A DNA stretch of 26,663 nt from a virus. Taxonomy: Duplodnaviria > Caudoviricetes. The stretch covers positions 1 to 26,663 of IMG/VR virus record IMGVR_UViG_3300037423_001658; one strand, written 5' to 3'. A program made the translations under genes and the position numbers. This document shows positions 1-26,663 of the stretch, piece after piece; the first letter of the stretch is position 1; the number at the start of each line of letters is the position of its first letter. The notes under the pieces are model-generated. The model made no database searches. It saw only the letters and a program-made list of their open reading frames with translations, and was not told the DNA's origin.

Positions 1-1369
1 CGATCCGGTCCGGCATGCTGGGGCCGTCGCGGCAGATGAAGCTGACCTTAGCCGCGTCAGAGCCGTCCTGCATGTCCGGCCACCATTGATCGACGTCGGC
101 GAACTGCTCGCCAACGCCTATCGTGATTGGGTGCGACCGGATGAAGGAGGGCATGACATCGCCGTCGGCCGTCTTGCCCTTTTCGTGCTCGAACAGCGTG
201 CCGGCGGGGTCGACCGCCATAGGGTAGGGGAACGTCCCCACGTCCGCCCAGCAGGTCCGCGCGATGGTCGCCTTCGACCAGGTGCCGTCGCCGTAATTGT
301 AGATGACGCCGCGGTCGATTTCGTCGGAGTCGGCCGAGCAATAGAAGAACCACACTTCGTCATAGGCGGTGTTGAGCCCGGCCTGGAATTTCGCCGCCTG
401 AACGATGTTGATGTCCTTGAAGACGTAATCGCGCAGCTCGCAATCGAGCGTGCGGACGAGCCCGTCGTAGGCGAAGAAATTATCGCGACCCATCCAGTAC
501 GCCGTCTCGCCGAGGCTGTCGGTGACGACGACGATCGCATGCGGGCCGGTGACGCCCGCCTCTGAGGAAACGCGGTCGCGCGAATAGACGTCCGCGTTGT
601 AGAGCGGAGCGAAGGCGAAGACTTCCGTCCGGGTCAGCCCGAGAATTTGGCCGCGCACCCGCACGCCGCACTGGAACGGCGACCGGACCTGCAGCTCGTA
701 GCCGCCGGCGCGGTTGGTCGCGAGCGGGGTCCAGACGGTGAAATCTTCACGGTCAGACCACTTCACCTGTCCCGGGATGCCGTCGCAGCCGAACATGAAC
801 AGGTGGCGTTCGTCGGACATGCAGATCGCGCGGCCGACCGGCGCACCCGCAACCGCTTCGAATTGCGTGTCGGCTCCGGCCTTGTCGTACTTGTAGAGCG
901 CACCGTCAAAATCGAAGCACCCGAGCAGAATTTGCCCGAACATATCGAAGGTCCAGTTCGACGCTTCGGAGAGGTTGCCAATGCCGGTGCGCGGAGTGCC
1001 GTAGTGGCCGGTGCCATAGACTCCCGCGCCGTAGCCGGCCGCGGCGATAGAGGTTTCAACGCCGGCGACGAAGCCCGCCGGCGTGATGTCGGTGAGGCTG
1101 TCGCTGTTCCACAGGAAGGCGCCCGTGTGGCTACCGATCGCCGCGTAGCGCTCCTTCTGGTCGTTGAGGCGAAACGCTAGGATCGCCCGCGCCTTTCCCG
1201 TAATCGCGCCGGACGTCGGGACAAGTGCCTGCCAGCCGCCAACCTGAGCCGGAACGCCGTCGCGAAAGCGAACGAGATCGCCGTCGACCCAGCGCAGCTT
1301 TGAAGCGCGTTTCGACCGATTAGCGTAGATGCCTGGACTGAAGGCCATTTCGGAGCGGGCGAAGGTCAT
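1..1369 (-). CDS. Virion structural protein, probably tail tube/nozzle (head-closure) type; 3' end runs off the window
   Basis: Absent from the ORF track because it is truncated. ATG at 1369 overlaps the upstream stop (ATGA). It starts MTFARSEMAFSPGIYANRSKRASKLRWVDGDLVRFRDGVPAQVGGWQ and the same frame is open at the window edge (...PDMQDGSDAAKVSFICRDGPSMPDRI). Position after the fibre genes fits a podovirus-like tail module. Confidence 0.75.
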   Translation of the reverse strand, partial: MTFARSEMAFSPGIYANRSKRASKLRWVDGDLVRFRDGVPAQVGGWQALVPTSGAITGKARAILAFRLNDQKERYAAIGSHTGAFLWNSDSLTDITPAGFVAGVETSIAAAGYGAGVYGTGHYGTPRTGIGNLSEASNWTFDMFGQILLGCFDFDGALYKYDKAGADTQFEAVAGAPVGRAICMSDERHLFMFGCDGIPGQVKWSDREDFTVWTPLATNRAGGYELQVRSPFQCGVRVRGQILGLTRTEVFAFAPLYNADVYSRDRVSSEAGVTGPHAIVVVTDSLGETAYWMGRDNFFAYDGLVRTLDCELRDYVFKDINIVQAAKFQAGLNTAYDEVWFFYCSADSDEIDRGVIYNYGDGTWSKATIARTCWADVGTFPYPMAVDPAGTLFEHEKGKTADGDVMPSFIRSHPITIGVGEQFADVDQWWPDMQDGSDAAKVSFICRDGPSMPDRI

Positions 1370-2202
1370 TCGCTCCCCCCGCCCGTAGCGTCCGCCTCGA
1401 GTGAGATGGTCGCCGTGTCGAGGATAACCCCATCGCTCACGCGGCGAATTTCAATCTTGATCGAGGCAAGCGTGGCGGTCCACGTGCGGGTCGTCGACAG
1501 GGCTTGCCATACGCCGGTCGTGCCGGTCGTGAGTGCCCCGCTCAGCAGCGTTGCGCGGGCTTCGAAGCTGCCGGCCGAACCACTGTCCAGCCACGCTTCG
1601 AGCAGCGCCGACGCTGTCGGACCATAGACGTTCCCGTCGGCGTTCAAATTATATTGGCACGCAGTCCCGTGAAGCGACGTGCGGACGAGCGTTTGGTTGT
1701 CGATGCTGACAGTGCCGCTTCCGCCACCGCCGCTCACGACGTTGAGCTTGTGCGTCTTCGTCGCCGTGTCGTTGTAGGACACGCCGCCAATGACCGCCAC
1801 GCACTTGATCGTGCAGGAGGCGGTCGTTCCGGCGGCTCCAGTGTTCGTGAGCTTGATGCTCGCCGTCGCGGTCCCTTGGCCTGAGACGATGGTTGCAGTG
1901 CCGCCGGTGGCGCTCTGGATGCTCCAGACGATCGAGCTGGGCGAACCGCCGGTGAACGCCGCGGTGAAGCTGCTTGTGTTGTTGTTGACCGTGTCGCTGT
2001 TCGTCGCCTTGACTGACGGCGTGACGGAGACGCTCGCGCCGGCGCCGCCACCGCCGACGTCATATGCGGTCTTCAGCAAGCCCGCCGCGTCGCGCAGCTT
2101 GATAGTCTGGACGGTCTTCAGCGCGCTTGCCGCGTCCCGCACCTTCAGCACGGTTCCCGACTTTAGCGCGCTCGCAGCGTCGCGGATCGAAATGGAGCCC
2201 AT
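1366..2202 (-). CDS. Putative tail fibre / receptor-binding protein (278 aa)
   Basis: Thr/Ser/Gly/Ala-rich beta-type composition, two Gly-rich linkers, N-terminal triple RDAAxxLK repeat, located in the tail module. Confidence 0.65.
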   Translation of the reverse strand: MGSISIRDAASALKSGTVLKVRDAASALKTVQTIKLRDAAGLLKTAYDVGGGGAGASVSVTPSVKATNSDTVNNNTSSFTAAFTGGSPSSIVWSIQSATGGTATIVSGQGTATASIKLTNTGAAGTTASCTIKCVAVIGGVSYNDTATKTHKLNVVSGGGGSGTVSIDNQTLVRTSLHGTACQYNLNADGNVYGPTASALLEAWLDSGSAGSFEARATLLSGALTTGTTGVWQALSTTRTWTATLASIKIEIRRVSDGVILDTATISLEADATGGGSE

Positions 2203-2766
2203 CTAGGAGACTTGGATCCAGATATCGCCGGGAAGGGACGTCGGATCGGCCGCTCCAACGGCGGTGATGAAGATGCGGCCGGACGTGAGCGCTGGGTCGT
2301 TGTGGTAGGTGTGAACGCCCTTGCTCGAGCGGACAATGTTGCCCGTTACCGTGTCGCCGACTTTCGCGACGTAGGCCGTGTGCGTGTGCGTCGACGACGC
2401 ATAGCCCGACGCGTCGATCCCATCGAGCTTGTCGGCGTCGAGCCCCGAGCCGGATCCGTCGACGGTGAGCAGCGCCGTGAGAATGTCCGCCGCAGACGGC
2501 GTGCCGCCAAGCGCACCGGAGTCGACCCCGTCGACCGTGTCGGCATCAAGCCCGGAGCCAGGGCCGTCGACCGTCTTGATTTTCGCGAGTACGTCCGCCG
2601 CCGTGTACGATGCCGCATTGAGCTTCGTCGCGACGAGGTCGGCGAGCACTTTCAGCTGCGCGTCGATCGCCTGAAGGTCAGCGTTGAGCTTGTTGCCCCA
2701 GGTATTGTCCGAGGCGCCTTCTTCCGGCTTCGTGAGGTTGTAATTCGGAGTGAAGGTATCGGCCAT
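2203..2766 (-). CDS. Tail fibre proximal/adaptor protein (187 aa)
   Basis: N-terminus [31 protein letters not shown] is typical of fibre attachment domains. Two VDGxGSGLDADxxDG repeats, C-terminal PGDIWIQ motif, SD GGGGGA. Confidence 0.75.
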
Positions 2767-2774
2767 TGTTCCCC

Positions 2775-3473
2775 CTACCGGCGCCCGTGCGCGGCAATGT
2801 GCAGGTCGTCATAGGGCTGGATGGTCCCGCCGCGTTCGTCGCCGCGCAGCTGGTCGTCGCGGTCCTCCATCCGGCCAATGTGGGCTTCGAAAGCCGAGTT
2901 GTTGCGCTGGGCCTTGGCGTCGTCGTGCAGGAACTCCAGCGCGACGAGCGCCTTCGCTCCGGCCAGGACCGCCTGTTGATGCAGCCCGAGCGTGACGGGC
3001 GGGCTTTCGACGGCGTCCTCCAGGAGGTCCGGGCACTTCGCCTGAAACATCAGCTCGAACCGCGTCGAGGCGGGAGCAATGCAATCGAAGAAGGCGATGC
3101 CGTTGCTGATCGCGTAGCAGGTCGGGATGCCGCCCGCGTTGCCGACCATCTCGCGGAGCTTGGGCATGGGCACCAATTCCAGCGGGTCGGAATAGGGATT
3201 GTCGCCGTTGAAGACGGAGAGCGACTGGACCGCTCCGCACGCGGCCGGAAGGTCTAGCTGGTTGCTGGCGAAGCCGAGCTCAATCGCGCTGGTGATGTTC
3301 TCCAGCCACTGCCATTTGCGGCGGCTCTCAATGTCAAGAATGGAGGCGTGGAGCGCCCGGTCGACAACGTCGTCGGGGATAGCTGTGCTCCCCTTGCGCC
3401 AGAGATCCAGTCGGACCTTGTCGCGGGCCGCAGACCACGTCAGCGATGAAACGCCACCAATGACCCACGGCAT
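2775..3473 (-). CDS. Putative head-tail adaptor protein (232 aa)
   Basis: Size and position downstream of the capsid genes. Helical N- and C-termini flank a beta-rich middle (W.WLE...LPAAC..V; G.P..YAI), as in podovirus adaptors. Confidence 0.6.
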
Positions 3474-3515
3474 ACCCCACGCCTCCCCCTAATCGACGGA
3501 CTGCTCCGCCGCCGC

Positions 3516-3923
3516 TTAGTGCTGCAGCTGGACGTCCGCCGTGACGGTCGCGGCAGCAGCGACGTTAGCGCCGCCGACCACAACCACGACTTCGTCGCCC
3601 GCCTGGACGTCGATCGGACCCAGCGTGTTCGCGTTGGCGTAGCCCGCGGCGCCGCCAGCCGTCGCGACGGTCAGGTCGCGAACGAGCGCGCCGGCGCGGT
3701 AGAGCGACAGCTTGACGGTGCAGCCAGCGCCCAAGGTCGCCGACTGAGCAATGTCCGCGTCGATGATCCGACCCGCACGCGCCACGGCGAACAGTGGGCA
3801 ATAGTCGCCGTTGGCCGGTCCGCCAGCAGCCGGAAAGGCTGCGTCGCGGCGCACGTTGTAGAGGCCGACGTCGAGAAGCGGCGTGATGGTCGCCGCCAGG
3901 AGGAAAGTTGCAACTCGAGCCAT
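3516..3923 (-). CDS. Putative capsid decoration / minor capsid protein (135 aa)
   Basis: Ala/Gly/Val-rich beta protein directly downstream of the major capsid gene, SD GGAG. Confidence 0.55.
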   Translation of the reverse strand: MARVATFLLAATITPLLDVGLYNVRRDAAFPAAGGPANGDYCPLFAVARAGRIIDADIAQSATLGAGCTVKLSLYRAGALVRDLTVATAGGAAGYANANTLGPIDVQAGDEVVVVVGGANVAAAATVTADVQLQH

Positions 3924-3939
3924 GATATTCTCCGTTCTA

Positions 3940-3963
3940 GGCGAGGGGCCGAAACCCCCCGCC
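3940..3963 (-). terminator. Stem-loop after the capsid gene (GGCGGGGGGT-TTCG-GCCCCTCGCC); weak terminator or mRNA stabiliser
   Basis: 10-bp stem with G-U pairs and a UUCG loop in mRNA sense; no U-tract follows. Confidence 0.55.
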
Positions 3964-3974
3964 GCTCACTCAGG

Positions 3975-5066
3975 TCAGGCGTGCGACTTCGCGGCCGTTT
4001 CCAGCGCGAAGGTTGCGAAGTCCGACTGGTTGTTGAAGACCGTCTTGTTGATGCCCCAAATGAGCGTCGCCGAGACGCCGTACCGCTTGCCGTAATCGAA
4101 CGTGCGGTCGGTTGCCTTCAGACGTCCCTTCTCGTCGGTCCCGTTGCCGTAGGCAGCGACCGCCGCCTGAGCACCGAGAACGAGAGCGCGGGCGCCCGCG
4201 ATGTTGCCGCCAGCGCCGCCGTTCGAGAACGTCGGGACGCGGGTCGACTCGATCATGAGCAGATTGCGGTAAACGCCGAGCGTTTCGCCCCAAATGGGGT
4301 TGTCCGCGATCTTGCCGCCCATCATCGCGGCCTTCTGAATGTCGAACCACTGGCCCGCGCTAGTGTTCGCCCGGAGGTCGTTCACCTGGTACGGGTGCAT
4401 GATAACGACGAACAGCTGCTTCCCGTCGAAGGAAGCCGGCCGCATGGTCGGGGAAGCGAGCTTCAGCGCTTCAGCGACGCGGTCGAGGACGGTCAGCGTC
4501 ATCACGTCGCCGACAGCCAGGCCGTTGCGCGCCACGACGCCGGTGCCGCCAAACATGATGCGGTCAGCAGCCGGTGCGGTGAGCGCGTTGCCGCCGAGGA
4601 AGCCCGACGGGTGGTAGTACGACACCGCGGCGCCGCGCAGCGGCATGCCGGAGAGCGCCTCGAAGAACGTCGTGTCGACGTAATCCTCGATCCACTCCTC
4701 GAGCGCGGCCTTGGCTTCGGCGCGAACGTCGAAGATGGTCCGCTGTGCGGAGAGGTTGAGGTCGACCTTGATCGCGTGGCGCTTCTCGCCAAGCGTCAGG
4801 TCGAAGTAGCGGAAGTCCAGACCCTCTTCCTTGCCTTCCAGGGTTTCGTCGTCCTGGACGCCGATCCCGGTCGGAAGCGAGCGCAGCTGGAAGCGGACGC
4901 GGTCGCCCTCGCCCTTCTTCAGCTCGTCCTTCACCTGAACGATCGCGCGATCCGACGTCCCCGACAGCTTGCCGTAGAGGGTCGTCTTGACCGCGTCGTT
5001 GAAGACTTTGCGTGCCCATACTTTGACAGCAAGGGCCGACGCACTCGTGATGGTGGTCGATGCCAT
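3975..5066 (-). CDS. Major capsid protein, N4-gp56 (DUF4043) family (363 aa)
   Basis: Motifs DELKKGEGDRVRFQL, LEGKEEGL, MHPYQVNDLR, WFDIQKAA, RALVLGAQA, FDYG...GINKTVFN. Start moved to ATG 5066 (MASTTIT) because SD GGGAGG precedes it. Confidence 0.92.
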   Translation of the reverse strand: MASTTITSASALAVKVWARKVFNDAVKTTLYGKLSGTSDRAIVQVKDELKKGEGDRVRFQLRSLPTGIGVQDDETLEGKEEGLDFRYFDLTLGEKRHAIKVDLNLSAQRTIFDVRAEAKAALEEWIEDYVDTTFFEALSGMPLRGAAVSYYHPSGFLGGNALTAPAADRIMFGGTGVVARNGLAVGDVMTLTVLDRVAEALKLASPTMRPASFDGKQLFVVIMHPYQVNDLRANTSAGQWFDIQKAAMMGGKIADNPIWGETLGVYRNLLMIESTRVPTFSNGGAGGNIAGARALVLGAQAAVAAYGNGTDEKGRLKATDRTFDYGKRYGVSATLIWGINKTVFNNQSDFATFALETAAKSHA

Positions 5067-5252
5067 GATGTTTGGGGCCTCCCAGCCCGGTCGATGCAAG
5101 AGTTGACGGAGGTTCCCGTTGAGGCTGGGAAGCCGCTGCGCGTTTGAGTGCGCGATCCTCTTGCGACCCGATCAGGCTGGGACGCTTACCGCTGCCCATT
5201 AAGGCCGGGCGTGGCCGCTCGCCGTTTCGCCGGCGGGTGCGGAGCGGTCCTG
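5067..5252 (-). promoter_or_regulatory. Structured RNA leader of the major capsid gene that pairs over the SD
   Basis: Arms 5080-5102 and 5158-5182 are complementary, with G-U wobbles in mRNA sense, and enclose two hairpins. A second branched domain lies at about 5188-5248. Confidence 0.6.
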
Positions 5253-5981
5253 CTATTCCGCGTGAACGCGGTAGAACAGGTCGTCGTCTTTGTCGGTGGT
5301 TTGCTCCTTAACGCGCTGCTGCCGCACCATCTCGACGATGTGCGACTGCGCTTCAGAAGCGCCCCCCGCCGGAATGAGTATCACAGTTACGTCGTCCGAT
5401 CCACAGTCCTGAGCGGCGGCGATTTCCGCATAGCCGTGCAGGATGGAGGGAGCGTCCCCTTCGGCGGCGCCGGCCTCGAAGAAAACGGGAGTAGCACGAC
5501 CATCGGTAGCAAGCAGCCGCTGACGCACGGACTCGAACGAAGCTGTCGATTTCTCCGCTTCAATTCGTCGCAGCCCATCGGGGCTGAGGAGCCCGAGCAC
5601 CGCGTCCAAAGACACACGCCCAACCCGGGCTTCAACCGGGCCTACGGTGCACCTTGCGAACGGGGCGGCTGGAGCGGGAGCTTCCGGTTCATCGGCTGGC
5701 GGATCGACTTCTTCGGGCGCCTCCGGGGCCGGCGCGTCCTCCGTCGTCTTAGTGCTCGCCTCAGTCGGTTGCTCCGCAGCTTCCGGCGCTGGTGTCTCCG
5801 CAACCTGTTCGGGCGCGGGGCCTCCAGCTGTCACCACGTCGACGGGACCCGCGCCTTGCGGCTCGGTTGGCTTCTCAGGCTCAGGAGCCGTCGTCACCAC
5901 GTCAACGGGCTTGGGCGCCGCTGGCTTGCGCTTCGCGGTCGTCCTTTTGGTCGCTGCTTTCTTCCTGCTCGGCTTTGCCAT
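5253..5981 (-). CDS. Hypothetical protein: basic N-terminus, Pro/Ala/Glu linker and degenerate ParB/Srx-like domain (242 aa)
   Basis: SD GGGAG. The C-terminal pattern PVFF...SILHGYAEIAAAQDCGSDDVTVILI resembles a ParB N-terminal domain. Confidence 0.7.
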   Translation of the reverse strand: MAKPSRKKAATKRTTAKRKPAAPKPVDVVTTAPEPEKPTEPQGAGPVDVVTAGGPAPEQVAETPAPEAAEQPTEASTKTTEDAPAPEAPEEVDPPADEPEAPAPAAPFARCTVGPVEARVGRVSLDAVLGLLSPDGLRRIEAEKSTASFESVRQRLLATDGRATPVFFEAGAAEGDAPSILHGYAEIAAAQDCGSDDVTVILIPAGGASEAQSHIVEMVRQQRVKEQTTDKDDDLFYRVHAE

Positions 5982-6043
5982 GCTACTCCCTTTCCCGGCC
6001 GGTCACTCCCTCTGGACGCACCGACCGAAACTTGTGGTTGAAC

Positions 6044-7021
6044 TTACGCCGCCTTCAGCAGCGCATCGAGGACAGCCGGATCGAGCTTGTTGAATTCTTC
6101 GTCCGACATGTTCGCGATTTCGGCGAGTTGCTGTTCGACGGTCTGTGCCCCGCGAGCGCCGCGCGCCGCACCGCCGCCCAGCGTCTTCTGCGGGTCCGGC
6201 GCCGCAAGGCGCGGGTCGATTGGCGTCGCCTGAAAGCCGGGAAGGGCCTCCAGGTTGATGTTCCCGTAGCGGTCCATGATGCCCGCCTTCATCAACCGCG
6301 CCGTATGGCTCGCGAGGTAGAGCGCGATGAGCGGACGGCCGTCGTCGATCGCGTTCACTTCGTCGTCGCTATAGCCGATCTCGTTCGCGAGCTTGTGCAT
6401 CCCCGGCCAATTCGTACCGAAATCGGGAATGTGCGCGTCGGCGAACTGGATCGCCTCTTCGACGCGGGCGGCTTGGACTTCGCTGTCCGCCTCCTGCAGC
6501 TTTTGGTCGACGATAGCCTCGAACAGCTCGGAGACGGCCGCATCGGGATCCTCCCCGACGCGCTGGCGGAACTTCTCCTTGAGGTCGGGGGCGGCGGTCG
6601 CCAGCTGCTCGCGACGAGCTTGGGCGGCACGGGCGCGCTCCGCGATCGCACTGACTTGCGAGCGGGTCCGGCGATTGTCCGCCGCTTCACGGCTGGCACG
6701 CTTGGTCTGTTGGAAGAGCAGCCGCTGCAGCTCCTCCGGCGTCTTGTCCTTGTGCTTCTCCAGGAACGCGGCGAGCTCCTGTTCCTCCGTCTGAGCGGGC
6801 GGCTCTTCGGCGGGCTTCGGAGCTTCAGCGGCCGGTGCCTCGCCGGGCTTGGGCGCTTCGGCCGGCGCGGGATCCGGCTCCTTCGCCTGGCCCGCCGCGG
6901 CGAGCGCCTCTTCGACGGAACCCTCGCCTTCCTCTTCGGCGGGCGGAATCGCGTTCGCGTCCTGAAGCGCGGCCTCCTCCTCGGGAGAGAATTCTTCGTC
7001 GAACGGGGATTTGTCGGCCAT
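6044..7021 (-). CDS. Capsid scaffolding protein (325 aa)
   Basis: Acidic disordered N-terminus, coiled-coil middle, C-terminal NMSDEEFNKLDP coat-binding-like motif; lies between portal and capsid genes. Confidence 0.8.
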   Translation of the reverse strand: MADKSPFDEEFSPEEEAALQDANAIPPAEEEGEGSVEEALAAAGQAKEPDPAPAEAPKPGEAPAAEAPKPAEEPPAQTEEQELAAFLEKHKDKTPEELQRLLFQQTKRASREAADNRRTRSQVSAIAERARAAQARREQLATAAPDLKEKFRQRVGEDPDAAVSELFEAIVDQKLQEADSEVQAARVEEAIQFADAHIPDFGTNWPGMHKLANEIGYSDDEVNAIDDGRPLIALYLASHTARLMKAGIMDRYGNINLEALPGFQATPIDPRLAAPDPQKTLGGGAARGARGAQTVEQQLAEIANMSDEEFNKLDPAVLDALLKAA

Positions 7022-7033
7022 TGGAGCAGTCCT

Positions 7034-9019
7034 TTACTGAGCCACCGACGGCGGCTGGTTGGGGTCGGCGGGGACGGGTGCGCCCGGAGGCGGCGGGAGC
7101 ATCGCCGGCATTCCCGGTTGCCAGCCGGGCGGCGGAAGCATGTTTTGGAGCGTCAGGTGCCACGTGAGCATGCGCTTCCACGCGTCGCGAATGCTCGGGT
7201 TCATCGGTAGCAGGTCGATGAATTCGGGCGGGATCGGCACGCCAGTCTGGATCAACTGCGGAAGCGTCGTCTGCATGACGGTGAGCGTTTCCATCCGGTC
7301 GTTGATCGACGCGTTCGTCTCTTCGACCTTGAGGTCGAACTTGCCCTCGGTCATCTCGAGCGTCGCTTCGACCCAGCCGGCCTTGTCTTCGCCGAGAATG
7401 CGGAGGCGGCGCCCGGGCTTGATGTAGCGCTGCATGTACGCGAGCAGCACCTTGCCGACGTCGAGCTTCGAGCGGCGGTAATTGTCGAAGATCGGCGCGA
7501 GGACGGTCGTCGCCGCCTTCTTCCGCATCTCCATGACGACGCCGGCGTCGGGCGTGCGCTGGCCGGTCATCTCCGTGTTGATGCCGGTGATTTCGCGGAG
7601 CTGGTTGGGCCGCGCCATTGCAAGCTCAACCAGGTGGCGCGGGATCGGCGGCGTCTCGATTTGTTCGGGCTTGCCGCGCGTCGCGTTGTATTCGAGCAGC
7701 TTCCCGGGCTGCGCCAGCTTCGTCTCCCACTCGTTCTTGTTGTGGAAGCTCCCCTTCGGACCCATCCACGAAGCGGTCGGAAGTTGCTGAATTAGCTGGA
7801 TAATCGCCGACTGCTCGACGTTGTGCTGCCGCTGAACGTCGAGCGCCAGCATCAGCAGCCCGTACCAATGCCGCTTGTCCTTATCGAACATCGCGCCGAA
7901 CCGGACGTAGGGAAAGCGCCGCAGCCCCTTGATTTCGTTCTTGCGCTTTTCGAGCAGGACGTCGCCGCAGAAGAACGCCTGATAGAGGCAGCGTAGCGGA
8001 CGCTCCTTCGACTGCAGCGGCGGCGGCATGGGCCCGGGGTCGATCGGCTGCGGACCCAGCGGTCCCTGCTCGAACTGTGGGTTCAGCTTCTGGAGCAGCC
8101 ACGCCTTCTGCGCGGCCGAGCGCTCGGCGCTCAGTTGTTGAAATTCCTCCGGGGTAACTTCGTCCAGGTCGCCGGTCTGCTCGTTCAGGACGACGTGGCC
8201 GGGCTCAATCTGCGCCCACCATGCCTCGACGATCATCCACTGGCGCTCGGCCGCGTCGCAGATTTTCGGGCCCGCCGTTTGATCCGGCGTGAGGTACACG
8301 TCGCGGTAGCCCTTGCCGTCCGTCTCTTCGCCGGGCTCCATCTCCAGCGTCTTCAGCCGGAGCTGCTCGAGCTTCCCGGGCCAGCGGGCGTCAATCTCGT
8401 CTTCCTCGAACATCTGGCCGCGGAAGAAATGCCGCATGTCCTCGCCGGTCGGATTGGTCGACAGCGGGTCGCCCCAGCACTCGTCTTCGTCGACGAACTC
8501 CAGCCGAATTTGCCCGTCGGGATCGCGGAAGAAATCGACGTCGGGAACGACCCAGCCCTCGCCGACGCCAACGCCGGCGCGGAACATCGACGATAGCGAG
8601 AATTCGCCGCCGCACTGTTCCATGACCCACTTGAGGATGCGACCCCAAGCAGCGGCAGAGACGTCGTCGCCTTCCTCCTCGCCGTAGAACTTGAGCTCCT
8701 GGCGGTTGCTGCGCTCCTCGCCTTCGACGGCGGCGAGCATGGTCTGCAGCAGGTTCAGCGTGAGCGTCGTCCGCTTCAGGCCCGACATGCGGTTTTTGTC
8801 CGCTTCTTCCCACTGCTCGTTGGCGAGCGCGGCCCATTCCTTCTTCCGCGCGGCACGCCGCTTCGAGTGGTGGTCGACCGCCTTTTTCAGCAGAGTCCGC
8901 AGCTTTTTGACCAGGACGTCGTCCGGTTGCAGGAACATGCCCGTCGGCTTCGGCGGCTCCTGCCCTTGCGGATCCGTGGTCTGGACGTCTTCCCCGGGTG
9001 CGATCGGTTCGTCGTACAT
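7034..9019 (-). CDS. Portal protein, P22-like (661 aa)
   Basis: QWEE...R..LTLNLL...AAVEGEERSNRQE, GVGEGW, FPYVRF, YGL...D.QRQHN, EITGIN, GKFDLKVE; follows terL. Confidence 0.9.
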   Translation of the reverse strand: MYDEPIAPGEDVQTTDPQGQEPPKPTGMFLQPDDVLVKKLRTLLKKAVDHHSKRRAARKKEWAALANEQWEEADKNRMSGLKRTTLTLNLLQTMLAAVEGEERSNRQELKFYGEEEGDDVSAAAWGRILKWVMEQCGGEFSLSSMFRAGVGVGEGWVVPDVDFFRDPDGQIRLEFVDEDECWGDPLSTNPTGEDMRHFFRGQMFEEDEIDARWPGKLEQLRLKTLEMEPGEETDGKGYRDVYLTPDQTAGPKICDAAERQWMIVEAWWAQIEPGHVVLNEQTGDLDEVTPEEFQQLSAERSAAQKAWLLQKLNPQFEQGPLGPQPIDPGPMPPPLQSKERPLRCLYQAFFCGDVLLEKRKNEIKGLRRFPYVRFGAMFDKDKRHWYGLLMLALDVQRQHNVEQSAIIQLIQQLPTASWMGPKGSFHNKNEWETKLAQPGKLLEYNATRGKPEQIETPPIPRHLVELAMARPNQLREITGINTEMTGQRTPDAGVVMEMRKKAATTVLAPIFDNYRRSKLDVGKVLLAYMQRYIKPGRRLRILGEDKAGWVEATLEMTEGKFDLKVEETNASINDRMETLTVMQTTLPQLIQTGVPIPPEFIDLLPMNPSIRDAWKRMLTWHLTLQNMLPPPGWQPGMPAMLPPPPGAPVPADPNQPPSVAQ

Positions 9020-10476
9020 CAGTTGCTCATCCAGCTAAGGCCGGCGGGGACCGACGAGTTGTAGGGGTCGCGCCACGTATCAGTTTCGCGGCGGCGCTCC
9101 GGGAGCAGATCGAAGGGCACAGCGAACGTGAGTGCGAGCGCGTCGCCGACGTCGGGCGAGCGGACGCCGCGGCGGCGCATCTCCTCCTTCGTCTCCAGAC
9201 GGAGCTTGCCGTTGACGTTCGGCTTTTTCTTGATGACGGTGAGGTCGTCGAACAGCTCGGCATTGTTGGGCAGCTCGACGTTGCCCTCCAGCCAATCCTT
9301 CATCTCGCCCCACATCTCGCAGCGCAGGTTCGAGTAAAGCTCGCGGTTGCCTTCGTTCGGCGAGGCGCCCGTGTTCACGCCCCACACGTTGTCGGCGTAG
9401 CCCATGTCCTCGATAGTCTCGACGACGCCGACGCCCATGCCCAGCTCTTCGACGACGACGTTCGCCTCCAGGCCCTCTTCGCCGCGGTACATCTTGATTT
9501 CTTCGACGATGCCGCGCGCAAAGTCCGTCGTGCGGGACCCGTTCAGGATTTGGATGCGGGAGCTGACCTTCCGGCCGCGTCGCGGCACGAGCACCGACCT
9601 ATCCCCACGACCCACGTCGGCGCCGACGATCAGCGGCCAGCGGTAGAACATGGGAATGTCCCGTTCCTGGGCAGCGGTCACTAGCGCCGGCGAGATGAAC
9701 TGCGTCGCATCCGTGCGCGGCGGGAGCCCAAGGACGCGGATCCGGTACTCGTCGCTGTCCTTGCCGAACTGCCGCTCCATGTCGGCGATGTACCCGGGGT
9801 CCACGAACGGCGACGCGCTGCAGGGGATGACGAAGCTCTTCCAGAAACCGCGCGCTTCGTCGCCTTCCTTGCGCGCCTTCAGCTTCCCGTGGACCGCGTC
9901 GTAGAAATATCCCTCCGTCCGCGTGCTGTTGCCCAGCAGCAGCCAACGGGCGCCGCGCGTCGACATGGCGCCAGCGAACGAGTTGAAGATCGCCCGCGCG
10001 ATCGCCGACGCTTCGTCGAAGACGCCGAGAACGTGGTCTTCGTGCGTGCCGGCGAACGCCTCCGGATTGTGTTCGGACCATGCCAGGGCGACAGCCTGAG
10101 CGGTCGGGTCCTTGAACATCGTGAAGGTCGACTGCTTCCACTCGAACCAATCGCGATTTTTCGCCCGCTGATTGGTCTTATTCAGCTCGCGCCACAGCTT
10201 CGTGGTGAGCTGGTCTTCCGTGTTCGCCGTCGCGACGATTGCCGGATGCGGCCGCGTCGAGATGAACCAATGGATCGCGTCGGCGCCGAGTGCGGTCTTC
10301 CCGATCCCGTGTCCGGTGCCCGCCGCGGTGCGCTTGTTGACGACGATGCTCTTTTCGAGCTCGAGCGTCGCGGGGTTCGGCTTCCGCCCCAAGATGTCGA
10401 GACGGTAGCCCGTGAAATCATCCTTGTACGTCCGGGCAACGTACTCGATGAATTCTGGCGAACAGGCGCCGCTCAC
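9019..10476 (-). CDS. terL: Terminase large subunit (485 aa)
   Basis: Walker A GHGIGKT, Walker B GVFDEAS, LLLGNSTR coupling motif, nuclease GADVG and SPDVGDALALTFA. Likely start is GTG 10476, overlapping the upstream stop (GTGA), not 10851. Confidence 0.93.
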   Translation of the reverse strand: MSGACSPEFIEYVARTYKDDFTGYRLDILGRKPNPATLELEKSIVVNKRTAAGTGHGIGKTALGADAIHWFISTRPHPAIVATANTEDQLTTKLWRELNKTNQRAKNRDWFEWKQSTFTMFKDPTAQAVALAWSEHNPEAFAGTHEDHVLGVFDEASAIARAIFNSFAGAMSTRGARWLLLGNSTRTEGYFYDAVHGKLKARKEGDEARGFWKSFVIPCSASPFVDPGYIADMERQFGKDSDEYRIRVLGLPPRTDATQFISPALVTAAQERDIPMFYRWPLIVGADVGRGDRSVLVPRRGRKVSSRIQILNGSRTTDFARGIVEEIKMYRGEEGLEANVVVEELGMGVGVVETIEDMGYADNVWGVNTGASPNEGNRELYSNLRCEMWGEMKDWLEGNVELPNNAELFDDLTVIKKKPNVNGKLRLETKEEMRRRGVRSPDVGDALALTFAVPFDLLPERRRETDTWRDPYNSSVPAGLSWMSN

Positions 10477-10667
10477 CGCAGGACGTGGTAGGACAGGAGC
10501 GCGGCGCCGCCGATGAACGCGGCGAGTCCGACCACAAGGACGATGCAGCCCTGACTTGTCGCCTTGTCGCCGCCAGCTGGGTCGTCGGACATGCCTCCGG
10601 CGAAGATCATCAGCGCGCCTATGCCCGCGACCGCGAGCCCGACGATAAGCAGAAATCCCCCCAGCAT
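10473..10667 (-). CDS. Small two-TM membrane protein (64 aa)
   Basis: Two hydrophobic segments separated by GGMSDDPAGG; stop overlaps the terL start. Confidence 0.7.
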   Translation of the reverse strand: MLGGFLLIVGLAVAGIGALMIFAGGMSDDPAGGDKATSQGCIVLVVGLAAFIGGAALLSYHVLR

Positions 10668-10703
10668 GTCGCAGCCCCCCGGCATTGCGTGACGGGCGCT
10701 TGG

Positions 10704-10931
10704 TCAGCCCGTGGGTGCATAAAATACCCACTTCGCGCAAAATGACAACGCCCGCTGCCGCGAGGCTTCGTCGCCGTAGCTGTGCGCCACGCCCGCCACC
10801 TGCCGCTGCCCGTCGAAAAGATGCGCGCTCGCGAACCGCTTTCCCGGCCACGACGGGCCCGCGTCGCGATCGTCGAACTCTAGCCGCAAGCCGTTCCGCG
10901 CGGCGCGAGCTTCAGCTTCGGCGACGGTCAA
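10704..10931 (-). CDS. Hypothetical protein (75 aa)
   Basis: TTG start with a purine-rich upstream region; fills the gap in a co-oriented gene chain. Confidence 0.5.
   Translation of the reverse strand: MTVAEAEARAARNGLRLEFDDRDAGPSWPGKRFASAHLFDGQRQVAGVAHSYGDEASRQRALSFCAKWVFYAPTG
10713..10729. promoter_or_regulatory. Putative CI operator upstream of terL (GGGTGCATAAAATACCC)
   Basis: Matches the 17-bp GGGTA-N7-TACCC sites that flank cI. Confidence 0.6.
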
Positions 10932-11223
10932 TTTCCGCCTTCAGCTCGGCGAGCTTGGCCGGGTGCATGACGATATGGACCACTCCGTCTCGCTCAAACT
11001 GGACTGCCTTTTCGGCGGGCAGGTAGTAGGTCCGAATGCGTTGCGGGTGCCCCTGGCGGCGACGTCGCGCGGCGCGAGACGGCGAGCGCACTTCCGACCA
11101 ATCCTCGAACGGGCCGTCGAGGAGATGCGGGTTGGAGTGCAACTGCAGGCCCGGCACGGCTTTCGCCCAGCGCGACAAGTAACCCAGCTTGTCGAGCGTG
11201 AGGACGTCCTCGTCGGGCTTCAC
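10912..11223 (-). CDS. Hypothetical phage protein (103 aa)
   Basis: GTGA-coupled to the upstream gene; EDWSEVRSPSRAARRRRQGH basic motif. Confidence 0.7.
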   Translation of the reverse strand: MKPDEDVLTLDKLGYLSRWAKAVPGLQLHSNPHLLDGPFEDWSEVRSPSRAARRRRQGHPQRIRTYYLPAEKAVQFERDGVVHIVMHPAKLAELKAEIDRRRS

Positions 11224-11450
11224 GGGTTGTCCTTCCAGTCGCGCAGGCCCTCGACGGCCAGCGTCTCCCAGCCGGGCGCGAAGGCCACGCGGACCGCGTG
11301 CGTGCGCCGGCCAGGGACGCGAACGGCGACCCCAATCTTCCGCTCGGCGTCGTACGTGACGAACGTGACGTTCGTCTTCCCCGGCTCCGCGATCCCAAGC
11401 TCGCGCTCGAAGAAGTCGACGTAGCTCTCCATCGGCATCGCGGCGGTCAT
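11220..11450 (-). CDS. Hypothetical protein (76 aa)
   Basis: Overlapping start/stop coupling on both sides. Confidence 0.65.
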   Translation of the reverse strand: MTAAMPMESYVDFFERELGIAEPGKTNVTFVTYDAERKIGVAVRVPGRRTHAVRVAFAPGWETLAVEGLRDWKDNP

Positions 11451-11653
11451 GCGTAAGGCCCTATCCCGGCCATTTCGCGAAACACCGTCCGCGTGTCAGC
11501 CTCCGCGCAGGAGAACTGCTCCTCCGCGTTCGCGAACCTTTCCTGCGCGGCTCTCAGCGCCTCGCGCGCATCCTGTCGCTCCGTGAACGCGTCGCCCAGT
11601 CGCGAGACCGCCTGTTCAATCTTTTTGCGTTCCTCAGCGGTCATCTCTCGCAT
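11447..11653 (-). CDS. Hypothetical coiled-coil protein (68 aa)
   Basis: ATG 11653 (MREMTAEERKK) is preceded by ACAGCCAAGGAG. The ORF-track extension to 11956 overlaps terS and is unlikely. Confidence 0.7.
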   Translation of the reverse strand: MREMTAEERKKIEQAVSRLGDAFTERQDAREALRAAQERFANAEEQFSCAEADTRTVFREMAGIGPYA

Positions 11654-12377
11654 CGTCTTCTCCTTGGCTGTCGAACGGATTGCCGAACGGGTCGCGCGGC
11701 CGCTCGATCGGCACGCGCTCGGAAACATCGGAAATCGGAGGGCGCGCGGATTGGGACACAGGTACGGGACAGGTACCGGCGCCGGGACCCTGAAGCTGAT
11801 CCCCCCCCGGGGGGTCGTCCGCCGGAGGCAATGCCAGCGCCTCAATCGTCCGCAAATCCTCTTGCAACGTGTCCGACATTGCGGGCGGAATGTCGGACAA
11901 TCGGGCCTGTCGCGCTTGGTGCACGCTCTCAATGATCGCTTGCGCTTGCTGCCCATTGACCGCGACGCCGACGTTGACCTGAACGCCAGGGCCGCGCGGC
12001 ATGAGCCCGGTCAATTCTACCAATGAATTCGCGGCCTTAATGCGGTCTTTGCGTAGCGCTTCGGTGTCGCCAGCTATCTCGACAAGCGTGCGGATCGCGA
12101 CCGGCAAACAGGCGTGGGCGAAGGTCGAGCAGCGCGCCAGGATCGCATCGCCGACGCGCTTGCGGCACAGCATTCTGGACGCTTCGACGTGGGCCGATCC
12201 ATCGGGACAGCCAGCTTCGAGGGCGGCTTCGCGAGCCTTTCCACCGTTGCCGATGAACGCGTCCACGAAAATTCGCTCGCGCTCGCTGAGGGCGGACGTG
12301 CCACTTACACTGCCCGTCGCCTCTTGTGTCTCATTCACGGTCGCAATGGCGCGGCTTATCTCCATCGTCGTGGGCAT
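11634..12377 (-). CDS. terS: Terminase small subunit with a long disordered C-terminal tail
   Basis: LSERERIFVDAFIGNGGKAREAALEAG...ASRML.RKRV matches the Terminase_2 HTH pattern; RIKAANSL oligomerisation segment. Start uncertain (12365-12386). Confidence 0.8.
   Translation of the reverse strand: MPTTMEISRAIATVNETQEATGSVSGTSALSERERIFVDAFIGNGGKAREAALEAGCPDGSAHVEASRMLCRKRVGDAILARCSTFAHACLPVAIRTLVEIAGDTEALRKDRIKAANSLVELTGLMPRGPGVQVNVGVAVNGQQAQAIIESVHQARQARLSDIPPAMSDTLQEDLRTIEALALPPADDPPGGDQLQGPGAGTCPVPVSQSARPPISDVSERVPIERPRDPFGNPFDSQGEDDARDDR
11870..11899. repeat. Perfect 11-bp inverted repeat TGTCCGACATT-N8-AATGTCGGACA inside terS
   Basis: Read directly; each arm contains a TGTCnGACA palindrome. 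Confidence 0.85.
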
Positions 12378-12405
12378 CTCACGCACCCAATGCGACGGTC
12401 AATGC

Positions 12406-12537
12406 TGTAACCGAACGTAACCCGAATTTCCCTAGAGACAGTCTAACAATTAAATGTGTCTGACATACCACTATATATGTCCGACAAATTTAAACTCTGT
12501 ATGCTCTCTAGGGAATTCAGGGTTACACTCGGTTACA
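12406..12537. repeat. 33-bp imperfect inverted repeat around a 66-bp AT-rich core; putative replication origin
   Basis: Arms 12406-12438 and 12505-12537, each with two GTAACC units; core is about 33% GC. Confidence 0.7.
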
Positions 12538-12991
12538 AAAGCAGCCAGACAGGCAGGTCTTCAGCACCTTGCTTGCGCTCGATCTTGAGTTCCCAGCCGA
12601 GTTCAGCGAGCACCATTTCGACGCCTTTGCGCTGGCCGATTTGGGCTGTGGTCGGATCAATTTGCAGCGCGTTCTCAAGCACTTCGTCAACGGTGACGCG
12701 GTCGCGGCCGGACAGCCAAGGCTCGACCGCTCGCCGGTATGGATGCTCGCCTTCATGTTGGTGCGCGACCACGCGCGGACGGCCTCGCGGAGTGACGTGA
12801 ACGATTTCCGGCGCGTCGTCTTTGTCCTGGACGAGCGCCAGTGGCGGCAGTGAGGGCTTCTCAGCGACCCAGCGCTTCAGGATTTTCGTTATGAGTGAGG
12901 AGGTTGAGCGGTCATCGGCCACCGCATACGCCTCCAGCGAGCGCTTCAGCTCGCGATTGATCCGAATTGAGATCGTGGCGTCTTGGCTCAT
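12533..12991 (-). CDS. Ribbon-helix-helix protein fused to a paralogue of the VapE helicase C-terminal domain (152 aa)
   Basis: Start ATG 12991 with SD AGGAG. ATISIRINRELKRSLEAYAVADDRSTSSLITKIL is an Arc/CopG-like RHH. The C-terminus aligns by eye with the end of the 764-aa protein. Confidence 0.8.
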   Translation of the reverse strand: MSQDATISIRINRELKRSLEAYAVADDRSTSSLITKILKRWVAEKPSLPPLALVQDKDDAPEIVHVTPRGRPRVVAHQHEGEHPYRRAVEPWLSGRDRVTVDEVLENALQIDPTTAQIGQRKGVEMVLAELGWELKIERKQGAEDLPVWLLL

Positions 12992-13017
12992 GGTCGTTCG
13001 CTCCTGTTGTGCCGCGT

Positions 13018-13047
13018 TGTAATACATTGACGCACAAACGACTGCAA
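13018..13047 (-). promoter_or_regulatory. Putative leftward promoter of the RHH gene (TTGCAG-N17-TATTAC) overlapped by palindrome TGTAATACA
   Basis: Canonical spacing; the palindrome at 13018-13026 covers the -10 element. Confidence 0.55.
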
Positions 13048-13054
13048 TGAGCGC

Positions 13055-13083
13055 TTGACTTGCGTGGGTATAAAATGTACCCG
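13055..13083 (+). promoter_or_regulatory. Rightward promoter TTGACT with putative CI operator GGGTATAAAATGTACCC (13066-13082)
   Basis: Same TTGAC + 5 nt + operator geometry as the promoter at 21712. Confidence 0.75.
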
Positions 13084-13133
13084 TGAGCGCTGGGCGTGTA
13101 ATGCGCCCGCTCACAGCCAAGGAGTGAAACCCG

Positions 13134-13421
13134 ATGCCAAAGACAGTCATCGAAGTGCAGACGAAAGGCGACGCCTCGACCATGCCGGGAGGGATCGCGC
13201 TGCGTGCCCATCCGGGCGGCGGGTCGTTCATGGTTCAGGACTTCTACTTCCAGCGCGACGGAGAGCGCACCTACAGCTGCGGAGCCTATGACCTGACGCT
13301 GGTCGAAGCTCTGGAGGAGTTCCACCGTCGAGCAAAGCGCGCCGAGCGATACGACGCAGGTGGCGCGCTGCTGCCGGAGACGGTGTCAGGCCGCGAGATG
13401 CCGCAACAGGTGACAGCATGA
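13134..13421 (+). CDS. Hypothetical early protein (95 aa)
   Basis: Preceded by promoter, hairpin and ACAGCCAAGGAG. Confidence 0.8.
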   Translation: MPKTVIEVQTKGDASTMPGGIALRAHPGGGSFMVQDFYFQRDGERTYSCGAYDLTLVEALEEFHRRAKRAERYDAGGALLPETVSGREMPQQVTA

Positions 13422-13591
13422 GCGCCGCCTTTGCACCGCGCGAAGTCAGCGCCGCCGTGGAGCTGATCCGCGACGCGCTGGGCGAGCGCTTCAGCTGCAA
13501 CGCCGTCCGCATCGTGAGCGATGACGAAATCGCAATCGAAGACGACGCGGGCGAGGATTGGTGCATCATCGTGCGGGAGCCGGGAGCATGA
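13418..13591 (+). CDS. Small acidic hypothetical protein (57 aa)
   Basis: Not in the ORF track; ATGA-coupled at both ends; MSAAFAPREVSAAVELIRDALGERFSCNAVRIVSDDEIAIEDDAGEDWCIIVREPGA. Confidence 0.7.
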   Translation: MSAAFAPREVSAAVELIRDALGERFSCNAVRIVSDDEIAIEDDAGEDWCIIVREPGA

Positions 13592-13776
13592 GCGCGCGCC
13601 TCGCGTCGCTCCAGATGAGCGTTGGCCGCGATTACGAGACGGCCACCCGCTACGAATTCGTTCTGTACGATGACGATCGCGTGATTGCTCGCGCGGGCGG
13701 GTTCGCATCGCGCCACCAAGCCGCGAAGGGAGGCCGCTGGAAAGCTCAGCAGCTGCTCAACGGTGGCCGCGCATGA
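13588..13776 (+). CDS. Hypothetical protein (62 aa)
   Basis: ATGA-coupled start at 13588 (MSARLASLQ...), SD GGGAG. Confidence 0.7.
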   Translation: MSARLASLQMSVGRDYETATRYEFVLYDDDRVIARAGGFASRHQAAKGGRWKAQQLLNGGRA

Positions 13777-14000
13777 CCGCCCGTCAACGCCGTGCCGCAT
13801 GGCTCGAAGCGGCAAACGAGCGTCGCCAGCGCGAGGCGCGAACCGTCGCAATAGCGTCGTTCGTCATCTTCGCACTCGCGTTCGGCTTCGGCCTGGGGCT
13901 CACCACGGTCGAGGGCGTGAACGAGGTTTTCCCGGTCATGCTCACGGTCGTTGCGTTCTGCGCGCTCGTCCTGGGCGTCGCCGCGGCCGGAGAAGCCTGA
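13773..14000 (+). CDS. Small two-TM membrane protein (75 aa)
   Basis: Basic N-terminus followed by two hydrophobic helices; ATGA coupling. Confidence 0.75.
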   Translation: MTARQRRAAWLEAANERRQREARTVAIASFVIFALAFGFGLGLTTVEGVNEVFPVMLTVVAFCALVLGVAAAGEA

Positions 14001-14075
14001 AACTGACGCGCTCTGGCGGGCCGGTGCGATCGACCCGCCTAACCGCATCAGCGGACCACAGCCAGGAGAACGAGA

Positions 14076-14426
14076 ATGCAAATTCTCATCACCAAGGAAA
14101 TCAACGCGCAGCTGCTCGCGAACGGCCAGCGGGCGCTAGAGGGCAAAGACACCAGCAACACCAAGCCGGTGCTGAAGCTGTTCAACCCATGCGGCGGCGC
14201 CACGTGGCTAATCAGCGAGCGCGATCCTGAAGAGCCGGACCTGTTGTTCGGGCTTTGCGACCTTGGGTTCGGATGCCCTGAGATTGGCCGCGTGTCGCTC
14301 GCCGAGATTGAGGCGCTGCGCCTTCCGTTCGGCCTTCGGATTGAGCGGGACATTCATTTCAAGGCGACGAAGACGCTCATCGAATACGCCGACGAAGCGC
14401 GGGCGAAGGGGAGCATCGCCGCCTGA
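14076..14426 (+). CDS. DUF2958 family protein (116 aa)
   Basis: KLFNPCGGATWLISE..P...LFGLCDLGFGCPE.G.VSL.E...GL.IERD.HF signature. Confidence 0.88.
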   Translation: MQILITKEINAQLLANGQRALEGKDTSNTKPVLKLFNPCGGATWLISERDPEEPDLLFGLCDLGFGCPEIGRVSLAEIEALRLPFGLRIERDIHFKATKTLIEYADEARAKGSIAA

Positions 14427-14505
14427 CTGCAACCCCAGCGGGCGACGTCAGAGGTCGCCCGCTCAAGATGCAGCCACGCATCGCCCACAGCCAGGGAGCA
14501 ACACG

Positions 14506-14781
14506 ATGACAGTCGAGGAATTCTGGAACGACCACCAATGGGTCAGCACTTGCGGAGTGTGCGGGGAGCGGATCGAAGGCAACCCGCCGCGTCCGACGGA
14601 CAGCAAGGGCATCTACGACGAGGCCGGTTGCCGCCACGCCAGTTGCATGCGGACCAGCGACCGCCACCGCCAAGAAATCGAGCTCCGGCTTAAGTCGCCC
14701 AAGCGCCCAGGCGCGGTCGACGCCCAGGACGTCAATCACCTGCCGCTGTTCGTCGCTGCGAACGAGCCGACGCTGCTATGA
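14506..14781 (+). CDS. Hypothetical protein with probable Zn-binding motif (91 aa)
   Basis: ATG 14506 after ACAGCCAGGGAG; CGVC...CRHASC; ends LPLF...LL. Confidence 0.7.
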   Translation: MTVEEFWNDHQWVSTCGVCGERIEGNPPRPTDSKGIYDEAGCRHASCMRTSDRHRQEIELRLKSPKRPGAVDAQDVNHLPLFVAANEPTLL

Positions 14782-15014
14782 CCCGCTCCAGCAAACGCGA
14801 GGTCCGCAACCCGATCCTGGCGCTACCGAGCGCCAAGCGCATCGAGGAGCTGTCCCCGCTCAACCGTGCGGCGCTGCGTGGCGTGCTGCTCGACATCGCC
14901 CAGGACGCGCGCCAGCGGGCAGACAAATGCTGGCGAACGCACAAGGCACCAATGGCCGCTTACTGGAAGGCGGTCAGCGTCTATGCGGGACACATCGCGC
15001 GGGTGCTGAAGTGA
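14778..15014 (+). CDS. Hypothetical basic helical protein (78 aa)
   Basis: ATGA coupling; W.THKAPMAAYWKAVSVYAGHIAR segment. Confidence 0.75.
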   Translation: MTRSSKREVRNPILALPSAKRIEELSPLNRAALRGVLLDIAQDARQRADKCWRTHKAPMAAYWKAVSVYAGHIARVLK

Positions 15015-15122
15015 CCCGCACGGACCAGCGACCGCAGCCGACTCCAACAATTGTTGTTGCATTCGTGCACTGTCCCGTTTCGAGCCGACGAACGGGTCCT
15101 TTACGTCGATCAATGACATGGT

Positions 15123-15139
15123 TGGTTCATAATATACCC
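15123..15139. promoter_or_regulatory. Putative CI operator (TGGTTCATAATATACCC)
   Basis: Degenerate match to the 17-bp consensus in an AT-rich intergenic region. Confidence 0.55.
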
Positions 15140-15179
15140 GCCATGAAACCGGCGCTCGGGGAAAGGACGAAAAACGCAA

Positions 15180-15395
15180 ATGGTTCATACGGTTATCAGT
15201 CAATTAAGCACGCTGGACCGGCCACAGCTGGAGCAGGTAATCAGCGAATTAGTGATTATGGCGGGAATGACCCCGCTGAAGCAGCTGGCTATGCCGCCGG
15301 CGGTGGAGGGAGTGCCGTGGACAGAGTGTTGGGAACGTGGACTAGACCGGATCGAGCGGCTGGGTCGGAAAGCCGCCTATCACCGCGCCGCGTAG
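15180..15395 (+). CDS. Hypothetical protein (71 aa)
   Basis: AAGGA upstream; follows an operator-like site; locally lower GC. Confidence 0.55.
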   Translation: MVHTVISQLSTLDRPQLEQVISELVIMAGMTPLKQLAMPPAVEGVPWTECWERGLDRIERLGRKAAYHRAA

Positions 15396-15532
15396 AGCCG
15401 CCACGCGGCGAGGCCCAGCGGCAGGATCGCGAGGGCCGACGCTGTAGGGCTCCGCGTCAGCAGCGAGACGACGCACGCAGCGATGCCGATGCAGACAAGC
15501 GCCAGCGCCAGGTTGCGTTCGGTCGGGTCCAT
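15380..15532 (-). CDS. Small hydrophobic membrane protein (50 aa)
   Basis: Not in the ORF track; MDPTERNLALALVCIGIAACVVSLLTRSPTASALAILPLGLAAWRLYAAR; GCTATAGG -10-like element just upstream. Confidence 0.55.
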   Translation of the reverse strand: MDPTERNLALALVCIGIAACVVSLLTRSPTASALAILPLGLAAWRLYAAR

Positions 15533-15603
15533 CGGCGCGCGCCTATAGCCGCATCCGGCGATTTCGTGTAGAGGGCCAAACGGACTTCACTGGCTGTGAA
15601 GGG

Positions 15604-15636
15604 GAAGCCCGCCGGGGAAACTCGGCGGGTTTCTTT
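15604..15636. terminator. Rho-independent terminator, probably bidirectional
   Basis: GAAGCCCGCCGGG-GAAA-CTCGGCGGGTTTC followed by TTT, between converging transcription units. Confidence 0.8.
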
Positions 15637-15660
15637 ATGCACGGACCAGGGAGCGCCGGA

Positions 15661-17955
15661 TCAGACGAACGGGACGTCGTCTTGCGGTCCCACGACAGGC
15701 CCTGCCGGCGCCCGCTCGCGCCACCACTCGGGCGCGATGAAGACCTTCGAAACCTTGCCCTCGAACCGCTCGATGTTCGGTATCCAGCCGAGCGCGCGGA
15801 GGCACGCGCCAGCGATGCGAGCGTGCCGCGGTTCCTGCCGATCGGCGTCCAGCTTAACGCCGTCCTTCAGCACGCGAGCGACCGACACTTTCTCGACCTG
15901 CTCAGCCCGGAGCCAGCTTTCCAGCACCGGCTCCCACGGGTGAACCTCGCGGCGCTTCGCCTGTTCGGCCTTCGCTTCGGCAATGTCGTCGTCGCTATCG
16001 AGATGCCACTTCTCGCCGGCGACGAACGCGGCAACGGCTTCGGCCCATAGCTGATCGCGGTCGCGCAGGATCGCGTCCGTGTCGATGCGCGTCGTCTCGA
16101 TAGGCCAGAAGCGCCGTGCGCCCGTCGGGTCGCGCAGATAGCCGCCCTCTTCCGGGTTCACCGTGCCCCAAAACACCGAGCGGCGCGGGACCTGGATGGG
16201 GAGTCGGCCGAACGGCGGGCGGAATTTGTCGACGAGGCGGGACAGGAACTGCTTCACGTCCTTGACGTCCGCCTTCGACAGCGCCGACAGCTCGGCCACT
16301 TCGACGCACCATGCGCCCTGCAGCTGCTGGAAGCTGTCCTTCGAATGAAAGTCCGGCAGGTGGTCGATGAAGAACCGATCCCCGAACAGGTAGCGCAGCG
16401 CCGTCGACTTGCCGGTCCCCTGATCGCCCTCCAGCACCGGCATTGTGTCGTTCTTGCAGCCGGGGCTGAGAGCCCGGGCGACAGCACCGACGAGCGACTT
16501 GCGGCCGACCGTGTGCGTGTACGTCGTGGCCGGCGCGCCGAGATAGTCGGTCAGCCACGTGTCGATGCGCGGCTTGCGGTCCCACTTCAGGCCCTGCAGG
16601 TACTCGGTGAGCGGGTCGAATTGGTTGCGCCGAGCGTCGGCTTCCATTTCGTCCTGGACGTCGCCCTTCTTCGCCTTGAAGCGCTCCGCGTGCATGATCC
16701 GCCGGAATTCGGCGACGTGGAAATCCTCGAGGCTGTTGCCGTCCAGCTCCATCTCTTTCGTGAGCTGGTTGAAGCGGAGCCGACCTTTGAGGAGGCGATG
16801 GTTCGCAATGTAGATCGCCACGCCTTCGACGTTGTTGCCGTCCGGGTTGCCCGACGACGCCATTGGAATTGTCGCGCGCCAGCTTTCGTCCTGCACCCGG
16901 TCGATGGGGATGATCGCCGCGCCTGGCTCCGCGTCCTCCGCTTCGACCGAGCGCATGGCGCCGATGACTTGGCCGGCGACGGCTTTCTCGCCTTCGCGCA
17001 GGAACAAGTCGTTGAAGTCCGTCCGGTCGCGCGCTTGCCCATCCTTGAACACGGGCAGGATCCAGCGACAGCCGACCGCCTTCGCAGCGGCTTCGGCTTT
17101 CTTCCGGCCGACGTTCTCCCACGCGCGACCTTGCCCGCGCTCATCCCAATCGCTCGGCGCGATCGCGTCGTCGTCGGCTGCGATCATCAGCGTTGCGAGC
17201 GGGCGGTGCCGTGCGAAATCCTTGGCGACCGGGACGAGGTTCGAGGCGTTGAACGCAGCGACGACTGAGACACCGGTCGCTTGCCAGATCGAGAACGCCG
17301 TCGCCACGCCCTCGCAGATGACGATGAGCGAGGCGTCGCCTTTGATCGAGAAGAACGTCCCCTCGACGCGACCGCCCTTCAGGAACGTCTTCTTCCCGTC
17401 GCCGTCGATCAGCTGCAGGTTGGTGAGCTGCGGCTGGCCGTTCATGTCGAACGACCACATCGGCACCGCGAGCAGCCGAGTCCCGTCGCGAGCGGTGAAG
17501 ACGCGCAAGCCCCGTGGGACCGTGATCCCCTTGCGCTCCAGGTACGGATGCCCTTCGACGTCGCCGGACGAGCGACCCCATTTGTTGCTGGCGTCCTCCG
17601 CAATCTCGGCCTGGCGCGTCTCGCGAGCCTGAGCCGCTTCCGCCTTCATCTTCGCCTGTTCGCGCTTGATCGCGGCGCGCTCGTCCTTCGTCAGCTCGCC
17701 GCGCTCGGGATCATGGTAGAACCACTGATGCTGCTCGCCGAGCTTCCAGTCGCCGAACCAACCGACCGGATAGCGCCCCGTCTTCAGCTTGTAGAAGCCG
17801 TTGCCCTTGCCCGCTTTGTCGCCGGGAGCATCGAAGCGCACGAACCCCGGCGTGTCGGGCTGCACGGGTCCGTGGATGATGAAGCCGGCGCGCTCCATCT
17901 CCGCGCGAAACGCGCGTTCGACGTCCGATGATGAGGGGTCCGGGCGAGCGGCCAT
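15661..17955 (-). CDS. TOPRIM primase fused to a VapE-family helicase (764 aa)
   Basis: TOPRIM VICEGVATA, IAADDD, TDFNDL; helicase EGDQGTGKST, VEVAEL, FRPPFGR, GTVN, DPTGARRFWPI, RDQLWAEA. Confidence 0.93.
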   Translation of the reverse strand: MAARPDPSSSDVERAFRAEMERAGFIIHGPVQPDTPGFVRFDAPGDKAGKGNGFYKLKTGRYPVGWFGDWKLGEQHQWFYHDPERGELTKDERAAIKREQAKMKAEAAQARETRQAEIAEDASNKWGRSSGDVEGHPYLERKGITVPRGLRVFTARDGTRLLAVPMWSFDMNGQPQLTNLQLIDGDGKKTFLKGGRVEGTFFSIKGDASLIVICEGVATAFSIWQATGVSVVAAFNASNLVPVAKDFARHRPLATLMIAADDDAIAPSDWDERGQGRAWENVGRKKAEAAAKAVGCRWILPVFKDGQARDRTDFNDLFLREGEKAVAGQVIGAMRSVEAEDAEPGAAIIPIDRVQDESWRATIPMASSGNPDGNNVEGVAIYIANHRLLKGRLRFNQLTKEMELDGNSLEDFHVAEFRRIMHAERFKAKKGDVQDEMEADARRNQFDPLTEYLQGLKWDRKPRIDTWLTDYLGAPATTYTHTVGRKSLVGAVARALSPGCKNDTMPVLEGDQGTGKSTALRYLFGDRFFIDHLPDFHSKDSFQQLQGAWCVEVAELSALSKADVKDVKQFLSRLVDKFRPPFGRLPIQVPRRSVFWGTVNPEEGGYLRDPTGARRFWPIETTRIDTDAILRDRDQLWAEAVAAFVAGEKWHLDSDDDIAEAKAEQAKRREVHPWEPVLESWLRAEQVEKVSVARVLKDGVKLDADRQEPRHARIAGACLRALGWIPNIERFEGKVSKVFIAPEWWRERAPAGPVVGPQDDVPFV

Positions 17956-18221
17956 TAAATCCCCCGGCCGGTCGACGTGTGGTCGTAAAGGCGGCTCACC
18001 CGCGCGGTCGACTCCCGCACCGGAATGTCCTGAAAGGCAGCGTCCTTGACCAGCACCGGCGGGTTGTTGCCGAACATGGTTTCGACAGTTCCCGGCCGTG
18101 TCGCCATGAAATGGCGCCAGTCATCTGCGTTGAGATAGAACGCCTTTGGGAGACGCTTGCCCTTCCAGCGTAGGTCGAGAGCGGTCAGGGCCGCGGCCAT
18201 GCGGTCAAGAATAGTCACCAC
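17955..18221 (-). CDS. Hypothetical protein (88 aa)
   Basis: TAATG coupling to the primase-helicase gene; G-rich SD. Confidence 0.65.
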   Translation of the reverse strand: MVTILDRMAAALTALDLRWKGKRLPKAFYLNADDWRHFMATRPGTVETMFGNNPPVLVKDAAFQDIPVRESTARVSRLYDHTSTGRGI

Positions 18222-18612
18222 GCCACCCCCTCAAATGTGCGACCGCTTCCTCCGGCGAGCGGAAGACCCCGTAGCGCCCCCCGGCGCGTTCGAATGCGAT
18301 CTGAAACTTGCGCTGCTGCTCGGACTGCTGGCTGCGGCGGTCCTCAGTCTTCGCCTCCAGCGCGAAGCCGAACCCCAAGTCGCCGGCGCGCGCCACGCCG
18401 AGAATGTCACCCGAGCCGGGAAGCCCGAACGAAATCGGCCGCGCGTCGCGCAGCACGACCATGCCCGGCTTGATGGTCAGCGAGTAGCCGTTCGGCAGCG
18501 TCAGCCGCTGTCCCTGCCAACCCTGGCCCGTGTTGTTGCGCCACGCGAAGACGTCGGGCTCGGCCGTGACGCCGATGAGCCCTTCGGCAAGGATGCGCCG
18601 CTCGGAGGCCAC
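18205..18612 (-). CDS. VRR-NUC-type PD-(D/E)xK nuclease (135 aa)
   Basis: WRNNTG, FGLPGSGDILG, ALEAKT, SEQQRKF...GGRYGVFRSPEEA; GTG start overlaps the helicase stop. Confidence 0.88.
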   Translation of the reverse strand: MASERRILAEGLIGVTAEPDVFAWRNNTGQGWQGQRLTLPNGYSLTIKPGMVVLRDARPISFGLPGSGDILGVARAGDLGFGFALEAKTEDRRSQQSEQQRKFQIAFERAGGRYGVFRSPEEAVAHLRGWRGDYS

Positions 18613-20021
18613 TATGCCCGCCTCCGTTCGCGCGCGTAGGTCCACTTCTGCCGCATCGACCACTGGCGCATGGCCCAGCCGTTCTTGTACCCGCGCTGCT
18701 TGCCGAGCCTGATCCAGTCGCCGAGCGTCGCGCATGCGCGCTCTTCGGCCTTGCGCGCATCTTGCTCCCGGCGCTTGATGTCCAGCCGTTCGAGCTCGAA
18801 CAGCTGACCCTCTTCGAACGAGACGGGCCGCTCGCGTGCGGGGAAGACGACGCCGCAGCCGGGACAGTGGTCGGCGGTCGACGGCGAAACCTGATAGCAT
18901 TCGAGGCACTGGCGGACCGGCAGCGCATCGGACGGGCCCGACGCGCCGCGCTTGCCCTTCTTGCGTCCCTCCAGCGTCCAGGAGCGCTCGTCGTCCGGGA
19001 GCCCGTGCCGGAACGCGTTGCCGGCGTGATCGGCGATGACGGCGTGCGACTTGCCCGGCAGCACTCGCAGCGCTCGCCCTACCTGTTGCAAGTGTAGGGC
19101 GAGCGACTGCGTAGGCCGAGCGAGGCCAACGTATGAGACGTTCGGGACGTCGAACCCTTCGCCGAATAGCTCGCAGTTGCTGAGGATCGCAACGTCGCCG
19201 GCGCGGAAGGCGTCGACCGCGCGCTTGCGGTCGTTCCGGTTCATCGAGCCGTCGACGTGCGCCGCGCGGATCCCGGCCGCGACGAACGCCTCCGTCATCG
19301 AGCGGCTGTGCTCGCGGTCCACGGCGAAGACGATCCCCTGCAGCCCGTCCGCTAGCTTGCGGTACGTCTTCACGACGTCGCCGATCAGCTTGGCGTCCTT
19401 CATCACCGCCGCCAGGTCGCCGCGGTTGAAGTCGCCGCCCAGCACCTTGACCCCGGCGAGGTCCGGTTCGCCCGGAGCGAAGTACCGATATGGTGACAGA
19501 TAGCCGTCGGCGATGAGCCGCTTGACGCTGGGGCCGACGACCAGCTCGTCGAAGTGATCCTTGAGGCCGCGTCCGTCGAGCCGCTCCGGCGTCGCTGTGA
19601 GCCCGACCGTCTTCGCCGTCTCGTGCCCGGAGAGGCACTTCGCCCAGGTCGCGGCGACCATGTGGTGCGCCTCGTCCGGGACGATGAACCCGGGAGTGTC
19701 GGCTTCGTGCAGCCGCCGCGCCAGCGTGTCGATCGCGCACAGCTGGACCGGAGCGAAGCCGTTGACCGGATAGCCGGACGCCATGAACCCGTGCGGGATG
19801 CCGGCGTCGGTGAATTTCTCACTCGTTTGGTCGAGCAGCTCGCGGCGATGCACGCAGAACCAAGACTTGATTTCCCGCTTCGCCGCGCCGCCGAGCATCT
19901 CGGCCGCAAGCACGGTCTTACCCGCGCCGGTCGGCTGCTGGAGGAGAACGCGAGCAACGCCAGCCCGAAGGCGGGCGCGGACACGCTCTAGGTCCGCTTC
20001 CTGATACCCCCGCAGCCCCAT
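18612..20021 (-). CDS. Superfamily 2 DEAH helicase with C-terminal Zn finger (469 aa)
   Basis: PTGAGKT, DEAHH, GLTATP.RLDG, EGFDVP, QQVGRALR, CLEC...CPGC. Confidence 0.95.
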   Translation of the reverse strand: MGLRGYQEADLERVRARLRAGVARVLLQQPTGAGKTVLAAEMLGGAAKREIKSWFCVHRRELLDQTSEKFTDAGIPHGFMASGYPVNGFAPVQLCAIDTLARRLHEADTPGFIVPDEAHHMVAATWAKCLSGHETAKTVGLTATPERLDGRGLKDHFDELVVGPSVKRLIADGYLSPYRYFAPGEPDLAGVKVLGGDFNRGDLAAVMKDAKLIGDVVKTYRKLADGLQGIVFAVDREHSRSMTEAFVAAGIRAAHVDGSMNRNDRKRAVDAFRAGDVAILSNCELFGEGFDVPNVSYVGLARPTQSLALHLQQVGRALRVLPGKSHAVIADHAGNAFRHGLPDDERSWTLEGRKKGKRGASGPSDALPVRQCLECYQVSPSTADHCPGCGVVFPARERPVSFEEGQLFELERLDIKRREQDARKAEERACATLGDWIRLGKQRGYKNGWAMRQWSMRQKWTYARERRRA

Positions 20022-20671
20022 TAGGCCGCGACCCGCGCCGGCCGCGCAGTGCGCGCCATGCCCAACAGGAGATTGCGGAAGGGTTCAGGCGTCCCGATGC
20101 GCGGTGCGCTGTCCGTGCCGCCGCCGCGTGAGGCCACTTCGCCGCGGCGCTTCGCTTTCTCCAGCCCGATCCGCTCGACGACGATCGGATCCAGCTGCAT
20201 TTCGCTTTTGCCCCAGCGGAGGGACGGAAGCTCGTCGCACCCGACGGAGTAGAGCAGCGTCGGCTTGCGTGCATGGTGGCCATAGCGCCCCTGTTCGACG
20301 CAGCATGTCCAGCCGCCCTCAAAGTCGGCGACGATCCAGCCGCCCTCGCGCGGAGGAGTGTTCAGCCCAAAGTGCGGCCACGCCCGCGATCCCCACGGAT
20401 GCTCCAGCACCCCGCCCCACCGACGGACGGCCTTCAGTGCCGCGAGAAAGCAGCCGCCGTCGTCGCCGAGGCGCTTGCGTTGGCCGGTGAGTTTGATCGA
20501 GAGCGGCTGTCCCGCCCACAGCTTGCCCCAGCGCTGGCAGGGAGGGTGCGCCACGACCGGATGCGGCCCGGCGTAGAGACGAGCGTCGCGGGCTTCATCC
20601 CACGGGTCGACGTCAGTCAGGCCGTAATAGCAGCCGTTCGTTTCCACATAGAGCGCAGCGACGGTCCCCAC
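20021..20671 (-). CDS. Atypical DNA cytosine-C5 methyltransferase-like protein (216 aa)
   Basis: VVAHPPCQRW (motif IV-like), GGVLEHP (motif VI-like), QGRYGH.ARKPT (motif VIII-like); start set at GTG 20671. Confidence 0.7.
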   Translation of the reverse strand: MGTVAALYVETNGCYYGLTDVDPWDEARDARLYAGPHPVVAHPPCQRWGKLWAGQPLSIKLTGQRKRLGDDGGCFLAALKAVRRWGGVLEHPWGSRAWPHFGLNTPPREGGWIVADFEGGWTCCVEQGRYGHHARKPTLLYSVGCDELPSLRWGKSEMQLDPIVVERIGLEKAKRRGEVASRGGGTDSAPRIGTPEPFRNLLLGMARTARPARVAA

Positions 20672-20672
20672 G

Positions 20673-20957
20673 TCACTGCGGCGCCTGTTCGTCGTTTCCG
20701 GGAACGGCAGCTCGGCGCTTCGCCTCAGCCGCCGCGGCAAGCTCCTCGAGCGTCGCGATGCGCGCGTCGGCGAAGCCCTGCCAATAGGGACCGGGAATGC
20801 TGTCGTTGCGCTTCCAGCCCTTCACCGTGTTGCCGTCCACGGGCGGGTCCAGCGAGGCGCCGACCTTGGCGGGTCCACCGCCCCGGTCGATCAGTTCTCC
20901 ATGCGTTAATGTTTCGTTGTGGGACACCGCGTCAACGGCAATTTTTGCATGTTCCAT
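20673..20957 (-). CDS. cro: Cro-like HTH regulator (94 aa)
   Basis: Divergent from cI; LIDRGGGPAKVGASL....NTVKGWKRNDSIP.PYW HTH pattern. Confidence 0.85.
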   Translation of the reverse strand: MEHAKIAVDAVSHNETLTHGELIDRGGGPAKVGASLDPPVDGNTVKGWKRNDSIPGPYWQGFADARIATLEELAAAAEAKRRAAVPGNDEQAPQ

Positions 20958-21016
20958 TCATTCAGGTATATTTCATACCCACCCAACGTCAACTGCTTTT
21001 GGTAGGTTTTATACCC
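20958..21016. promoter_or_regulatory. cro-cI control region: leftward promoter (TTGACG) and two operators, 20964-20980 and 21000-21016
   Basis: AGGTATATTTCATACCC and TGGTAGGTTTTATACCC lie between the divergent cro and cI starts. Confidence 0.85.
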
Positions 21017-21670
21017 ATGTTTATGCTTAACGACGAATGCGTGACTGAACGCAGCGACAGATTGCGACGCGCCTTCATGGAGTCGAGCTTTGCCGCGAGC
21101 GGCTTGTCCGCCAGGGCGGCGGCGCGCCAGCTCGGTTGGAGCGAGGACACCTTCAAGGCTAACCTCAACGGCAACTCGCCCTTCAGCTTCGAGCAGGCGA
21201 AGCGCTACGCAGAGAAGTTCCGGGTCCGCGCCGAGTGGCTGTATGACGGATCCGGACCGATGCGCGAGATCGGCCGTCCGGCCCGCGCTCCGCAGGAAAT
21301 CCCCGTCATCGGCTGGGTCAGCGCAGGGAAGGTCGCTGACATCGGCCAGGTCGAGGAGGAGGATCGCTTCATCGCCGGCGGACTGCCCCCCGGTGAATAC
21401 TTCGCCACGGAGATCGTCGGCGACAGCGTCGATCGCATCGCGCCGGAGGGAGCGCGGATCATCGTCAACGCCGCCGACCGCAATCCGCGCGACGGCAAGT
21501 TCTACATTTTCGCGCACCACGGCGAGCCCACGGTCAAGCGCTACCGCTCCAAGCCAGTCCGCCGTCTCGAGCCATTCAGCACGAACCCGCAGCACGAACC
21601 CATCTTCATCGGCGAGAAGGGCTGGCGCTGCATCGGACGGGTCGTTCGCTCTGTAATCGACCTCTCGTAG
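21017..21670 (+). CDS. cI: CI-like repressor, HTH plus S24 peptidase
   Basis: HTH (SARAAARQLGWSEDTFKANLNG...EWLYDGSG), VSAG cleavage site, GDS serine and VKR lysine. Start at 21017, 21023 or 21041. Confidence 0.93.
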   Translation: MFMLNDECVTERSDRLRRAFMESSFAASGLSARAAARQLGWSEDTFKANLNGNSPFSFEQAKRYAEKFRVRAEWLYDGSGPMREIGRPARAPQEIPVIGWVSAGKVADIGQVEEEDRFIAGGLPPGEYFATEIVGDSVDRIAPEGARIIVNAADRNPRDGKFYIFAHHGEPTVKRYRSKPVRRLEPFSTNPQHEPIFIGEKGWRCIGRVVRSVIDLS

Positions 21671-21688
21671 AAAAAATTTTGGGTGCAC

Positions 21689-21740
21689 GGGTATAAAATG
21701 CACCTTTCTTCTTGACGTCGGTAGGTATGAAATATACCCA
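21689..21740 (+). promoter_or_regulatory. Early rightward promoter (TTGACG at 21712) with operators 21689-21705 and 21723-21739
   Basis: GGGTATAAAATGCACCT and AGGTATGAAATATACCC flank the -35 element. Confidence 0.85.
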
Positions 21741-21764
21741 CAGGATACAGCCAAGGAGGTTCCC

Positions 21765-22004
21765 ATGACCCAACGCGATTTAATCGAGCATGGCGCTCGC
21801 TCGAAGGACCGCGATGACGCGATCCGCGAGAACAACGCCTCGAACACGGTGCTTGAAAGCGAGGCGCGGGTATCCGCCGCGATCAGCCTGAAGCGCATCG
21901 CCGACGCGCTGGAGGGCAGCACGGACCGCCACGGCATCAACGACATCGGCGCCACCCTCGCGCGGATCGAGCTCAACACGCGCAATGGGGAGAACCACTC
22001 GTGA
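21765..22004 (+). CDS. Hypothetical early protein (79 aa)
   Basis: First gene after the promoter; SD AAGGAGG; AISLKRIADALE motif. Confidence 0.8.
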   Translation: MTQRDLIEHGARSKDRDDAIRENNASNTVLESEARVSAAISLKRIADALEGSTDRHGINDIGATLARIELNTRNGENHS

Positions 22005-22153
22005 AGGAGCTTCCGCGCGACCCTCTAGCCTTCCAGTCACGCGTGTTCGGCGCGTTTTGCGAAGACCTGTTCGACATCGCCGCCGGCAAGTCGAAGCAGT
22101 GCGATCGCACGAACGCGCTCCGCGAAATCTCGAAGCGGAGCAAACAGTCGTGA
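22001..22153 (+). CDS. Hypothetical protein (50 aa)
   Basis: Not in the ORF track; GTGA-coupled at both ends; SD GGGGAG. Confidence 0.6.
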   Translation: MKELPRDPLAFQSRVFGAFCEDLFDIAAGKSKQCDRTNALREISKRSKQS

Positions 22154-22350
22154 GCTTCACGCCGGCTCAGCAGCGGCGAGCCTTTTACGACCGCTACCAC
22201 AAGTCGACGAGTGCGTCCGGCGTCCGCAAGCAGGACCCGCGCGTAACCGTCCCCGAGGACGTCCAGCGCATCATCGGCGACGGCTCGCCGTGCTTCATGT
22301 GCGAGAGCCGCGACCCGTGCCGTCATCGCCCGTGGATGCTGGCGTCATGA
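22150..22350 (+). CDS. Small putative Zn-binding protein (66 aa)
   Basis: GTG 22150; C-terminal CFMC-x4-PCRH. Confidence 0.6.
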   Translation: MSFTPAQQRRAFYDRYHKSTSASGVRKQDPRVTVPEDVQRIIGDGSPCFMCESRDPCRHRPWMLAS

Positions 22351-22532
22351 GCTGGCCGATCCGCGCCGAGTGCCCTCGCTGCTTCGGGATCACCAGCTGG
22401 TACGCTCGCTACGCGCGACCGGAGAACCGGTGCGCTTGTCCTACCGACGCGGAGTTGGATGAGGCCGAGCTGCTGGCGCCGGTCATCCGCGACGTCGCAC
22501 CCGACAACGGCAATCCCCGGATCGCCGCATGA
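22347..22532 (+). CDS. Small putative Zn-binding protein (61 aa)
   Basis: ATGA-coupled; CPRC...CAC. Confidence 0.6.
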   Translation: MSWPIRAECPRCFGITSWYARYARPENRCACPTDAELDEAELLAPVIRDVAPDNGNPRIAA

Positions 22533-22735
22533 TGCACGATCCGCCCTTCGACCCGGGATGCACCGGCAAGGCGCAGTACGTCAGCAAGGCCGATGCGATC
22601 CGCTGCCTCAGGGGCGTGAACAAACGCCTCTCCACGAAGGGCGGACGCGGCGGCGTGCATCCCTACCGCTGCGACCGCTGCAAGCGCTGGCACATCGGCA
22701 GCAACTCATTCCGCAACAAGGAGCTTCGCAAGTGA
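22529..22735 (+). CDS. Small Zn-finger protein (68 aa)
   Basis: CTGK.QY...YRCDRCKRWHIG. Confidence 0.75.
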   Translation: MMHDPPFDPGCTGKAQYVSKADAIRCLRGVNKRLSTKGGRGGVHPYRCDRCKRWHIGSNSFRNKELRK

Positions 22736-23505
22736 CCAACCCCTTCGACAACGCAGCCGCCGCCTTTGCGGAGCCGACGCAGCCCACGCCGGTCGCCGGC
22801 ACCGCCACCCAAGGCGTCGTCCACCACCATGACCTGGAGCAAGGATCCCCCGAGTGGTTCGCCGCGCGGTGCGGGCTCCTGACGGCCAGCGAAATGAAGC
22901 TGATCGTCACGCCGGCGACGCTCAAAGCCGCGTCGAACGACAAAGAGCGTGCTCATTTGTTCGAGCTCTTGGCCCAGCGCATCACCAAGTACGTCGAGCC
23001 CACGTACATCGGCGACGAGATGCTCCGCGGCTACGAGGACGAGATCGAGGCGCGGCGGCTCTACTCCGAGCGCATCGCGCCGGTGCACGAAGTCGGCTTC
23101 ATCACCAACGACCGCTGGGGCTTCACGCTCGGCTATTCGCCCGACGGACTGGTCGGCGAGCACGGGCAGATCGAATGCAAGTCGCGGCGCCAGAAATTCC
23201 ACGTCCAGGCCGTCATTGAGAACGTGTCGACCGGGACTTGCCCGACGGAATTCATGCTGCAGGTGCAGACCGGCTTGCTCGTTTCCGAGCGCCAGTGGTG
23301 CGACTTTTTGGTCTTCACCGGCGGACTGCCGATGATCCCCATACGGGTTTACCCGGACGAGGCGGTGCAGGGCGCGATCGTCATGGCCGCGTCCGCCTTT
23401 GAGGTCCGGCTGAAGCAGCAATGGGACCGCTACAAAAATGCGCTCGCTGGGGACGTCGTCGCGATCCCGACCGAGCGCAAAGTCGAAGAGGAAATGGTCA
23501 TATGA
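22732..23505 (+). CDS. YqaJ/lambda-exonuclease family protein (257 aa)
   Basis: LEQGSPEWFAARCGLLTASE, M.RG...E..AR, GYSPDGLVG, IECKS, QVQTGL.VSER.WCDF; GTG start 22732. Confidence 0.93.
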   Translation: MTNPFDNAAAAFAEPTQPTPVAGTATQGVVHHHDLEQGSPEWFAARCGLLTASEMKLIVTPATLKAASNDKERAHLFELLAQRITKYVEPTYIGDEMLRGYEDEIEARRLYSERIAPVHEVGFITNDRWGFTLGYSPDGLVGEHGQIECKSRRQKFHVQAVIENVSTGTCPTEFMLQVQTGLLVSERQWCDFLVFTGGLPMIPIRVYPDEAVQGAIVMAASAFEVRLKQQWDRYKNALAGDVVAIPTERKVEEEMVI

Positions 23506-24062
23506 CCGAGGAGTGGCGGCGCGTCCGTCGCAACCCAGCTTACGCCGTGAGCAATCTCGGCCGCGTGCGGCGCGTCTTTCCCGACGGCAAGGGCCGCGCT
23601 GGAGGCATCGTGCCTCAGCAGATCGGCTCGCACGGATACCCCGTTGTTCGCATCGTTCCCCTGTTCGGTAAGCCGAAGACTAGGCTCGTTCATCGCCTCG
23701 TCTGCGAGGCGTTCCACGGTCCACCGCCCTTCCTCGGAGCAGAGGTCGCGCACGGCGACGGTCGCCGCTCCAATCCACGGGCCGACAACCTTCGGTGGGC
23801 GTCGCGGATCGAGAACATGGCGGACTGCGTGCTGCATGGCACGAAAGCGACCGGCGCGAGGCATGGTCGCTTCACAAAGCCCGAGCGAACGCCGCGCGGA
23901 GAGCGGCATGGGCACGCCAAACTAACCCAAGCGGCGGTCCGTGCGATCCGCGCCGAGCCGCTCGGCAACGGCAGCGGCCGGCGATTGGCAGCAAAATTTG
24001 GGGTCAGCCCGGGGACCGTCTGCATGATCCGCGGCGGTCGCACGTGGCGCCACATCGACTGA
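23502..24062 (+). CDS. NUMOD4-HNH homing endonuclease with C-terminal HTH (186 aa)
   Basis: EEWR....Y.VSNLGRVR, VHRLVCEAFHG, H.DG...N....NLRW....EN, GERHGHAKLT, LAAKFGVS. Confidence 0.9.
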   Translation: MTEEWRRVRRNPAYAVSNLGRVRRVFPDGKGRAGGIVPQQIGSHGYPVVRIVPLFGKPKTRLVHRLVCEAFHGPPPFLGAEVAHGDGRRSNPRADNLRWASRIENMADCVLHGTKATGARHGRFTKPERTPRGERHGHAKLTQAAVRAIRAEPLGNGSGRRLAAKFGVSPGTVCMIRGGRTWRHID

Positions 24063-24072
24063 GGAAACCCAC

Positions 24073-24732
24073 ATGGACATGAGTAAATTCATAATCGCTC
24101 GCTCAGACCAGCTGAACGCCGACGACCTGGCGGGCGGACCTATCACCGTGACGATTGAGCGGGTGACGGGCAACGACAGCGCCGACCAGCCCGTCTCCGT
24201 CCACTACGTCGGCGACCGCGGCAAGCCGTACAAGCCATGCAAGTCGATGCGCCGCGTCATGGTGCACGTGTGGGGCAAGTACACCGAGAAATACGTCGGT
24301 GAGTCGATGACCCTGTACCGCGATCCCGAAATCCAGTTCGGCGGGATGAAGGTCGGCGGCATCCGCATCAGCCACATGAGCGGCATCGACAGCGAGCGCA
24401 GCATGGCGCTGAACGAGAAGCGCGGGAAGAAGGCGCTCTACAAGGTGCTGCCGCTGAAGGATGCGCCGCAGCTGGACAAGCCAGGGTCCATCGTCACGAC
24501 CGAAATGTTCAAGGGCGAGCTCGCGGACGCCGCCGAGAAGGGGACCGCGGCGCTTGAGCGTGCGTGGAAGGCGAGCAGCCGAGCACCGCTTCGAGAGCAC
24601 GTCACGAACGAGGAGCTCGAAGGCTTCAAGCTAAGGGCGCGCAACGTCGACAATCGCAACCGCGATACATTCGACGACAGCGGCCCGGCGACCCAGCAGA
24701 CGGAGGCCGGCGGTGGATACGAAGGCGCCTGA
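24073..24732 (+). CDS. Putative ssDNA-binding/annealing partner of the exonuclease (219 aa)
   Basis: SDQLNADDL.GGP.TVTI, YKPCKSMRRV, LYRDP...FGG..VGGIRISHMS; acidic flexible C-tail. Function inferred from position. Confidence 0.65.
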   Translation: MDMSKFIIARSDQLNADDLAGGPITVTIERVTGNDSADQPVSVHYVGDRGKPYKPCKSMRRVMVHVWGKYTEKYVGESMTLYRDPEIQFGGMKVGGIRISHMSGIDSERSMALNEKRGKKALYKVLPLKDAPQLDKPGSIVTTEMFKGELADAAEKGTAALERAWKASSRAPLREHVTNEELEGFKLRARNVDNRNRDTFDDSGPATQQTEAGGGYEGA

Positions 24733-25090
24733 AACCGTCAACGGCATGGAGGTCATCCCGTTCGACCAGCGGCTCGCCGAGGTCCGGGAGCGCTACCTGA
24801 GCGGCATCAGCGACATTCTGGACGAGGCTCTGAGTTGCTTCGTCCTCCCCGCCGACCGGGTCGCGCTGCTCCACGATGCGGCGTTCTTCTGTTGCTTCAT
24901 GGCCGCGCTCAAATGCGCCGAGGTCAAGACGCCGGCCGGGGAGACGATCGACGGCAAGTCGGGCGTCCGCGAGTGGTGGCCGATCAAGAAGAAGCTGCAC
25001 GACGAAGTCGCTCCAGCGCTCATCGAATGGGGCATCGAAGCGCGCCAGGCACAACTGAAGGGGACGGGGGATGCAGCAGCAGAAGGATAA
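24713..25090 (+). CDS. Hypothetical protein (about 125 aa)
   Basis: Co-oriented in the operon with GGAGG upstream; start may instead be ATG 24746. Confidence 0.65.
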   Translation: MDTKAPETVNGMEVIPFDQRLAEVRERYLSGISDILDEALSCFVLPADRVALLHDAAFFCCFMAALKCAEVKTPAGETIDGKSGVREWWPIKKKLHDEVAPALIEWGIEARQAQLKGTGDAAAEG

Positions 25091-25232
25091 GCTCCACGAC
25101 AGCGAGCATTGGGCTCGCGTCCACATCGAGAGTGACCGGAGCAAGCCGGTCGACATCGCCGACCGCCCGCGCGGACGCGGAGTCGTGTTCAGCCTGTGGC
25201 CCAGCCGCAAGCCGAAGGAGCAGGGCGAGTGA
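25071..25232 (+). CDS. Hypothetical protein (53 aa)
   Basis: Not in the ORF track; G-rich SD; its stop overlaps the GTG of the next gene. Confidence 0.55.
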   Translation: MQQQKDKLHDSEHWARVHIESDRSKPVDIADRPRGRGVVFSLWPSRKPKEQGE

Positions 25233-25612
25233 GCAACCTAGACGGCGGTCGCCTGGACCCGGATCAGGCACAGAAGCTGTGGAACCACATTCGCGCGCTC
25301 GAGACGCTCGAAGAGGCGAAGGCGGACCTGAACCTCGACATCAAAGCCCGCAAGGAGCTGGCGAAGGCGGACGGGTTCGACAACAACATCATGGCCGTGA
25401 TCCTGAAGCGCCGGAAGATCGGCGAGGGTCAGACGCTCGCGGCCGACAACCTGATCCGGCTCTACGAGGAGGCGCTTGAGCAGCAGGGCGCACTGCCGCT
25501 CGAACGCACCCGCGTCCCCGTGAGCCAACGCCGTTCGACGGAGCAGATCGCCGAAGACCTGCACGGTGAACCCCCGCCGGAGAATGTCCGGCCAAGCCAA
25601 GGAGACGAGTAG
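25229..25612 (+). CDS. GapR-like (DUF2312) DNA-binding protein (127 aa)
   Basis: L..HIRALETLEEAKADL..DIK.....AKADGFD......IL..RK...L..LY..AL pattern. Confidence 0.85.
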   Translation: MSNLDGGRLDPDQAQKLWNHIRALETLEEAKADLNLDIKARKELAKADGFDNNIMAVILKRRKIGEGQTLAADNLIRLYEEALEQQGALPLERTRVPVSQRRSTEQIAEDLHGEPPPENVRPSQGDE

Positions 25613-25614
25613 CC

Positions 25615-26058
25615 ATGAAGACCGAAGCACTAGTAGCGGCTGAAGCCCTGAGCGCGAGCGGCGCGGTCGCGCCGCGCGTGTCCGTCGACGACATCGAAGC
25701 CAGCATCAACCACTCGTTCTTTCTCACCGCGGCCGAGGCCGTGAGCAGCATTCCCGGCCGCGAGCCCGGGTTCGTGCCGGAGGAGCTGGGGATCCTGACG
25801 CTGTGCATCCTTGTGCTGCACAACGGCTGGGTCGTCATCGGCAAGAGCGCGCCGGCGAGCCCGGAGAATTTCGACCCGGAGAAGGGGCAGAAATTCGCGT
25901 ATGAGGACGCGGTCCGCCAGCTGTGGCCGTTGATGGGCTTCGCGCTGAAGGAGCGGCTGCAGACGCAGCAGTTGCGCGAGGAGATAGCGCCGTTTGACGG
26001 CGACGGAGACGGCCACATCGGCGGCTCCAAGTCGAAGGAGGAGGCGGAACCCGCCTAG
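25615..26058 (+). CDS. N4 gp49 / Sf6 gp66 family protein (147 aa); candidate nucleotide-signal sponge
   Basis: APRVS..DIEA.I, LTLCILVL.NG..V.G.SA.ASPENFD.E.G...AY..AV..LW.L.GF.L signature. Confidence 0.85.
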   Translation: MKTEALVAAEALSASGAVAPRVSVDDIEASINHSFFLTAAEAVSSIPGREPGFVPEELGILTLCILVLHNGWVVIGKSAPASPENFDPEKGQKFAYEDAVRQLWPLMGFALKERLQTQQLREEIAPFDGDGDGHIGGSKSKEEAEPA

Positions 26059-26126
26059 TCCGGACGGGCGGGGCCGTTACACGCATTCCGGTCCCGCCCA
26101 ACCTCACAGCCAAGGAGAATTCAGCC

Positions 26127-26663
26127 ATGAACGTCCGCCAAGCATGCGAAAGCTGGACCGCGTACCGGGCGCAGTGCTCGAACCTGGGGCTCGTCGCTCC
26201 GTCGACTTACGAGAACCAACGCGCGATCGCCGGCACCATCGCGGCGGCGCTTGGCGACCTGGCGCTCGCTGGCCTTCGCAAGTCCGACGTCGACCTGTGG
26301 GTCGGTGAGCGCCTCCAGACGCACGCTCCCGTGACGGTGCGCGGCGAGCTCAACGTCCTCCGGCAAATCCTCAATTGGTGCGTCGACGAGCAGCTGCTTG
26401 GCGTTCGGCCGCGGCTTCCGACGGTGCAGGTTCCGACGACCGAAGAGGCGCTCCCGTCCGAGGCCGCGTTCGTATGGGCGCTGAAGGCGGTCCCCGACAA
26501 TCACCGCGCCGCGCTCGAGCTGATGATGCTCACCGGACTGTCCCCGCACGAGGCCGAGCGGCTGCAGGTGCGCGACGGCGTTGGCGGCGGACTTGCCATT
26601 GGACAGCGGCCCGACTTCAAGGTGAAGACGCCGAGCCGCCGGCGGTGGATCCCGCTCAACCCG
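26127..26663 (+). CDS. Tyrosine recombinase family protein, truncated by the window end; Box I Arg replaced by Ser
   Basis: Core-binding domain (PVTVRGELNVLRQILNW), Box I LMMLTGLSPHEAERLQVRD, KVKT.SRRRWIPL; ATG 26127 after ACAGCCAAGGAG. Confidence 0.85.
   Translation, partial: MNVRQACESWTAYRAQCSNLGLVAPSTYENQRAIAGTIAAALGDLALAGLRKSDVDLWVGERLQTHAPVTVRGELNVLRQILNWCVDEQLLGVRPRLPTVQVPTTEEALPSEAAFVWALKAVPDNHRAALELMMLTGLSPHEAERLQVRDGVGGGLAIGQRPDFKVKTPSRRRWIPLNP

Follow-up and report, generated by a model that had tools for sequence, protein, structure and literature searches.

A small phage protein family joining a ribbon-helix-helix head, an AT-hook-like motif and a paralog of the VapE helicase tail, encoded beside a putative replication origin

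Introduction

Why should a temperate phage keep, at the edge of its putative replication origin and some 3 kb from its replicative helicase, a second version of the helicase's C-terminal winged helix? The question is raised by a gene of 152 codons in a 26,663-nucleotide stretch of viral DNA, here called the window, a 26.7-kb piece of a temperate phage genome. Besides the genes listed below, the window encodes a P22-like portal, capsid and terminase genes, an SF2 helicase and an S24 repressor, and the phage is also represented by a 43-kb record, in which terminal repeats and integrases are found. Positions 11600-14500 are identical in one public assembly, which may be the source sample; no RNA data set was listed as carrying the sequence. 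Relatives of the helicase are found in two named genomes, both Sphingomonas, which suggests the host group of the phage. The features of the locus considered first are:

11634..12386, minus strand: terminase small subunit gene (terS); phrog_51, E 3.5e-6; PF03592 below the cut-off
12406..12537, no strand: putative replication origin, an inverted repeat with iterons, two (T/C)GTAACC facing two GGTTACA
12533..12991, minus strand: gene for the ribbon-helix-helix (RHH)/AT-hook-like/winged-helix protein, 152 aa, read as an ORF
15661..17955, minus strand: Toprim-VapE primase-helicase gene, 764 aa; PF05272 E 1e-78, PF13362; 7PDS E 4e-40
15721-15948, minus strand: part of the same gene, the basic C-terminal winged helix of the helicase, aa 670-745

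The 152-aa reading frame has a GGAG site about 10 nt 5′ of its ATG; a gene caller places the start further upstream, giving 164 aa. Its TAA stop codon (12533-12535) lies within the first iteron of the element, which is directly followed by terS in the same orientation. In runs X9 and X10 coverage is missing over the gene; this was set aside as uninformative, since the tool filters records. Elsewhere in the window, a GapR-like DNA-binding protein (PF10073) is encoded at 25196-25612 in the early operon, near a YqaJ exonuclease and an HNH-NUMOD4 gene, and a second low-GC intergenic stretch (15090-15210, 45% GC) is located 5′ of ORF 15180.

The helicase and the putative origin

The only solved sequence match of the window helicase is Rep1 of SaPI1 (7PDS, E 4e-40), and the fused winged helix in turn matches the fold of the Rep1 tail. 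In SaPIs, the tails of the Rep helicases bind the origin and the helicases are self-loading (PMC9371898; bioRxiv 10.64898/2026.10.17.759575). In SaPI5 PriRep5, the C-terminal winged helix is described as reading the iteron, and mutations in its basic wing abolish binding (bioRxiv 10.64898/2026.10.17.759575). The premise of an earlier, sequence-only reading of this locus, that tails of such helicases bind the origin, has thus been published in the case of SaPI Reps, among which SaPI1 Rep1 is the relative of the window helicase with a solved structure.

The element at 12406-12537 has two 33-nt arms, 85% complementary, and between its repeats a 66-nt core of 33% GC; within this core an inner inverted repeat has arms of 18 nt (12450-12467 and 12476-12493). 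It holds four of the ten GTAAC/GTTAC pentamers in the window, together with the window's lowest-GC 100 nt. Four pentamers occurred in 1 of 20000 block shuffles, and the inverted-repeat score was reached in 0 of 300. The description of the gene's neighbor as origin-like, an inverted repeat with opposed GTAAC iterons about an AT-rich core, is upheld. The plan is that of SaPI origins, with at least two opposed short repeats on each side of an AT-rich core, and the window's TGTAACC is one base off the SaPI5 iteron, TGCAACC (bioRxiv 10.64898/2026.10.17.759575). There are also differences. The SaPI origin lies directly after rep, whereas the window element is separated from the helicase gene by 3.1 kb of divergent early genes and adjoins a free paralog of the tail; no accessory factor is known for SaPIs, whereas here the paralog gene stands at the element.

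GTAAC arrays are found beside primase or primase-helicase genes in three of four unrelated contigs. The L086 array falls within a D5-like helicase gene, at its 3′ end; that of L088 comes just after an AEP primase gene and that of L055 just before a D5-like gene. A DNA pattern scan covering 120 of about 180 stretches gave 47 distinct flanks, mostly coding coincidences, and a VapE core at only 2 of the 120 scanned loci, both from the window's phage group. A very dense array of 17 GTAAC/GTTAC pentamers in 350 nt was seen at L017:3700-4250, with a gpA-type terminase gene some 1 kb away. From its architecture, 12406-12537 is most likely a replication origin. Since the element adjoins terS in every case, and the L017 array is near a terminase gene, it may have a packaging or late-promoter role.

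The RHH head and the AT-hook-like linker

The 152-aa protein can be divided as follows:

12857..12985, minus strand: Arc-like RHH domain, aa 3-45; phrog_582 E 1.1e-5, model pLDDT >90, RHH fold matches at Z ~6
12773..12790, minus strand: AT-hook-like PRGRPR, aa 68-73, in a low-confidence linker; GRP core in 20 of 22 family members
12542..12745, minus strand: winged helix, a paralog of the VapE helicase tail depleted of basic residues, aa 83-150; from sequence, profile, fold and tree

In the predicted model of the whole protein (pLDDT 86), a linker of low confidence separates the RHH from the winged helix. Structural matches of the RHH to PutA, CopA and Arc, with Z 5.8-6.6, together with the phrog_582 match (E 1e-5), bear out the N-terminal RHH proposed earlier. 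The head resembles the Arc/Mnt/CopG autorepressors in sequence and fold; the 152-aa protein adds to it an AT-hook-like motif and a winged helix.

In the predicted model PRGRPR sits between the two folded domains. The motif and its GRP core fit the AT-hook definition in PMC11354804; the Pfam AT-hook model has no match in the family. Judged by its sequence, a GRP motif with R/K and P flanks in a flexible segment is AT-hook-like, and it constitutes a third part of the protein that the sequence-only reading missed. An AT-hook together with another DNA-binding module at an AT-rich origin is also described for S. pombe Orc4 and EBV EBNA1 (PMC11354804); these are eukaryotic, unrelated in sequence and have multiple hooks, and the likeness is one of analogy only. 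The same hook-plus-winged-helix unit stands behind a different RHH subfamily in L136:17129-17635 and in P0015, which implies that the head was swapped or that fusion took place a second time.

The winged-helix tail and its family

Residues 83-142 align with helicase residues 672-733 at 29% identity (pairwise E 4e-5), a score reached by 0 of 2000 shuffles. A profile of the fusion family matches a profile of nine helicase tails over 72 columns at 97.4% probability (E 1.3e-11). The fused winged-helix model superimposes on the SaPI1 Rep1 tail (7PDS 346-467) with Z 5.1 and rmsd 2.4 over 66 residues, a Z-score within the common-fold range and similar to that given by many winged helices. Foldseek on the 152-aa model gave nothing at E 0.001 or better. 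Taken together, the profile comparison and the match to the Rep1 tail fold confirm that the winged helices of the protein and the helicase are homologous.

The search for fusions of an RHH with such a tail yielded a family. Among 1.84 billion representatives there were 20 profile matches, of which sixteen are 140-161 aa long, three have the RHH alone and one is a protein with tandem tails. With two sequences from another search and three from prophage loci also taken in, 22 members were aligned; they are 140-168 aa long, 17-53% identical and have no ATPase domain. T100, G132, the fold core and the terminal Trp are retained down to 17% identity, and retention of the core and the Trp implies selection on a folded domain. 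Word-based searches had given only the window protein itself, and the possibility of a chance chimera unique to this phage was dropped when the profile search found the family. A partition adaptor of the ParG kind was likewise rejected: 15 of the 22 match phrog_2685 through the RHH, but ParA (PF13614) is in 0 of 5 tested records, not all of them complete, and an integrase is in 5 of 5.

The whole protein is covered by no Pfam, PHROGs or NCBIfam model. Its atlas look-alikes are unnamed clusters and DUF3874, all scoring below 0.9. The nearest named look-alike of residues 62-152 is the group of stand-alone DUF3874 clusters (74-97 aa; score 0.87, a lead only), and DUF3874 is given as the C-terminal domain of VirE/VapE proteins in PMC11724360. 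The 152-aa family differs in having no Pfam match to DUF3874, for whose clusters no RHH or hook is reported. The earlier statement that the architecture was not recognised as described stands as far as the literature searched, from which subscription journals were mostly absent and in which no paper describing it was found.

Among 401 family-level and 401 order-level genomes sampled around S. baiyangensis, the sole full-length member is in S. baiyangensis, the other matches being RHH-only. No new clear member was found at 34 viral terL loci, at 23 genome terL loci (1.5-kb flanks) or in two stretches of G874. G874:C6 has two related terL copies 28 kb apart, at ~21000 and ~49000, with apparently duplicated upstream sequence. 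Cultured phages and plasmids gave RHH-part or short weak matches only, those in cultured phages spanning residues 1-50. Two other proteins contain domains of the helicase-tail type: P0022 (251 aa, no Pfam match) has two basic ones in tandem, and at L132:1310-2002, minus strand, a Bro-N domain is fused to a basic winged helix with a weak profile match to the VapE tail (E ~0.06).

Synteny among relatives

Seven independent phages of the window's group are readable at the slot before terS; L132 ends inside an RHH gene, and L129, L131 and L133 stop short of the slot. In four of the seven the gene is followed directly by an AT-rich inverted-repeat element and then terS, with all three co-oriented: the window, L134, and prophages of S. 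baiyangensis (L135/L137) and S. liriopis (L136). The synteny is thus conserved among related phages, genomic context being available for 4 of the 22 family members. A probable fifth case is L169:3592-4296, a colinear, hook-bearing ORF of 235 aa with a weak match (E 0.025), followed by an AT-rich block with different repeats and then terS.

In three of the four cases, the window, L134 and L137, the gene's stop codon falls within or between the repeats, which in L137 are a GAAAC variant; in L136 a different palindrome is found 15-35 nt downstream of the gene. Given that the SaPI origin directly follows the helicase gene, the end of the tail-coding sequence at the repeats looks like the trace of an ancestral arrangement. 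The element occupies the same slot in L005, L007 and L134. L005/L006, whose helicase is 84% identical to that of the window, and L007 keep the GTAAC element and have no copy of the gene across their records, so the gene is accessory.

These findings bring up the reading that the gene is a relic, the stranded 3′ end of an old helicase gene, fused to a repressor and kept without function because it overlaps the origin. The overlap of the stop codon with the repeats, the dispensability of the gene in two relatives and the abundance of stand-alone RHH genes of the same kind all fit. Such a relic is nonetheless the least probable of the explanations considered, since the fold persists in 22 members, along with T100, G132 and the terminal Trp, at identities down to 17%, the model is confident, and two RHH subfamilies (in L136 and P0015) have the same hook-plus-tail unit.

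Ancestry and loss of charge in the tail

A 35-domain tree places all 22 fused tails on one side of a branch (93/88, not starred) and ten helicase tails with three other copies on the other; hel_P0003 was dropped as a duplicate of L005. The fused tail of the window is 25% identical to the tail of its own helicase and 31% to that of L007. Recent duplication of the phage's own helicase tail was rejected by the AU test, at p 4.5e-5 when only the window pair was grouped and at p 0.001 when the three closest helicases were included; the test used a quick LG+G4 tree with hel_P0003, acc_L137, acc_P0020 and acc_P0014 left out. The earlier term "duplicated copy" thus holds as deep paralogy and fails as a recent copy, and on sequence comparison the fused domain is an old paralog of the VapE helicase tail.

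R706, Q707, G716 and R720 are kept in all ten helicase tails and are found in 2, 2, 1 and 0 of the 22 fusions. With respect to charge, K or R is present at R720 in 10/10 helicases vs. 0/22 fusions, at R706 in 10/10 vs. 2/22 and at wing position K734 in 8/10 vs. 2/22. Over helicase residues 709-739 the net charge is +4 to +8 in the ten helicases and −7 to +4 in the 22 fusions. Mean helix-plus-wing charge is +6.1 in helicase tails and −1.3 in fusions (+4 and −1 in the window pair), in a comparison that ignores relatedness, the rows not being independent. Acidic residues occur at position 130 (11/22) and two places after GW (16/22). The R713, R730 and K737 positions are still basic in 11, 8 and 10 of the 22. 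The fused tail of the window retains K122, K136, R139 and K140, has P in place of K737, and its second wing strand is acidic (E144, D145). The Bro-N-fused and tandem copies stay basic, +4 to +8 in three rows; the domain is thus mobile, and the loss of charge is specific to the 22-member family.

The basic helix and wing residues with which VapE/SaPI Rep tails contact DNA, mapped by analogy with PriRep5, are mostly absent from the family. The claim that the fused domain has the helicase's origin specificity is not supported, R706, Q707, G716, R720 and mostly K734 being lost; with most of the helicase-invariant basic residues gone, such specificity is unlikely. The 152-aa protein is outside the origin-binding tail family as that family is functionally defined. 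The domain may yet bind DNA, given that R713 and K737 are basic in about half of the family and that the window copy has the basic residues named above.

The same residues bear on the proposal of the sequence-only reading that the protein is a decoy, binding the helicase's iterons and competing for them; copy-number control, a replication-to-packaging switch and incompatibility were its candidate roles. In its favor are the real homology to the helicase tail, the place of the window copy in the sub-branch nearest the helicases and the retention of R139/K140 in the first wing strand. Nevertheless, invariant helicase residues are lost and the second wing strand is acidic; the window and L134 have GTAAC repeats in common though their fusion proteins are only 22% identical; and wing mutants of the SaPI5 protein lose DNA binding. 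A decoy is therefore considered very unlikely.

Promoter, operators and transcription

Two further features lie upstream of the gene:

13007..13037, no strand: imperfect palindrome spanning a promoter picked out by eye for the gene (TTGCAG-17-TATTAC, minus strand), candidate autoregulatory operator
13066..13082, no strand: GGGTA-N7-TACCC box at the divergent early promoter, one of five such boxes in the window

The palindrome noted earlier in the promoter is present, and taken alone it is not beyond chance, as 43 of 300 shuffles matched it. A sigma-70 scan gave no site at the gene's promoter. The five GGGTA-N7-TACCC boxes (at 10713, 13066, 20964, 21000 and 21723) compare with 0.08 expected. 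Two are between HTH and S24-repressor genes, and one between terS and terL, which suggests repressor control inside the packaging region. The box at 13066-13082 is likely an operator of a CI-like repressor and not of the RHH protein. Boxes like these can also be seen upstream in L005, L132 and L137.

A terminator scan found none between the gene, the element and terS, which fits a transcriptional explanation. RHH autorepression would set how much transcription reads through the element into terS and would thereby control late genes or the transcriptional activation of the origin, and the winged helix would be an RNA-polymerase contact or oligomerisation module. Late regulators are often located just before terS, the head is Arc-like, and the three elements are co-oriented in all four syntenic cases. 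This explanation leaves the module's paralogy to an origin-binding tail and the AT-hook beside an AT-rich core unexplained, and two relatives lacking the gene keep the same element-terS junction. It is unlikely, though it still carries appreciable weight.

Proposed function

Cnr of phage P4 acts on the winged helix of the P4 alpha protein and has itself been modelled as a winged helix. We propose, with a probability of roughly 0.4, that the 152-aa protein is an autoregulated brake on origin firing, tethered at the origin and contacting the helicase, and that it works like Cnr. The GTAAC element would serve as the origin, and the helicase tail would recognise it as Rep tails do in SaPIs. The RHH dimer would repress its own promoter, which would keep the amount of protein steady and might do so in the lysogen as well, given the CI-like box at the divergent promoter. 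AT-hooks would hold the dimer on the AT-rich core, where the less basic winged helix could pair with or mask the basic tail of the helicase and damp initiation. The outcome may be a silent prophage origin, a limit on copy number or a hand-over to packaging at the adjacent terS.

According to PMC8628076, Cnr is a small accessory gene that controls the copy number of a primase-helicase replicon. It differs from the window protein, which has both an RHH and an AT-hook-like motif, in having neither, and in being located upstream of alpha; P4 alpha is D5-like, whereas the window helicase is of the VapE type. No Cnr-named family is found among the Pfam, PHROGs and NCBIfam matches of 17-22 members. 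Some observations count against a helicase-contacting brake. A tight protein partner might co-evolve, whereas neither identity nor the tree shows the fusion tails following the helicases of their own phages; moreover, L005/L006 and L007 do without the gene.

The opposite action, that of a positive loader tethered through the RHH and AT-hook and recruiting the helicase hexamer through the winged helix, would fit the same anatomy and position. Papillomavirus E2 is the model for such a role. AT-hooks are described as recruiting initiators in S. pombe Orc4 and EBNA1 (PMC11354804). As helicases of the SaPI kind are self-loading, and L005/L006 lack the gene with a helicase so close to that of the window, a loader is quite unlikely.

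A more specific conjecture, speculative and on the unlikely side, is that a phage family duplicated the origin-binding winged helix of its helicase and reversed its charge, and that the copy, tethered to the origin by the RHH dimer and a eukaryote-style AT-hook, binds and inhibits the helicase as a mimic of DNA or of a neighboring subunit. The protein would then be an origin-licensing factor, under which the origin stays silent in the prophage, and it could block related superinfecting phages with the same iterons.

Significance

For phages and islands whose VapE/SF3 helicases load themselves, P4 Cnr is, to our knowledge, the one well-known accessory regulator that limits origin firing. The 152-aa family, with members in prophages of two named Sphingomonas species, is a small and testable candidate regulator, for which the window and L005 provide a natural pair with and without the gene. 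It presents a conserved AT-hook-like motif in a bacteriophage protein and a DNA-binding domain that has apparently been repurposed by loss of charge.
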